The notes under the pieces are model-generated. The model was not told the origin of the DNA. It was given only the letters and a program-made list of their open reading frames with translations, and ran no database searches. From positions 1 to 64,000 of IMG/VR virus record IMGVR_UViG_3300031867_000009: DNA of 64,000 nt. The stretch is one strand, 5' to 3'. Below are positions 1 to 64,000 of the stretch, in pieces. The stretch's first letter is position 1. Each line of letters starts with the position of its first letter. The position numbers and the translations under genes are program-made. The stretch is from a virus (Duplodnaviria; Caudoviricetes).

Positions 1-1019
1 CTATATTAGATTTACCTATTTTTTATTGTCGTTCACGCTTTAAGGATAAAGAAGGTAATGATATAATTGAATTTAATGTTACATATTTTGACACTATACA
101 CGATGGGGAATACCGGAAGAAAGCATTGGCCGCTTATCCTGCTAATGTGGTAAACTGGTATAGACGCTGGAAAGCGAGAAAAACAAAAAGTCCATGGTGT
201 TATATTTCTACTAGTGTAGGGATTTGTATGTCATTGATTGACGAAAGGCCAGTATTTTTAAATATTATTGCTGCAGAGTTAGAATATGAAGATGCCAAGG
301 ACATAAATAAGGAAAGAGACCTTGAAGAAATTAGGAAGATTCTGATTCAACATATTCCACATCTAACAGATGGAGGATTGTTGTTTGAGCCTGAAGAAGC
401 AGTTGAAATGCATAAGGGCGCGGTTGACATGATGAAGAAGAATGAAAATCTCAGTGTGTTAACTACTTATGCGGATGTTGACGCAATTGTGTCGAAAACT
501 GCAAATGATAATTCACTTAATTCTGTTGATAAGGCTCTTACGAATATTTATGCCGAAGCTGGTTCAAGTAGTCAACTCTTTGGCACAGATTCTAATTTAT
601 CGTTAGCTACTTCAATTACTAACGATATGGCTTTAATGATGGTGCTTGCGCGCAAGATGGCCAGATTTATAACTTCAATTATAAATGATAAGTATGGTAA
701 TACAAATATTACTTTTACTTACAAAATTTTACCAGTATCGTTTTATAATCAGAAAGAGTATGTGGAGGAAGCTCTCAAGCTCGCTAATTCTGGTTATAGT
801 TTCTTACTGCCGGCGCTCGCTATGGATTTATCACAGCGTGAACTGAGTAATGTAAAAGACCTTGAAAACGATGTATTGAAGTTAAAAGAAAAGCTTCTGC
901 CGCTGAGTACATCATACACAGAAACAGGAAACGTAGGACGTCCTGCGAAAGATGCACAAAATAAAAGTGCAAAAACAGTTGCTAATGAGGAATCATTAGA
1001 CCGTGGAGGTTCTAACTAA
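1..1019 (+). CDS. Portal protein (5'-truncated by window edge)
   Basis: The frame of ORF 126..1019 is open back to position 3 (ILDLPIFYCRSRFKD...). It lies directly upstream of the protease/scaffold and capsid genes and has a C-terminal GRP motif typical of portals. Confidence 0.7.
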   Translation, partial: ILDLPIFYCRSRFKDKEGNDIIEFNVTYFDTIHDGEYRKKALAAYPANVVNWYRRWKARKTKSPWCYISTSVGICMSLIDERPVFLNIIAAELEYEDAKDINKERDLEEIRKILIQHIPHLTDGGLLFEPEEAVEMHKGAVDMMKKNENLSVLTTYADVDAIVSKTANDNSLNSVDKALTNIYAEAGSSSQLFGTDSNLSLATSITNDMALMMVLARKMARFITSIINDKYGNTNITFTYKILPVSFYNQKEYVEEALKLANSGYSFLLPALAMDLSQRELSNVKDLENDVLKLKEKLLPLSTSYTETGNVGRPAKDAQNKSAKTVANEESLDRGGSN

Positions 1020-2416
1020 TGGATAAAGAAAAAGATAAATTAACAACTTTTTCTCTTTCTATTTACGGTGATGTTACTAGTTATAATGAAGTTCTGTCAA
1101 AAGCAAGATGCCGCATTTTCTACACGGGTGCAAATAGAAACGGAACTTTTATTACAGAAGAGTTCGCTGAGAAGTTAGTTTCAACACTTCCATATGTGCC
1201 TGTTAAAGGCATATATGATACAATGAAAGATGACTTCACAGACCATGGCAGAGAAAGATATGAAGGACGTATCTATGGTATAGTGCCAGAAAATCCGAAC
1301 TTTGCATGGGAAAAGCATCTTGATATTGACGGAGTAGAGAGAACATATGCATGTACTGATGTATATCTCTTTACTGGATTATATAAACAAGAAGCTTTTG
1401 ATATAATTCAAAAATCGCAGTCGATGGAATTATATGCTGATTCCATTGAAGGTGAATGGCAGTTCATAAACGGGAAGAGATTTTTCGTATTTACGGAAGG
1501 TCGCTTCCTCGGACTGCAGGCCTTAGGTGAGGATTATGAACCTTGCTTTGAAGGCGCCGCATTCTACACATTTGTAGATTCGGTTAAATCACTTATGACA
1601 GATTTAGAAAAAACAGAAACTTTTCAAAAGCAAAACTTGGGAGGAGAAAAACATATGAATTTTAAGCTTTCTGATAATCAGAAATATAATATGCTTTGGT
1701 CTCTTCTGAACCCAAGATTCAACGAAGAAAATGAATATGTAATGGATTATGCTGTTTGCGACGTATATGATGCATATGCTGTTGTCTTCAAGTTTGAAAC
1801 TGGTGAATATGAGAGAGCATATTATACAAAGAGTGATGAAACAGATTCTCTTTCCATTGATAAAATGGAAGTTTGCTATATTATCGACGTGAATGCTGAC
1901 GAAAAGCATGCGCTTGACGTTCTTCACGCTATGAATAGTAATACATATGAGAAGATTGATGAAGTCGTTTCTGGTTTACAGACACAAGTAGAAGAGTTTA
2001 ACTCCAAAATTGAAGAGAACGATTCTACAATTGCGACTTTACAACAGGATAATGAAAGACTTGAGAACGAGTTAAGCGAAGCTAATAGTAATTATACTAC
2101 TGCTTTAGAGAAAGTTGAATCACTTACATCTGAAAACGAAGCACTTAATGAATTCAAGGTTGCAGCTGAACTCAAAGAGAAGGAAGCTGTAATTGAGAAG
2201 TATACAACTCTTCTTGACACAGAGGAGATTGATTCGTTCAGAGAAAAGATTGATGAGTATACTAAAGATGAGTTAGATAAGGAACTGGCTTATGTTTTAG
2301 TTCAGTCTAAGTCTACAATTTTCACAACTGAAGATAGTGATTTCGTTCCGAAGGACGAGCCGAAACTCACAGGAATCGAAGCTATCTTAGAGAGACAAAA
2401 GAATAAGAAAAAATAA
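1019..2416 (+). CDS. Prohead protease/scaffold fusion protein
   Basis: N-terminal NRNG...PVKG...DFTDH region and C-terminal acidic coiled coil. Position between portal and capsid genes. Confidence 0.65.
   Translation: MDKEKDKLTTFSLSIYGDVTSYNEVLSKARCRIFYTGANRNGTFITEEFAEKLVSTLPYVPVKGIYDTMKDDFTDHGRERYEGRIYGIVPENPNFAWEKHLDIDGVERTYACTDVYLFTGLYKQEAFDIIQKSQSMELYADSIEGEWQFINGKRFFVFTEGRFLGLQALGEDYEPCFEGAAFYTFVDSVKSLMTDLEKTETFQKQNLGGEKHMNFKLSDNQKYNMLWSLLNPRFNEENEYVMDYAVCDVYDAYAVVFKFETGEYERAYYTKSDETDSLSIDKMEVCYIIDVNADEKHALDVLHAMNSNTYEKIDEVVSGLQTQVEEFNSKIEENDSTIATLQQDNERLENELSEANSNYTTALEKVESLTSENEALNEFKVAAELKEKEAVIEKYTTLLDTEEIDSFREKIDEYTKDELDKELAYVLVQSKSTIFTTEDSDFVPKDEPKLTGIEAILERQKNKKK
1655..2416 (+). 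CDS. Putative nested in-frame scaffolding protein (253 aa)
   Basis: Internal GGGAGGAG RBS (1639-1646) ahead of an in-frame ATG at 1655. The product is the acidic coiled-coil half. Confidence 0.55.
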   Translation: MNFKLSDNQKYNMLWSLLNPRFNEENEYVMDYAVCDVYDAYAVVFKFETGEYERAYYTKSDETDSLSIDKMEVCYIIDVNADEKHALDVLHAMNSNTYEKIDEVVSGLQTQVEEFNSKIEENDSTIATLQQDNERLENELSEANSNYTTALEKVESLTSENEALNEFKVAAELKEKEAVIEKYTTLLDTEEIDSFREKIDEYTKDELDKELAYVLVQSKSTIFTTEDSDFVPKDEPKLTGIEAILERQKNKKK

Positions 2417-2433
2417 TAAACGGAGGATTTATT

Positions 2434-2985
2434 ATGGCTTTTAAAAGATTTGTAATTGACGGTTATGGTCAATTAGAGCTGAATCAAGTAGCCTTCCGTA
2501 GAGATGGTAGAGTCGAGGCTCAGTGTGCACTTGATGACACTGATTTCGCTTCGGTTCCGGCTGAGAATGGCATGCTTCTGGCTGTTGACAGAGTTAACAG
2601 AAAGGTTAAGTTCCCGAAGAGTGCTGTTGTTGCTAAATGCCCGGTTGCTCTCAACTATACAACAGAGCATATGTATGATGAGAGAGCTAACGCTCTGAAG
2701 GATTTCAAGCTTGAGCTCGGTGAGTTCTATCCAAGACTTGGTTTCCTTTCGGTTGGTGAACTTTTCACAACTAACTGCTTCGGCTATGATAGCGCTTTCG
2801 CTGATGATGACGCTGTTAAAGCCGTTGACCTCAGTTCTACTGACGTTTATGGCGGCATTAGTGATGAGGGTGCAATTTTACTGGATACATCTGCTCCACA
2901 GGCTGGCCCAGTTCTCAAGGTAGTTGAGAAGACGACTATGCCGGATGGACAGTTTGCATTTAAGTTCCAGGTTCTTGAAGCATAA
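2434..2985 (+). CDS. Capsid decoration/auxiliary head protein
   Basis: 183 aa, strong RBS, codon usage like the capsid gene, ENG(M)LL motif, immediately upstream of the MCP. Confidence 0.55.
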   Translation: MAFKRFVIDGYGQLELNQVAFRRDGRVEAQCALDDTDFASVPAENGMLLAVDRVNRKVKFPKSAVVAKCPVALNYTTEHMYDERANALKDFKLELGEFYPRLGFLSVGELFTTNCFGYDSAFADDDAVKAVDLSSTDVYGGISDEGAILLDTSAPQAGPVLKVVEKTTMPDGQFAFKFQVLEA

Positions 2986-3002
2986 TTAAGGAGGGCAACG
3001 AA

Positions 3003-4052
3003 ATGACTATTAAGGAAATGAAAGAGTTAGCCCTTTGTGCGGCTAAGAACGAGGCTCCAGCTAATTATTCAATGGAGAACGTCAACGATGCACTCGTTGA
3101 GGCTCTTCGCGAGATGGCTGGTTCTGTCAATCAGTTCATGAAGAACAGATATGACATTTATGAAATTATAATTGAGGCTGCTGATGAAGTCGTTCCTAAG
3201 AAGGTTATCGACGCTGTTGGTATTTTCGCTGACGTTCAGCAGGTAGGACAGGGACAGAAGGCTCTGTTCAGAACAAGACTTGGAAGAACAAGAGCAAGAA
3301 AGTTCCTTACTCAGGTTGGTCTTTCAGGCGTATACGAGACATTCAGACTTGACCATGGCTATTTCGAACTCAGCGGCCACGCTATCGGTGGAGCTTGCAC
3401 AATTGACTTCGAAAGAATGCTTGATGGTGCTGAAAACATGGCTGACCTCGTATCACTTCTTACTGAGGCTCAAACAGATGCAGTTTACCAGGAAGTTCAG
3501 AAGGCTCTCCGCGCTGCATTCTCAAAGGCTGGTGTTCCGGCTAACAACAGAGCTACAGGTGCTACATTTGATGGCGCTGAGATGATGAAGCTGATTAGCA
3601 CAGTCAGAGCTTATGGTTCTGGCGCTGTTATTTTCGCACCGCCTGAATTCGTTGCTGCTATGGGTGCTGATGCTATCGTTCCAGTTAACACAGGAACAGG
3701 CCAGGGTGTATATCATCCACAGGACATCGATGCTATTCACAACAGTGGATATATTAATCTGTTCAGAGGAACTCCGGTTGTTCAGATTCCTCAGTCATTC
3801 ATTGATGAGAACAATGTTGAGACTTGGATTGACCCACAACTTGCTTATGTACTGCCTACAGGAAATGAGAAGGTTGTAAAGGTTGTATTCGAAGGACAGA
3901 CTCAGATGTATGACTTCGTTAACAGAGACCAATCCATGGAGATTCATACTTATAGAAAGCTGGGAACTGCTATTCTTACATACCACAATTGGGGTATTTA
4001 TAAGAATACTGGTATTCCACAGACTTATGCTGAAACACTTCAATATATTTAA
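3003..4052 (+). CDS. Major capsid protein
   Basis: 349 aa, strongly biased codon usage, GGAGG RBS, followed by a strong terminator, position in head module. Confidence 0.8.
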   Translation: MTIKEMKELALCAAKNEAPANYSMENVNDALVEALREMAGSVNQFMKNRYDIYEIIIEAADEVVPKKVIDAVGIFADVQQVGQGQKALFRTRLGRTRARKFLTQVGLSGVYETFRLDHGYFELSGHAIGGACTIDFERMLDGAENMADLVSLLTEAQTDAVYQEVQKALRAAFSKAGVPANNRATGATFDGAEMMKLISTVRAYGSGAVIFAPPEFVAAMGADAIVPVNTGTGQGVYHPQDIDAIHNSGYINLFRGTPVVQIPQSFIDENNVETWIDPQLAYVLPTGNEKVVKVVFEGQTQMYDFVNRDQSMEIHTYRKLGTAILTYHNWGIYKNTGIPQTYAETLQYI

Positions 4053-4060
4053 TGAATCTT

Positions 4061-4094
4061 AAGGGGAGGGGTTCGTCCCCTCCCTTATTTATTT
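4061..4094 (+). terminator. Intrinsic terminator after the MCP
   Basis: GGGAGGGG-TTCGT-CCCCTCCC followed by TTATTTATTT. Confidence 0.8.
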
Positions 4095-4097
4095 AGT

Positions 4098-4201
4098 ATG
4101 TAGTTGATGGACGTACACTGCGGCCGCTCAACCTCTGACGCTATAAGTTGAACTTATTTTGCGGAGGTTATGGTGCCGCTGTATACATATAACCACTACG
4201 T
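4098..4201 (+). ncRNA. Candidate rod-shaped structured RNA/element (unknown family)
   Basis: Nested complementary segments: ATGTAGT/ACTACGT, GCGGC/GCCGC, AACCTC/GAGGTT, ATAAGT/ACTTAT. GC-rich and intergenic. Confidence 0.45.
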
Positions 4202-4225
4202 TTAGGAGTTAAAAGGAGTAATAAA

Positions 4226-4714
4226 ATGGAAGATAAAGTTAAGGTTGTAAATTTAGTTTCTAGTAGGGTAAATATTAACATTCCAGAACTTACCCTTCGT
4301 AGAGTATGGGAAAGAAAAGGTTCTGTTAAGACAATCCCATTTAGCCAATTAGAAGAGGCTATGTATAATCCAGGAGTTGAGGCTCTGTTTACACAGGGTG
4401 TTCTGGGTATTGAAAGCATGGAAGTAAAGAGAGCACTGGGTCTTGAGCCAGAAGATGCGGAAGAGCCAGTAAACATTATTACTTTAAATGACCAGCAAAG
4501 AAAACGCTATTTAACGGTAATGCCGCTGCCTGAGTTTAGAGAAAAAATTAAGGAGTTATCTGCTGACCAGATTAGAGAACTAGGTCAGTATGCAATTGAT
4601 AATGAAATCGCTAATTTTGATAAGTCCGAGATAATTCAGAAAATGATTGGACTGGATATTATTGGAACAATCCAATTAAATAAGGCAGATAAGGAGCAAT
4701 TACCAAACAATTAA
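4226..4714 (+). CDS. Head-module hypothetical protein
   Basis: ORF with AAGGAG RBS following the capsid gene. Confidence 0.7.
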   Translation: MEDKVKVVNLVSSRVNINIPELTLRRVWERKGSVKTIPFSQLEEAMYNPGVEALFTQGVLGIESMEVKRALGLEPEDAEEPVNIITLNDQQRKRYLTVMPLPEFREKIKELSADQIRELGQYAIDNEIANFDKSEIIQKMIGLDIIGTIQLNKADKEQLPNN

Positions 4715-4726
4715 GGAGTTTAAACA

Positions 4727-5155
4727 ATGGTTTCAGTTTATGATATATATGATGCGTTTCTATCTAAAATGTTAGAAGACGAATGGTTAAACTGGGCTGA
4801 TGAAGAAAGAGAAGAAGACTGGCGTGCCTTATTGGACGCGGCGATTCCTTATTTCAAATTTCCAAGAGTTAGCTTAGAGATAGATGGCGACAATTTTGTT
4901 GATGAAAATATGGCTAATGAAGAAATTCAAATTCTTGCAACCTATATGAAGTGCGAGTGGCTCAATCGCACCATTCTCACTTGGGAGAATGTTAAGCCAC
5001 TTTATGTAGAGAGAGATTTCTCGCAGGCTAATTTAATAGATAAGTTAAAACAATTACTGGAAAGAGAGGAATATAAAGCGCTGAAATTAGAGCGCATTTA
5101 CTATCGCTCGCGCAAGGGACGACCATTTACTTATAGTCAATTGGCGGGAGATTAA
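4727..5155 (+). CDS. Putative head-tail adaptor
   Basis: 142 aa helical protein with a DFSQAN motif. Position after capsid genes. Confidence 0.5.
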   Translation: MVSVYDIYDAFLSKMLEDEWLNWADEEREEDWRALLDAAIPYFKFPRVSLEIDGDNFVDENMANEEIQILATYMKCEWLNRTILTWENVKPLYVERDFSQANLIDKLKQLLEREEYKALKLERIYYRSRKGRPFTYSQLAGD

Positions 5156-5156
5156 A

Positions 5157-5444
5157 ATGAAATATATTCCTGGTATGGATGAAGGGTATGCGAATAGTTT
5201 GAAGAATAAGCTATTCGGATTACTTTGTGAATACGAGAAAGGAAGGGAATGGGAGAAGTTCTTAGATTCGATTTTAATTGAACTATATGGTTTTGAACCA
5301 GAAGAACGGACTATTAACTATTACACTTTATTTCATAAGATTTCCTCTTTAAGATATTTACGGTATGAGTATTTTAGAAGTACAATTTTTGATTGTATGT
5401 CTTTACTTTCTAAATATGGGGAGGTAGAAGATGGGATACTATGA
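5157..5444 (+). CDS. Hypothetical virion morphogenesis protein
   Basis: Tightly packed 95-aa ORF in the structural operon. Confidence 0.6.
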   Translation: MKYIPGMDEGYANSLKNKLFGLLCEYEKGREWEKFLDSILIELYGFEPEERTINYYTLFHKISSLRYLRYEYFRSTIFDCMSLLSKYGEVEDGIL

Positions 5445-6159
5445 GGATGTGTATTTAAAGAGGTTAAATCATTACGGAGTAGACTGGCAATCTCGTATAC
5501 AAGGACAAAGGGAAGAAAATTTTAGACGGCAATTAATGAAGTCGGTTTATTATGTAGAGTTTGAGTATAAAGGCGTGATGCGCGAAGGTGAACTTACACC
5601 GATGCGGCAGAACGAAACGAAGACAATGCATTATTTATTAACTGATGTTCATTTAGATATGCCGAATGGAACAATTTTATTTATCCCAGATAAAGATAAT
5701 ATTTTATGTCCTTGGCTTATTTATTACTTAGAAGATATAAAAGCAAGTGGTTATAATAGATATATTGTTTTGAAAATGACTCATTATCTTACTTGGAAAA
5801 ATAGACAAGGTAAGAAATGTAGTACTTGGGCATATTTTTATGGTCAGGAAGACAATATGTTGAAAGATGAATTAAAGTCAAGAAGTAGAAGTAAGGTTTT
5901 ATATACAGAGAATCTGAAATTGAGTTTCTTTATTATACCACTAAATGAAAACATAAGAAAGGACGATTATTTAGAAGTCACTCAAGGCAAACTTACAGAA
6001 GCTTATGTAGTGACGGGTTATGATATACAATCAACTCCTGGAGTTGAATTCGTATCTGTAGACCCACAGTATATAAGAGATAAGAGCGATCCTCCAATTC
6101 AAGATGTAGATGATAATGCTGATGATTTCTATTGGCTGAATCGAGGAGGTGCAGAATGA
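5431..6159 (+). CDS. Putative head-closure/joining protein
   Basis: 242 aa, beta-rich, GGAGG RBS, position in head-tail joining cluster. Confidence 0.45.
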   Translation: MGYYEDVYLKRLNHYGVDWQSRIQGQREENFRRQLMKSVYYVEFEYKGVMREGELTPMRQNETKTMHYLLTDVHLDMPNGTILFIPDKDNILCPWLIYYLEDIKASGYNRYIVLKMTHYLTWKNRQGKKCSTWAYFYGQEDNMLKDELKSRSRSKVLYTENLKLSFFIIPLNENIRKDDYLEVTQGKLTEAYVVTGYDIQSTPGVEFVSVDPQYIRDKSDPPIQDVDDNADDFYWLNRGGAE

Positions 6160-6647
6160 ATGTAAGAAATTGTACTGATATTGGTGTAAATGCACAATAT
6201 ATAATGAAGAGACTTTTAGCTAATCAGAATTTACTTAAATTACTGTATTATACAGATAAAGACCCATTGAGTCATGATGATTTGACTCCAGAACAAATAC
6301 AAGATGAAGTATTTGAAAAATTAGTTAAAATTGTGCCGCGTGTTGGCCCAAAAGAAACTGCCCACTCAATTATTGCTGTTCGTATCGCGCGGGCGCGTGG
6401 ATTAGCATCAAATAGTGAGTTTAAAAATGTAAATATTAGTATTGAAGTATTTGTTCCAATGACTCAATGGATAATTAAAGACACAAATCTAAGACCTTTT
6501 GCGATTATGGGGGAAGTACAAAATTCTTTAAATGGAAAGAAAATTGAGGGATTAGGAAAGTTAACGGGTGGAGATTTCAGTTTAAATTTTTTAACCGAAG
6601 AAATTTCTGCTTATGAACAGACTTTCGTTTTAACATCATATGATTGA
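6156..6647 (+). CDS. Putative tail terminator/completion protein
   Basis: GAGGAGG RBS points to ATG 6156 (MNVRNCTD...) rather than TTG 6132. LLKLLYY...PL motif. Position before tail genes. Confidence 0.45.
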   Translation: MNVRNCTDIGVNAQYIMKRLLANQNLLKLLYYTDKDPLSHDDLTPEQIQDEVFEKLVKIVPRVGPKETAHSIIAVRIARARGLASNSEFKNVNISIEVFVPMTQWIIKDTNLRPFAIMGEVQNSLNGKKIEGLGKLTGGDFSLNFLTEEISAYEQTFVLTSYD

Positions 6648-7404
6648 TGAGAGGATTTTACTTGGTTTTCCAATTGATTTTAAAGACATATGTCAAATAT
6701 ATCCCCCAACCGTAAACGATGTAGTTGGAAATAAGGATTTTGGGATTTATCAGTCGTTATTTACAATGACACAAGAGGAATTAGATAAGGCATTTCTCCA
6801 AGATGAAAGGGTTAATAAAGTTCCTACTCCTTTTCAATATTTGTTAATAAATTATTATCAAGATGAAAAGGTAAGAGAGAAAATACATGAAGCTTTTAAT
6901 CAATTTATACATGAGCCAGTTACAATTGTACCTGAGATTGAAATGTTATTAATTGGTAAAAGTGAAGATGAATTAGACCCAAATGTGGATTTAGAAGAAC
7001 CTAGACTTTTAACTGAAGAAAATTATTTTGAATTTCAAAATATGATACGACAGGTCATGGGTACAGAAGCTGAAAAAGCTCCAGACCCAGAAGAAGAAAA
7101 TTTAGATCCACGTATTAAACGATATAAGTTAAAAGTAAAACAAAGTGAAGAATTATTAAAGAAAAAGAAAGCAAAAAATGCACCAACTTTTGGAACTTTG
7201 TTAACGGCAATTTGTTGTATGGGTATTGGATTAAATCCACTTAATATTGGAGAGATAAGCTATGCGTGTGTTCAATGGTTAATAACTATGGAACAGCAGA
7301 AGGAAGAATATGACATAGATATTCGAGCACTTCTCGCTGGCGCGGATAGTAAAAAAGTAAAACCAAAATATTGGATAAAAAACATAGACGAAAAAGAATT
7401 ATAG
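6640..7404 (+). CDS. Tail-associated protein (possible assembly chaperone)
   Basis: 254 aa ORF overlapping the previous stop, upstream of the tail tube gene, C-terminal LLAGAD...YW. Confidence 0.45.
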   Translation: MIDERILLGFPIDFKDICQIYPPTVNDVVGNKDFGIYQSLFTMTQEELDKAFLQDERVNKVPTPFQYLLINYYQDEKVREKIHEAFNQFIHEPVTIVPEIEMLLIGKSEDELDPNVDLEEPRLLTEENYFEFQNMIRQVMGTEAEKAPDPEEENLDPRIKRYKLKVKQSEELLKKKKAKNAPTFGTLLTAICCMGIGLNPLNIGEISYACVQWLITMEQQKEEYDIDIRALLAGADSKKVKPKYWIKNIDEKEL

Positions 7405-7417
7405 GAGGCTATTTAAT

Positions 7418-8425
7418 ATGGCAATTATTCTTAATAAATATGCTATTAAAGAAGTTGCTGACGTTATGTTCTATGAGTTAGACTCAAAGGGCGCACCTTC
7501 TGCTCCTGTACTTTACCTTGATACTCTGAAAACTTCTACACTTAGTCAGAGTTCTGAGGTAGTTGATGCTAGAGGTGGAAAAGGTAACGTTAAGATTCTT
7601 TCATGGGATACTAATAAAGAGCTTACTATCGAGATGGAAGATGCTGTATTCAGTGCTAAATCACTTCAGATTATGTTTGGTGGTGATATGACAGTTACTG
7701 ATGATAAGCAAGAAGTTCTGAAAACCTTTAAGGGTTCTGATATTAGCGTTTATAAAAATGATCAAGGAGAAGCTACAGATTTCTTAACATTTAAGTTAAA
7801 TGGTAATGATTATTATGTCGCTAAGAACCTGGTAACTGTATTTAGTTATGCTACAGCTGAAGGTAAAGAAGTTTCTGATCCAGTTCCAATTCCAAGAGAT
7901 AGCATTGATTGGGTTAATTGGCGCGGTGCTAATGCAAATCAGCCTATTGAATTTATCACTTTTGATTTATTAGATTCAGTTAAAACTCCTGCTTCAAATG
8001 GCGCACAAGCTATTGAAGGCGGAATGACTATTGATATCGGCGCTGAATTTAATTCTAATACTTATTATATCACTGGTGATACATATGCTAGAAACGTTGC
8101 TTCTGGTAAGGATGAATTCTTACAATTTATTATTCCAAAGGGAAAAGTTTCTGCAGAAGATGTAAGTCTGACAATGGAAGCTGATGGTGACCCAGCTACA
8201 TTCTCAATGACAGTTCAGTGTCTGAAATCAGAAAGTGGTTCAATGGTTAAGTTGGTTAAGTATAATATGGGAGCTGCTTCTGGTAGTGCTACTGGTAAGA
8301 ATAAGGGTGTTGCTTCTGTACTTGATGACTTCAATGCAGAAGGTGAGCGTGCTGAATGGGATACTCCTCGTTCGGTTGTTAATGCTGGTAGTAAAACTGA
8401 GACTACTATTCTTCCAGGCGAATAA
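7418..8425 (+). CDS. Major tail tube protein
   Basis: Biased codon usage, GGAGG RBS, ARGGKGN...WD and EADGDPATF motifs, followed by a terminator. Confidence 0.7.
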   Translation: MAIILNKYAIKEVADVMFYELDSKGAPSAPVLYLDTLKTSTLSQSSEVVDARGGKGNVKILSWDTNKELTIEMEDAVFSAKSLQIMFGGDMTVTDDKQEVLKTFKGSDISVYKNDQGEATDFLTFKLNGNDYYVAKNLVTVFSYATAEGKEVSDPVPIPRDSIDWVNWRGANANQPIEFITFDLLDSVKTPASNGAQAIEGGMTIDIGAEFNSNTYYITGDTYARNVASGKDEFLQFIIPKGKVSAEDVSLTMEADGDPATFSMTVQCLKSESGSMVKLVKYNMGAASGSATGKNKGVASVLDDFNAEGERAEWDTPRSVVNAGSKTETTILPGE

Positions 8426-8444
8426 TTTAATAAATAAAATTAAT

Positions 8445-8478
8445 GGAAGGGAGGCGGTATCGCCTTCCTTCTTTATTT
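8445..8478 (+). terminator. Intrinsic terminator
   Basis: GAAGGGAGGCG-GTAT-CGCCTTCCTTC-TTTATTT. Confidence 0.8.
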
Positions 8479-8491
8479 AGAGGACAAATAT

Positions 8492-9298
8492 ATGGATAAT
8501 GAATTCGGTATGCAAGAACTGTATTCAGTGCAGTTAAAATCCACTTATCCTATAGAGATAAAAGGAGTTCAATATGCTGCAGGTGAAGTAGTCGCAGCAT
8601 TTGATAAAATTCAAATTGCTAATTTTCAAGAGATAAATAGAGAAATAGCCGCGCAAGGTGGTTATCAGAATAAGAAATTAGTAATTTGGGACAGGACTGA
8701 GGGAGTAAATTTAATTTTCACACAAGGTGTTTTTTCAAAAACACAATTAGGTCTTATGCATAATGCGCGGGTCCTCTCTATAGACGAAGGAAAAAGAATT
8801 CGAATAGCGCAACGAGATGAACTTGAGACCGATAGTGAAGGGAAAATTACATTAACCCACGTACCTATAGATTCGTGGATTTTTGTTTATAATAGAGAAA
8901 CAGGTGAGAAACTGACAGATTTAACTTGGGTAGATAAAACTCAAGGTATATTACAAACTCCCTTAATCTATAAAGAAGTTGTAGTAGATTATGAATATGG
9001 ATATGATAATGGCGCAGATATTGAGTTAATTGGTGAAGAAATCTTTGATGGATTTTTAACATTGGAAGGTAGGTCGAGAATTAAGGATGATATAACTGGT
9101 GAAACTCATACTGCAATTATCTATATTCCGAAATTAAAAATTACGTCAGATTTCAATCTCACTTTAGGACAAAATGCGCAGCCAGTAGTAGGACAATTTA
9201 AAGGAACGGCTTTATCTATTGGTGGACGTAAAACTTCAAAAGCCTTAGAGATATATTATTTAGATGAGGATATAGATAGAGATTCCGAATGGCGTTAA
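8492..9298 (+). CDS. Tail tube paralogue (minor tail protein)
   Basis: Collinear similarity to 7418..8425: AQGGYQNKKLVIWD vs ARGGKGNVKILSWD, GVFS vs AVFS, IYIPKLKI vs FIIPKGKV. Confidence 0.6.
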   Translation: MDNEFGMQELYSVQLKSTYPIEIKGVQYAAGEVVAAFDKIQIANFQEINREIAAQGGYQNKKLVIWDRTEGVNLIFTQGVFSKTQLGLMHNARVLSIDEGKRIRIAQRDELETDSEGKITLTHVPIDSWIFVYNRETGEKLTDLTWVDKTQGILQTPLIYKEVVVDYEYGYDNGADIELIGEEIFDGFLTLEGRSRIKDDITGETHTAIIYIPKLKITSDFNLTLGQNAQPVVGQFKGTALSIGGRKTSKALEIYYLDEDIDRDSEWR

Positions 9299-9320
9299 TT
9301 TTTAATTAACGTCATTTTTT
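9288..9320 (+). terminator. Intrinsic terminator/attenuator before the tape measure gene
   Basis: AATGGCGTTAATT-TTT-AATTAACGTCATT-TTTT. Confidence 0.6.
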
Positions 9321-9337
9321 ATTGGAGGTAAAAAACA

Positions 9338-12300
9338 ATGGCCCAACAATTTGATATAGTTGGTAATCTATTATTAAAGGTCGATGGGGCAGAGGCTGGA
9401 CTTAATAAATTAAAAAATAGTTTAAGTCAACTTAAAATGCCAGCTAATTTAGATTCTAATTTGAAAAAAAGTTTTTCTAATTTAGATGGTTTATTTGCAA
9501 AGTATAGAGCTCAATTAAAAGATGGTTTTAATACTAAGGGAGATGTAACATCTTTTGCTAAAACCGGGAAACAAATTGAAGCTGAATATGATAGAATTGC
9601 AGCAACCGTTTCAAAATTAACTGGTAAAGATATAAGTTTTAAAGTAGATTTAACTACTATACAAAATTTAGAAAAAGAGATTGAAAGAGTAGTTACTTTA
9701 AAAGAAAAATTATCTCAAGACATTAAAGGTGGTTTAGGATTAAATGATTATTTAAAAGCTATGCAGGCCTCAGATGTTGGTCGAAGAGGTACAAAAGTTT
9801 TCGATGCTTCAAATATGTTACAGACATCTTTAGGGCGCGGAGACCTTGAAAAAGCTAAGACTGATGTAGAGGGTTTAATTTCTGAATTAAATCGTATGTC
9901 TGATGCTCGTAAAAAGGCTTTAGAAAGTCATACTGGAATAGCATTTAATCAAATTATTACTGAATTAAGAACTAAGGTCACTGATGCTGATCAGGCTATG
10001 AATAAATTTGGTAATGATATTAAAACCACTTCTGATACTATAGCTCAAATTCGGGCAGATGGGGTAGATAAGGTTACTACTGCTTTAAATGAAGCAGTAA
10101 ATGGTACAGATAAAGCTCAGTCTGGTTTTAAACAATTGAATGGCACAGCACAAGAGACTGCTAATAGTATGCTCTCAATGACAAAACAAGTAGAACAGCT
10201 ACAACAGTCAACTCAATATTTCTTTAGTTTAAGAAATATGATTAATCTTTTTAAACGAGGAATTGATGATGCCGTTCAATCAGTTAAGGAGCTTGATAAA
10301 GCTATGACTGACACTGCGGTAGTTACTGATTATAATATTAGTGATTTATGGGGTATGTTACCACAATATACTCAAATTGCTAATGAATTAGGGGCAACTA
10401 CTCAGGGAGCTTATGAAACAATGACCTTGTATTTCCAACAAGGTTTAGATCAACAACAAGCGTTTGAAGTTGGCGCGGAAACCATGAAAATGGCGCGTAT
10501 TGCAGGGCTTGAATATGCTGAAGCAACTGATATGATGACTGCGGCGCTTCGTGGTTTTAATATGGAATTAAATGATACTTCAGCTAAGCGTGTTAATGAT
10601 GTATATTCTGAATTAGCAGCTATTACGGCATCTGATACTGAAGAACTTGGTACAGCTATGCAACGTACCGCATCGATTGCGCATTCAGCAGGAGCAAGTT
10701 TTGAAGGAACTACAGCGTTTTTAGCTCAAGCGATTGAAACAACAAGAGAGCCAGCTGAAAATATTGGTACTGCAATGAAGACTATTATTGCACGTTTCCA
10801 AGAAATGAAAAAGAATCCTCTTGAAATTAGTGAAGTTGAAGGAGAGGAAGTAGATTTTAATAAAATTGATGCGGCCTTAAAAACAATTGGTGTTGATTTA
10901 GTAGATACAAATGGTCAGTTTAGAGAATGGGATAAAGTTATGCTTGATATTTCTGCTAGATGGGATACATTATCTCAAAGTCAGCAGAGATATATAGCTA
11001 CAGTTGCGGCCGGCTCTAGACAACAATCTCGTTTTATTGCGATGGTCAGCAATTATGATCGTACTATGGAATTAATGGCAGCCGCTAATAATAGTACTGG
11101 TGCTTCCGAAGAACAGTTTGGTAAAACTATGGATTCTTTAGAAGCAAAATTAAATAAACTTCATAATGCATGGCAACGCTTTACAATGGGTATTGCCAAC
11201 AATGGCATGATTAAATTGGCTGTTGATGGTATTACTGGATTATTAACAGTTACTAATAATTTAATTGATGTATTTAGTTTAGGCATAGGACCAGTTAAAT
11301 CATTATTATCATTATTAATGGCATTTACTGGACTGAAGGCAGCTGGTCGTGTAGCTAATAGTATGATCGGTGGATTGGGAGGTTTATTAGATCCACAATC
11401 TAGCTTTTTTAAAGGTGCTAAAGGGGGTTTCATTAAAAACACCGATTCAAACGCACAAGCTAATGCTATTTCTAATCCAATAGTGCAAGCAATTCATCAA
11501 TTGCAAGCGGCATTAACTGGTAAAGGAGTATTTGAAAATACTGCTAAAACTAATACTGCAAGCTATGAACAATTTAAAACTGCAAATACAGATTTAAGAA
11601 CTCTTTTAAAAAATACTGGCGCTGAAGGTACATTATCTTTATCTGCTGCTTATGGAAAAATTAGTGGTTTAGATAATAAGCAGCAAGCTGCTATTTTACA
11701 ACAATTACCAGGTTTACAATTAAATTTAAAACGAGATGGAATACAGTTTGATACAAACGGTTTAAAAAATAAATCAGCAGAATTAATTAAAAGTTTTACA
11801 AACGAAATTAATGAAGGATTAAAAAATAATACAATTACTCCTCAGAATGCAATGCAAATTTTTGGGACTCCAGCTGGTTTTAAAAAAGCTATGGAAGCCA
11901 GAGGACCAGAATATGTTCAAGCTGCTCAAGAAGCTTTTGGTGATGCTCTTAAACAACAATTTACTCAAGAAGAGTTTTATAAACAAGCTAGAGAAAGTTT
12001 AATGTCTTCTGAAGATTATAGTTATTTAAGTGAAGAAGATTTACATATAGCTGCGACCAAAGAAGCAGCAAAAGCTTATGAGGCCCAAACTAAAGCACTA
12101 GAAAATTTCAATAAACGCGCGACAATAACCCAAACAAAAGGAGCAATGATAGCTAATTCTATGGGTAATGTTGGTACTGCTGCAACATCAGCAGGTCAAG
12201 GAATTGCTCAATTGGGTATGCAGTTGTCAAATGCTGGTTTTGATAAGGCGGGCGCGGCAGTAACTAATTTAGGTTATCAAATTTCTTCTTTAGGTCAAAT

Positions 12301-15300
12301 TGCCGCAAGTACAGGTAGTTTAGTAGGTAAAATTACTGATGCGGGTGGCATAGGAGGATTACTTTCTGCTCATCCATATATTGCTGCAGCCGGCGTAGCA
12401 ATTGCTGCAGTAGGTGGTATTATTGCATTAGCCAAAGCACAAGAAAAACATGCCCGTGAAGCAGCTGAGAAAACAGTTAAAACCTATACTGATACAATTA
12501 ATGAAACTACAGAAAAAATTTCAACCTTAAATTCAGCTAAAGACATATTTAGTCAATTGTCATCGGGCGTTGATGAGTATGGAAATAATATTGGTTTAAC
12601 AGTTGATGAATATGATCAATATTTACAAACTAGTCAAGAGGTTGCTAAAATTGCTCCAGAGTTAATTCGTGGTTATGATGCTCAGGGGCGTGCAATTATA
12701 GATACTGGTTCTGCAATTGATCAATTAATTAGTAAACAAGAAGAATTACAAAATTCAGCTAGGGATACTTTTGTTTCCGATTCTTCTATTAATGATTTAG
12801 TCTCTGGAATTCGAGTATCTGATGCTTTTAAAGATAATTCTAAAAATGTTTTTGGAGATAATTTAGGTTATTTACAAAAACAAACCGGAGCCTTACGAAA
12901 AGCTTTACAATCTGTTGGTACTGAAGAATTTGACGCGGCTACCAAACAATTATTTGGACGTGAAGTAAATCTAATCAATCCAAGTCCAGATGACTTACGA
13001 TTAATTTCGGAACATTATGGAGATATTTATCGATTAATTGAAAGTAAAAATCAAGATTTAACTGATAGACAAAAAGAAGGATTGCAAAATGCTTTTGCAG
13101 ATTTAGGTAGTGGTTGGAAGGATATGTCTGAAGAATTACAACCTTTATCTCAAGCAATCGGTCAATATTTAAGTTCTGAAGGATTAGATACAATTGGACT
13201 AAATCTTGGGGAAGAGTTTACTGGAGCTTTCAATGCTGGGTTGCAAGATTTAACAATGACCGCAGCAATGGAAAACTGGGACGCTTCAGAAATTAAAGCA
13301 ACTGCACGTGAATACGCAGAAGGCTTTAAAGAAATGACTCAGGAAGGCAGTGAATATGCTAGTATAATGGAAAAAGTTGCTGCCGAACAAGAAAAATATG
13401 ATGATGCTCTTGGTGAAGCAGGAGCAATTGATAATTATAAAGCTGCAGTAGAAGACTATGCAACCGAATTAGAAAATTTAGCTGATAAGTATGATGATGG
13501 TACTGTTGCTGGACAATTGTTTGCAAATAGTTTAAGAGAAACAGCAGGACATATTCGTAATTATGCTACTGAAAGTGTAATTTCTTTAGGTGAAGCTATT
13601 AATACCTTATCAGATGAATTTACTTCTGCACGTGGAGCTCAAGAACGCTTTCAAGAAGCGACAAAAAATGGAGATTATTACACTGCTGCAGAAGGTTATA
13701 AGGGTATTATTGATACGGTTTTAGACGAAAAAAATCTTGCCGGTAGTGGTTCATTAACATTTTGGGCTGGCGCGGATGAATTATTAGGAAAAGATTTTGT
13801 TGATACTAGTAGTTATGATGAAGTAGTAGCACAAATTAAAAAAGTTCAAGATTGTTTTGCTGATGGGTCAGAAGGAGCATTAGCTTTTAATGATTTATTA
13901 GTTGAAAACCAAGATAAACTTAAAGGATTAGGATACGCTGTTGGCAATGATTGGCATTTTGATTTACAGACTGAAGATTTAGAAGAATATGCTAAGGTTT
14001 TAGGTATGTCAGAAGAAGCTTTAGCTAGTTTAATTGATAAAGCACGTCAATGGGTTCCAATGGATTTGGGTGATCCTAAAAAAATTCGTCAGGCTTTAGA
14101 AGCTAGTGAAACTTCAATGTCTGGTACCTCATCAAGAGGTGAAAACTTATTATATACTTCAGAATCTAGTTTTAGAGAGGAAGCTAGACAGCAAGGTATT
14201 AGAGGTAATGATTATACAAAAACTAAAACTGATGCTGAATCTCAAGGAATTAGATTTTTAAATGTAGAAAATTTAACCACAAAAAATGGTGATGGTTTAT
14301 ATGCAGATCAAGTTTTAGAAAATATAGGATTAAAAGGAGCAGATAAAACTCTCAATAATGCTACTGCAGCTCTTGCAAAAATGGGGTTTGATTTAGAAGA
14401 CACTAAACAAATTCTTACGGCAGATGGTTTAAAATTAGCAGATGGACAAGCAACAGCAGAGGATGTAGAAAAGGCTTATAATGAACAAGCTTATGCTATG
14501 GAAAACCCTACGGTTGCTGGTATTGCTAATGATACGGGAATAATTGCTAGTGCTGCAACTGCTATGCTTGCTAGTATGGGTATTTTAACCGATGAAGCAA
14601 AGAAAGATATTGAACAATCTACTTCAAAAGATACCGTAGATGGAGCAAAACAAACTTTAAATCCAGAAGGAGGTTTTAAAACCACAGCAGAACATGATGC
14701 TGCAGTTAGCCAAGTTCAAGCAAGAATCGCAGATTATGAGTCTACGATAAATTTATTAAAACAAAGTGGTAATGATGCATTATTACCTCAAATTCAACAA
14801 TTGGAAGCTGCTAGAGATAGTTTACAACAGGCTTTAGATGCAGATACAGATTCTTGGGAAGCTAAGATTGAGGGTGCAAAAAATTATGTTGAGGGTATTG
14901 GAAAAACTGTTCAAGAACAAAGCTTTTTAGATGCTCATGCTTTTGATATACAACAAGCTTTACAAAGTTCAGACCCAACTACATTAGTAACAACCTTACA
15001 ACAATTACAACAAGAAGGTAATTTAAGTGCCCAAACAATGATAGATTTGGGTGCTAGTTTAAGTCATTTAGAAGGTAGCGAAGTTTATTTGGCCGCGCTT
15101 AATAGTTTAATGGGTAATTACCAAGAACAAGTTAGGGCAGCTAGAGATGAAACGTATCAACCCTTTGTCATAACTTCTAAATTAGAAGGAGATGATTTAG
15201 AAAGTTATATTAGTGGTATTGATAATTTAACTTTTAAAGAACGTGAAATTCTTATAGCAACTGATTTATACGGCGATGAAAAAGTTACCGCTTTTATTGA

Positions 15301-18300
15301 TGAATTAAATACAGAACTTGATGGTGATAATACTACTAAAACAGTTTTAATTGAAGCTACAGCAAAAATTGCTAATGGTGATACTGCTGGTGCTAATGAG
15401 TTGTTACAGGGGGCTTTTGGTGATCAAGCACAACAAGTTGAAAGTAAGTTAGAAATTTTATGTAGTGGTAATGTTGCTAATGCTAATGAAGTACAACAAT
15501 CGATTGAATCACAAATTCAAGCTTTACCTATTGAAACTCAAATAGAAACTAATGTTAAAGCTAATGTAACTGCAACCTATACTGGGACAGCTCCAAAAGC
15601 ACAAAATGCAACAGTTAATTATACCAAAGGTAAACAAGATAATCCAGATAAGAAGAGTACAACTGTAGATTATACTTTAGGAAAACAAGACCCTCCAAAA
15701 ACTAAAGATGCTGGTGTTAATTATACGTGGAAAAGTCAAGATGAGCCTAAAGATAAGGTTGCTTATGTTACCTATAAAGAAAGAGCACGTGGTCAAAATT
15801 ATTTAATTCCTGCTCATCAGTCTATATCATTTGGTTCTGCTGCAGATGGATTAAATTTACCAAAAAAGAAGCAAGCTGCGGGTTCAATAATGACAGCTTT
15901 AGTTGGGGAAGAAGGATATGAAGTGGGGTATATTCCTTCAGAGGGACGCTCAGTAATTTTTGGAGCTAATGGTCCAGAAATGACTTCTTTCCCAAAGGAT
16001 ACTATTATATATCCACACAAACAATCCAAAGAAATTTTACGTCGTGGAAAGAATGATCATAAAACTTTAGGTTCTTTTGGTGGCGGAAAAGATAGTATTT
16101 CTAGTGGTGGTTTACGATCATCTATTACGGGCAAATCTAGTACCTCTAGCAGTCAAGATACAAAAAAACAAAGTAAAGATACTAATAAAGATGTTAAAAA
16201 AGCTGCGAAACAAGTTGAAAAAACTGTTAAAGATGTTGGAGATAAAGTTTATAAAGTAACTGTTTGGTGGGAAAATATAGCTCGTAGTACCCAAGATACC
16301 CAACGTAAAATGGATAGGGCTGCGAAAGATTTTGAAAAATATACAAAAGAAATGCAGGCCACTTTAAAGAAAACAGGACAATCTGTTAGTTCTGGGGGTG
16401 GCGGCGGCGATGATTATATTAAAAATATTCAGGCTTATAAACAATTAAATGAACAACAAAAAGATAGAGCAAATTTAGAATTAAATGCTTTAGAAACTAG
16501 TGGATTAAATCGAAAAACTAAACAAAAGCAACTTAAGAAAGAATATAAAAAAGGTAACATTGCTGTTGAAGAAGTTTCTTATAAAAAGAAAGGCAAAAGT
16601 AAAACAGATTATGTTGATTTATCTAAATATATTAAAAATGGCCAAGTAGATGAAAAAGCGTTAAAAAATATTACAAATTCTGCTAAACGTAAAGCGGTAG
16701 CTGAAGCAGCGAGTAAAGCTTTAAATGATGAGCGTTCAAAGCGTAATTCAGCAGAAGATAATATTATAAAAGCTCAAGAAGCTCTTGAAAAAATGGGTGA
16801 AGAGCTTTACAACACATTCTTTGCCTGGGAGATTGAATTAACTAAAATTTGGAATTTAACTAAACAAATTGAGGCTACTGAGAAAAATATATCTCGAACT
16901 AAAACTTTTCAAGAAACTTTAGATAAACAATTAAGTACGGGTAGAGCAAAATATAATGATCCAGGTTTTGCACAAAAATCTATGGCTGCTTTTAATACTG
17001 GTCTTTCCGAATCAATCAATAAAATTCATGCTCAAATGGAGTTGGTAGATCAGCAAAAGAAAACTCTACAAGATACATTAAGTATAGAAGATGAAAAAAC
17101 CACTTTAGCTGCAGTACAAGCAAAATTAAATCAACGTGCAGTTTTAGATAAAGCGACTGAGCAAAAGAAAAGTGCACTTAATCAAGCTCAAGCAAAATTA
17201 AATGATGCTAAACAGCGTCAAGCTGCAAAAGAACAAACTATTAAAGATTTAAAAAAGAAAAAGAAAAATGCGTCAAAGAGTAAAAAAAGCAAAATACAAA
17301 AACAAATAGATGCAGCAGAAAAAGAACTTAAAAATATTAAAAATGAAGTTAATACTTATACACAACAAGTTAATAGTGCCAATACAGCTTATCAATCTGC
17401 TTTAACTGCCGCAACCAATAACTTAAGTGATACCGAAAAATTAGGATATGAAAATTATAGAGATGCCTTACAAGATCAAATAAAAGCTCAAACAGAGGCG
17501 AAGAAATATCTTACAATTACACAAAATGGTGATGGAACAGTATCAGTTGATTTTGATACTGAGAAATTTGAAGCTGAAAAGTTAAAAGGAAATATTACCG
17601 AAGAACAAGGAAAAGCTATACAAGATTATGTTAAAGAAATTACAGATAATAGTGCGGCGTTAAGTGATGCATATCAATCTGCTAATGCTAGTATTAATGA
17701 ATTATATGATGAACTTGAACAGTTACAAAATGAATGGGTCGATTATGCTAATGAATTATGGGATATACACGATAAAGAAGTAAAAGAGCGCACTGATAAT
17801 CTTAAAAAATTAAGCGATTCAATTAATAAAGCATTAAAGAAATTATTAGATGATGTAAAACGTAAACTTGATGAGCGTAGACAACAAGAAGACAATCGTA
17901 AAACAGAATTAGATATTTCTCAGAAACAGCAACGTTTAGCAATGTTACAGGCAGATACTTCTGGCGGACATCAAGTAGAGATTGCACAATTACAAAAAGA
18001 AATTGCTGAGGCTCAACAAAATTATCAACGTAGTTTAGAAGATCAATTATTAGATAAATTACAACAACAAGCAGATTTGGCCGCAGAACAAAGAGAAAGA
18101 CAAATAGAATTAGAAGAAGAAATTTCTGAAGGAGTTAATAATGCTGCATTAGTTGATATGTGGATGGAAAATCCTGAAGAATTTGAAGATGATATTTATG
18201 AAGCTTTTAAAAAAGCTAATGATTATGATAAAAAACCAAAAGTTTTACAAGAAGATTTAGATACAAAATTTGGAAAACTAATGAATGGTTTAACCACTAA

Positions 18301-19210
18301 TCAGAAGAAACAAGAAGCGGTTAATGATGCCATTGATAGTATAGAAGATACTGTAGATAAAATTAGGTTAAGTTTAGCTTTAATGACAGCTAATATATCT
18401 AATGCAAAAGATGTCGGTCTTACACTTAAAGAAGCTCATGAATATCTAGGTGCATCATATAAAGATTTAGGTGACCCAAGTAAGGGTAAGTATACTATAC
18501 AAGATTTTATTGATGAAGGTATTAGTTATGCAGACGCCAAACAAGCTTTCGCGCCTGATAAACTAAAAGAATATGAATTTTATAGAGAAGAAGCAACTAA
18601 AGATATTATAGATACAGCAAAATTAAATTTAGATAAAGCTTGGAAAGCATATTATTATAGTAATCAACAAACTGTTGATAATTATAATAAAGCTCTTGCT
18701 ACAGCTCAACAATTAGGAATTGATACAAGTCAATATGATGTGGCAAAATTAATTGCAGAGCAAAAAAGCAAAGAAGAGGCAGAAAGAGTAGCACAAGCTG
18801 CAGTTGATGCTATACTTGCTTCACTACGTAGTTTAACAAATAGTTTTACATTCTCTGCAAGAACTCAAGCCAGTCAAATTACTGCAATTGGAGTACGATA
18901 TGCAACCGGTGGTCTTGCTGATTTTAACGGGCCAGCCTGGCTTGATGGTACCCCTTCAAAACCAGAACTTGTATTAAATCCACAAGATACTCAAAACTTC
19001 CTTGCATTACGTGATGTATTAAGTAAAGCAATTGGCTCAACCAATTCAATTAATAATTCATATGACGGAGATAATATATTTGAAATTAATGTGAATGTAG
19101 ATAAAATTGAGAAAGATTACGATGTAGATAGAGTAATAGAAAAAGTCAAGAAAGAAATTACAAAAGGCGCAGGATACAGAAACGTAACACAAGTAAGAAA
19201 CTTTAGATAA
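9338..19210 (+). CDS. Tail tape measure protein (3290 aa)
   Basis: TP901-like TMP core (ELDKAMT...MARIAG...IGTAMKTIIAR...AGSRQQSRF), hydrophobic segments, long coiled coils, C-terminal YATGG...PELVLN. Confidence 0.9.
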   Translation: MAQQFDIVGNLLLKVDGAEAGLNKLKNSLSQLKMPANLDSNLKKSFSNLDGLFAKYRAQLKDGFNTKGDVTSFAKTGKQIEAEYDRIAATVSKLTGKDISFKVDLTTIQNLEKEIERVVTLKEKLSQDIKGGLGLNDYLKAMQASDVGRRGTKVFDASNMLQTSLGRGDLEKAKTDVEGLISELNRMSDARKKALESHTGIAFNQIITELRTKVTDADQAMNKFGNDIKTTSDTIAQIRADGVDKVTTALNEAVNGTDKAQSGFKQLNGTAQETANSMLSMTKQVEQLQQSTQYFFSLRNMINLFKRGIDDAVQSVKELDKAMTDTAVVTDYNISDLWGMLPQYTQIANELGATTQGAYETMTLYFQQGLDQQQAFEVGAETMKMARIAGLEYAEATDMMTAALRGFNMELNDTSAKRVNDVYSELAAITASDTEELGTAMQRTASIAHSAGASFEGTTAFLAQAIETTREPAENIGTAMKTIIARFQEMKKNPLEISEVEGEEVDFNKIDAALKTIGVDLVDTNGQFREWDKVMLDISARWDTLSQSQQRYIATVAAGSRQQSRFIAMVSNYDRTMELMAAANNSTGASEEQFGKTMDSLEAKLNKLHNAWQRFTMGIANNGMIKLAVDGITGLLTVTNNLIDVFSLGIGPVKSLLSLLMAFTGLKAAGRVANSMIGGLGGLLDPQSSFFKGAKGGFIKNTDSNAQANAISNPIVQAIHQLQAALTGKGVFENTAKTNTASYEQFKTANTDLRTLLKNTGAEGTLSLSAAYGKISGLDNKQQAAILQQLPGLQLNLKRDGIQFDTNGLKNKSAELIKSFTNEINEGLKNNTITPQNAMQIFGTPAGFKKAMEARGPEYVQAAQEAFGDALKQQFTQEEFYKQARESLMSSEDYSYLSEEDLHIAATKEAAKAYEAQTKALENFNKRATITQTKGAMIANSMGNVGTAATSAGQGIAQLGMQLSNAGFDKAGAAVTNLGYQISSLGQIAASTGSLVGKITDAGGIGGLLSAHPYIAAAGVAIAAVGGIIALAKAQEKHAREAAEKTVKTYTDTINETTEKISTLNSAKDIFSQLSSGVDEYGNNIGLTVDEYDQYLQTSQEVAKIAPELIRGYDAQGRAIIDTGSAIDQLISKQEELQNSARDTFVSDSSINDLVSGIRVSDAFKDNSKNVFGDNLGYLQKQTGALRKALQSVGTEEFDAATKQLFGREVNLINPSPDDLRLISEHYGDIYRLIESKNQDLTDRQKEGLQNAFADLGSGWKDMSEELQPLSQAIGQYLSSEGLDTIGLNLGEEFTGAFNAGLQDLTMTAAMENWDASEIKATAREYAEGFKEMTQEGSEYASIMEKVAAEQEKYDDALGEAGAIDNYKAAVEDYATELENLADKYDDGTVAGQLFANSLRETAGHIRNYATESVISLGEAINTLSDEFTSARGAQERFQEATKNGDYYTAAEGYKGIIDTVLDEKNLAGSGSLTFWAGADELLGKDFVDTSSYDEVVAQIKKVQDCFADGSEGALAFNDLLVENQDKLKGLGYAVGNDWHFDLQTEDLEEYAKVLGMSEEALASLIDKARQWVPMDLGDPKKIRQALEASETSMSGTSSRGENLLYTSESSFREEARQQGIRGNDYTKTKTDAESQGIRFLNVENLTTKNGDGLYADQVLENIGLKGADKTLNNATAALAKMGFDLEDTKQILTADGLKLADGQATAEDVEKAYNEQAYAMENPTVAGIANDTGIIASAATAMLASMGILTDEAKKDIEQSTSKDTVDGAKQTLNPEGGFKTTAEHDAAVSQVQARIADYESTINLLKQSGNDALLPQIQQLEAARDSLQQALDADTDSWEAKIEGAKNYVEGIGKTVQEQSFLDAHAFDIQQALQSSDPTTLVTTLQQLQQEGNLSAQTMIDLGASLSHLEGSEVYLAALNSLMGNYQEQVRAARDETYQPFVITSKLEGDDLESYISGIDNLTFKEREILIATDLYGDEKVTAFIDELNTELDGDNTTKTVLIEATAKIANGDTAGANELLQGAFGDQAQQVESKLEILCSGNVANANEVQQSIESQIQALPIETQIETNVKANVTATYTGTAPKAQNATVNYTKGKQDNPDKKSTTVDYTLGKQDPPKTKDAGVNYTWKSQDEPKDKVAYVTYKERARGQNYLIPAHQSISFGSAADGLNLPKKKQAAGSIMTALVGEEGYEVGYIPSEGRSVIFGANGPEMTSFPKDTIIYPHKQSKEILRRGKNDHKTLGSFGGGKDSISSGGLRSSITGKSSTSSSQDTKKQSKDTNKDVKKAAKQVEKTVKDVGDKVYKVTVWWENIARSTQDTQRKMDRAAKDFEKYTKEMQATLKKTGQSVSSGGGGGDDYIKNIQAYKQLNEQQKDRANLELNALETSGLNRKTKQKQLKKEYKKGNIAVEEVSYKKKGKSKTDYVDLSKYIKNGQVDEKALKNITNSAKRKAVAEAASKALNDERSKRNSAEDNIIKAQEALEKMGEELYNTFFAWEIELTKIWNLTKQIEATEKNISRTKTFQETLDKQLSTGRAKYNDPGFAQKSMAAFNTGLSESINKIHAQMELVDQQKKTLQDTLSIEDEKTTLAAVQAKLNQRAVLDKATEQKKSALNQAQAKLNDAKQRQAAKEQTIKDLKKKKKNASKSKKSKIQKQIDAAEKELKNIKNEVNTYTQQVNSANTAYQSALTAATNNLSDTEKLGYENYRDALQDQIKAQTEAKKYLTITQNGDGTVSVDFDTEKFEAEKLKGNITEEQGKAIQDYVKEITDNSAALSDAYQSANASINELYDELEQLQNEWVDYANELWDIHDKEVKERTDNLKKLSDSINKALKKLLDDVKRKLDERRQQEDNRKTELDISQKQQRLAMLQADTSGGHQVEIAQLQKEIAEAQQNYQRSLEDQLLDKLQQQADLAAEQRERQIELEEEISEGVNNAALVDMWMENPEEFEDDIYEAFKKANDYDKKPKVLQEDLDTKFGKLMNGLTTNQKKQEAVNDAIDSIEDTVDKIRLSLALMTANISNAKDVGLTLKEAHEYLGASYKDLGDPSKGKYTIQDFIDEGISYADAKQAFAPDKLKEYEFYREEATKDIIDTAKLNLDKAWKAYYYSNQQTVDNYNKALATAQQLGIDTSQYDVAKLIAEQKSKEEAERVAQAAVDAILASLRSLTNSFTFSARTQASQITAIGVRYATGGLADFNGPAWLDGTPSKPELVLNPQDTQNFLALRDVLSKAIGSTNSINNSYDGDNIFEINVNVDKIEKDYDVDRVIEKVKKEITKGAGYRNVTQVRNFR

Positions 19211-19215
19211 GCATT

Positions 19216-19243
19216 AAAAAAGAGGGTTTAAAACCCTCTTTTT
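19216..19243. terminator. Bidirectional terminator between convergent modules
   Basis: AAAAAAGAGGGTTT-A-AAACCCTCTTTTT. Confidence 0.85.
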
Positions 19244-19250
19244 ATTTGCT

Positions 19251-19637
19251 TTATTCCATAAATGGCATTAGCGCTTCAAGCTCCTCTGGAGTACATTCAA
19301 GATTCTCTCCAAGATCATCAAGTGTAAGTCCATAAGTTTCAACCTGAACTTCTAAACTCTGAAGGTCCTCAAGTGCTTTATTACATTCATCAACCATTCC
19401 ATCTTTAATTAAAATCTGATTTCCATCATCGCTAAATACAAGTTGCCCATTTTCATCATGCTTTGCATACTGTTCAACAATTTCTTGGAACTTTTCAGTA
19501 TAGAACTCACCTTCTTTCTCAACTGCTTTTTTAATTTTATTCAGTTTATATGCACCTTTAAGTGGAAGGGTTGTATTACTGAAAAAGTCTCCATTATTTC
19601 TAAAAGCAATAATTTGGTCCATTGTTACGTTAACCAT
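19251..19637 (-). CDS. Hypothetical protein
   Basis: 128-aa ORF with GGAGG RBS, last gene of the leftward operon. Confidence 0.7.
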   Translation of the reverse strand: MVNVTMDQIIAFRNNGDFFSNTTLPLKGAYKLNKIKKAVEKEGEFYTEKFQEIVEQYAKHDENGQLVFSDDGNQILIKDGMVDECNKALEDLQSLEVQVETYGLTLDDLGENLECTPEELEALMPFME

Positions 19638-19649
19638 TAACTAATCCTC

Positions 19650-20423
19650 CTATTCCCAGTTGAATATTTCAACTTTCTTTTTATGTTTGTCATTTATATA
19701 TTTACCGATTCCAATTGCATCAGCCACATCGTCAGAGACAGTTATATCAAACCATTCTTTAACTTTTGTTTGCATTGACCGCTTTCTATCCGCACGTGTG
19801 CGGCCCTTCACCTCGCAATGCGAACGCCATGTCGCGGGCGGGCATATGATGTAGTCAACACGTTGTTCTACACAAGTTGCCATAAGTATACCCTGCAGTC
19901 GCGCGAGTGTTTGATAAGTCGTGACTCCAACAGTTTTATTATTAAGTTGTTGCAATTGAATACCTTCGATACCAATTAAATCTGGCTTCCAATTTGCAAT
20001 TAATTGAATAAGCCAATTTTTTATTTCTATATCACGTTCTATTTCATCGTCTGCGGCCGCCTCAAATGTACCAGCATAGATAAGTTCTCCATCATCGAAA
20101 ATTGAATAGCCTGTACTATGAGTGGCTTGGTCAAGTCCAATTGAACGCTGTATATTCTTTTTCTTTGGAATTATTTTTTCTTCAAAATATGTGAATTGAT
20201 TTTTAATACAAATTGGACATTCCCATTTGTCTCTTACTTTTTTATATGGAAGAAAGACCTGATGTCCTTCTTCACATATAAATTCAAGTGTTGTATCTAA
20301 ATTTTTATACTCTGTTGAAACTAATTCCCAATTATGTTCTATCGCCGCCTTTCTTATATCTTCAATCCTTATTTTAGCCAATCGCTCCTGTTGAGCCGAA
20401 GCCACCGCCGCGGTCTTCGCCAA
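19650..20423 (-). CDS. RuvC-like Holliday junction resolvase with N-terminal Zn-ribbon (true start probably ~20381)
   Basis: RuvC catalytic motifs IGLDQAT..TGYS, IGIEG, DDVADAIGIG. N-terminal CEEGH...CPIC. Confidence 0.75.
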   Translation of the reverse strand: MAKTAAVASAQQERLAKIRIEDIRKAAIEHNWELVSTEYKNLDTTLEFICEEGHQVFLPYKKVRDKWECPICIKNQFTYFEEKIIPKKKNIQRSIGLDQATHSTGYSIFDDGELIYAGTFEAAADDEIERDIEIKNWLIQLIANWKPDLIGIEGIQLQQLNNKTVGVTTYQTLARLQGILMATCVEQRVDYIICPPATWRSHCEVKGRTRADRKRSMQTKVKEWFDITVSDDVADAIGIGKYINDKHKKKVEIFNWE

Positions 20424-21318
20424 TTTCTCCTACAGATTCCACTTGCACAAATTCGGCTTTTGGAACTTGAACTAATCGCATTTGGGCAAAACGTTGTCCT
20501 GGTGCAATTGTATAAGCCTCTCCATGGAGTATAGACTTGATGTGAATTTCTCCGTTTTCATCGAATTCATAGTCGATGTCTTTGAAAGGTGGCTCAATGT
20601 TTTCCATGATGACACCGATTTCATCGCGGTATCCAGAGTCAATGAGACCTGGCGTGTTGGCAATACGAAGTTTTGTTTTTGCGGACTGCCCGGAACGTGG
20701 CTGAATGAGAAGAGCATATCCATCTGGGATAGCGACTTTAATACCTGTTCCAATGATTCTAGTCTCGCCTGGCGCCAGAGTGATTTCATCATTTGCGAAT
20801 ATGTCCATGCCAGCATCTGTCTTATGCACGTAGACAGGGACTTTGACTCCTTCGGCAACCTCGCAGGGTATTCGTATTACTGTATTAATTGTTCCAATAA
20901 CTTTAGCAAGTTGATTGCTTGCCATTGTATAGATTTCTTTAAGAAAATCTTTTTTAACTTCAGATAAGAAATCAATTTCATTAATTGCTTGAACAGCTAA
21001 TTCAAAATCTGTCTTAGCAGTTTCTTGTGTATATCCTTGCGCGATGACGAGTGTTCTAAACTCTGAAATGGATTCTGGTTCATGAAGTGTTTCTGCGAAT
21101 AATTGAAGAACTTGTGGTTTGAGTTGAATAAATGTTTCATCATCAAGACCCATTAAAGATTCAAACATATCAAGACCACCAATTAAATCAATGGCGTCTT
21201 TATTATCCTCGTAGAATTGTTCAAGTTCTTCATCGCTTATTTCGGGTTCAAATGCGTCTTCTTCGATTATTTCTAATCCTTCTTTCTTTTCTTCATCATT
21301 CATAATCGTCCCAAACAC
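20374..21318 (-). CDS. dut: Trimeric dUTPase with long N-terminal extension
   Basis: Motifs AGMD, PRSG, GLIDSGYRDEI, RFAQ, RGGGFGSTG. Confidence 0.9.
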   Translation of the reverse strand: MFGTIMNDEEKKEGLEIIEEDAFEPEISDEELEQFYEDNKDAIDLIGGLDMFESLMGLDDETFIQLKPQVLQLFAETLHEPESISEFRTLVIAQGYTQETAKTDFELAVQAINEIDFLSEVKKDFLKEIYTMASNQLAKVIGTINTVIRIPCEVAEGVKVPVYVHKTDAGMDIFANDEITLAPGETRIIGTGIKVAIPDGYALLIQPRSGQSAKTKLRIANTPGLIDSGYRDEIGVIMENIEPPFKDIDYEFDENGEIHIKSILHGEAYTIAPGQRFAQMRLVQVPKAEFVQVESVGEIGEDRGGGFGSTGAIG

Positions 21319-21520
21319 CTCCGAGTATTTTTGTTATTTTACATACCCAAACTTCACCGATGATTTCGCCTTTAGCTTTCTTTGTTTTGTATGTATACCC
21401 ACTCGCGCCGAGTATATATCCATTTTTCTCTGCGTCATCTTTAAAGTTTTGAATAAGTTTGATTGCATCTTCTTCGGAATCTACTACGTATTCTTCTGTT
21501 CTTTTAATGAGTCTCATCAT
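21296..21520 (-). CDS. Hypothetical protein
   Basis: 74-aa ORF with GGAGG RBS, packed in operon. Confidence 0.65.
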   Translation of the reverse strand: MMRLIKRTEEYVVDSEEDAIKLIQNFKDDAEKNGYILGASGYTYKTKKAKGEIIGEVWVCKITKILGGVWDDYE

Positions 21521-22307
21521 TTCCTCCTAAAGTTATAAGTTCTTTACTATATGGTAATGTCTGTATCCAGTTACAAAATAATGACCACTCGGTCAGTTTA
21601 TGATGCTGGCGCTGAAAGTATATGTTTCGTAAGTTGGCATATGACATTGTTACCGTACGAGTTTGTAAATATGCATTTGGTAGTATTTGTACAAGTGCTT
21701 TCCAATATGCAGCATCGCCTGTTTCTTTGAATTTAAGACGAAGATTTTCACACATATCAACTATATCATCAATATAATCACTGAAAACATATTCCCATTC
21801 ACCACAGATTGATTTACCTTGACTTACAATTAAATCATCGCTATTATCAACAAAGTCAAACATTTCTTTTGTAATTGGTTCTGCTGAAAGTTTATGCATT
21901 GTAGATGTTGAATTAGCTACTGTACCAACTTTATATGTATCAAATTCCTTCCACCAATAAAGCGGCGCAGTAATATCAACAGATACAAAAATCTGACGCA
22001 AAAATTTTGCGTGTTCTGCGCCAGCAAGAATGAGACTTTGTGCAAGTTTCATATCTGCTGGACCGATAAATGCTACCTCAAATAATCCATCATACGTATC
22101 GCTCGCGCGAAGTACACCGTTTGCTTTTAACCAATTGTAGCTATTTTCTTCATCGCCCCATTTCTCAGCCATGTCATTCATTGAATTGCCGTCATATAAA
22201 TCGACAATACCAAAGAAACTATCTGACCTATCCCATGAATTCATAGGATTGCGCATACCATGTAAACTACCCTCAAAATTATAAGTATTTATATTTTCAA
22301 AACGCAT
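21504..22307 (-). CDS. ThyX-like (flavin-dependent thymidylate synthase-related) protein
   Basis: H-x-K-FLR...DITAP...EFDTY...S-T-S-T, ILPNAY, NLRNIY.QR..H...EW pattern. Next to dut and nrd genes. The canonical RHR motif is absent. Confidence 0.5.
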   Translation of the reverse strand: MRFENINTYNFEGSLHGMRNPMNSWDRSDSFFGIVDLYDGNSMNDMAEKWGDEENSYNWLKANGVLRASDTYDGLFEVAFIGPADMKLAQSLILAGAEHAKFLRQIFVSVDITAPLYWWKEFDTYKVGTVANSTSTMHKLSAEPITKEMFDFVDNSDDLIVSQGKSICGEWEYVFSDYIDDIVDMCENLRLKFKETGDAAYWKALVQILPNAYLQTRTVTMSYANLRNIYFQRQHHKLTEWSLFCNWIQTLPYSKELITLGGNDETH

Positions 22308-22340
22308 AATAAAAAAACTCCTTTCCTATTTTCTATTTAT

Positions 22341-22369
22341 ATTATACCAGAAAAAAAATTTTTTGTCAA
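22341..22369 (-). promoter_or_regulatory. Sigma-A-type promoter
   Basis: TTGACA-17 nt-TATAAT with TG extended -10, upstream of the ThyX-like gene. Confidence 0.85.
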
Positions 22370-22375
22370 AATTTA

Positions 22376-22405
22376 AAACGGCCAATCTATTAAGATTGAC
22401 CGTTA
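22376..22405 (-). terminator. Intrinsic terminator abutting the promoter
   Basis: Minus strand AACGGTCAATCT-TAAT-AGATTGGCCGTT-TTAAATTTT. Confidence 0.7.
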
Positions 22406-22414
22406 AAAATATAT

Positions 22415-22753
22415 TTATTCGTTTTCGTCATCTCTATCTCTATAATGTTTCCATTGTTTAGGATGACATTTTTTAGCTACAAAGTAATCTGTTAATAATA
22501 CTCCTATTAAAAAGAAAAATAATATAATTGACCATTTGTCTGCAACCAGTATATCCATACCAGTTGATTGTTCACTAAATAAACAAATTAAACAAGCAAC
22601 TATACCAATATATACAGCAATACTTTTTGCTAAATAAACCTTTCTTTTTTCAAAAGGTTTCAAATCTATATCTTTATGCCTTGATACTGAAAGTAATGCA
22701 ATTACTCCAGTAGTAAAGGCTAAAAGAATATTTAATAAAGCCCATTTAATCAT
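22415..22753 (-). CDS. Small membrane protein (about 3 TM helices)
   Basis: Three hydrophobic stretches, very AT-rich. Confidence 0.6.
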   Translation of the reverse strand: MIKWALLNILLAFTTGVIALLSVSRHKDIDLKPFEKRKVYLAKSIAVYIGIVACLICLFSEQSTGMDILVADKWSIILFFFLIGVLLTDYFVAKKCHPKQWKHYRDRDDENE

Positions 22754-22947
22754 TCTTTTCCCTCCTTTTGACCTTCAACATATCCTAATGTATATTGACG
22801 TCTCATCTCTTCTTTAATATTTTCAAGCGCCTTTGGGAAACAACTACCAACTAAAAACTCAAATGAAACTTCTTTCATATTGCTTTTTTTAATTGCTTTA
22901 ACGATTCTATTAAATTTTTCAATATCAATTTTTAAATCATCAATCAT
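22750..22947 (-). CDS. Hypothetical protein
   Basis: 65-aa ORF overlapping both neighbours. Confidence 0.6.
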   Translation of the reverse strand: MIDDLKIDIEKFNRIVKAIKKSNMKEVSFEFLVGSCFPKALENIKEEMRRQYTLGYVEGQKEGKE

Positions 22948-23443
22948 CTTGTATCTCCCAATAATTATGCTCGCGAACTCGAATGTGTTGATTGCGACTT
23001 CCTCTTAATCGCAATGATAAATCCTTTTCCTCCTCAATGAAAGGACCATCTACTAACACATCTATTGTATTTAAAATGTTTAGTAAATTCTCATTCGTTT
23101 GCGACATAAGCTCTTCATACATATACCCAGTCCACAAAGTAATTTCAATGTGTGGATAAGCGTGGCGCACCGCGTCAATAACTTCCCATGTCATATCTAT
23201 ATTTTGTGGAGCTAATGGTTCTCCTCCAAGGACAGAAAAGTTACGGGTGATGTTATTGGCTGAAATTGCCTTAATTATTTCCCATTTGACTTCTGGGGTA
23301 TATGGTTTTCCTCCATTGAAGTCCCATGTTTCTTCATTAAAACAGCCGGGGCAATGATGTGGACATCCTTGCACGAAGAATGACACACATACACCTCGTC
23401 CGTTAACAACATCATTTGGAATTATTGCACTATATCTATTCAT
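22940..23443 (-). CDS. nrdG: Anaerobic RNR activase (radical SAM)
   Basis: DVVNG.G, GCPHHCPGCFN (CxxxCxxC), LGGEPL, DVLVDGPF, RGSRNQ. Confidence 0.95.
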   Translation of the reverse strand: MNRYSAIIPNDVVNGRGVCVSFFVQGCPHHCPGCFNEETWDFNGGKPYTPEVKWEIIKAISANNITRNFSVLGGEPLAPQNIDMTWEVIDAVRHAYPHIEITLWTGYMYEELMSQTNENLLNILNTIDVLVDGPFIEEEKDLSLRLRGSRNQHIRVREHNYWEIQDD

Positions 23444-24008
23444 AACTTATACCTTTTTCTATCAAAATTGCACCGATAGAGTTTCCAAGAATTACCATTA
23501 GGAACTTTCCTATGTGGGGTAGTGAAAGGGTGGTAAGTAAATATGGAAAATCTGCTATGCAGTGTTCGGCACCGATGAGTATGAATATGATTACTGCCAT
23601 TGAAGTTAAATATGATACTTTACATCTAACCGCAAAATGGATAAGCATCCCGCAGAATATTCCTCCAAATAACATTTGAACATACGTTTTTTCAAACTTT
23701 ACACTCGCGGCCGCGCTAATGAGTTCATGAAACTGCGGATTAGCTATATAGTATGCTGCAACAGTTATTCCGATGCCGATTAAATTAAAGACTAAAATTA
23801 AAACTAACTTATCTTTTAAATAACCAATTTTTCCAGTATATAAAGGAAGCTTTAAATGGATTATAGTTAATAATCCAAAACTAAATAACAACGCTCCTAA
23901 AATTGGTGGTTTGGTTTGGGTGTTGATAATAACACCCAAACCAATTAACAATCCTGCTATTACAGCATTAAAGCTTTTTGCTATGTTTGAATCGGTCTTC
24001 AACTTCAT
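23436..24008 (-). CDS. Formate/nitrite transporter (FNT, FocA-like) channel
   Basis: FNT motifs AG..IG.G, GALLFSFGL, LYTG, FNLIG, GI.CG.L, FILIGAEHCIAD, ILGNSIG. About 6 TM segments. Confidence 0.8.
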   Translation of the reverse strand: MKLKTDSNIAKSFNAVIAGLLIGLGVIINTQTKPPILGALLFSFGLLTIIHLKLPLYTGKIGYLKDKLVLILVFNLIGIGITVAAYYIANPQFHELISAAASVKFEKTYVQMLFGGIFCGMLIHFAVRCKVSYLTSMAVIIFILIGAEHCIADFPYLLTTLSLPHIGKFLMVILGNSIGAILIEKGISYE

Positions 24009-26154
24009 GCTGTTTACCTATGTTAAAAGCAGTTGTGTAGTTGCCAGTTAAATATCCAGTTACACGTCTTAGACGTTGTATATTTTTTGAACCACATTCT
24101 GGACATTCGTTTTCAATTTCACCTGTCCACCCACATTCAAGACAGGTATCATTAGGCACGTTGATTGCGAAGTAAGGAATATCTTTATCCATAGCATAGG
24201 AAACGATTTGTTCCAGTGCGTCAAGATTCTTCAATACTGCTCCTTCTAATTCAACGTAAGTAATGCATCCAGCACTAGAATAACCAGTGAGTTCTGATTC
24301 GATATCAATTTTATCAAATGGTGAAATCTCTTTCCATACTGGCACGTGCATTGAGTTTGTAAAGTAATCTCTGTCGCTGATATTTGGAAGTTCTCCGAAG
24401 TCTTCTTTGAACTTCTTCATAGCTGTGTAGCAGAGATTCTCCGCAGGAGTATAATATACTCCAAAATTAAGTTTATAAGTTTGTTTAAACTCGGCGCATC
24501 TATCTTTGAAAAGTTGTTCAATACGCTTTGCGAGTTTCATACCTTCATCAGTTGTGTGGTCGCAACCAATAAGGATTTGTAGACATTCGGCAAGACCGAG
24601 TTGTCCAATTACGATTGTTCCATGTTTGAGAGCAGAACGTATGCCTTCTTCTGGCACATAGCCCTTCATTGTTCCATTCTCATACATAAATTTTGCGGAG
24701 GATGGGCTTTGAGAACATATATACTCAAACCTCTCAAGTAGCATGTCCTTGGCTTCGTGAATCTTTTCATCAAGTAAAACCATAAAGTCTTCAACATTTC
24801 CTGCCTCCATTGCAAGTGTTGGGAGTATAATGGTTACTGGACAGATATTACCACGACCGTCTTTTAACTGCCCGAACCCATTTATGTCATAACCATTAGC
24901 GGTACGACATCCCATTGTAGAAAAATATGTGTTTGGGTCATTAACGTCATAGCCTGCATTGCCTGACCAATCTACATTAGCATAGTTTGGATATAAGCGT
25001 TTTGCAGTCGATTCAAGAGCAAGTCTATACAAATCGTAATTTGGAGTCCCTGGTTTGTCATTGACGCCTTTCATATATTGGAAGATGCCGCAAGGGAAGA
25101 TGGCTGTTTTATGGAGTTTGCCGACTCCCTTGATTGAGCCTTCAAGTAAGGCTTTGATAATCATGCGGCCCTCTGGTAAAGTGCATGTGCCATAGTTGAT
25201 TGAAGTGAAAGGAAGTTGATTGCCGCTGCGCGATTGGAGTGTATTTAAGTTGTGATACATTCCTTCGACAGCTTGGCGCGTTTCTTTCTCTGTCATATCA
25301 AGCGCATATTGATAAGCCTTTGGATACAATTCTTTTGCATACCATGAACTTTCAATAGATACTTCTCCGACTGGTTTATTAGGCTCATTTACTGGTTCAA
25401 AACCTTCAATGTATTTACAACCATCAAGAAAATGTTTATAAAAACTTTTTCTTACATAAGGAACCATTGTCCAATCAAGATGCGATGCACTTACACCGCC
25501 GAATTGTTGCAGCGATTGAAGCTGAAACAGAACGGCTACTAGCTGAAAGGCTGTGTTAATAGAATTAGCTGGACGAACATCTGTTTGTCTTGTATTAAAA
25601 CCAGTCGCAAGCAGGTCATCAAATGGAACTGTTAAACAATTGTGCATGCCGAGGATGTAAGCATCAAGGTCGTGGATGTAAATTTCATTATTTAAATGAT
25701 TGTTGCGTGCCATTTTTGATATAAGATTATCAAGGGCATACTGTTTGAAAATTACAGAATCAGCTTCTCCTCTGCGGCCGCCGAATGAATATTCATCGAC
25801 GTTTGCGTTTTGATTCTGGACGTCAGATGCGGCTAGCTTGACAGCAACCTTATCCATCATCTTCGTGTTCCATTCGCGCTCACGACTGCGCTCTTGCCTG
25901 TATTTAATATAGGCTCTTGCCACGTCTTTACGTTTTGTAGACATAAGTCCATTTTCGACGAGGTCTTGGATTTCTTCTACGGTTAGTACTTGTTCAGTTT
26001 CGTTTTCAATAAAATTAGCTATATTGTTTGCCTTATCAAGGGCGTAATTAGAAATATCTCCATCTACTTGTTGAAAGGCTTTTAATATAGCGTTAACAAT
26101 TTTATTTTTATTAAATTCAACTACTCTACCATCTCTTTTCTTAATGTATTGCAT
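23968..26154 (-). CDS. nrdD: Anaerobic (class III) ribonucleoside-triphosphate reductase with ATP cone
   Basis: N-terminal IKKRDGR ATP cone, IYIHDL, MGCRT, TPAE, CxxC...CxxC, RVTGYL glycyl-radical motif. Confidence 0.97.
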   Translation of the reverse strand: MQYIKKRDGRVVEFNKNKIVNAILKAFQQVDGDISNYALDKANNIANFIENETEQVLTVEEIQDLVENGLMSTKRKDVARAYIKYRQERSREREWNTKMMDKVAVKLAASDVQNQNANVDEYSFGGRRGEADSVIFKQYALDNLISKMARNNHLNNEIYIHDLDAYILGMHNCLTVPFDDLLATGFNTRQTDVRPANSINTAFQLVAVLFQLQSLQQFGGVSASHLDWTMVPYVRKSFYKHFLDGCKYIEGFEPVNEPNKPVGEVSIESSWYAKELYPKAYQYALDMTEKETRQAVEGMYHNLNTLQSRSGNQLPFTSINYGTCTLPEGRMIIKALLEGSIKGVGKLHKTAIFPCGIFQYMKGVNDKPGTPNYDLYRLALESTAKRLYPNYANVDWSGNAGYDVNDPNTYFSTMGCRTANGYDINGFGQLKDGRGNICPVTIILPTLAMEAGNVEDFMVLLDEKIHEAKDMLLERFEYICSQSPSSAKFMYENGTMKGYVPEEGIRSALKHGTIVIGQLGLAECLQILIGCDHTTDEGMKLAKRIEQLFKDRCAEFKQTYKLNFGVYYTPAENLCYTAMKKFKEDFGELPNISDRDYFTNSMHVPVWKEISPFDKIDIESELTGYSSAGCITYVELEGAVLKNLDALEQIVSYAMDKDIPYFAINVPNDTCLECGWTGEIENECPECGSKNIQRLRRVTGYLTGNYTTAFNIGKQHEVEDRFKHSKKL

Positions 26155-26191
26155 GTATCCCTCCTAAGCAATTAATTATATTAAGGATTGA

Positions 26192-26380
26192 TTATTCTGT
26201 TTGTCCGCAATAAATACATATTCCATTTTCATATTTGTGAGGACAAATCGTTTTGAGATATTCATTATCTTCCATGTATTTTTGTACTTCTGGTTGAAGA
26301 ATGAATATAGATGGGTCCATTAACGATTGGATTTTTTGGTTATTGAAATTAATTTTATCTCTAATTTCTTCACCTGTCAT
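26192..26380 (-). CDS. Small Cys/His (Zn-binding) protein
   Basis: C-terminal CPH...CIYC. Confidence 0.6.
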   Translation of the reverse strand: MTGEEIRDKINFNNQKIQSLMDPSIFILQPEVQKYMEDNEYLKTICPHKYENGICIYCGQTE

Positions 26381-27485
26381 TTCTTACTTCACCTCCACGG
26401 TATTCATAGAAATCTTTGAATAAGTCGTAATTGTTTTCTCTTACGAATTGAAAGATTTTTTGTATTGATTCCTTTTCAAGTAATGGTTCTTTAATTTGAT
26501 ATTGTTTTATTGCGCCAAAGCAATAACTGTATAATGTTTCAAATGGTTCTACTCTACGGAAGAACTCTGGGTCTCCGTTCGTAGCCAAGTGAGTATTATA
26601 TCGTAGAATTAATTTCATTACCATTTTCCAATCGGAGTCTAAAAGGACATTCTCATTATAAATAAGTGGAAAAGTAAGGCAATGACTACGTAAATTTATT
26701 ATATTGCGGAAAATTCGCTGAATGCCGCCATGGACAAGTTCGTAGTTTGAGAAGCAACCACGGATGTCAATGGAAGTTTGACGAATTGCATTTGATATGC
26801 GGTAGACTTCGACTAGGTCGGGGATATAAGATTCATCAATGAGTCCTTTATGGACAAGAGAGAAGTATGGAATCATAGGTTGAAATGAAAGCCATGAAAT
26901 TAAATCTTCTTTGTTGTCTACGATAACCGGATACTTCATACCTATACGGCGGCCGGTCGCATGAGGTATCCATTCGTTGATAGATTCTTCTATTAACACT
27001 CGCGCGCCTTCGACATCATTCAAATTGTAATCATGGAAGATGACTCCATAGGCTTTGTCTTCATTACGAAACTGTCGTTCAAAATCTTTCCAAATTGTTT
27101 TACCATCAAGCGATAAACGTAAATGTTCGGCTCGCCGCATTGTGCTTAAAGCACTTTTATTGTAGCCTTTAATTTGGTTTGGCTTTACTCTATCATAAAG
27201 CGATATATCTGGCCGCATTTGTTCAATTTCTATTGGGAGTGGCTTATATGTTTCTCCGTCGAAGGCGCGGCCGCCAAGTTCAACATTCTGACCTTTGAAA
27301 TGTGAATAAGGATTATAGAAGTCCTGGCGCACAATAAAATGATTATATCTTTGCGGAGAGAAGTTGGGTGATAACCCAACTATCTCTCGCTTGCGTTTAT
27401 AATAGGAGGACAATTTCATTAGTTCTAAATTATAAAAAGGAATTGGATAGTATGGAAGGTCTGCATCGTATAATCCATAACTCAT
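26370..27485 (-). CDS. Hypothetical protein resembling phage radical-SAM-associated proteins but lacking CxxxCxxC
   Basis: N-terminus GLYDAD...NLELMKLSSYYK and GG...LP.EIE...PD.SLY. Confidence 0.45.
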   Translation of the reverse strand: MSYGLYDADLPYYPIPFYNLELMKLSSYYKRKREIVGLSPNFSPQRYNHFIVRQDFYNPYSHFKGQNVELGGRAFDGETYKPLPIEIEQMRPDISLYDRVKPNQIKGYNKSALSTMRRAEHLRLSLDGKTIWKDFERQFRNEDKAYGVIFHDYNLNDVEGARVLIEESINEWIPHATGRRIGMKYPVIVDNKEDLISWLSFQPMIPYFSLVHKGLIDESYIPDLVEVYRISNAIRQTSIDIRGCFSNYELVHGGIQRIFRNIINLRSHCLTFPLIYNENVLLDSDWKMVMKLILRYNTHLATNGDPEFFRRVEPFETLYSYCFGAIKQYQIKEPLLEKESIQKIFQFVRENNYDLFKDFYEYRGGEVRNDR

Positions 27486-27655
27486 TCCAATAGATACCCC
27501 TCAGTAATTTCAGCCCAAGGATTTGCTGAATCTCCTAAATAAATTTCTTCACAATATTTTATCTTTTCAAAACGCTCTCCAAACATATCAAATATTAAAG
27601 CATCCTGAGGATACTTTTTTAGTTCTTCAATTAAATCTCCTATTGTCTTTATCAT
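27482..27655 (-). CDS. Small hypothetical protein (57 aa, not in ORF track)
   Basis: MIKTIGDLIEELKKYPQDA...GYLLE. ATGA overlaps with the dnaE stop and with the next start. Confidence 0.65.
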   Translation of the reverse strand: MIKTIGDLIEELKKYPQDALIFDMFGERFEKIKYCEEIYLGDSANPWAEITEGYLLE

Positions 27656-30600
27656 GCTTCTTCACGCTCCAATTTAGTTTGAATATATCCACTATCATCA
27701 ATTGATGTGATAAGTTCAACCAAGTGATGTGGTGTATTCTTATATTTTTTTGCTATAAAATCATTATCTCTCCTAATTCCAGTTATGATTACCTTATTTC
27801 CGCGCGACAGCCATGATTTTTCTTTTACATGCTTTACTCCATCTGCGCCTTTTTCAGATATTTGTCTATCATAATGTGTGAACGCATCACCAAATATCTT
27901 TACAGTCACGACGCTATCATTTGTCAATAAAGTGACCATCTTCTTATTCTTATCTTTGTCTAATACTGTCCCCGCAATACGACATATTTTAAATAGTGGG
28001 ATTTTCTGTCCCGTCTCCTTCGACCTGAACTCATAATTCACAACTGGATTCTCTGGAAGCTGACTAAAATTACTCAATCCATAAAACCCATTTCTTAAAT
28101 TCTTCAATTCATGGTCATGAATATAACATGAGATTGAATCCATTTCCCACTGACTTATATTTCCTTGACAATATTTATCCCATAAATCTTGTCTCAGTTT
28201 CCAATTTACTTTCTCTAATAACAATTCATTATTATCTTTTATAAATGGACGAATCTTATCCATTTGTTTCTTATATATCTTATCCCAATCGGTTTGCTTA
28301 ATCTTAAACACATAATTTGAGTCTGGTGTTAACAAATCCATATCAAAATATTCAGAATAGAAGTTTAATGCTATATTATCTATTCCATAATAATTATCAA
28401 ACTTCATTTTCTTTAAATATTTATTAAAAGCATAAACTCTACATTGAAATTCATAATCCTCTGGGATAAAATCAAAATTAATTAACATCTGTAAGTTTTG
28501 AAGAGTCATTCTCTTTTTCTTATCAGCAATTAAATCAATATACACATTCATTGCTTTTATGCGGTCGCCGCCGTATAAATCATCAAATGCGCCCGACTTA
28601 ATCAAGTTAATCATTTGAGGTTTGTTTATTTTAATCTTACTTATAAAATCTTCAATTGACTCATAAGGTCTATTATCCATAATCTGACGAACTAAATCAT
28701 CACCAACACGAGTTATACCACTTAATCCATAAATAATTCTATGGTTCTCTATATCTGGCGCGAATGTATATTCAGATTTATTTATATCTGTTGCTACAAT
28801 TGTCACACCTTCATGACTCATTTTACCAATTGCCGTAGCAATCTTACCATAGTTGGCGCTCTTAGTTACTTTCTTTTTCTTAGTTCCTGAAGCAGACTCT
28901 TCCTCGTCTGTTTCATTATTATTTTCACTATCTTCTTCCTCTTCTTCCGTTTCGAATATTCCGAATGAAGTATCGTAAGAATTTTCTTCAACATTATCAA
29001 TAATTTCATCATCTTCATCTTCTTTTTCTGCGCCACCACTATCAGAGATAAGACACGCACAATCCCATAGAATTGCCGGATAACGATATGCGAGATTTAA
29101 CTCTTGTAATCCAATTAACGAGTATGCAAGTGTGTGTGAAAGATTAAATCCATATCCTTTTGACATTGCAATTAATACATTCCACACATATGTGCATAAA
29201 CGCTCGTCTAATCCTTTTTCTTTTATAATCTTAAAATATTCTTCTGTCAGCTTCTCATATTCTGCTGGATTCTTCTTCGCAATTGACTTTCTTAACTTAT
29301 CTGCCCATGTAAGGTCAAATCCGCCAAGTTCTGGAAGCTGAACAAGCTGCATGAACTGTTCTTGTGCAATACACAATCCATATGATACACTTAATACTGG
29401 TTCTAATATTTCTTTTGCTTCCGCGCCGAGTCCATACTTTCTCAACTCATAATCCCAATCATCAGGATGTGCTTTGAATCGCGCGAGCTTGTTAACTGGC
29501 ATCTCTCCGCCTTTCTCTGTTGCCATCAGACGAATTGCCGAGTTAAGAATTGCCAAGTCATCTACTGATGTTGGTTTCATCGCAGCAATTCCATTTATTC
29601 CAGACTGTTTTTCCATCTGGAACAAACTCATTACTTTATGCTCCCAACACATCTTCCACATTTCTGGTGCTTCACGCTCAAGATTATATATACCTATAAT
29701 TTTTTCATAGGTTTCTTTTAATGTTGGTTCTGCTTTTTCATATCCATATTTACATATGAGGTCGATACAATTATGAATTTTATCTAATGCTTCTACTGAC
29801 AGAATATCATATTTAATAAGACCAGTTGCTTCTGCATCATGGAGGTCAAACTGTGTTATAATTTCACCCTTTGGCGCACGCATAAGTGCTGTTGATTCTG
29901 TGAATGGTTCATCAACAAAGATAACTCCGCCTGCATGGATTCCGCAACCATTTATAAGTCCTTCAATTCCTTGCGCGACTCTCCATACTTCTGGATAGTT
30001 CTCTTCCATTTCAATTCGGAACTGACTTGATGCGCTCATTCCATTGTCTGGGTCGCCATAGAATGTTTGTTTCAGAGTTCTCAGCTGACCTCTATCCGCC
30101 TGGATAAATGAAGAAAGATAAGCTGCTATGTCGTTGTCTATACCAAGACCGCGGCAAGCCGTCTGAATTGCTGACTTGGACTTTTCAGTTTTCAATGTCA
30201 ATACATTCGCGACTCTATCTTCACCATATATCTTACGGAAGTTCTTTAATACTTCTGCGCGCCGGCCACCCTCGATGTCAATATCTACATCAAGAACCGA
30301 TACACGCTCTGGGTTCAGAAATCTCCAACGCTTTGTTTGACTCTTTTCTCTTAATGGATTTATCTGTGTAATACCTAACAGATATAACAATATAAATCCT
30401 ACTCCAGAGCCACGGCCGCAACCTACAAGGGTTCCAGCATCCCAACACGCATCAATAATATTTTGAAGATTTAAGAAATATGCACTCCATCTACTTCCAT
30501 TTACTTCCGATGAAATCCATGTATCTTCAAGACATGCATTGATTTCATCATATGTTGCTTGGTTATTTAATTCTTCTTCTGGTTTTGCTTCTGCTAATCG

Positions 30601-31679
30601 ATTTATAATTGCACACGCTAAGTGTCTATCTTCAGAATAATCTGACTCATAAAACTTTTTAAGATATGGAATTTTTTCTATATAGAAGTTTTTATTGTGT
30701 GTTAATTCAAATCTTTTCCAATTTAATCTTGGTATATTTAAAGACTTCATCAATGAATAATCTTCACATTTATCTCTTATTTCTTCTATTGTCTTATATG
30801 CTTTTTGTATTACTTCTTCTCCTAATGATTCTTCCATATACTCATGAATTTCTTCATCACTCATCAAAAAAGTCGTTGCATAAAAATCATCAACTTCTCT
30901 ATCTCCCTGTTGTGAGTTAAGAAAAGCTTTGTGAATTGGTCTATCTGCTTTCTTTAAATAATGGGCATCATTTGTTATGATATATTTAATACCCATTTCT
31001 TCACCAAGCTCAACCAATTTCTTATTTACATATATCTGGTCTTTATTAAACGATGGCTGCATTTCAAAATAGAAATCATCTACTCCAAAAATTCCCTGCA
31101 TCTGAACAATCCATCGCTTAATTAAATCCATCGACGGCGCGCCAGTATCTCTATTGCGTAAAAGCTGTGTTGGAAGACAACCTCCAAGACATGCCGTGCA
31201 TCCAATTACATGCCCTGGATTCTCGCCAATTATATCAATGAGGTCTTGATAATAAGTTGGAACTCTACGCATGCGGCGAGCTACATAACTTCTAATCCAC
31301 GCACGCGAAGAAATCTCGCGGATTTGTCTATGTCCGATTGCATCGCGAGCAATTAAAATACAATGAAAGTATCTATCAGTTTCTTTCTTATAATTGTTGG
31401 CATTTAAACCGTTTCTAACTAAATAAATCTCATTCCCTCTAATAAGTTTTAGATTAGGATACTTCTCTTTAACCTTATTCATATACTTCTCTGCTCTAAT
31501 ATGAGAAGCAATTGTATCATGTTCGGTTATTGCAACTACACTATGACCTAATTCTCCGGCATAGTCAATAAGAGACTCAACCGTGTTAATTGAGTCTCTG
31601 AGGCGGAAATTGCTAAAGTCTGTGTGGTTCCTCAGTTATGAAGACTTCCCGGATAAACCATTTGTCCTATTGTCTTCAC
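27652..31679 (-). CDS. dnaE: DNA polymerase III alpha (DnaE-type). True start GTG 31679; reading frame interrupted by an 8-nt gap at 31627-31634
   Basis: GRGSG, DVDID, HAGG, KYDIL, GYGFNLSH, NDAHY. The PHP N-terminus (PGSLHN / HTDFS...TEHD) lies upstream of the ORF-track ATG 31482, behind a GGAGGTG RBS. Confidence 0.92.
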
Positions 31680-31713
31680 TACTGCATCACCTCCTTTTCT
31701 ATTTTATTTTATG

Positions 31714-31872
31714 TTATAATTGCTCTAATATAGACTTAAAATATTGTATTAATTCTTGGTCTTCTTGTCTTCGTTTTTCGTCATCTTCTATTGAAGAACT
31801 ATAGTCACTACAATAAAAACCTGTTGCATCTTCTAAAGCATCAATATATAATTGTAATAGCTTTTCTTTCAT
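31714..31872 (-). CDS. Small hypothetical protein (52 aa, not in ORF track)
   Basis: MKEKLLQLYIDALEDATG...SILEQL with AAGGA RBS, downstream of promoter 31905-31933. Confidence 0.6.
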   Translation of the reverse strand: MKEKLLQLYIDALEDATGFYCSDYSSSIEDDEKRRQEDQELIQYFKSILEQL

Positions 31873-31904
31873 AGTTATATTCCTTTCTTTTATTCTATAT
31901 TATA

Positions 31905-31933
31905 ATTATATCAAAATTTTATTTATTTGTCAA
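31905..31933 (-). promoter_or_regulatory. Sigma-A-type promoter driving dnaE
   Basis: TTGACA-17 nt-TATAAT, TG extended -10. Confidence 0.85.
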
Positions 31934-32049
31934 ATTGATTTTTTTTTGTATTCATTCATTAAATCAAATATGTTTATGCCAGTTGGACGTGAAATACTTT
32001 CAATATAATTATTAATATGGTTCCATTCCTCTGAGGTTGGGTCTCTCAT
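31930..32049 (-). CDS. Small hypothetical protein (39 aa)
   Basis: MRDPTSEEWNHINNYIESIS..., the 3' part of ORF 31930..32166. Confidence 0.45.
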   Translation of the reverse strand: MRDPTSEEWNHINNYIESISRPTGINIFDLMNEYKKKSI

Positions 32050-32203
32050 TGAACTTATCCCACTCTTCAAAAATTTTATCAAAGTTATCCATTTTATTTT
32101 TCCACTTTTTTGCTTCATCAATTCTACCCTGCCGATAGCCTTCTTCATAAGCTTGATGCAAACCATCTGCTATATTATTTTCATTACAAGTTATTATTGC
32201 CAT
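32012..32203 (-). CDS. Small hypothetical protein
   Basis: 63-aa ORF with an AYEEGY..G motif and RBS. Confidence 0.55.
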   Translation of the reverse strand: MAIITCNENNIADGLHQAYEEGYRQGRIDEAKKWKNKMDNFDKIFEEWDKFNERPNLRGMEPY

Positions 32204-32214
32204 AATTAAAATTC

Positions 32215-33099
32215 CTATGTAATTAAAAACTGTGATGTTTCTGGACGCAAATCATCTATTGTGATTTTATTTTCATGCCAATATGGAATACGAATTAATG
32301 GAATATTATGAGTTTTACAATAAGTAGTTTTTAATTCATCATTTTTTTGTAATTGTTCTAATGAATAATTATTCCATCCTGCTCCACCCCAATGCTGACG
32401 ACCATCAAATTCAATACAATAATTATTATTAACATAAAAATCAAAACGATAATAATGCCCTTCTAAACCACGCAAATCTGCAAATCCATACTCAGTTTTA
32501 AAAGATATATTATTTGTTTTTAAAATATCTGCGATTTTTCTTTCTCCTGGGGTGGTTCTTAAACATCCACAAGATTTAACCTTATTATGTGTTAAATCAA
32601 CCGTTTTTACTTCTTTTAAATTACCGCAATCACACTTGCAGAGCCAATATAACTGTCCATTTTTTCTTCTTGATACTTTAATAGCGGTAAGTTTTCCAAA
32701 ACGCTTATTGGTTAAGTCATATTTTGGGGTTAAATCTTGAAGCATACATCCACAAGATTTCACTTGACCGCTGGTTAAATTACCACTACGAACCCAAGTT
32801 TCTTTACCACATTCACACTTACATTTCCAATATATTATGCCATTATAAGATTTATATTCATCTAAAACAGTTAATTTTCCATACTTTTCTCCTACTCTAT
32901 TCTTACGTAAAATAGCACTTTTACATTCTTTACATTGAGTAATATCACCGGAACGTAATCTTTTACCTAATACATCTCTGTAATTACCACATTCGCATTG
33001 ACAGTGCCACATTGCTCCGTCTTTTTTAGGATTATCTATTTTATACAATACTGTTAATTTACCATATTTATTTCCAGTTTCATCTTTATAATTTGGCAT
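32215..33099 (-). CDS. Putative free-standing homing endonuclease (3 CxCxCG repeats + PD-(D/E)xK/Vsr-like domain)
   Basis: Three YGKLTV...W.C.C.CG...L.SG...SCGC repeats. C-terminal RFDF...IEFDGRQH...K..YC..HNIPLIRI. Confidence 0.7.
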   Translation of the reverse strand: MPNYKDETGNKYGKLTVLYKIDNPKKDGAMWHCQCECGNYRDVLGKRLRSGDITQCKECKSAILRKNRVGEKYGKLTVLDEYKSYNGIIYWKCKCECGKETWVRSGNLTSGQVKSCGCMLQDLTPKYDLTNKRFGKLTAIKVSRRKNGQLYWLCKCDCGNLKEVKTVDLTHNKVKSCGCLRTTPGERKIADILKTNNISFKTEYGFADLRGLEGHYYRFDFYVNNNYCIEFDGRQHWGGAGWNNYSLEQLQKNDELKTTYCKTHNIPLIRIPYWHENKITIDDLRPETSQFLIT

Positions 33100-33101
33100 A
33101 A

Positions 33102-34859
33102 TTAAAACCCCAATGTTCCGTCTTCAATCTGATAATTGCTTATAAAGATTTGAGGTGTCGCATATCCACCCCAATAATTCACATTTGCTCTGCCAACAAC
33201 TTCTAATTTAATCTCACCTGGATACTTACCAAGCTCCTCAATCATATCTTTTGCATGGAACTTCATATAAGCAATTCCAAACTTTTCAATTTTAACCGTT
33301 GAATTGTCTTTACCCATAACTCTAATATCATTCTTTGTGATATTAATATCCTTAATATGAATTAAAGGTTCGTTGTTTTGTTGGCCCCACAGGTCATCAT
33401 GGTTGGCTATATCTACAATTAAATTTTCTATGTCGCTGTCTGCGGCGATGCGCTCAAAGTTTACTTCATACCATGATTCACCAAAATCCATATTGGCAAG
33501 TTCCTTATTCGCATATTCATGGAAAGCTGCGAGATTTTTATCTAAAATACCTATACCACATGCGTTATCATGGCCCGCAGTGAAAGTGAAATAACCGCTA
33601 TTATCCATGAAGTTCTTAAAAGACGTAAGTTCCGATTCATTTAAACCTCTACTTGACCCTTTGATTTCTCCCTCATTATTTAGTCTTGCAACAATAGTCG
33701 GCTTCTTATACTTTGCTGAAAGCTTCATAGCTACAAGTCCATTTAATTCCGGAGGAAATTGGTCATCTTCTTCTAATCTAACAAACAATATTTTATTTTC
33801 AAGCAAGTCATGCTTTGCTATTTTAATTTCTAATTCTTCAACAGCCTTATCAAGTATGCGATTTTGTTTTGCTCTTGCATTTGTGCATTCGCGCGCCGAC
33901 TCAATAGCGACCTCTTCGAATGTTCCCTTAGCTCCGCGTTTGTGAGATTCAACCAGTGCGTGTCCGTCGATAAAGGCTTGGAAACAGCGTTGCTTTTCGT
34001 CTTCGGCGCCCGCGCGAATCATTGCATTGATAAGTGGGGTTATATAAAAGGCAACGCTAATTGGATTGACTTTACCGCCCATTGAGAAAGATTGTTTTTC
34101 ACACAAAGCTTTAAAGAAATAGTTATTTATATTATTAAGACCCGTATGAACGATATATCTGTTTTCAAGCGATAGCATCGACATCATATCACTTATAATA
34201 CCAAGTGCTGCGAGGTCAATATATTCGTCGGCATAAGATGTAGCCATATGCCTATCTATATATCTACAAAATTGCCATGTAACCCCAGCGCCACAAAGGT
34301 CTTTATTTTTATAATTTGGAGATAGTTGATTATTTACAATCGCTGCACGGTCACAGAATTTTGTATCTGGCTCTACTATGTGGTGGTCAAGAATTAAAAA
34401 GCTTGGTATTACATTGCCTTCTCTTTCCATTATTAACTTTTCCATATACTCATAGTCATTACTACCAGCATCAGGTAATACAACATATGATGGACAGGTG
34501 TTAAATACATCCTCATAGGTGTCTGAAAGTCCGTGACCTTTACCTTTGTGAAGTATTGGAACTATATTTACTTCTTGATTAAATTTACGTAGATACTGTA
34601 TGAAAATTGCGGCCGAAGTAAATCCGTCTACATCACTATCTACAACCACAGCTATTGTTTCATCTTTTGTAGCTTGAGTCATAAGTATAAATAATGTTCG
34701 AGCTTGGTCGATATTATCTAATAGGGTAGGGTCTTCAAGATAACTATCATCTGGCACGTCAAGAAAATATTGAAGTTCCTCGGGGCTAAGCCCACGTTCC
34801 ATTAAAAGTTCATTGGTATAATTCTCTCTTATATCTTTATTAACTAACTTTGTCTTCAT
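33102..34859 (-). CDS. recJ: RecJ-like ssDNA exonuclease (DHH family)
   Basis: DSDVDG, LDHH, LCGAGV, SDMM, GSSR, AGHDNACG. Confidence 0.9.
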   Translation of the reverse strand: MKTKLVNKDIRENYTNELLMERGLSPEELQYFLDVPDDSYLEDPTLLDNIDQARTLFILMTQATKDETIAVVVDSDVDGFTSAAIFIQYLRKFNQEVNIVPILHKGKGHGLSDTYEDVFNTCPSYVVLPDAGSNDYEYMEKLIMEREGNVIPSFLILDHHIVEPDTKFCDRAAIVNNQLSPNYKNKDLCGAGVTWQFCRYIDRHMATSYADEYIDLAALGIISDMMSMLSLENRYIVHTGLNNINNYFFKALCEKQSFSMGGKVNPISVAFYITPLINAMIRAGAEDEKQRCFQAFIDGHALVESHKRGAKGTFEEVAIESARECTNARAKQNRILDKAVEELEIKIAKHDLLENKILFVRLEEDDQFPPELNGLVAMKLSAKYKKPTIVARLNNEGEIKGSSRGLNESELTSFKNFMDNSGYFTFTAGHDNACGIGILDKNLAAFHEYANKELANMDFGESWYEVNFERIAADSDIENLIVDIANHDDLWGQQNNEPLIHIKDINITKNDIRVMGKDNSTVKIEKFGIAYMKFHAKDMIEELGKYPGEIKLEVVGRANVNYWGGYATPQIFISNYQIEDGTLGF

Positions 34860-34869
34860 CTATTTCTCC

Positions 34870-35076
34870 TTAAAAGAACAATCCTTTGTCCCAATCTACT
34901 TCTTTAATTTCACTATGAACTAATGCACTATTAATTACAGCTAAATTTTCTAATATTGACCCTGCGGCATTAACTCCGCTTTCAGAGTCTATTTCTTTAA
35001 TAAGCGAACCAAGTGCAAGTTGAATATCTATTATAGCATCTGATAAGTGTTGTTTTTGTTTTTCTGTAATAATCAT
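34870..35076 (-). CDS. Hypothetical protein
   Basis: 68-aa ORF packed between primase and recJ. Confidence 0.6.
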   Translation of the reverse strand: MIITEKQKQHLSDAIIDIQLALGSLIKEIDSESGVNAAGSILENLAVINSALVHSEIKEVDWDKGLFF

Positions 35077-36125
35077 TTTACCTTTACTCTCTTTCTATAT
35101 AACTTCCAAAACACTTCACTTCCTTTATCCGTCGGTGAATCTTTCATATCCAATAAGTTTTCTCTATCATATATAAATGAAAAATCAGCATAGTTAGAAT
35201 ATTTTTTCCCTATACTCCATAACTTATTAAAATACTCATCACTACCTGGTTTTTCTTCTTTATCAAAACAAATTACAACCTCGCGCGGGTGTGCAGTCTG
35301 CATTAACAATTTCAAAGCATGCTTATTGAACTGACTTCCGCATACAGCGGCCGAGCAGTTCGCGAAGTCAAAACCTTCAAACTGTAAGCAACTTTTCTCT
35401 GCTTCAAATAAGAAACAAGTGCCAGTTCTTCGGATATTATCTTTTGTTATATTCAATCCATATAGATTCAGTGATAGCGGATGACTATACCACTTACCTT
35501 CTATCTGCACTGGCATATACTTACCCACATTCTCAATCTCCCATTGATTAAGCGCGCGGCCTCGTATGCCTACAAGTTCTCCCTTTGGATTATAATGCGG
35601 TATTATAATCTTATTCTGTGGCACCGAATAGCGTATATTAAATTTTTCCATACTCTTTTTAGTAATGCCATCGTTTAACCACTCCGGAGGATAGAACTTC
35701 GTAAATACATCTATAATACCATTTGGATATGTTGGCAATTCCACACGCTCGGGCGCAGCGTATGTATCACGTATACGCTGATACTTCTGCGGCGTGAACC
35801 CGAAGTTAGGATTATAATTACTACAATCAAGAATTACCTTATATATATCTTGATACCAATCATAGTCATAATTTCTTGTTTCATAATAATTTTTTAGTAA
35901 TTGAAAGATAGTTTGATTTCCGCAATTTGTATAGCAGGTAAATATATGACTATTTTCATAGTAGTAAAGTTTCATAGATGCTTCACTTGCATCTTCATTA
36001 TGACAGATAGTAGGAAAAATTATATAACCTGGTTTTTCGATATAGTCTTCTGCACCGAGTGTTTGCATCAATTGAATGACTTTATGAGTATCTAATTGTT
36101 CAACTATACTTTTATAATCAATCAA
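35073..36125 (-). CDS. dnaG: DNA primase (Zn finger + TOPRIM)
   Basis: CHN...CYTNC zinc site, IIIP...GIRGR, LYGL, FEAEK, ICFD, KDSP.D. Confidence 0.85.
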   Translation of the reverse strand: MIDYKSIVEQLDTHKVIQLMQTLGAEDYIEKPGYIIFPTICHNEDASEASMKLYYYENSHIFTCYTNCGNQTIFQLLKNYYETRNYDYDWYQDIYKVILDCSNYNPNFGFTPQKYQRIRDTYAAPERVELPTYPNGIIDVFTKFYPPEWLNDGITKKSMEKFNIRYSVPQNKIIIPHYNPKGELVGIRGRALNQWEIENVGKYMPVQIEGKWYSHPLSLNLYGLNITKDNIRRTGTCFLFEAEKSCLQFEGFDFANCSAAVCGSQFNKHALKLLMQTAHPREVVICFDKEEKPGSDEYFNKLWSIGKKYSNYADFSFIYDRENLLDMKDSPTDKGSEVFWKLYRKRVKVK

Positions 36126-37689
36126 TTATCTCACCTTGATTTAACCTTTCTACTATTACATTTATATGTTCATCTTCTGAATCTTCCCAACTCTTAATAT
36201 TATATTCAATTCGTGAATTAAAATTATCAATTGGGTCCATTCGTGAATCAGTTATAAACAAATCTCTTTTCTTTAAAGTTCCTAAGTTCATATCAGACCA
36301 AATACGAACCTGTGTCCATTCACCACTTCTAACTTTAAATATATCAGTGACCAAGTTTGGTTTATTCTCTGGATTATTTTCATACAGCGGCGCAAGTATT
36401 TCTAATTCTTCTTTTGTCGGTCTTGCCATTACAGCACCATTATCTGCTTTATTAATTGTGCTGCGGCCGCCCGCAAGAGTTCCTTCATTTCTTATATCTT
36501 TATTATCATCACCTTTTGCATTTAATTGTGTTGAAGTAAACATTGCTACATCTAATTCAACTGCTAAATCTTTCAGCGCCGTAGCAAACATTAACAATAC
36601 TTCATCGTTTCTCAAAGCAAAACCTTTAAACTCATTTAATAACGATGGTCCAATAAATATATAGTCATAAAATACATAACCTATATCATAAATAATACAA
36701 TTCTCTCTTACAATTGTTTTAACCGACTCAATTGTTGGGTTCGGCATTTTTACGAGAATTAAATTGTTATATTTTTCCATTAAATGAATCGCCTGCGTGA
36801 TAACTGCGCGCTCTCTATCAGAGAAATCTGCATATTTAAATCTTGTGGCATTTATATCTGTTAAGTAAGCTAAAATCATTGTTCTAACTTCTTTAAATCT
36901 CTGCTCGGTTACGATAAATAGAACCTTTTCGCTATTACCTTCTTGTTCCCAGCTACAAGTTGTGCTGTTATATCTAAAAGGATAGGCTAAATAACAAGCA
37001 TCAGCTACTGCGTTTCTTGTCTTTCCCACACCACTGGCCGCAGACCTAATCGTCAAAGTGCCTTTCTTTGCTCCATCAATTACCTGATTATATATCGCAC
37101 CCTGAACCGGCATACCAATTTCATATGCTGCTCCGAACTCATCAACCAATGTTGCCATTCCTTTTGCGGCGGCTTCAATTTCTATTTCATCGGTTGTTTC
37201 ATATTTAGCTTCTACTCCTAATAACTTTTTTCTTACTGCGTCAGTTATCAGTTTCGGACTTAACATATTAAATGCTTGATTTATCTCATCTGCTTTTGGA
37301 TTTGCTAAGTCTTCACAATAGAACTCACTTGTATCAAAACCTTGCTTCTTTAAGTCTTTCAATAAATTGAACATCTTAAATCTATTATAATAGAAATCAA
37401 AGTTATCAACTTCTGATAGTTCTACTATATCCTGCAGATATTCAATTCCATTCTTATCCTTAAATAATTTCGCAGATACTTGGTCTGGTTCTATAAAGTT
37501 CTCTATATCAATAGGTTGTATTTTTGTTGCTCCATTCTTATACAACCCATTTATTGCCATAAATATTGACCGTTCAAATCTTGAAGGAAAATCAGTTAAG
37601 ATAAATGAGTACTTATCAATCTCACTTAATAACTGCGGTTTCTTCATTAAACAGCCGAGTATTTGTTGAGTATCTCGTTTATCAATCAT
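36118..37689 (-). CDS. dnaB: Replicative DnaB-like helicase
   Basis: Walker A AASGVGKT, FYDYI, TQLN, KVRSG. Adjacent to primase. Confidence 0.85.
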   Translation of the reverse strand: MIDKRDTQQILGCLMKKPQLLSEIDKYSFILTDFPSRFERSIFMAINGLYKNGATKIQPIDIENFIEPDQVSAKLFKDKNGIEYLQDIVELSEVDNFDFYYNRFKMFNLLKDLKKQGFDTSEFYCEDLANPKADEINQAFNMLSPKLITDAVRKKLLGVEAKYETTDEIEIEAAAKGMATLVDEFGAAYEIGMPVQGAIYNQVIDGAKKGTLTIRSAASGVGKTRNAVADACYLAYPFRYNSTTCSWEQEGNSEKVLFIVTEQRFKEVRTMILAYLTDINATRFKYADFSDRERAVITQAIHLMEKYNNLILVKMPNPTIESVKTIVRENCIIYDIGYVFYDYIFIGPSLLNEFKGFALRNDEVLLMFATALKDLAVELDVAMFTSTQLNAKGDDNKDIRNEGTLAGGRSTINKADNGAVMARPTKEELEILAPLYENNPENKPNLVTDIFKVRSGEWTQVRIWSDMNLGTLKKRDLFITDSRMDPIDNFNSRIEYNIKSWEDSEDEHINVIVERLNQGEIID

Positions 37690-38020
37690 CTTCCCACTCT
37701 TGTTTTCTAAAAATTTCTATAGCTTCTTCTACTGAGTTAGCATCGAAACTTCTTGTCCAATAACAAGAACCAATAGGTATTTTATTATAATGTTCTTTGA
37801 CAACTTTAAAACCACCATCAAATGGACGTTTTGGATTATAAATACTACTATGACCCAATTGAATTCCGTATGCTATTAATGTTGTATCTTTATAATATTC
37901 TGCACCATACCAGCCACAAAAATTTCCTTCGCCTACCCAGTTTTCTTTATCAAAAAGTCCTATACATTCATGTTCCCAATCGGATTCACTTATATGTACT
38001 TCATTTATATAAAAAGTCAT
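37682..38020 (-). CDS. Hypothetical protein
   Basis: 112-aa ORF overlapping neighbours. Confidence 0.6.
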   Translation of the reverse strand: MTFYINEVHISESDWEHECIGLFDKENWVGEGNFCGWYGAEYYKDTTLIAYGIQLGHSSIYNPKRPFDGGFKVVKEHYNKIPIGSCYWTRSFDANSVEEAIEIFRKQEWEDD

Positions 38021-38535
38021 TCTTCGTCCTCCAAATCGTCTAACACGCTAAAATCAATTGTATATTTAGGTTTTGTTTCATGTCTTTGTATACGCACTTT
38101 CTTTCTTGCTGCAGCTTCGCGCATCTGACGTTCAATCTCTGCGATTGTTCCAGCTGACCTACGTTCACGCGCGGCCCAGTATGCACATGAATCATTATAT
38201 ACAAAAGGAATTATACCAATTCCTCCGTGTCCCTTTTCCCAATCACCATGTTTTACTTCATAAAAATATTTCAACGCAAATAAGATGCCCTTATTGGTCA
38301 TCTTCTCTTTCAAAAACTTTTTACGTTGTGCTTCACATACCCAATAATCATATGTGACTTTGAGGTCGCGCGCGATGAAGTCATAAATTAAATCAACATA
38401 TGCTTCATCATTATCAGGTTGTGCTTTCTTCCAATTTTCATAACACTTCCTATGGTAATAGTAATTTTTGCTGGGCATTACCCAGTCGTCTTTTTCTTTA
38501 TTAATTTCAATTTTACATAATCTACATTGTGCCAT
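38017..38535 (-). CDS. Zn-finger replication-module protein (possible helicase loader/initiator)
   Basis: CRLC...HRKC and GIGIIPFVY. First gene after a promoter, upstream of the helicase. Confidence 0.45.
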   Translation of the reverse strand: MAQCRLCKIEINKEKDDWVMPSKNYYYHRKCYENWKKAQPDNDEAYVDLIYDFIARDLKVTYDYWVCEAQRKKFLKEKMTNKGILFALKYFYEVKHGDWEKGHGGIGIIPFVYNDSCAYWAARERRSAGTIAEIERQMREAAARKKVRIQRHETKPKYTIDFSVLDDLEDEE

Positions 38536-38560
38536 AAAAGTCTCCTTTCTTCCTAATTAT

Positions 38561-38589
38561 ATTATATCAGAAAAATAAAAGTTTGTCAA
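38561..38589 (-). promoter_or_regulatory. Sigma-A-type promoter
   Basis: TTGACA-17 nt-TATAAT, TG extended -10. Confidence 0.85.
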
Positions 38590-38591
38590 AT

Positions 38592-38622
38592 TTAAAAACG
38601 CACCCTTTTGGATGCGTTTTAA
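38592..38622 (-). terminator. Intrinsic terminator abutting the promoter
   Basis: Minus strand AAAACGCATCC-AAAA-GGGTGCGTTTTT. Confidence 0.75.
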
Positions 38623-38624
38623 AC

Positions 38625-39593
38625 TTACTTAACCATATCTCTCATTTCAAGTAATACGAGGAAGAAAGGTTCTTTTTGGTCTTCGGTAATCTCTGACAGC
38701 TTCAGTTTTCTTCCGAAAATCATTTCAACTTTCTTCAGAACCTTTTCCGCGTTGGCAGGGTCTGCATTTACGAGTTTAGCCCAAATCTTTTGAGCCTCGT
38801 CTCTAATTTCTTCAAAGTTAAGTTCTTCTTCTGTTTTTCTTTCAAGCTTATCTACTACTGTCGCGCCATCTAAGTCTCTCTGTTTATCAATAGCTTCATT
38901 TATTGCTGCAACCAATTCATCATAGCCAAGTTTAATTTTCGGCGCAAGATATGGGAATCGACTGCCCGCCATAACGGTCGGTGTCTGTCTAGTATATAGC
39001 CATCTCTGACTATTACCATCATCGTCCCATTCAGTAGCGATATATCCTATAATGTCTACAATTTGATTTACAACTTCATAACAACGCTTCGGCATTGATG
39101 GTGCGAGAATCTCAATTTCACTATCATCAGCAGTCTTTTCTTTTCTAGTTTCAATATGTGAAATCAGAACTAGACCATAATTAAGCATTGTTATTTTTCT
39201 TAAACATGATTCAAATTCTTTCTTTACGAGTGTCCATCCCTGACCCCAAGGAATATCACGGATTGATTGAACTCCATTCTGACTACATACAAACTGTTCA
39301 CACATTTCATATGCAATCGTTGTAGTATCAATCGTAATCGTATCATACATCGCCTGAGCTTCCGGTTTCTCTAATTGCCTTAAAATCTGGCGGAACTCTG
39401 ACCATTTATTAACGTCAACAGCCTTAATTCCATCAATGGCATTATAACCTTTCTCAAAAGCAATTAAAAGATTTTTAGGAAAACGGGAAGCCATTGTGGT
39501 TTTCCCTGTCTTCGGCTTCCCGTATAATAACAAATATTTACCTTTCAAATCTCTTGAAATTACCGTAGGCTCAATGGATAAAATATCAATCAT
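38625..39593 (-). CDS. AAA-family ATPase, Sak4-like recombination/annealing protein
   Basis: YGKPKTGKTT, FEKG, TIDT, LISH, AGSR. Confidence 0.75.
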   Translation of the reverse strand: MIDILSIEPTVISRDLKGKYLLLYGKPKTGKTTMASRFPKNLLIAFEKGYNAIDGIKAVDVNKWSEFRQILRQLEKPEAQAMYDTITIDTTTIAYEMCEQFVCSQNGVQSIRDIPWGQGWTLVKKEFESCLRKITMLNYGLVLISHIETRKEKTADDSEIEILAPSMPKRCYEVVNQIVDIIGYIATEWDDDGNSQRWLYTRQTPTVMAGSRFPYLAPKIKLGYDELVAAINEAIDKQRDLDGATVVDKLERKTEEELNFEEIRDEAQKIWAKLVNADPANAEKVLKKVEMIFGRKLKLSEITEDQKEPFFLVLLEMRDMVK

Positions 39594-39607
39594 TGAAGCC
39601 TACCTCC

Positions 39608-40525
39608 TTAAAATCCAAGGTCTGTGAATCCATTCTTTGATGTCTTTGGCGGAGTCTGCTTAGAAGCCGCTCTTGACATATCCTTATCTTTCTGCTTTTC
39701 AAGTTTCAGTTTTCTCTCAGCAAGAGCTTCCTGGATTTCCGCATTGTCGTATGCAAAATCACCTTCAAGTGCTGTCTGCGAACCACCAGTGATGATAAGG
39801 TCGCTTCTGTTGACAGTTCTTGTCTTTTCAATTGGCTCACCAAAATCAACTTCCTCAATAATTGTTTCAGTTGTAGCTGAGAAGTCAAGTCTTCCATTAG
39901 CCTTTACTGTGTCGCCAATCTCCCAATACTCAGAAACTGCGCTGATGACTCCTGGACTCTGTGCATACATAGGAACAACATCAACCTTTCCACCATACTG
40001 CGGAATGATTGCATCGATTCTATATCTGCCCGTAGGCTCACCATTTCTATCAAGTTCTTCTGACTTATTTGCAACTACAAACTCAGTAGTATAAGTAGCT
40101 TCTGGCTTGCAATCGCCTTTGTTAATCTTCTGAACGAATGAAGCATTAACGCGTGGGAAAGATACGAGTCTTCCATCCTGACTATAATACTCATTCATAC
40201 GAATACTTCCGCTTGTGATACGAATTCTATCAGCTCCGTCTTCACCATTCTCTGATGCGGCGATGCTTGTATACTCGTCCATAATCTTCTTAATGGAGTC
40301 ATATGCTGGGTTAGGTGTACCCTTATTTGTCAGCTTCGAAGCGAACATATGAACTGGAATAGCCAGTTCTTTCTCTTCTCCACTAATCTTCTGGATTACC
40401 TTAACGATAATCGAACCTCCAATTGATTCAACCGTCTGTCCATTCTTAACAAATGAACCCGGCTTAATATCAACCTCTGCGAGAACTCCTTCAATTTTAC
40501 ATCTGTTTTCTGCCTGTCTTAACAT
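39608..40525 (-). CDS. Putative ssDNA-binding protein
   Basis: Two OB-fold-like beta-rich halves, C-terminal ...FTDLGF tail, high-expression codon usage, next to the Sak4-like gene. Confidence 0.55.
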   Translation of the reverse strand: MLRQAENRCKIEGVLAEVDIKPGSFVKNGQTVESIGGSIIVKVIQKISGEEKELAIPVHMFASKLTNKGTPNPAYDSIKKIMDEYTSIAASENGEDGADRIRITSGSIRMNEYYSQDGRLVSFPRVNASFVQKINKGDCKPEATYTTEFVVANKSEELDRNGEPTGRYRIDAIIPQYGGKVDVVPMYAQSPGVISAVSEYWEIGDTVKANGRLDFSATTETIIEEVDFGEPIEKTRTVNRSDLIITGGSQTALEGDFAYDNAEIQEALAERKLKLEKQKDKDMSRAASKQTPPKTSKNGFTDLGF

Positions 40526-40585
40526 TTAATTTTCTCCTGTTTGTCTAGTTCTGTTTGTTCAGTTTGTTTAAAAAGAATAAATAAT

Positions 40586-40608
40586 GGAGGGTTTTTATCA
40601 ACCCTCCT
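40586..40608 (-). terminator. Hairpin/terminator
   Basis: GGAGGGTT-6 nt-AACCCTCC, followed on the minus strand by ATTATTTATTCTTTT. Confidence 0.55.
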
Positions 40609-40614
40609 ATTTAA

Positions 40615-40866
40615 TTACTCCTCGTCCTCGCTTGGAACAAAAGTTTTACCTGCATCTGTCAGAACTACGTATGTGATTGGCTTCTCTGCGCCTTCAACCT
40701 CAACCTTTTCTCTTGCTGCGAGACCCTTCTTTGTGAGGTCAGTTACGTTAGCGCCTACCGAACGCTCTGTTCTGTCAAGTGCCTGTGCAAGCTCAGGAAT
40801 GGAAACCTTTCCGCCATTAGCCTTTACATACTCAAATACTTCATTACTCTTCTCTGTAAGCTTCAT
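40615..40866 (-). CDS. Winged-helix DNA-binding protein
   Basis: ELAQALD...VGANVTDL.KKGL...LTDAG wHTH pattern. Confidence 0.7.
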   Translation of the reverse strand: MKLTEKSNEVFEYVKANGGKVSIPELAQALDRTERSVGANVTDLTKKGLAAREKVEVEGAEKPITYVVLTDAGKTFVPSEDEE

Positions 40867-40943
40867 AATTTTGTTTTCTCCTTGTTTAAATAAATTTTTA
40901 AATGATTTGTTTTCGCGAAAGTTATCCTTAACTTTCTATAAAT

Positions 40944-40972
40944 ATTATACTAAAATTTTTAATAAAACTCAA
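40944..40972 (-). promoter_or_regulatory. Sigma-A-type promoter
   Basis: TTGAGT-17 nt-TATAAT. Confidence 0.65.
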
Positions 40973-40987
40973 ATTTTAACTCTCTGA

Positions 40988-43339
40988 CTACACAACTAAT
41001 AGTCCAATTACTTTTGCATTAGACAGTTTCATTGATTTAGTTCCTTGAGCACCCTTTGAAAGTAGATTTACTTCATTTAAATTGATTTTAATTTGTGCAT
41101 TTGAGGATACTACAATCGTTTCCTGCTCATTAGTAATTGGAGCAAATGAGATTAGTTTATCGTCTGCATCTTTGAGTGAGTGGATTTTGCTTCCTTTAGT
41201 TGCCCTTCCGGTAACTGAGAAATCTTTAGCGGTTGTTCGTTTAATATATCCTTTTTCACTTACGCTTAAATATTCTTTTGTATCAGCTGGAATAGCCTTT
41301 GCAGATACAAGAGAATCACCATCATTAAGGGTAATACCCTTAACTCCCCTTGCTATGCGGCCGATTGGTCGCACATCCTTTGTTTCACACACTACGAACT
41401 GGCCGCGCGCAGTCATCATACCGACTCGTTCTTCATTCACAAAAAGAATTGACACAATTTCATCGTCATTATCTAAGTTTAGAGCCTTAACACCAACTTT
41501 ACGTTTGATGTTATACTCTGAAAGCCTACTTTTCTTTAAAATACCTTTTTTCGTGAAAAAGATTATGTGTTCTTTTTGTTTCTTTTTGTTGAGGAAAACA
41601 AGTTCTTCAATTTTTTCTTGCGCTTGGACTTCAACTATACTTTCAATTGGAACTACCTGTTCGAATGGTAGTTCGGAAGGAGTTATGTGGTAGCAGTTTC
41701 CACGATTGGAGAATAGAAGAACTGTATCGAGATTTGTTCCCGATGCGGTTGCGATTACGTATTCTCCTTTACTCATTTTGAACTTATTACCTACACCGCC
41801 GCGCCTCTGCGTATAGAGAGTTGAGGTGGTTGTTATGTAGATGTTGTTCTGATTGGACAGATTGATGAGGAGTTCCTGCTTTTCAGTAGGCTCTTCATCG
41901 TCCTTTGAGATGTTTAGAATTTGAGTGCGGCGGGCATCACCGAACTTGTCTGCGACTTCTCGCCACCCTTTAATGAGTTGAGCATTAAACTCACTTTCAT
42001 TGTTAATTATATTATAAATGAAATCTCTTTCTTTTTCAAGTTTTGTCTTTTCAGATTTCAGTTTTTCAACTTCAAGGTGAGCAAGACGAGAGAGCTTCAT
42101 ATCTAATATCGCTTTTGTCTGGACTTCATCGAGGTTATACGTCGACATAAGACGCTCGCGCGCCACTGCGGTGGATTCGGATGATTTGATAAGGCGAACG
42201 ACATTATCAATGTCTTCGATTACTTTGAGAAGTCCTTCAATTATGTGGAGTCTATCTTCAATTTTCTTTAAATCAAATTGGAATCCACGCATATATACCT
42301 CTTTTTCGTGGTCGATATGTGCTTGAAGCATTTCTTTCCATGTGAATACTCTTGGAAAGCGACCGTTATCAAGCATTGTAAAGTTAATTGAATAATGAGA
42401 TTGGAGTGAAGTATTTTTATAGAGATATTTTAATACCTTGTTTGGGTTCGCGCGCTTCGTCAGATAGATTTTGATTAGAGGGGTTTTACCAGTAAGGTCA
42501 TTGAATCTATCTACTCCTGGATTTTCTTCTCCATTGATTATATCTTCCAACTCGCCGCAGATTGTGTTGGTATAAACTGAATATGGTATTTCGGTGACCA
42601 CAAAGCAGTTCTCTTTCTTGTCATAATCTACGACGCTACGAAGCTTACAAGCAAAGCCAGTTCCCTTCTTCATTGACTCTTTAACTTCGTCTTCATTAAG
42701 TAATACTGCGCCTGTTGCAAAGTCAGGTGCAATATATATGTCATCGAAACTACATTCTGGATTGAGAAGTAAGTGTTCGAGGGCTTGATTCATTTCTTTT
42801 AAATTATATTGAGGAATTGAGCAAGCCATACCAATTCCAATTCCCATGGCGCCATTACAAACATTGTAATATCCTTTCGTAGGAAGAACAGCCGGATATT
42901 GTTTCGTATTGTCATAACTATCTCTCCATTCATCAATTGTATCTTTATTTATATCAGTAAAAAGCACATTTGATATTTTGGAAAGTCGGCTTTCCGTATA
43001 ACGCATTGCAGCCCAGTTGCCAGATTCGATAAGTGAACCAGCATTACCCTTAACGTCGATGAGTGGATACCTCATCGCAAAAGGTTGACCCGCGCGCATT
43101 ATAACGCCTTCGCATGAGCTGTCGCCATGGATGTAAAAATCTGCCATTGCCATACCAACAGCATTAGCAGTTTTCTTATATGGTTTGTCGTGGGTTAGTT
43201 TATTGAGAAGCATAGAGTAGAAGATTTGACGAGCAGATGGTTTAAGACCATCGCGAACGTCTATGAGTGCTCTGTTCTGTAAAACCGCGCCACTGTATTG
43301 TATAAAACTATCTTCAATAATTGGTTGTAAGTTGCTCAT
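40988..43339 (-). CDS. gyrA: Type IIA topoisomerase subunit A (gyrase-like)
   Basis: RDGLKP, HGDSS, AAMRYTE catalytic Tyr, PDFATG, QRRGGVG GyrA-box-like motif, C-terminal pinwheel repeats. Confidence 0.92.
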   Translation of the reverse strand: MSNLQPIIEDSFIQYSGAVLQNRALIDVRDGLKPSARQIFYSMLLNKLTHDKPYKKTANAVGMAMADFYIHGDSSCEGVIMRAGQPFAMRYPLIDVKGNAGSLIESGNWAAMRYTESRLSKISNVLFTDINKDTIDEWRDSYDNTKQYPAVLPTKGYYNVCNGAMGIGIGMACSIPQYNLKEMNQALEHLLLNPECSFDDIYIAPDFATGAVLLNEDEVKESMKKGTGFACKLRSVVDYDKKENCFVVTEIPYSVYTNTICGELEDIINGEENPGVDRFNDLTGKTPLIKIYLTKRANPNKVLKYLYKNTSLQSHYSINFTMLDNGRFPRVFTWKEMLQAHIDHEKEVYMRGFQFDLKKIEDRLHIIEGLLKVIEDIDNVVRLIKSSESTAVARERLMSTYNLDEVQTKAILDMKLSRLAHLEVEKLKSEKTKLEKERDFIYNIINNESEFNAQLIKGWREVADKFGDARRTQILNISKDDEEPTEKQELLINLSNQNNIYITTTSTLYTQRRGGVGNKFKMSKGEYVIATASGTNLDTVLLFSNRGNCYHITPSELPFEQVVPIESIVEVQAQEKIEELVFLNKKKQKEHIIFFTKKGILKKSRLSEYNIKRKVGVKALNLDNDDEIVSILFVNEERVGMMTARGQFVVCETKDVRPIGRIARGVKGITLNDGDSLVSAKAIPADTKEYLSVSEKGYIKRTTAKDFSVTGRATKGSKIHSLKDADDKLISFAPITNEQETIVVSSNAQIKINLNEVNLLSKGAQGTKSMKLSNAKVIGLLVV

Positions 43340-43535
43340 CTGTTTCCTCTATGTTAAAATTATACCAGTTTTTTATATTGTCTTCTACACTACCTATTTT
43401 TTCTTCAAAAAAGGGTGCTAAAATACGTATTCGTGTTAGCCAACTATTAAATAATAAGGCTTCTTCTTGAGACATTTCTTTTGTATATTTCATGTAGAAA
43501 TCATTTACATAATCGTAATAATCGGTCTTTGTCAT
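43314..43535 (-). CDS. Hypothetical protein between gyrB and gyrA
   Basis: 73-aa AT-rich ORF overlapping both neighbours. Confidence 0.55.
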   Translation of the reverse strand: MTKTDYYDYVNDFYMKYTKEMSQEEALLFNSWLTRIRILAPFFEEKIGSVEDNIKNWYNFNIEETDEQLTTNY

Positions 43536-45394
43536 TCTCTCACCTTACTAAAATCAACTTTCTTCATTATAAAATTTCTTCTTGGTTCTACGTCTTCACT
43601 CATTAAATCATAAAGTAAATCAATTGCTCTATCATTCCATTCCATTACATCAATACGCTGATATTCTTGCGTAAACATTGAGGCTCGCGCGGTCTCTGCG
43701 GGAAGCTCACCAAGTCCTTTGGCACGAGTGACTTCACCTTTAACCTTATTTCTCACTTTATTAAACTCATCATCGGTAAAATAATATGATTCTTTACCTT
43801 TGTTTTCAACGATGTAAAGTGGAGAGCGAAGCCAACAAAGTCTGTCTTCTTTAATGAACTCCGGCGCGAGATATTGTAGTGCTGCCATTATAAGCAGACC
43901 TATGTGCGCGCCGTCGCTATCGGCATCGGTGCAGATTGCGAGACGTCCATAGCGTAGTTTGGAAGGATTATATTTACCTGGAACGATATTCATGGCTGAA
44001 AGAAGAAGTTTGATTTCTTCATTATTGAAGATTTTTTCTTCTGGATTGGAAAGACAGTTGATAATCTTTCCTCTGATAGCTAGTATTCCATATTTGGTAT
44101 AATCTCTTGCCTGAGCCATACCACCCATAGCACTGTTTCCTTCTACCACAAGAAGTGTTGCGTTTGGTCCGAGGAACTCTGCATCTTTAAGTTTATCAGA
44201 AGCAAATACCTTTTTCTTTTGGTTCTTTTCAATTTCCTTCGATGCTTCAAGAACCTGCTTACGTGCCTTTTCTGCGGCACGCTCTGCTTTGAGTTCTTTT
44301 GTGAGCAAATCAATTATTGAATCAAACTCGCCTGGATAGCGTCTGCTAAAATCATCAAGCATCTGTGTAGTGCATCTCTGCGCGAGTCCGCGAAGTTCTG
44401 GGTTTGTAATCTTATTCTTGGTTTGGCCGTCGTATATTGGATTCTTTAAATTAACTGAACAAATATATACTAACCCTGCGCGCACTACATCACCAGAACC
44501 TAAATCTTTAACTTTCTTTTTGAAGAAATTAGTAAGTGCAGTTTTAATACCTGTTATTGGAGTGCCGCCATTCTCGTTTTCACCACCGTTTGAAAAAAGA
44601 TAAAATTTTTCTCTACCGGTAGTCCAATTAAGTATGATTTCTATATCAATATCATCTTCAGTAGTTTGTATATGAATTGGATGCTTGTGAATTCGTTTAG
44701 GAACCTTCGTATCGGCAAAATCCATAAGTCCATTTTTGCTGATATAACTTTTCTTTTCTTTTGTTTCTGCATTAGAAACAATAAACTCAACACCCCTATT
44801 GAAATATGAATACTCTTCTATTATACTACAAATCTCATTGAAGTCAAAATGTATTGGTTCAGCATTAAAAACTTCTTGACTTGGCTTATAAACAATATAT
44901 GTTCCATTTGGACATCCAAGTGGTAATGGTTTTTGTTGGCATTTATTCCATTTTGGAACGCCCTGATAAAATTCCATATACCATTCAGCATTATCACGAT
45001 AACTTGATATTTTAAACCAATCTGATGAACAACATGTCGCGGCACTGCCCGTTCCATTGAGTCCGCGGGATTTGCCACCATAAGCGTTGTCATCAAATTT
45101 TGCGCCCGAGTGGTTCTCGGTTAGAAGATTTATCATTACTTCATTAGAGAAGTCGTTTGGCCCATGCGGCATGCCACGTCCATAGTCGCGACAACTTGCC
45201 CAATCTGGACCAACTTCTATTTCAATTTTTGTCGCCGTAGGACATACCAATGCTTCATCGGTTGCGTTGTTTACCAATTCTAAAAGCCCCGCAATTACTC
45301 CCGTGTGGTCTGCGGAGCCAAGATAAATACCGATTCTTTTTCTAACACCCTCTCTAAATGTTAATTGTTCAACAGATTGAGCGTTATACTCCAT
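43532..45394 (-). CDS. gyrB: Type IIA topoisomerase subunit B
   Basis: VRKR.G.Y.G, ELVNNATDE, DYGRGMP, GLNGTG, VEGNSA, IRGK, DADSDG, RAKGLGE. Confidence 0.93.
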   Translation of the reverse strand: MEYNAQSVEQLTFREGVRKRIGIYLGSADHTGVIAGLLELVNNATDEALVCPTATKIEIEVGPDWASCRDYGRGMPHGPNDFSNEVMINLLTENHSGAKFDDNAYGGKSRGLNGTGSAATCCSSDWFKISSYRDNAEWYMEFYQGVPKWNKCQQKPLPLGCPNGTYIVYKPSQEVFNAEPIHFDFNEICSIIEEYSYFNRGVEFIVSNAETKEKKSYISKNGLMDFADTKVPKRIHKHPIHIQTTEDDIDIEIILNWTTGREKFYLFSNGGENENGGTPITGIKTALTNFFKKKVKDLGSGDVVRAGLVYICSVNLKNPIYDGQTKNKITNPELRGLAQRCTTQMLDDFSRRYPGEFDSIIDLLTKELKAERAAEKARKQVLEASKEIEKNQKKKVFASDKLKDAEFLGPNATLLVVEGNSAMGGMAQARDYTKYGILAIRGKIINCLSNPEEKIFNNEEIKLLLSAMNIVPGKYNPSKLRYGRLAICTDADSDGAHIGLLIMAALQYLAPEFIKEDRLCWLRSPLYIVENKGKESYYFTDDEFNKVRNKVKGEVTRAKGLGELPAETARASMFTQEYQRIDVMEWNDRAIDLLYDLMSEDVEPRRNFIMKKVDFSKVRE

Positions 45395-46115
45395 ATATTT
45401 TCTCCTTTAATTCTTCCCAAGTTATATTATGATTTTTTTTATAATACATTTTTTCTAAATGAATATTGTGTTCTTTACAATATTCTTCTTTTTGTTTATC
45501 GTGTTTAATTAAATCTTCTGAATAAAATCCATTTGATGGTTGTGTATGTTGTTCTCCTTGAAATTCTAAAAGACATAATAATTTATTGTTTTCAAATATT
45601 GCGAAGTCAAATCTTAATGCTAATTGGTCTTTTAAATCATCAAAAATGTATTCTTGCTGAAAAACAATATTATGTTCTTTTAATAGTTGAGCAATTTGAA
45701 ACTCGCCTTTTGACCGCATACAACCACAACTTGTAGTATCTCCATATGCTAAATACTGATGCTGAATTTCACAATAGTTTCCACAATCACATAAGCATTT
45801 ATATAATCTACTACGTTTTCCATTGGGGTGAGTAATAAAACCTACTTCTTCTAATACTGTAAGCTTACCAAAACGCTGTCCTACTAACGAACCAGCACGC
45901 TTCATATTTGACTCGGCCGCGCGTCTACGTTGATAACATCCGCATGATTTAGTATTGCCATTACGCAGACTTTTACCAAGCACATCAATTTCATTGCCAC
46001 AAGAACAACGACAATGCCACATTGCCCTACCGTTTTTAGTATTTTCTGCTCTATATAATATGGTTAATTCACCATATTGTTTTCCTGTTTCGTCTATAAA
46101 ATTATGATTTGGCAT
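45384..46115 (-). CDS. Putative free-standing homing endonuclease (2 CxCxCG repeats + PD-(D/E)xK/Vsr-like domain)
   Basis: Paralogue of 32215..33099 (DETGKQYG.LT, WHC.C.CG, SCGC, SKGE, RFDF, EFQGEQH). Confidence 0.7.
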   Translation of the reverse strand: MPNHNFIDETGKQYGELTILYRAENTKNGRAMWHCRCSCGNEIDVLGKSLRNGNTKSCGCYQRRRAAESNMKRAGSLVGQRFGKLTVLEEVGFITHPNGKRSRLYKCLCDCGNYCEIQHQYLAYGDTTSCGCMRSKGEFQIAQLLKEHNIVFQQEYIFDDLKDQLALRFDFAIFENNKLLCLLEFQGEQHTQPSNGFYSEDLIKHDKQKEEYCKEHNIHLEKMYYKKNHNITWEELKEKIYGV

Positions 46116-46178
46116 ATTAATCCTCCATTTATTTCCTTCTAATTATAAGTAGCAGGACTAAATGGATAGTCAATAGAT

Positions 46179-46463
46179 TTAGTCCGGTAAATCCTCTTTT
46201 TTAATTAGTATATCTTTGTCATATGCATTGATATGGACTTCAGTTACGTATGAATCTTCAATACATAATGACGATTCAATTTCTGCTTCGGACGACATTG
46301 TAAATGTAACATTTTGTCCGCAATAGTTTTCAATTGTAATTTTAATTGGATTTTCTTCCATAGTCAAATTTTCCTTATAATTAATTTGTATAGATTGCAA
46401 CATTAATTTAAAACATATATATAAGAATATGCTTAATATTGATATTGAAATAATTTCTTTCAT
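46179..46463 (-). CDS. Hypothetical protein
   Basis: 94-aa ORF in small-gene cluster. Confidence 0.45.
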   Translation of the reverse strand: MKEIISISILSIFLYICFKLMLQSIQINYKENLTMEENPIKITIENYCGQNVTFTMSSEAEIESSLCIEDSYVTEVHINAYDKDILIKKEDLPD

Positions 46464-46465
46464 AG

Positions 46466-46741
46466 TTAAATTTTCTTTATTTTTAATAAAAGTTTATCAT
46501 CTGAAGAATAATATAGTGGTAATTGCATTGTCAATTTATAATTCATACATTCATAATATTTATATCTATCAATAAACGGTATATAATCTGGATATAACTC
46601 ATCAGCTGTAAGTTGAATATATCCATCTCTTGTTTTCGGTATTTCATACAACAGTGTTTCTCCATTAGAAAAAGTGCATTTAATTTCTGCTTTTTCTATG
46701 GTTGAAAATGTATTAATTACTTTGTCTTCTTTTATGTACAT
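46466..46741 (-). CDS. Hypothetical protein
   Basis: 91-aa ORF in small-gene cluster. Confidence 0.55.
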   Translation of the reverse strand: MYIKEDKVINTFSTIEKAEIKCTFSNGETLLYEIPKTRDGYIQLTADELYPDYIPFIDRYKYYECMNYKLTMQLPLYYSSDDKLLLKIKKI

Positions 46742-46917
46742 TTTTTATTTTCCTTTTTAACTGTTTTTTCCACTATACGTGCTACTATACATGGAGGGTC
46801 GTCCTCATGTGGAGGAACCGCTATATGAGTTTTCCAAAATTCTTCCATATATGTATCTATTTCTTCAAAATGATATTCATCATTTATATCTGTTTCAAAA
46901 TGGGGTATCTTCATCAA
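46732..46917 (-). CDS. Hypothetical protein
   Basis: 61-aa ORF with GGAG RBS, overlapping neighbours. Confidence 0.5.
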   Translation of the reverse strand: MMKIPHFETDINDEYHFEEIDTYMEEFWKTHIAVPPHEDDPPCIVARIVEKTVKKENKKCT

Positions 46918-47122
46918 TTAAATCTCCTGCAATTGAAGTTCGTATATTGACTGGCCCAAGTGATTCAATTGATACGTTTGGGGGCACATATTTATGCGCC
47001 GGCCGCCATCTCCATGCACCCGCAGACCAGACGAGGAAATAAGTCTGATGAAAAGTATCGTTATAATCAACCGCAAGGATTGTTTCGATGTTGCCGTTGT
47101 CAATTCGTTTTGCTTTGAACAT
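46895..47122 (-). CDS. Hypothetical protein
   Basis: 75-aa ORF, TAATG-coupled to the upstream gene. Confidence 0.6.
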   Translation of the reverse strand: MFKAKRIDNGNIETILAVDYNDTFHQTYFLVWSAGAWRWRPAHKYVPPNVSIESLGPVNIRTSIAGDLIDEDTPF

Positions 47123-47292
47123 TAGCCAATTACCTCAAATTCATCTACTCCTGGAATTAACGCACATCCACCCCATGAACCATGGATTTGTCCCATATCA
47201 TCAATAGAATAAACTTCTCCTACTTTGTCTGTATAGTCTGGCTCACCATCCATATAGATTATTCTAATTTTATCACATATTTTAACTTCCAT
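47122..47292 (-). CDS. DUF4314-like small protein (56 aa, not in ORF track)
   Basis: MEVKICDKIRIIYMDGEP...GEVYSIDDMGQIHGSWGGCALIPGVDEFEVIG, with AAGGAG RBS. Confidence 0.65.
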   Translation of the reverse strand: MEVKICDKIRIIYMDGEPDYTDKVGEVYSIDDMGQIHGSWGGCALIPGVDEFEVIG

Positions 47293-47322
47293 TTGTATAA
47301 ACTCCTTTCTTATTCTATTATA

Positions 47323-47351
47323 ATTATATCATATTTCAATGAAAAAAGCAA
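47323..47351 (-). promoter_or_regulatory. Sigma-A-type promoter (leftward)
   Basis: TTGCTT-17 nt-TATAAT, TG extended -10. Confidence 0.7.
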
Positions 47352-47391
47352 ATTTACATTTCTTTACGCACACTCGCGCGGGCGCTATGGA

Positions 47392-47420
47392 TTGACCGAA
47401 TAAAGCATCCATGATATAAT
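47392..47420 (+). promoter_or_regulatory. Sigma-A-type promoter (rightward)
   Basis: TTGACC-17 nt-TATAAT, TG extended -10. Confidence 0.7.
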
Positions 47421-47515
47421 TTTATGCTGGGCCGCGCTTCTACGTAGAGCGTAGACGAAAAAACTACTTATATAAGAGAATTAACAAACGTGGTTGACAA
47501 TTTAGGAGGATATAA

Positions 47516-48178
47516 ATGGATTTAAATGAATATATAAGACAGTCATATAAGCGTCCGAATAGAAAAGTTTTAGAGACGCTTGGAGCGAGTGAGGATTTGA
47601 TTGAGTATTTAATGGAGACACCGGGGAATACGAACTGGAATGTACTTAAAAAGTTAAATAATATAAACGATGATGATGATTGGACTATAATTAGACTAAA
47701 TACAATTGAGGTTGAAGAAGGCAATTATCAAATTTTTACCGATAATTTAGTTGATGTAAATAATTTTAAAACTTTATTAACTTTAGAGCATCCTATTATT
47801 CAGGTTAAATATTCAATACATTCTAGTTATATTGAGACAAGCTCAGAATTGGGTATAGGTACAATATTAGAAGATAAAAAATTTATGGGTGACTTATTCC
47901 TTGAATTAAATATTTATAAAATGTCTGAAGACTCTGAAATTGTGGCTTTTGCTTTGCCGGTAATAAATACAAGTGATTATATAGAAATTAAATATAAAAC
48001 AACAGATTCTTATCATATAATTAATTTTAGAGATTCTTGTTATATATATATGACTTCAGGTGAAAAATGGAGGATTCCTTCTATTCTTGAAGCCTCACTA
48101 ACGGATGGAATTAATGTATATGCTCCTGGTGATATTATTACAGTAAATTCAGATATGCATCTTAATACAGTAGAATAA
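47516..48178 (+). CDS. Hypothetical protein, lone + strand gene in the - strand block
   Basis: AGGAGG RBS, own promoter and terminator. Confidence 0.7.
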   Translation: MDLNEYIRQSYKRPNRKVLETLGASEDLIEYLMETPGNTNWNVLKKLNNINDDDDWTIIRLNTIEVEEGNYQIFTDNLVDVNNFKTLLTLEHPIIQVKYSIHSSYIETSSELGIGTILEDKKFMGDLFLELNIYKMSEDSEIVAFALPVINTSDYIEIKYKTTDSYHIINFRDSCYIYMTSGEKWRIPSILEASLTDGINVYAPGDIITVNSDMHLNTVE

Positions 48179-48229
48179 ATTAAATAGGAATATAATATAA
48201 TTAATTTAATTAATTAAAATAGCCAATTT

Positions 48230-48256
48230 AAAAGACGGGATTAACCCGTCTTTTTT
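48230..48256. terminator. Bidirectional terminator
   Basis: AAAAGACGGG-ATTAA-CCCGTCTTTTTT between convergent genes. Confidence 0.85.
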
Positions 48257-48261
48257 ATTGT

Positions 48262-48474
48262 CTATTCATGTTCAAAAGTTATTCTTTCAATTGTAAATCC
48301 ATCATCATTTAATAATACAACTGAATGTTTTTCTACGTTTGAAATTGCTGCGGCTGCAGCGACAGTATAAAATTTATGTTGTGCATCTTGTAAAGTTTCA
48401 TGAGCACTTACAATATTACCCATTTGATTTCCATTTCTTTGTAATTCTACAACAATAAATAATTGATTATCCAT
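48262..48474 (-). CDS. Hypothetical protein
   Basis: 70-aa ORF with GGAGG RBS. Confidence 0.65.
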   Translation of the reverse strand: MDNQLFIVVELQRNGNQMGNIVSAHETLQDAQHKFYTVAAAAAISNVEKHSVVLLNDDGFTIERITFEHE

Positions 48475-48484
48475 TTAAATCCTC

Positions 48485-49558
48485 CTACTCCCAGTTAACC
48501 ACTCTACTTTTCTTTTTCTTCTTTGGTGGTGTTTTTGCCCATATAAGAAAGTCTTTCGCGCGAGTAGCTGATACATAGCACAGCCGCGCTTCATCATCAT
48601 TATATGCTCTTATATTATATGAAAGAATATAAGGTGCTTCCATTCCTTTTGCAGAATGGACAGTTAAGATTTTAACTGTATTTTCTTTCAATCTATCCTG
48701 TATCTGTGCATTAGTCAATTCCGATTGTTTAAATGTATCTGTTGGAATACCCTTAGCTGCAAATAATTGTTGAAATAAAGCTATATCACTATTTGTCCTA
48801 CATAATACAAACCAATCTCCCCATTGTGTATGAAGTCGGTCTGCCGCGAGCATAAGTGAAGCAACTGCTTCAGAAGGTGTATAAGTTCCTTCTAATACGT
48901 GCGGCTTGCCATCGGTTTTCCTCATAGGAATTGAGTCATCATCATAATCTGGACCAAGTCGGTAAAGAAATTTTTTCGCAAAATTAAGTATGTCTGGTAG
49001 ATTGCGGAAGTTCTGCCTCATTTGGTAGACAGATACATCATTTTGATACCATAGGTTAATAAGGTATTCTGGATAAGAGCCATTGAATCCATAAATTGAT
49101 TGTTTAATGTCTCCTACATACATGAAGTTTGTTGGATTGATGAGTTCAAAGAATTCAAATTGATCCATTGTTGAATCTTGTGCTTCATCAAGTAGTAGGT
49201 GTTCTACATGCTTAATACACTCTGGATTCTTTTTAATCTCCTCAAATAAGTCATCAAACCTTTCTTCATTTAAAATCTTAGTAGTGTCTACTGCACCACC
49301 GCGTAAAAGATAATTGCAATAAGAATGAACTGTTCCAATGAATAATCCATTTGGATAACCTAACCTCTCATACATAACTGATGCTGCATTGTTCGTGAAA
49401 GTAATAGCTACAATCTCTGATGGGTCTACACCTTGTTCAAGTAAATAGCGTATCCTCTCTACAATTACCGCACTTTTACCACTTGCCGCGCTACTTAATA
49501 CAAGCACCTTTGGTTTGTCTGTTGTAATAATTTGTTTTTGCATTTCTGTGAATTGCAT
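48485..49558 (-). CDS. Minimal UvrD/Rep-like SF1 helicase
   Basis: AASGKS, AITFTNNAA, GTVHS, LDEAQD, VGDIKQSIYGF, QNFR, LCRTN, TVHSAKGME, YVSATRAK. Confidence 0.88.
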   Translation of the reverse strand: MQFTEMQKQIITTDKPKVLVLSSAASGKSAVIVERIRYLLEQGVDPSEIVAITFTNNAASVMYERLGYPNGLFIGTVHSYCNYLLRGGAVDTTKILNEERFDDLFEEIKKNPECIKHVEHLLLDEAQDSTMDQFEFFELINPTNFMYVGDIKQSIYGFNGSYPEYLINLWYQNDVSVYQMRQNFRNLPDILNFAKKFLYRLGPDYDDDSIPMRKTDGKPHVLEGTYTPSEAVASLMLAADRLHTQWGDWFVLCRTNSDIALFQQLFAAKGIPTDTFKQSELTNAQIQDRLKENTVKILTVHSAKGMEAPYILSYNIRAYNDDEARLCYVSATRAKDFLIWAKTPPKKKKKSRVVNWE

Positions 49559-49602
49559 TTTTGCCTCCTTACCCTGTCGGGCCTTGCTGTCGCAAGATTA
49601 TT

Positions 49603-50685
49603 TTATTTATTCTTATCTCCGGTGACGGAGTTAAGTCCGTAAGTTTTTGAATCGTAGAAATCAATATAATATGATTCACGTTCTCTCAATTTGTCTTTTG
49701 GAACTACTTCTAATAGTTCAAAAGTAAAGTTTTCACACCCATCAGCTGCCATTACGCGATGAAGTTGAGAAGAAGCTAATGCTCCGACTCCTAAGGCTGA
49801 TTTAACGTGTTCTTGCCAGCGCTTATCAACTGATGTTGTTTGTCCTATATATATCTCATTGGTTTTTAATCGTGTAATTTTGTAGACGCCGCTTACATCG
49901 CCGTTTGTAAGAATGCGTTTACGAAGTTCTGCGAGTGGTTTTTGATAGTAGCCAGTCCATATGACTTTGTTAATTGCTTCTGGATGGCGTAAGCGTGGAG
50001 TTATTGAGCGAAGTAATTCAATATCGTTTGAGTCATCTGGGTTAAGTTGTATTCTGAAAAAGTCTTGTTGTTCCTCAAGTTTTTTCTGACGTAGAATCTC
50101 TTCATTGATGGCGGCGCGCTTATTTCGTTCTTCTTCAAGTTGACTTGTTAGTTCTGTTAATTCATCTAACTTATCTTGCTTTACTTCAGCAAGTTTAGAA
50201 AGTTCTTGATTAAAAGCATCTGTCCAATAAGAGCGATATTGGTCAAGTTCATTTTTAATAATTAATTGTTTATGTTCTTCGTATTCTGCGGCCGCGCTAT
50301 CAATTTCTTTTATTTTACCTTGACGGTATAAGTCTAAATCTTGATTTACTTCATTATATCGCTTTTCTTTTTCAGCAAGGATTGTTTCATATTTTTGAAT
50401 TTCATTATCTAAAGTAGATAGTTGCATATGATGTTTTTGAAAAGCTCCTTGCCACTCTTTTTCTAATCCATCGGTTTTAATTTTTAATTTATCTTTTAAT
50501 TGTTTTTCTTCTTGCTTCCACTCTTCTTCAAAGTAGTTTTTTATCTCTTCCTTTCTTAATGTTTCTAATTTATGCTTATCAAATACTAATTTTTCTGCTA
50601 ATTCTTTTTTCTTTTTATATTGTAAATATAATATAATAATTAAAATAACGCTTAAAAGAAGAGTGATTAATAAATATAATTCCAT
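49603..50685 (-). CDS. Membrane-anchored coiled-coil protein with C-terminal GIY-YIG nuclease
   Basis: N-terminal TM helix, long E/K/Q coiled coil, SGVYKIT...IYIGQT...RWQEH...E..YI...GLN. Confidence 0.75.
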   Translation of the reverse strand: MELYLLITLLLSVILIIILYLQYKKKKELAEKLVFDKHKLETLRKEEIKNYFEEEWKQEEKQLKDKLKIKTDGLEKEWQGAFQKHHMQLSTLDNEIQKYETILAEKEKRYNEVNQDLDLYRQGKIKEIDSAAAEYEEHKQLIIKNELDQYRSYWTDAFNQELSKLAEVKQDKLDELTELTSQLEEERNKRAAINEEILRQKKLEEQQDFFRIQLNPDDSNDIELLRSITPRLRHPEAINKVIWTGYYQKPLAELRKRILTNGDVSGVYKITRLKTNEIYIGQTTSVDKRWQEHVKSALGVGALASSQLHRVMAADGCENFTFELLEVVPKDKLRERESYYIDFYDSKTYGLNSVTGDKNK

Positions 50686-50779
50686 ATTAATCTCCCTTAA
50701 ATTTTAAAGTAAAAATACACACTAATAATAAATAATGTGTATAATTACTTTAATTTTTTTGTTTTTCTCTTTCTATTAT

Positions 50780-50809
50780 ATTATATCAAGTTTAGCGTCT
50801 TTTTGTCAA
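50780..50809 (-). promoter_or_regulatory. Sigma-A-type promoter
   Basis: TTGACA-18 nt-TATAAT with TG extended -10. Confidence 0.65.
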
Positions 50810-51199
50810 ATTTTGCTGTCGTTGCCAATCCTGGTCATTTTTCCAACGGCTGGCCGCGCGAAAACGTGGGTTGAATAAGTCAGCTGAGGTGTGTAAATTA
50901 TCAAGCTCCCAATATGGAATTATATATAGTGGGATATTGTGAGCAAGACAATAGCTTATTTTACGCCTATCTCTTTCTTTTGCTGCTTCGAATTCTGCGC
51001 GAGTGCTATGGAACTTCTTTACGTGTTGATAATGTTGTTCTCCGTTATACTCTAAAACACATGGAATGGCTCGGCTGCCTACGACGTAAAAATCAAAACG
51101 ATAAAGCCCATGTTTTAAATCTTTAAAACGCTTTTCTCTTTCAAATTTATATCTACCTTTTTGTAGTAGCTCTATAACTTTTTCTTCACCTTTACTCAT
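50792..51199 (-). CDS. Stand-alone PD-(D/E)xK (Vsr/DUF559-like) endonuclease
   Basis: SKGE, RFDFYV, EYNGEQHY, D..K..YC..HNIPLYIIPYW. Confidence 0.65.
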   Translation of the reverse strand: MSKGEEKVIELLQKGRYKFEREKRFKDLKHGLYRFDFYVVGSRAIPCVLEYNGEQHYQHVKKFHSTRAEFEAAKERDRRKISYCLAHNIPLYIIPYWELDNLHTSADLFNPRFRAASRWKNDQDWQRQQNLTKRR

Positions 51200-51293
51200 A
51201 TCTCTTCTCCTTCTCTAAAAAGTAGAGTTTGCCACATTAATCTCCACTTATCCATGAAAGAAAATGTCCTATAAGGATATTTAGGAGGGGAAA

Positions 51294-51743
51294 ATGAATC
51301 TGTTTGAAATCAATCATCTTGCTCAAGGCGGAGTAGTAGGATTATTGGTTGTCCTTATAGGGATGATTAAGATACCGAAGCTAGAGCTAAATATATGGAA
51401 TTTAATTGGCCGAACAATTGGCCGTTCTATTAACGGAGAAGTATTAGCACAAGTTAAACGACTTACAGTTGAAGTTGATATTTTAAAGAAAGAAGAAGAG
51501 CTTGAGCGTGCGCGTCAGGCTAGACAACGTATACTTCGATTTAATGATGAGATTTTATTTAATAAGCGTCATTCAAAAGAACATTTTGATGAAATTCTTG
51601 ATGATATAGATACTTATGAGGATTATTGTGAAGCACATGAAGATTATGAGAATAATAAGGCTGTATTAGCAATCTCTACAATTAGAGAAGTATATAAGGA
51701 ATGTTTGAGAGACCACGATTTTTTAATTTACGAAAAGAAGTAG
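51294..51743 (+). CDS. Holin-like membrane protein
   Basis: N-terminal hydrophobic helix, charged C-terminus (RILRFNDE...HSKEHF), first gene of the rightward late block. Confidence 0.4.
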   Translation: MNLFEINHLAQGGVVGLLVVLIGMIKIPKLELNIWNLIGRTIGRSINGEVLAQVKRLTVEVDILKKEEELERARQARQRILRFNDEILFNKRHSKEHFDEILDDIDTYEDYCEAHEDYENNKAVLAISTIREVYKECLRDHDFLIYEKK

Positions 51744-51776
51744 GTTGAAAATAATTTAGAGGAGTGAAAAGGAGTT

Positions 51777-53198
51777 ATGGCAGTAAGGGCTTATTATGGA
51801 ACTTGCAAGACTGCAGAAGATGTATCAGAGAAACAAGTTTATGTTCCTGATATGGATTTAGCGGAAGAGAATTTTAATTTTATAGAAGGGGATTTATTAA
51901 TTGTATTTTTTGCTCAAACTAATACAGTATCAGAGCCTTCTATTGTAATATATAATCAAGATCCAGAACAAGAATTAAGTACAACTAGCGATTCTGGTAA
52001 ACTTATAAAAAGTTTAGATGTTGTTGCAAATATGGAAAATGCATGGGCCGCCGGTGAGACGGTCATTTTTGCGTACACCCAAGAAAGTACAACAGATACT
52101 TATTATTGGGAATTAGTTGATGCAAATCATGCTTCTAAAGATACTTATGGAAATACAAAATTATTTGATGAAAACAATTTAGAGACTTTACTTACTGAAG
52201 CAGAAGATGATGCTGAAAATTCAGAAATAGCTTTAACCCCTAATGCCTTAAAAAGATTTTTTAATTTATTAAATGGTATAGAAAGCAGTCAAAAAGAAGA
52301 TGAAGGCGACGAAGGTGGCGGCGAAGGCGGCGAAGGTGAGGGTGATGAAAGTGAAGACCCAGTACTTCGTGTCATTGGATTAAATTGGACTCCTGCTATT
52401 GAAGAGGATACACAAGACTTAGGTACACTTTCTTTAACTGGTGATAGTACAAATGGAATTCAAATTACTTATCCATTCGATTCACGAGTTCAATCTCTTA
52501 TTCAAAAAAGTATTCCATTTGTACCACAATTTACAGGTCAACTTATAAATAATGGTAATGGTAAAGACGGGGAAACCGCCGCACTTCCTGAGGAAGGTGC
52601 AGAACCTTTTATTACTAGAATGATTCCGAATGATTTATATTTTAATGATGCTAATGGATTATATTATGGTACACCAGACAATAGAAATAATATGATTAAT
52701 GTTAATAATGGTACTCTTACTGTAGGTAATAATGCATTAACTGGTGGAATAGTATTAAACAAAGCAACAACAATTAGTGGAAATCTTCAAACTAATGGCA
52801 CTTTAACTACTACTGGAGCTATTAGTGCCGGTTCTGGTCAAATTTCTACCACAGGAATAATCAAAGGTAGTACTTTATATGAAAATAATTATCCACTAAA
52901 TCAAATTTATAGTAAAGTTTTATATCGAGCATATAAAACAAGTGATAATTTAACTATTGGTAAAAGTACGTATCAATTAGGAGATATTTATGTAAATGAT
53001 GTACCAAATTACACACCTATTGGTATACTTGGATATAATGTTACTAATTGGGATTCTGGTGGTCGAAATGCCTCATATTGTATTCCTTATGCTATGGCAT
53101 TTTATACTGACCATATAAGATATAATATTCGTAATATACATACATCAGAGTCGGCCAAGGTTAAAATAACTTGTTTAATTTTATATATACATAACTAA
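51777..53198 (+). CDS. Putative baseplate/tail-associated protein
   Basis: 473 aa, acidic N-half, Gly/Thr-rich beta-helix-like C-half, upstream of Dit. Confidence 0.45.
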   Translation: MAVRAYYGTCKTAEDVSEKQVYVPDMDLAEENFNFIEGDLLIVFFAQTNTVSEPSIVIYNQDPEQELSTTSDSGKLIKSLDVVANMENAWAAGETVIFAYTQESTTDTYYWELVDANHASKDTYGNTKLFDENNLETLLTEAEDDAENSEIALTPNALKRFFNLLNGIESSQKEDEGDEGGGEGGEGEGDESEDPVLRVIGLNWTPAIEEDTQDLGTLSLTGDSTNGIQITYPFDSRVQSLIQKSIPFVPQFTGQLINNGNGKDGETAALPEEGAEPFITRMIPNDLYFNDANGLYYGTPDNRNNMINVNNGTLTVGNNALTGGIVLNKATTISGNLQTNGTLTTTGAISAGSGQISTTGIIKGSTLYENNYPLNQIYSKVLYRAYKTSDNLTIGKSTYQLGDIYVNDVPNYTPIGILGYNVTNWDSGGRNASYCIPYAMAFYTDHIRYNIRNIHTSESAKVKITCLILYIHN

Positions 53199-53213
53199 TA
53201 GGAGACAAAGGAG

Positions 53214-54305
53214 ATGAAAGGTGATTTCTTAGGTTTTAGTTTTGATGGAATACATAGTTCTGAGTTAGGAATTATACACGTATCCTCAAGCGACCGTTAT
53301 GATGAGGAACTCTTTCCAGAGGTAAAGGATAAAACAATTGAAATACCAAATAATCATGGGGAATATTATTATGGAAGTACGTATGGTACTCGTACTTTTG
53401 AAATAGAATTTGCTTATGATTCAGTTACAGAAATACAATTTAGAAAAATAAGGCATTTATTTGGAACAAATAAAATTTGTGAACTAATTTTTGATGAGAG
53501 ACCTTATAAGGTTTATTATGCAAAAATTGAAAGTCCAATTACAATGTCTTATGTTTGTTTTGATGAAGAAGAATGGATTTGGGACTCTGAAAATCACAAT
53601 AATTATATTCCAGATAGTATAGACCATAAAAGTTATACAGGGAATAAAAGACGTATATATAAAGGAGAAGGTACAGTTAATTTAATTTGTTATCAACCTT
53701 TTGCTCATCAACTTTTTAAAATTAAAGAATTATACGAGCGCGCGGGCGCGAATCAAGGTAATTTAATCACTACATATGCAAATACAGATGAATGGATTGA
53801 GTCTAGTGGTATTTTGACACAAGAAGAATGGAATGAATACCATATTGACCAAGTAGTTAATGCTGGTGATCCATATACATATGCAATACCAGTTTATAAT
53901 CCAGGTGATTTAAATGTTGGTTTTTGTTTATATATACCTTTTGTCAATGGAGAAATTTTGCCAAAAGATGGAAAATCTGATATAATTATAAATGGAGATA
54001 CAGAACTTTTAGTGTTAAAACCAATTCAGAAAAAAGGTAATGATGCGGGAATAGTAATTAATACTAGAACACATTTAATTGAAGGCGTATCTTTTTCACA
54101 AATAGCAAATATTAATGATTATCGTAAACCAGCTTGGACAGCGACTGGTAATTTATATAATGAATATATAAAATTAGGTGATTTTCCTTATATTAAACGA
54201 AATGATTGGAAATTAGACGCATCTAATAATAGACCGCAAGCTATATATATTAGTTGTGCAGAAGTTGAAGGTATAAGAATTTATTATGATTACTTATACT
54301 TTTAG
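53214..54305 (+). CDS. Distal tail protein (Dit-like)
   Basis: GFSFDGIHSSELG, R.FEIEF, LIFDERPYKVYYAK, N.GD motifs. Directly before Tal. Confidence 0.75.
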   Translation: MKGDFLGFSFDGIHSSELGIIHVSSSDRYDEELFPEVKDKTIEIPNNHGEYYYGSTYGTRTFEIEFAYDSVTEIQFRKIRHLFGTNKICELIFDERPYKVYYAKIESPITMSYVCFDEEEWIWDSENHNNYIPDSIDHKSYTGNKRRIYKGEGTVNLICYQPFAHQLFKIKELYERAGANQGNLITTYANTDEWIESSGILTQEEWNEYHIDQVVNAGDPYTYAIPVYNPGDLNVGFCLYIPFVNGEILPKDGKSDIIINGDTELLVLKPIQKKGNDAGIVINTRTHLIEGVSFSQIANINDYRKPAWTATGNLYNEYIKLGDFPYIKRNDWKLDASNNRPQAIYISCAEVEGIRIYYDYLYF

Positions 54306-54316
54306 GGGGTTAAAAA

Positions 54317-57300
54317 ATGGGCGTAATAAAAAAGAAACCATATGAAATATCGGTTTGGGAAGATCGCCTTGTAACAGAAAACGATATAAGTTATTATAAA
54401 GAAATTAAATTAGCAGTTATCGGTTCTGACAAAATGGAATCTCCTAATCGAGTTTTTGATCCGGTATTAATAGAGAATGTTAATGGAGAAAAAACATTAA
54501 CATTCTCTTTAGCATATAAATATTATGATGAATATGAAGGAGAATTAGTTACAAATTCATTTTATAAATATTTAATTAATGAAAGAAAAGTTAAACTTTT
54601 CTATAATGACGAATGGAACGAATTTGTAATTAAGGAATGTGAAGAAAGTTCAGAAGAAAATATTTTTAAATATACTGCAAAAGAACTTTTTTCACTTGAA
54701 TTAGCTAAGCTTGGATATAATGTAACTTTAGATACAGAATTAAATAATAATCAAGGTACAATTATTGAGTTAGCTAAAAAGGTTTTAAAAGATACTGACT
54801 GGGAAGTAGATGAAGATAATTCTGATTTATTAACTCAATATGTACAAGAACCATTATATAAGATTGAAATACAATTATCTGAAGGTCAAGATACGTTAGA
54901 GGTTCTTAATTTAGATACTAATAAGCTTATAGATATAAATAATGGCGAAATTATTTATATATTTTATAGTTTTATTAATAATAAAGAAACTGCTAATGTT
55001 CAATTTATTAGAGAGGCTGACAGGGCAAAATTTTTTATTGACGATGATAATGTTATTAAAAGTACAAATTATCGTTTCACTCAACCTGTACAATATATAA
55101 CTGATTCAGAAAGTGGAGAAGTTATTAGAATTGAAGACATAGGAGAGGTTGATTCTTTATATTTAAGCAATCAAGGCTATCGGTTAGTTTATAAAATTTT
55201 AACAACATATGACCCAATTATGAATCGTACGGTTGAAATTTATAATATGCCGTATGAAGATGGGATACAAGAAATATATCATTTTTTAGATTATAATTAT
55301 ACTACTTCAGATATAGTTGTATCATATGTAACTAATGGCTCAAATTTTGAACTTTTTGAAGATGGTGATATACAAGGATGGTATAATACTACACCAACAT
55401 CTACAGAAAGTGATATTCCAATATTACAACCTATAAGTACTACTACTTATCCAGAATTAGCTGCAACTGCAGATTTACAATTACTTGATGAGTTATCTGA
55501 AATTAATGGATATATAGAATTAAAATTTAATAATGCATTAACTGAAAATTATGAGAATACTTATTTTAATGAAGGATTTGAACATAGCGCATCAATTATA
55601 GACCATATTAGTTCTGGGGAAAAATTTATATTAAGAACTCGTTATTATACTGCTAATTCTAAGCATGGAGACTTAATTGAAGGTAATCCAACGGGTAATA
55701 ATGGTGGTTTAAGAGTAATAGTTGCTCAATATGAAACTGTTGAACAAGATTGTTATTTAAATGAAGATGCACAAGAAAAATCACAATCTTCAAAAGTTAA
55801 AGTATATAAAATTTTACCAAATGAAATTGTTTTAGATTTTGATGGCGATTTTATATATAATCCAAATCTTATTACTAATGGTGTATTTGAAAGTAATGAT
55901 AGAAAACAATATATTGTAGATAATGTAGTTCAGGCACCATCTACAGCTTATATATATAAAACAGCTGGTGATGACACAGAATATATATGGAATTGTAAAA
56001 ATAAACAATATGTAAATAAAACTGAAAAAGGTGCAGAGTTAAAATTTGCAGATTATTATTATACGATTGCTACTGCTAAAGGTTCATTTACTAATGAACA
56101 AATGCAAGACCCGAAATTAAAGTTAGGAGTTTTTGTATATACTAAAGACTCAGATATTATCGGCAAATATACATATTTACAAGATATACAGTTAACTCGT
56201 TATTATGAGGATGGCAATAAAAATCCAGTCACTATAGGCAATGCACCGACCGCGATAAGTCAAGATGCTCATCATTATTATTTAAAACCAACCACTCAAG
56301 TTAGTGACAAAGAAATTAATACTTTTGGTACTTTAGAAGCGTTGGCCGATGAGCTCGGTGCGGATGTAAATACAATCACACCAGTTTTTAATGAAAGCTC
56401 ACAAAAAGTTTTATCAATACAAGCTAATCAATCAAATTATTTTAATATATTGCAAGATTTATGTGAGAAATTTGAATGTTGGTTAGATATTAGAGTTTCT
56501 CATGAGGAAGATGGCTCTATTAGTCTTGATAAAAATTTTAATCCTATTAAAAAAGTTGCTTTTAAAGAATATGCTGGTAAAGATAATTTTGCTGGTTTTA
56601 AAAATGGTATAAATTTAACTGGTATTACTCGTAATATAGATAGTAATGAAATTGTTACTAAATTAATTGTTGAACCAGTGCAAAGTGAATATTCTGATAC
56701 AGGTTCAATTGAAATACAAAGAGCTAAATCAAATTCTAGTGGTCAATCTTATATTTTAAATTTTTCTTATTATTTAAACAGAGGATTGATTACTGAAACG
56801 AGAGAAGAATTTAATGATGCATTATATCAATATAATTCACAATTTAGTAAATTAAATAAAGACATTATTGAAAAACAAGATGAATTAGTTCAGCTTTCTA
56901 AATCATTAACAAAAATTTCAGCTGAACGCAATAGTTATACAGCATTACTCGATGAAGCTCATCGTAGTTACAATAAAGCAATTGAAGATTTTTATAAATT
57001 AACTAACTGGGAGTATGAAACTTTTGTTACAAATTATCAAAATCTTGAGAATTGGGCAATAAAGGAACCAGATCAAGCAAAAAATTATTTAAAAAATGAT
57101 ACAGTATTAGATGTAGTAGGACAAATTTATACTGCTACTGTAACAATAAATAATTATACTGGTATTTTAAATAATTTAAATAAAGAATATCAAGAGTTAG
57201 ATTTAAAATATAATGGTGCAAAGGAATATGGAATTTCTGTTACTTATATTCCAAGTAATGAAATAGATATTAATCCATCTACTAAAGTAGTTATTGATGA

Positions 57301-60300
57301 TTATATTTCTGGATTGCAATTTCAATTATTAGATACCAATCTTTCACCGGTAGTATATCATACTACGCCTAATGAGCGTATTTTTAATATATCTAATGCA
57401 AATCCTTATCAATATATAGGTTTTATAAATATACCAGAGCATTATCGTTTAAAATATTTTAATAAAGATAAGTCTTATATTTTAGATAGAGAAAATGCGG
57501 GACGCAGTTTTAAAATCTATGATGATATAACTGGTGAAACATATAATAGACGATTTGTTTTAGTTCCAGATGAAGATTATGCAATACAATATAAAGGTAT
57601 ACAAAAAGAATTAGAAGAATTAACTAAACAAAAAGAACAGTTAGAAAAAGAGTTTTATAAAAAATATAGTCGTTTTTTACAAGAAGGTACTTGGAGTTCA
57701 CAAGATTATATTGATAATGAATTATATTATTTTGATGCACTACAAGTAAGTGATACTTCAGCGCAACCTAAAGTTAGTTATACAATTAATGTATTGGAAG
57801 TAAGCCAGATTGATGGTTTAAAAAGCTATGACTTTAGAGTTGGTGATAAAACATATATTGAAGATACTGATTTCTTTGGTTATTTATATCAATCAACTGA
57901 TGTCCGCGAACCAATTGAAAAAGATGAGGATTCATCAAATCGCGCGCCAGTAGATGAAGATTCGATATATGATAATGATATACCTGTAATAATAACTACA
58001 CGAACCCCTGTTCGTGAAGAAGTAATTGTTTCTGAAATTGAGTGGCATTTTGATGAGCCTGATAATAATACAATTACTATTCAAAATTATAAAACTCGTT
58101 TTGAAGATTTGTTCCAACGCATAAGTGCGACAGTTCAGACAGTACAACGTAATGAGATTACATATCCAAAAACTAGCTCTATATTAGACCAAAGTGGTTT
58201 AATTAATAGTAATTTACTTGCTGATTCACTTAATGGAATTGGTGGAGTTGGATTCGCGCTTACTACGAATGGTAGTGTTCAAGCTACTCAAGATGGATTA
58301 TTAATTAGAGATTTATTAAATCCATCTAATGTAATGAGATTAGCTAGTAGTGGTCTTCAAGTATCTACCGATGGCGGCGCGAATTGGGGAACTGCGATTA
58401 GTGCAGAAGGTATTTCTACTGATATATTAACCGCGGGAACTATTAATACTCAACGTATTTGGTTAATGGATGGAGACAATCCAAGTTTTCGTTGGGATAA
58501 AGCCGGACTTAACGCCTATGGATTAGATGAGAATGGAAATGATTCTTATGATTTAAAAACTTATGTAAGATTTGATAAATATGGTCTATATGGTATTAAA
58601 AATGATGAAGAATATGTAGCTAGTTCTTTAGAAGATGTAAGAAATAAAGCTTTCTTTGGAATTACTTGGGACGGATTTTTTATAAAAAATTCTTATACTG
58701 ATGGTGAAGTAAGTATTACATCTGATGATGATTTTGTTGTAAAACAAAATGAACAAACTCGAATTAAAATAGGTGCAGTTGAAAAAAATGCTGCGGGTGA
58801 ACCTACTAAATATGGTATTAATATTATCAATGATAATGGTGAAATTGTATTTGATACTGGTGATGATGGTAATGTAACCGTTAGTGGTACTATAAATGCA
58901 TTAGCTGGTAATTTTACTGGTCAAGTTAATGTAGGTGATCCTGATGATACTCATATTATAATTGACGGTAGAGTAGATAATCCAATTATTCAGTCATCGA
59001 ATTATTCTGATGGTGCTGGTACTGGTTGGATAATTGATAGCCGTGGAGATGCCACTTTTTCAAACGTATCAGTGCGCGGAGCTATTAAAACTGCTGTATT
59101 TGAATATGAAGAAATTCAAGCGGTTGGCGGCGCATTTTTATTCAGACCTTCAAGTACTATTAAATCTGCTAAATATGTTCCTTTAGAAGAAACAATTGAA
59201 GAAATTGATGATGAAGGAAATACTCATATTATTGATTTCTATTATTATGATGATATAACAGGTGAAAAGGTATATAATGATTTAATAGTTACTGTTGAAA
59301 AACCACTTATGTTTAGAAAAGGTAATTGGGTTAAAATTAGTAATTATAATTCATTAGGTGTTGACCCTGCTGATGATTTAACAACTTATGGACTTGTTCA
59401 TATTTATGAAATAAGTGAAATTATTCAACCAGTAGAGCCAGAAAGTGGAGATGATGACCATGATGAAGGCGAACCTGAAAATGATATTATAGATTCTAAC
59501 AATAATATTGAAGAAAATGAAGCATTTGCAGATGAAGAAGTAGATGAAGAAGAAGAAAATAGTTACGGAATTGTTTTAAAAGGTGGTACAGCCATACTTG
59601 AACAAACTAGTTTAGAAAACGTCGCAGGTGGCGCGCTTATTGATTTTGGTAAAGCCAATGATGATGAGCATTATGATAATGGTGCGCATAATTATGGAAT
59701 TGGAGTTAATAGTTCTGATAATTATGTTAATTTACCGGCGCGTGCGATAAGTCTATTTGAAACTACAATTCATCCAAATGATACAACAAAAGTTACTTAT
59801 AATTATCGAGGTATTTTAGGTACTTTACCAAGATTGCCAGCTACTGATGTTGATAATGATATATATAATCGTTATATGGCTGGTACACAAGGTATATATA
59901 CAGATAATATGTATCTTGGAGATGATGAACAATTTTTAAGCTTCTATACTGATACAAGTGACCCATTAAACCCAAAAAAGAAGCTTAAGATTAAAGCTAA
60001 TCAAGTTGTGTTTGAAGTAGTGGACCCTGACACTCATGAACCTACCGGTCAATGGCATGATGTAAATGACATAGAAGCGGAAGGAGTGCCTGGACCGCAG
60101 GGGCCAGCAGGACAGGATGCTATTACAGTTGAAATTGATTCTACGGCTGGTGTATTATTTGTAAATGATATTATTACATCTACATTAATTTGTACCGTTA
60201 AAAAAGGTGGTGTAGATATAACAAATGACCCAAATTATAATATATATTATACTTGGAAAAAACGTTTAAGTGATGGTTCTGGATATGACCCAGATTGGGG

Positions 60301-60397
60301 ACGTCCTTTAGAACATGGAAATAGAATTAATATTACTTCACAAGATATAGCAAATAAAGGTATTTTTGAATGTGAAGTTATAATACAGGAGGTTTAA
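54317..60397 (+). CDS. Tal/tail-tip host-specificity protein (2026 aa)
   Basis: NGEKTLTF, G.NL.GI.R.ID..EIVTKL, PKVSY...VGD motifs, DGG.NW.TAI...G, C-terminal collagen-like GPQGPAG. Confidence 0.75.
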   Translation: MGVIKKKPYEISVWEDRLVTENDISYYKEIKLAVIGSDKMESPNRVFDPVLIENVNGEKTLTFSLAYKYYDEYEGELVTNSFYKYLINERKVKLFYNDEWNEFVIKECEESSEENIFKYTAKELFSLELAKLGYNVTLDTELNNNQGTIIELAKKVLKDTDWEVDEDNSDLLTQYVQEPLYKIEIQLSEGQDTLEVLNLDTNKLIDINNGEIIYIFYSFINNKETANVQFIREADRAKFFIDDDNVIKSTNYRFTQPVQYITDSESGEVIRIEDIGEVDSLYLSNQGYRLVYKILTTYDPIMNRTVEIYNMPYEDGIQEIYHFLDYNYTTSDIVVSYVTNGSNFELFEDGDIQGWYNTTPTSTESDIPILQPISTTTYPELAATADLQLLDELSEINGYIELKFNNALTENYENTYFNEGFEHSASIIDHISSGEKFILRTRYYTANSKHGDLIEGNPTGNNGGLRVIVAQYETVEQDCYLNEDAQEKSQSSKVKVYKILPNEIVLDFDGDFIYNPNLITNGVFESNDRKQYIVDNVVQAPSTAYIYKTAGDDTEYIWNCKNKQYVNKTEKGAELKFADYYYTIATAKGSFTNEQMQDPKLKLGVFVYTKDSDIIGKYTYLQDIQLTRYYEDGNKNPVTIGNAPTAISQDAHHYYLKPTTQVSDKEINTFGTLEALADELGADVNTITPVFNESSQKVLSIQANQSNYFNILQDLCEKFECWLDIRVSHEEDGSISLDKNFNPIKKVAFKEYAGKDNFAGFKNGINLTGITRNIDSNEIVTKLIVEPVQSEYSDTGSIEIQRAKSNSSGQSYILNFSYYLNRGLITETREEFNDALYQYNSQFSKLNKDIIEKQDELVQLSKSLTKISAERNSYTALLDEAHRSYNKAIEDFYKLTNWEYETFVTNYQNLENWAIKEPDQAKNYLKNDTVLDVVGQIYTATVTINNYTGILNNLNKEYQELDLKYNGAKEYGISVTYIPSNEIDINPSTKVVIDDYISGLQFQLLDTNLSPVVYHTTPNERIFNISNANPYQYIGFINIPEHYRLKYFNKDKSYILDRENAGRSFKIYDDITGETYNRRFVLVPDEDYAIQYKGIQKELEELTKQKEQLEKEFYKKYSRFLQEGTWSSQDYIDNELYYFDALQVSDTSAQPKVSYTINVLEVSQIDGLKSYDFRVGDKTYIEDTDFFGYLYQSTDVREPIEKDEDSSNRAPVDEDSIYDNDIPVIITTRTPVREEVIVSEIEWHFDEPDNNTITIQNYKTRFEDLFQRISATVQTVQRNEITYPKTSSILDQSGLINSNLLADSLNGIGGVGFALTTNGSVQATQDGLLIRDLLNPSNVMRLASSGLQVSTDGGANWGTAISAEGISTDILTAGTINTQRIWLMDGDNPSFRWDKAGLNAYGLDENGNDSYDLKTYVRFDKYGLYGIKNDEEYVASSLEDVRNKAFFGITWDGFFIKNSYTDGEVSITSDDDFVVKQNEQTRIKIGAVEKNAAGEPTKYGINIINDNGEIVFDTGDDGNVTVSGTINALAGNFTGQVNVGDPDDTHIIIDGRVDNPIIQSSNYSDGAGTGWIIDSRGDATFSNVSVRGAIKTAVFEYEEIQAVGGAFLFRPSSTIKSAKYVPLEETIEEIDDEGNTHIIDFYYYDDITGEKVYNDLIVTVEKPLMFRKGNWVKISNYNSLGVDPADDLTTYGLVHIYEISEIIQPVEPESGDDDHDEGEPENDIIDSNNNIEENEAFADEEVDEEEENSYGIVLKGGTAILEQTSLENVAGGALIDFGKANDDEHYDNGAHNYGIGVNSSDNYVNLPARAISLFETTIHPNDTTKVTYNYRGILGTLPRLPATDVDNDIYNRYMAGTQGIYTDNMYLGDDEQFLSFYTDTSDPLNPKKKLKIKANQVVFEVVDPDTHEPTGQWHDVNDIEAEGVPGPQGPAGQDAITVEIDSTAGVLFVNDIITSTLICTVKKGGVDITNDPNYNIYYTWKKRLSDGSGYDPDWGRPLEHGNRINITSQDIANKGIFECEVIIQEV

Positions 60398-60398
60398 G

Positions 60399-63080
60399 AT
60401 GTCAACACCGATAACTAGTTACGGTACAATTACAATTGTTGATTTAACTGATGTTGGACAATATAGTGTATATCCTTATGCTAATTCGTCTAATACACAA
60501 ATTTATAGTCAAGAAAATTTATCTTATAGTCCAAACTGGACCGCGCAAACTCCATTAATTATTACTCCAGTAATTACATATGCTGGAGAAGATAAAACTA
60601 CAGAATCATTGGTTAAATGGTATGAAAAAGGTGCTGATAGTGATACATTGATATCTACTATTAATGCTGGAGTAGCAGATAAAAGACTAACAATTACCTC
60701 TAATTTAACTAATGTATCTTATAAAACATATATAGTTGTAGCTAATTATACTTCAAATACTGGAGCAAAAGTAGAAGCAAGAGGTGAGATTAGTTTTAAT
60801 AAACTAATTCAAACTTCTACTTCTAAAGGAGTACAAATTACTGGTACTAATGTATTTAAATATCAAACTGGTCAAGCTAGTCCAACTGAAACTTCTATAG
60901 TATTAACTCCAACTCCACAGGGTGAAGTAGGTTTTGCCACAAATGCTTGGGAATATTGGAATGGTACCGCTTGGATAGCTACAAGTGGAATTTCAGGTTT
61001 AACAGAGAATAGTACTACACATGCTTTAACTGTACAACACACTTCACCTGCATTTAATGGCGGAGATGTTGCTAAATTTAAAGTTACAGTCAATGCTTTA
61101 TATAATGCTGAAACTAGAAGTGATATTTTTACCATTACTAAATTACGTGATGGTGCCGCGGGTGGTTCTTTGGTACAAATGGACCTATCTAATGATGACC
61201 AAATGATTCCTTTAAATAGTGATGGTGAAGCACAATGGGCCTCTATTGGCAATTTAGCTGGTACTCAAATTACAGTATTTGAAGGTAATGTAAATAAAAC
61301 TGCTAATTTAGGTACTGGTAATAGTGTTAAGGTTTATTTGACTAATGTCAATGCTAAAACTATTAAAAATTTTGGACAATCTGGACAAACCGATTCAGGT
61401 GGAGCTTCTTTAACGCCTGCTAATACAGTTAGTGGCTATACAATGGATTTAGCTAATGGTTATGATGCTATATTAGTTACCAGTTTTACTCAAGATGGAA
61501 ACAATGAATATTATACCTCTGGTAGCGTACGTTTTGTATTAACTTATAATGGAGTTACTTATTCTAAAATTTTCTCATTAATTGGTATTGAAGCTGGTGA
61601 AGATGGTGAAACTCCAGTTGTATATGCATTAGAATTTTCAGATGCAGTTAAGCGTATTAACAATGCTGCACAAGGAGCTACAACTGATTCATGGGTTTAT
61701 TATCCTACAACGTTAACAGTAACTGCAAAAAGTAGTAATAGTACTAATACATATGCAGGAGCTATTTGGTATAAACGTAAAGGAGATTCTAGTTGGACAA
61801 GATTAACTACTAATGGCACCGCGAATATTACTGTAGCTAGTAGTTTAACAGTAGATAAATCACCAGTATTATTTAGATTAACAACTGCTACGGCGAGTAA
61901 TTGTAATGAGTATTTTGACCAAGAAAGTATTCTTATTACTTCAGATGGTTCAGTAGGTAAAGAAGGTGCTCAAGGTGATGAAGGTGTTAGTGCTTTAAAT
62001 GTAGTGTTAACTAATGAAAACCAATCTATTAGAGTAACATCTGATTATAAAACAATTGCTCAGACTCTTACAACTAAATATCAAGGATATATAGGTACGG
62101 AAGCAACAACTTTTACTTATGCTGGAGCAACTTATGATCAAAATGTACCAAGTGGATTATTTGGAACAATTGGCGTAAATCAAGGTGTTATATCTATTCC
62201 TATTAATGAAAAAGTAAATATAGCTAGTTATTTAGATGGTTCTATTACTTTTGGATTTACTTATACAGATCCAGATGATAGTAGTTCTACAACCACTTTA
62301 TATAAAAAATTTACTTTTGATATGAATCCACGAGGTGAAAATGCAATTACTTTGCAATTAATTCCTTCTGGAGCAACATATTTTAAAAATGGTTCTGGCA
62401 GCGTAACAATTACTCCAAAATTAAATAATGGAAGTGATATTTCTTCTTCTAATTATAATGTATTGTGGAAAAATGCAATTACAGATGCTTCTTTAGGAAC
62501 AGGTTCTACTTTAACGGTTAGTGGGTCTAATGTTGATGGTGTATTATCTGTTTTATGTAGAGTTGAATATCCAAAGAATAGTAATAAGTATTATACGCAA
62601 TATATTTCCTTTACTGATTATGATGACCCATTACAGGTACAGTTAATTTGTACTCTTGGAGAAACAATTGTTAATAGTATTGGTGAAGGAGTTATCTATG
62701 CACTAACTACACAAGCAGGTAATAGCCAAGCTTTAGACTATGTAATGCCTGGTATTGCAGTTGATGATACATTAACTGGCCACACTGAACCACAACTGTT
62801 CTTGTTAACTAAGAGTCAAGGTGCAGTTACTGGTATTACTTTAAAAAATAAATCGGGCACTACTGCTGGTACTTATACAAACGCTGACTTAAGTACTTTA
62901 AGTTATAGTTGGAGTTTTAGGGATATTGAAGGAGAACCGATTGATATTGCAGATTTAAAAGATTTAGGCATGTATATTTCATCTGGTGCTAGCGGTTCAG
63001 ACAATGGACAGTTTGTATATATAAATGCTAATGTAATAAAGAAAAAATTAATGTGTTACGTAGCTGTAACAAAAAGTTAA
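60399..63080 (+). CDS. Tail fibre/Ig-like repeat structural protein
   Basis: YGTITIVDLTD start, repeated Thr-rich beta modules separated by DG..G linkers (LSNDDQ, LTNENQ). Confidence 0.6.
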   Translation: MSTPITSYGTITIVDLTDVGQYSVYPYANSSNTQIYSQENLSYSPNWTAQTPLIITPVITYAGEDKTTESLVKWYEKGADSDTLISTINAGVADKRLTITSNLTNVSYKTYIVVANYTSNTGAKVEARGEISFNKLIQTSTSKGVQITGTNVFKYQTGQASPTETSIVLTPTPQGEVGFATNAWEYWNGTAWIATSGISGLTENSTTHALTVQHTSPAFNGGDVAKFKVTVNALYNAETRSDIFTITKLRDGAAGGSLVQMDLSNDDQMIPLNSDGEAQWASIGNLAGTQITVFEGNVNKTANLGTGNSVKVYLTNVNAKTIKNFGQSGQTDSGGASLTPANTVSGYTMDLANGYDAILVTSFTQDGNNEYYTSGSVRFVLTYNGVTYSKIFSLIGIEAGEDGETPVVYALEFSDAVKRINNAAQGATTDSWVYYPTTLTVTAKSSNSTNTYAGAIWYKRKGDSSWTRLTTNGTANITVASSLTVDKSPVLFRLTTATASNCNEYFDQESILITSDGSVGKEGAQGDEGVSALNVVLTNENQSIRVTSDYKTIAQTLTTKYQGYIGTEATTFTYAGATYDQNVPSGLFGTIGVNQGVISIPINEKVNIASYLDGSITFGFTYTDPDDSSSTTTLYKKFTFDMNPRGENAITLQLIPSGATYFKNGSGSVTITPKLNNGSDISSSNYNVLWKNAITDASLGTGSTLTVSGSNVDGVLSVLCRVEYPKNSNKYYTQYISFTDYDDPLQVQLICTLGETIVNSIGEGVIYALTTQAGNSQALDYVMPGIAVDDTLTGHTEPQLFLLTKSQGAVTGITLKNKSGTTAGTYTNADLSTLSYSWSFRDIEGEPIDIADLKDLGMYISSGASGSDNGQFVYINANVIKKKLMCYVAVTKS

Positions 63081-63094
63081 TTAAAATAAAATAT

Positions 63095-63155
63095 GTACAC
63101 TGCGCGGGGCTGCATATGTCGAAACACATGAGGTATGCGGTCGCCGCGAGTGTGC
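63095..63155 (+). other. GC-rich intergenic stem-loop element
   Basis: GTACACT/AGTGTGC, CGCGG/CCGCG, GGCTGCATA/TATGCGGTC, apical TGT-CGAA-ACA. Confidence 0.55.
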
Positions 63156-63182
63156 GGATTAAAATATAGGAGGGATTGTTCG

Positions 63183-64000
63183 ATGAGCCTACAAGTATGG
63201 CTACCTCTTACGAATGGAACATTAAAACAACAAGGGTTAAAAAATATATCAGCTACTATTGGAGGAACAGTAGGATTAACTGATGTGGGTAAATTGGGAA
63301 AATGTGCAACTATTGGTACTGCTGCGGGTGGAATTACTTTACCAGCATCTGCAATGACCTCTTTTACTGAATGTTCAGTTGCTTTTTGGATTAATATAAC
63401 TTCTTGGAATACTGATTGGGACACAATCTTTCAGGCGGGATTAGGTTCTACCCCATGGAATAACTATATTTTTGGGATATTAAGAAACCAAGGTAATTAT
63501 TTATGTTTTACCGTGTCTAATGGTTCTAGTACTTCTAGTGGTAGTTATGCTAGTTCTAATTTAACGGTTGGACAATGGATGCATTTGACTTTTACTTATG
63601 GGAATGGTAAATGTAAAATTTACATAAATGGAGTATTGGATAAAGAATATTCAACTTCAATAACTCCAAATTTTGCTGGTATTACCCATATTGCCATTGG
63701 ACGGAGTACAAATGGTTCTAACTATCAATGTAAGTGTAAGTTAAATGATTTTAGAATATATGACCATTGCCTTTCTCCAATGGAAGTTAAAGAACTTGCA
63801 AAAGGACTTGTATTGCATTATCCTTTAAATAGACAAGGCTGGGGACAGGAGAACCAACTTAAAAATAGTAATTTCTTTAATGGAACTAATTCTTGGTATA
63901 GTGTTAATTCTTCGTCTATTCGGGTCGAAACTAAAGATGGATACACATGCGGCACTGGAACAAAAGGGACTTCTGCTAATATAATAGGACAAACCAGTGC
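63183..64000 (+). CDS. LamG/ConA-like domain tail protein (3'-truncated, not in ORF track)
   Basis: AGGAGG RBS. MSLQVWLPL...SVAFW...WMHLTFTY...IYING...LNDFRIYDHCLS...GLVLHYPL. Open to the window end. Confidence 0.75.
   Translation, partial: MSLQVWLPLTNGTLKQQGLKNISATIGGTVGLTDVGKLGKCATIGTAAGGITLPASAMTSFTECSVAFWINITSWNTDWDTIFQAGLGSTPWNNYIFGILRNQGNYLCFTVSNGSSTSSGSYASSNLTVGQWMHLTFTYGNGKCKIYINGVLDKEYSTSITPNFAGITHIAIGRSTNGSNYQCKCKLNDFRIYDHCLSPMEVKELAKGLVLHYPLNRQGWGQENQLKNSNFFNGTNSWYSVNSSSIRVETKDGYTCGTGTKGTSANIIGQTS

Follow-up and report, generated by a model that had tools for sequence, protein, structure and literature searches.

A stop-containing insert near the 5′ end of dnaE

The window analysed here (the whole stretch of DNA, 64,000 nt) belongs to the genome of an uncultured 135-kb phage whose sole DNA polymerase gene, dnaE, is broken after 15 codons by an 8-nt insert that opens with a stop codon (TGA). 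Domains PF02811, PF07733, PF17657 and PF14579 all score above their cut-offs in dnaE (DNA polymerase III alpha), no DNA polymerase besides it was detected in the genome (rated 100% complete by CheckV), and a blastn search returned no close DNA relative among cultured phages. The features of the locus are as follows.

32215..33099, minus strand: 294-aa HNH/homing-endonuclease gene (PHROG 374 and 559), ending ~535 nt upstream of the dnaE start
31905..31933, minus strand: promoter TTGACA-17-TATAAT, a perfect match with an extended TG
31714..31872, minus strand: 52-aa ORF, in the slot of the relatives' endonuclease gene
31688..31694, minus strand: Shine–Dalgarno sequence GGAGGTG of the mini-frame, strong
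31635..31679, minus strand: first frame, from GTG (31679-31677) to the take-off AAC, 15 codons, encoding MKTIGQMVYPGSLHN
31672..31679, minus strand: hairpin 5′ arm GUGAAGAC, which includes the start codon (predicted fold)
31638..31645, minus strand: hairpin 3′ arm GUCUUCAU, which ends at the base before the take-off codon (predicted fold)
31635..31637, minus strand: take-off codon AAC (Asn)
31630..31634, minus strand: untranslated gap, TGA (31634-31632) plus GG (31631-31630)
31627..31629, minus strand: landing codon AAC; decoding would restart at CAC 31626
31571..31599, minus strand: inverted repeat pointed out in an earlier, sequence-only reading; not specific to gap-bearing alleles
27652..31626, minus strand: main dnaE frame with PHP, Pol III alpha, finger and HhH domains, through the stop codon

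The site is laid out as the sequence-only reading had described it: GGAGGTG (31694-31688) precedes GTG 31679, and 15 codons lead to AAC TGA GG AAC. The first His of the PHP HxH motif sits in this 15-codon mini-frame. The second frame, read from 31629, stays open for 1325 codons and ends with the stop at 27652; it runs for 48 codons without an ATG, GTG or TTG, its first start codon being ATG 31482, again in agreement with that reading. Removal of the 8 nt gives, as had also been claimed, the motif LHNHTD, here in a joined product of 1339 aa and in the form found in about 40 unbroken relatives; insert-free DNA across the site would read CATAACCAC. Judging from its sequence, the promoter at 31905..31933 likely starts a transcript that bears both the 52-aa ORF and dnaE. 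The GAGG within the gap of the window is Shine–Dalgarno-like.

Ten gap alleles at three codons of dnaE

Our comparison set comprised about 70 related dnaE loci, about 40 of them counted as unbroken and 14 of them distinct gap-bearing loci. The majority of relatives are unbroken at the site and encode LHNHTD. Across the 14 gap-bearing loci we count ten different gap alleles, 6–10 nt long, which fall at three codons (Asn, Ser and His).

Asn alleles: AAC TGA GG AAC; AAC TGA GGA AAC; AAT TGA G AAC
Ser alleles with TGA: TCT TGA GG TCT; TCT TGA AG TCT; TCT TGA GG TTT; TCT TGA ATG TCT
Ser alleles with TAG: TCT TAG GTGA TCC; TCT TAG TCA
His allele: CAT TGA CC CAA

An in-frame stop (TGA or TAG) comes right after the take-off codon in all ten alleles, and the landing codon is one read by the take-off codon's tRNA in eight of them, the two imperfect landings being near-cognate (TCT to TTT and CAT to CAA). 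Removing the gap restores the conserved protein exactly. Alignment of related dnaE 5′ ends, the comparison to which the sequence-only reading had pointed, shows its layout of codon, stop, gap and matching codon to be a recurrent one. Because the gap alleles share a 5′ module, truly independent origins must number fewer than ten.

The window's own arrangement, AAC TGA GG AAC, is also present in at least four other assemblies (L013/L050, L016/L052, L045 and L081). Its recurrence across no fewer than five independent assemblies rules out an assembly error. The 8 nt are real, inherited bases and form a genuine coding gap in the only DNA polymerase gene of this phage. One might still suppose that they are removed before translation, whether part of the DNA population loses them when slippage occurs between the two AAC repeats or an unknown form of excision acts on the RNA, or that they are artefactual, and the insert is indeed flanked by three-nucleotide direct repeats. 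We regard this as the remotest of the alternatives considered here: the insert is identical across those five or more assemblies, with variants in many more, a 3-nt repeat is a poor slippage substrate, no RNA processing is known for segments of 6–10 nt, and the non-identical flanking codons of other alleles (AAT/AAC, TCT/TCC, TCT/TCA) bar precise excision by repeat slippage.

Hop lengths of 6, 7, 8, 9 and 10 nt mean that frame relations 0, +1 and +2 are all represented. In L035 the new (+1) frame meets its own TGA inside the gap, giving a stop in both frames, and in the window just 4 nt are open in both frames. Given the three frame relations and the double stop of L035, no single frameshift or readthrough event explains all of the alleles, whereas a hop of the peptidyl-tRNA does. 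Recoding could instead be allele-specific, with a −1 (or +2) frameshift at the 8-nt gaps, a +1 frameshift at the 7- and 10-nt gaps and readthrough of the 6- and 9-nt gaps, and DnaE would then gain two or three residues in its PHP motif. For the TCT-type 8-nt alleles one can conceive of a −1 slip, as the new frame there is open for 19–97 nt upstream and a U-run (GAU UUU UCU) lies before the stop. In addition, an in-frame TAG occupies a Gln position in L028, a distant relative, and hints at reassignment somewhere in the wider clade. We nevertheless find allele-specific recoding improbable, as a single family of sites would then rely on three separate mechanisms and the extra residues would lie inside the metal-binding HxH/TD motif, where no unbroken relative tolerates them. 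In the window, with its 4 nt of overlap, a −1 slip would leave tRNA-Asn facing UAA; the +1 frame of L035 runs into the TGA inside the gap; and none of the 29 tRNA genes of the window's genome encodes a suppressor tRNA. Nor is structure lying upstream of a slip site known to stimulate −1 frameshifting. Reassignment of the stop codon was rejected in its own right, there being no suppressor tRNA and no in-frame TGA or TAG in dnaE, and gaps of 7, 8 and 10 nt would be beyond its repair anyway.

Gap-bearing alleles share the Shine–Dalgarno region AAGGAGGTGATG, whereas unbroken alleles have the weaker AAGGAGTAA or AGAGGTAA. A Shine–Dalgarno-like sequence within the gap was considered as a general signal and discarded: GAGG or AGGTGATC occurs in some alleles only and is missing from the TGAAG, TAG-only, TGAATG and TGACC alleles, and so is not a common feature. 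The cultured relatives sampled (Staphylococcus, Enterocloster, Geobacillus and Leuconostoc phages) have unbroken 5′ ends in four of four cases, and viability is therefore not proven by any lab-grown carrier.

Selection on both sides of the gap

All 14 gap-bearing dnaE genes are otherwise intact ORFs of ~1320 codons. Among pairs of gap-bearing alleles dN/dS is 0.07–0.13 in nine of ten and 0.30 in the tenth (L048/L070), with dS reaching 1.4, and pN/pS is 0.16 over 43 codons from an Asn-Phe-Arg anchor just 3′ of the gap, a stretch that holds no start codon in the window. These substitution ratios indicate that the frame downstream of the gap is under strong purifying selection. On the other side of the gap, the His-x-His-Thr-Asp-Phe-Ser codons of the mini-frame show synonymous variation.

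Such constraint is hard to reconcile with a dead or dying gene, in which the gap would be an indel scar of endonuclease cutting and sloppy repair and host polymerases would replicate the phage. It is true that the gaps adjoin genes for homing endonucleases, which make breaks (see below). However, 14 of 14 gap-bearing genes have stayed open, dN/dS is low at dS values of up to 1.4, no other polymerase was found in the complete genome, and random scars would not be expected all to have a leading stop, a matching end codon and a tailored hairpin; we think this even less probable than allele-specific recoding, if not as remote as removal of the 8 nt before translation.

About on a par with allele-specific recoding, and thus also improbable, is the idea that the mini-frame is a leader peptide only and that DnaE is made by re-initiation or internal initiation past the gap, lacking a first PHP motif that is assumed to be dispensable. 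The hairpin described below could, with the strong ribosome-binding site, act to couple translation; the gap of L067 contains an ATG, which makes re-initiation possible in that locus, and several alleles have a start codon 3–25 codons past the landing codon. In the window, by contrast, the first in-frame start lies 48 codons on and yet those codons are constrained, at the pN/pS of 0.16 given above. Moreover, what the TCT-type mini-frames encode is precisely the conserved YPGSLHNHTDFS, their codons varying synonymously, and they stop just where the second frame takes over; matched landing codons would be left without a purpose. The reading that we prefer, and that had first been proposed from the window alone, is a hop from AAC over TGA-GG to the matching AAC, which is well supported by the comparative evidence of ten alleles of 6–10 nt.

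A predicted hairpin abuts the take-off codon

The gap alleles of all 14 loci have a predicted closing stem of 7–9 bp that ends 0–1 nt before the take-off codon. The three take-off sites have three unrelated arm sequences, with one compensatory change (CGG/CCG to CAG/CUG); the stems were taken from per-sequence folds, and as the arms fall in different alignment columns in different alleles there is no column-wise count of covariation. Mean MFE is −10.0 kcal/mol in the gap alleles versus −3.7 and −4.8 kcal/mol for the same segments of 34 unbroken alleles, a few of which fold similarly to the gap alleles. The hairpin of the window (−10.7 kcal/mol, z = −2.2) is modest when taken alone, six of 200 shuffles folding as well, and no Rfam family matches the region.

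Two other structures had been put forward in the sequence-only reading. Its perfect 10-bp stem at 31571-31599 is real and stable (−15.3 kcal/mol, z = −4.8) but did not hold up as a hop signal: it stems from Asp-Ser/Glu-Ser codons (GACTC/GAGTC), and we rejected it because it is found in unbroken alleles (L017, L018 and, with compensatory changes, L023) and is missing from other gap-bearing ones (L016, L021, L048 and L070). The UCUUCA-UAAC-UGAGGA hairpin, which encloses the take-off codon, also exists, but as a signal it is weak (−4.6 kcal/mol, z = −1.5), is not kept in L048, L070, L024 and L020, and competes with the stronger, conserved start-to-take-off hairpin. An A-site stem-loop inside the gap, as in bypassing of the gene 60 type, was not found among the five untranslated nucleotides.

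Gap alleles are associated with homing endonucleases

At 10 of the 14 gap loci an endonuclease gene of the HNH (Pfam PF01844), GIY-YIG (PF01541) or PHROG 374/559 type ends at the dnaE ribosome-binding site, compared to none of the ~40 unbroken loci. Among the gap loci, L004 has an adjacent gene of the HNH type, L021 and L081 have one of the GIY-YIG type, and L016 has one for a 456-aa endonuclease. The 5′ module is mosaic: over the gene body L016 shows 90% identity to the unbroken L047, but over the 5′ 33 nt its identity is 61% to L047 and 97% to L021. In the DnaE tree, gap states are spread across well-supported clades; their distribution among close relatives is patchy, and the gaps fall in what is the most conserved DNA of unbroken alleles.

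In the window no endonuclease gene adjoins dnaE and the 52-aa ORF fills the slot; a counterpart of this ORF lies upstream of the GIY-YIG gene in L021. The nearest endonuclease gene, at 32215-33099, has no link with the gap: L009 has this gene too, together with an unbroken dnaE. The suggestion in the sequence-only reading that the hop serves as a translational control switch found no support here, the link to an endonuclease cassette being the better-supported reason for the gap.

A proposed mechanism

We consider it probable, from comparison of the alleles, that the locus carries a short, hairpin-assisted stop-hop borne by a mobile endonuclease cassette, in the manner of T4 mobA/gene 60. A ribosome would start at GTG 31679, read 15 codons and pause at UGA in the A site while its P site contains peptidyl-tRNA-Asn paired with AAC. 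The tRNA would release, the mRNA would slide by 8 nt and the tRNA would re-pair with the identical AAC, and decoding would restart at CAC to give one DnaE of 1339 aa with LHNHTD intact, marked by the junction peptide GSLHNHTDFSNFR with no added residues. By analogy with the 5′ stem-loop of T4 gene 60, the hairpin probably assists the hop: its 3′ arm, on leaving the ribosome and pairing, would draw the mRNA forward over roughly the length of the stem, and the folded hairpin would also hide the start codon from the next ribosome. Unassisted stop-hops in E. coli occur at ~1% or less, so that the yield could be low, although the stronger ribosome-binding site of the gap alleles may compensate.

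The 5′ module would consist of the gap, the hairpin, the strong ribosome-binding site and ~30–50 nt of recoded dnaE, and in the relatives, to judge by association and mosaicism, it goes with free-standing HNH or GIY-YIG genes. Most likely the gap disrupts an endonuclease target in the most conserved DNA of dnaE and lets carriers escape cutting, a step suggested by the example of T4 MobA. The window would have kept the module without an adjacent endonuclease either because the gene was lost or because the conversion tract alone was received.

Comparison with known bypassing systems

To our knowledge, very few natural systems of programmed translational bypassing have been described (T4 gene 60 and its homologues, the yeast mitochondrial byps and the proposed phiHau3 case). 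The well-studied cases have long gaps and require several signals. The T4 gene 60 bypass lies within the MobA homing-endonuclease element, as reported by Huang 1988 and Bonocora 2011. Its gap protects against nicking by MobA (Manning and Atkins, bioRxiv 10.1101/2022.08.31.505936), and pairing of the exiting mRNA has been proposed as a forward driver of bypassing (bioRxiv 10.1101/2024.12.09.627546). As in gene 60/MobA, the dnaE gap lies in highly conserved coding DNA of a replication enzyme, belongs to a mosaic module, which at 10 of the 14 gap loci stands beside a free-standing homing endonuclease, is patchy in close relatives and survives in some genomes that lost, or here may have lost, the endonuclease. 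In contrast to gene 60, the gap is 6–10 nt rather than 50 nt (20 nt in one clade) and is too short to house an A-site stem-loop, and the hairpin takes in the start codon and lies directly against the take-off codon, while that of T4 lies 9 nt upstream. Three endonuclease types are involved here, and dnaE has not been divided into a pair of ORFs with added termini. The gene is also another one, dnaE and not a topoisomerase gene, and homology to the gene 60/MobA element is not apparent, no Rfam family matching the region. Since the chain is just 15 residues long at take-off there is no evident nascent-peptide signal, and the N-termini of the mini-frames differ between allele classes.

The 10-nt gaps in the terminase gene of Streptomyces phage phiHau3, led by UUA, are bypassed, the junction peptide having been shown by mass spectrometry in E. 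coli (PMC10732093). Like dnaE here, that terminase is an essential phage gene with a short gap (7–10 nt) that is absent from relatives; a slow-to-decode codon occupies the A site, and a nearby stem-loop and an internal Shine–Dalgarno-like sequence have been proposed as signals. Its trigger, however, is a rare sense codon with a developmentally limited tRNA, which suggests regulation, whereas the trigger here would be a stop codon; no endonuclease link has been reported for phiHau3, and a series of alleles as large as that of dnaE, at three codons, sets the present case apart. Stop-hopping of the unprogrammed kind in E. coli (Weiss, Dunn, Atkins and Gesteland 1987), as cited in PMC10732093, is synthetic or incidental and low-level. 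It resembles the proposed event in that a peptidyl-tRNA passes over a stop and lands on a matching codon a few nucleotides downstream, in any frame, and differs from it in that the dnaE layout is natural, conserved, placed in an essential gene and accompanied by a hairpin. The byps of Magnusiomyces capitatus mitochondria are, like the dnaE gaps, numerous mobile inserts that stay untranslated and have matching codons for take-off and landing; in the account of them given in PMC10732093 they are 27–55 nt long and GC-rich, with no homing-endonuclease link.

A series of 6–10-nt alleles at three codons of a sole polymerase comes close to a ready-made mutagenesis experiment, in which the stop, the matching codon and the hairpin abutting the take-off codon are kept while gap length, frame and gap sequence are free. 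We tentatively suggest, as a generalisation that could well prove wrong, that this is a minimal bypass device: a stop, a matching codon 6–10 nt on and a start-to-take-off hairpin would suffice for an efficient hop, the hairpin would pull the mRNA by about its own length and admit one ribosome at a time, and endonucleases of several families would use the device as a portable means of making the most conserved, otherwise unchangeable stretches of essential phage genes immune. The allelic series would make the minimal requirements of a hop testable with short reporters. If true, the proposal explains how selfish endonucleases protect their carriers where silent substitution would not suffice.

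Automated gene calling will report a polymerase gene of this kind as truncated or as a pseudogene. When the whole 135-kb genome was scanned for a codon, a stop, a gap and the same codon, most hits were noise, and after filtering the dnaE site alone was a clear outlier. A weak candidate, AAA TAG TA AAA, lies at genome position 69619, outside the window.

The dnaE locus of the window and its gap

The dnaE gene of the window is interrupted within its PHP motif LHNHTD by a short insert led by a stop codon. The sequence-only reading had proposed an 8-nt hop here, from a take-off AAC over TGA GG to an identical landing AAC, and the layout it described is borne out: the short frame opened by GTG 31679 (hereafter the mini-frame) reads MKTIGQMVYPGSLHN and then meets TGA, and the main frame resumes at 31629 (junction CTT CAT AAC TGA GG AAC CAC ACA GAC, minus strand).

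Features of dnaE in the window
31694-31688, minus: strong ribosome-binding site GGAGGTG, upstream of GTG 31679
31629-27652, minus: main dnaE frame, second AAC to stop, 1325 codons open
31571-31599, minus: inverted repeat inside the PHP coding region, strong 10-12-bp hairpin (z = -4.8)

The main frame is devoid of ATG, GTG and TTG for 48 codons, and its product is a complete DNA polymerase III alpha whose PHP, Pol III alpha, finger and HhH domains all exceed Pfam cut-offs. The source contig (IMG/VR, 135,306 bp) is rated 100% complete by CheckV, and no DNA polymerase besides dnaE was detected in it, families A and B both being without hits. Because an identical AAC TGA GG AAC recurs in contigs of at least four other assemblies (related dnaE loci L013/L050, L016/L052, L045 and L081; all L-numbers denote such loci), the sequences indicate that the insert is not an error.

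Gap alleles among relatives

Viral and metagenomic contigs supplied about 70 related dnaE loci for comparison (protein identity 54-97%). About 40 distinct alleles are unbroken, reading ...LH NHTDFS NFRLRD..., and 14 distinct loci carry a gap. The gaps fall into ten alleles, each of which interrupts the motif after one of three codons (Asn, Ser or His).

Gap alleles (length in nt)
Asn site: AAC TGA GG AAC (8); AAC TGA GGA AAC (9); AAT TGA G AAC (7)
Ser site, 8 nt: TCT TGA GG TCT; TCT TGA AG TCT; TCT TGA GG TTT
Ser site, other lengths: TCT TGA ATG TCT (9); TCT TAG GTGA TCC (10); TCT TAG TCA (6)
His site: CAT TGA CC CAA (8)

The in-frame stop is the first triplet of the insert in all ten. In eight, the tRNA that reads the pre-stop codon also reads the final triplet of the insert; in the remaining two the match is imperfect, at two of three positions. 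The conserved protein is restored exactly once the insert is deleted. These are not ten independent inventions, as the alleles share a 5' module of gap, hairpin, strong ribosome-binding site and some 30-50 nt of recoded dnaE. None of four cultured relatives sampled carries a gap. The 10-nt gap of L035 and L006, TAGGTGATCC, contains AGGTGATC, a complement of the 16S rRNA 3' terminus; elsewhere some gaps contain GAGG and several are without any Shine-Dalgarno-like sequence.

Apart from the gap, every gap-bearing dnaE is open for about 1320 codons. Over the 200 codons after the gap, nine of ten pairs of gap-bearing alleles have a dN/dS of 0.07-0.13 (dS up to 1.4), and the tenth (L048/L070) has 0.30. 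At the Asn-Phe-Arg anchor immediately 3' of the gap begins a run of 43 codons that holds no start codon in the window; its pN/pS is 0.16, with synonymous sites near saturation. The mini-frame of the Ser-site alleles encodes YPGSLHNHTDFS with synonymous variation among alleles. From the intact frames, both ratios and this synonymous variation we infer that mini-frame and main frame are both translated and contribute to a single conserved protein.

A probable hop and its alternatives

The change of frame across the insert is 0, +1 or +2 according to the allele, and conventional recoding does not offer one fit for all ten. Frameshifting would have to occur, in the window, where both frames are open together over just 4 nt, and a -1 slip would place tRNA-Asn on UAA; in L035 the new frame carries its own TGA within the gap, which defeats any frameshift made ahead of it. 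Readthrough, which the three in-frame alleles would need, would insert residues inside the metal-binding motif. The single mechanism that fits all ten alleles would be a peptidyl-tRNA hop, in which the peptidyl-tRNA would quit the take-off codon while the stop sits in the A site and re-pair with the matching codon 6-10 nt downstream. Given this fit, we consider a ribosomal hop over the dnaE gap likely, the whole case being built from sequence comparison and predicted folds. Neither of the hairpins first put forward as its signals is supported (see below). Re-initiation at an in-gap ATG could serve in allele L067 only.

Outside the window, at 95540-104440 of the same genome, lies a cluster of 29 tRNA genes including tRNA-Asn(GUU), tRNA-Ser(UGA) and tRNA-His(GUG), which would be the tRNAs performing the hops; no suppressor tRNA was found.

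Predicted RNA structures

The repeat at 31571-31599 does exist and folds stably; Asp-Ser (GAC TC) and Glu-Ser (GAG TC) codons give rise to it. Unbroken L017, L018 and L023 have it (L023 with compensatory changes), and gap-bearing L016, L021, L048 and L070 lack it; since its presence does not follow the gap, we reject it as a hop signal. The second proposed hairpin, UCUUCA-UAAC-UGAGGA, is weak (z = -1.5) and unconserved, and shares bases with a stronger stem between start and take-off.

Folds of the stretch that runs from the start codon through the codon preceding take-off predict this closing stem, of 7-9 bp, in 14 of 14 gap alleles. Its 5' arm lies at the start codon or immediately past it, and its 3' arm ends 0-1 nt before the take-off codon.

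Arms of the predicted start-to-take-off hairpin
Asn site (window 31679-31672 and 31645-31638, minus): GUGAAGAC / GUCUUCAU
Ser site: AAAAUCGGU / ACCGAUUUU
Ser site, L035 and L067 (compensatory double change): AAAAUCAGU / ACUGAUUUU
His site, L025: AAACUACUA / UGGUAGUUU

Mean folding energy is -10.0 kcal/mol in gap alleles; in 34 unbroken alleles the corresponding segments average -3.7 and -4.8 kcal/mol. The window hairpin alone (-10.7 kcal/mol, z = -2.2) is modest by itself, so the case for the hairpin rests on the comparison among alleles. The variable N-terminal peptide (MKT..., MKNR..., MKTTT...) appears tailored for pairing with the conserved pre-take-off codons. The 5' stem-loop of T4 gene 60 is placed 9 nt ahead of the take-off codon, and base pairing by mRNA that leaves the ribosome has been proposed to push the ribosome forward (bioRxiv 10.1101/2024.12.09.627546); by analogy, pairing within the dnaE hairpin probably helps to drive the ribosome onward, and the stem length is near the hop length of 6-10 nt. 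Once folded, the stem would in addition mask the start codon against a second ribosome.

Within 31600-31695 (minus) of the window, GAGGUG of the ribosome-binding site can pair with CGCCUC, Arg-Leu codons about 25 nt past the landing codon whose choice is specific to Asn-site gap alleles; the overall fold of this segment is not significant (z = -1.0).

Homing endonucleases and the mosaic 5' module

A homing-endonuclease gene ends at the ribosome-binding site of dnaE in 10 of the 14 gap loci. No endonuclease gene occupies that position in the roughly 40 unbroken loci, where the slot holds a RecJ-like gene or small ORFs, and a consensus promoter.

Endonuclease genes abutting gap-bearing dnaE
HNH (PF01844): L004, L035, L020, L067
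GIY-YIG (PF01541): L021, L048, L081
HNH/homing-endonuclease families PHROG 374/559/9084, about 406-456 aa: L016, L024, L066

By sequence comparison the 5' module is mosaic. The gene body of L016 is 90% identical to unbroken L047, and its first 33 nt past the gap are 61% identical to L047 versus 97% to L021; L016 and its unbroken sister L014 are identical, by eye, from about 30 nt past the Asn-Phe-Arg anchor. A quick IQ-TREE DnaE tree disperses the gap states across well-supported clades. The gaps interrupt the stretch of DNA that is best conserved among unbroken alleles, where silent changes would leave little room for immunity. On balance we favor an origin of the gap in a homing-endonuclease cassette. 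In T4 the bypass insert shields its carrier from nicking by MobA, and endonuclease-free carriers exist (bioRxiv 10.1101/2022.08.31.505936); the dnaE gap loci show the same pattern of an endonuclease adjacent in most of them, a mosaic module and patchy distribution, again with carriers lacking the endonuclease, as in the window. By this analogy, protection of the carrier by the insert is plausible.

Window genes upstream of dnaE
33102-34859, minus: RecJ-like ssDNA exonuclease gene (PHROG 2484), directly followed by the next
32215-33099, minus: 294-aa HNH/homing-endonuclease-family gene without Pfam hit, the nearest endonuclease-like gene

Similarity of the window to other gap-bearing alleles begins about 40 nt 5' of the GTG start, further upstream sequence being unrelated; L081 is 91% identical to it in nucleotides over the aligned dnaE 5' region. 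Because the slot that holds a GIY-YIG gene in L081 and L021 has just a 52-aa ORF in the window (preceded by a perfect TTGACA-17-TATAAT promoter), and the 32215-33099 gene is shared with the unbroken locus L009, the window carries the gap module without its endonuclease, via loss or flank-only conversion. Across the clade, the region upstream of dnaE is an endonuclease-gene hotspot. In L022, L074 and L068 the RecJ-like gene there is in two fragments with a GIY-YIG gene between them, which suggests that a homing endonuclease split a second, neighboring gene.

Relation to known bypass systems

The bypass systems that our literature searches turned up are gene 60 and its homologues, the byps of mitochondria and the terminase of phiHau3; the 10-nt gaps of the latter are led by UUA, and their bypass was shown in E. 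coli (PMC10732093). In those searches, neither micro-gaps led by a stop in dnaE nor an endonuclease connection for them came up. Gene 60 and the dnaE gap have in common the matched codons, the stop, the stem-loop on the 5' side (predicted in dnaE) and a probable endonuclease cassette in dnaE as well. The dnaE gap would work like gene 60 in outline without belonging to its family, as it lies in a different gene with no homology found and lacks both an A-site stem-loop and an evident peptide signal.

Three further sites deserve mention. At 69619 (+) of the same genome, outside the window, a 5-codon frame ending AAA TAG TA AAA precedes one of 333 codons. As a second instance of the layout this is a weak candidate, and it may be no more than a gene start. 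In L028, from a more distant phage lineage (54% identical), dnaE codon 676 (L028:5020-5035) is an in-frame TAG where sister contig L027 has CAA (Gln) and the rest of dnaE is intact, so TAG may be reassigned to Gln in that lineage. Finally, in the cultured Enterocloster phage CB473P1 (L091; OP172755.1 57511-58935) a 475-aa CDS annotated 'hypothetical protein' matches the DnaE N-terminus, and dnaE may be split or interrupted there.
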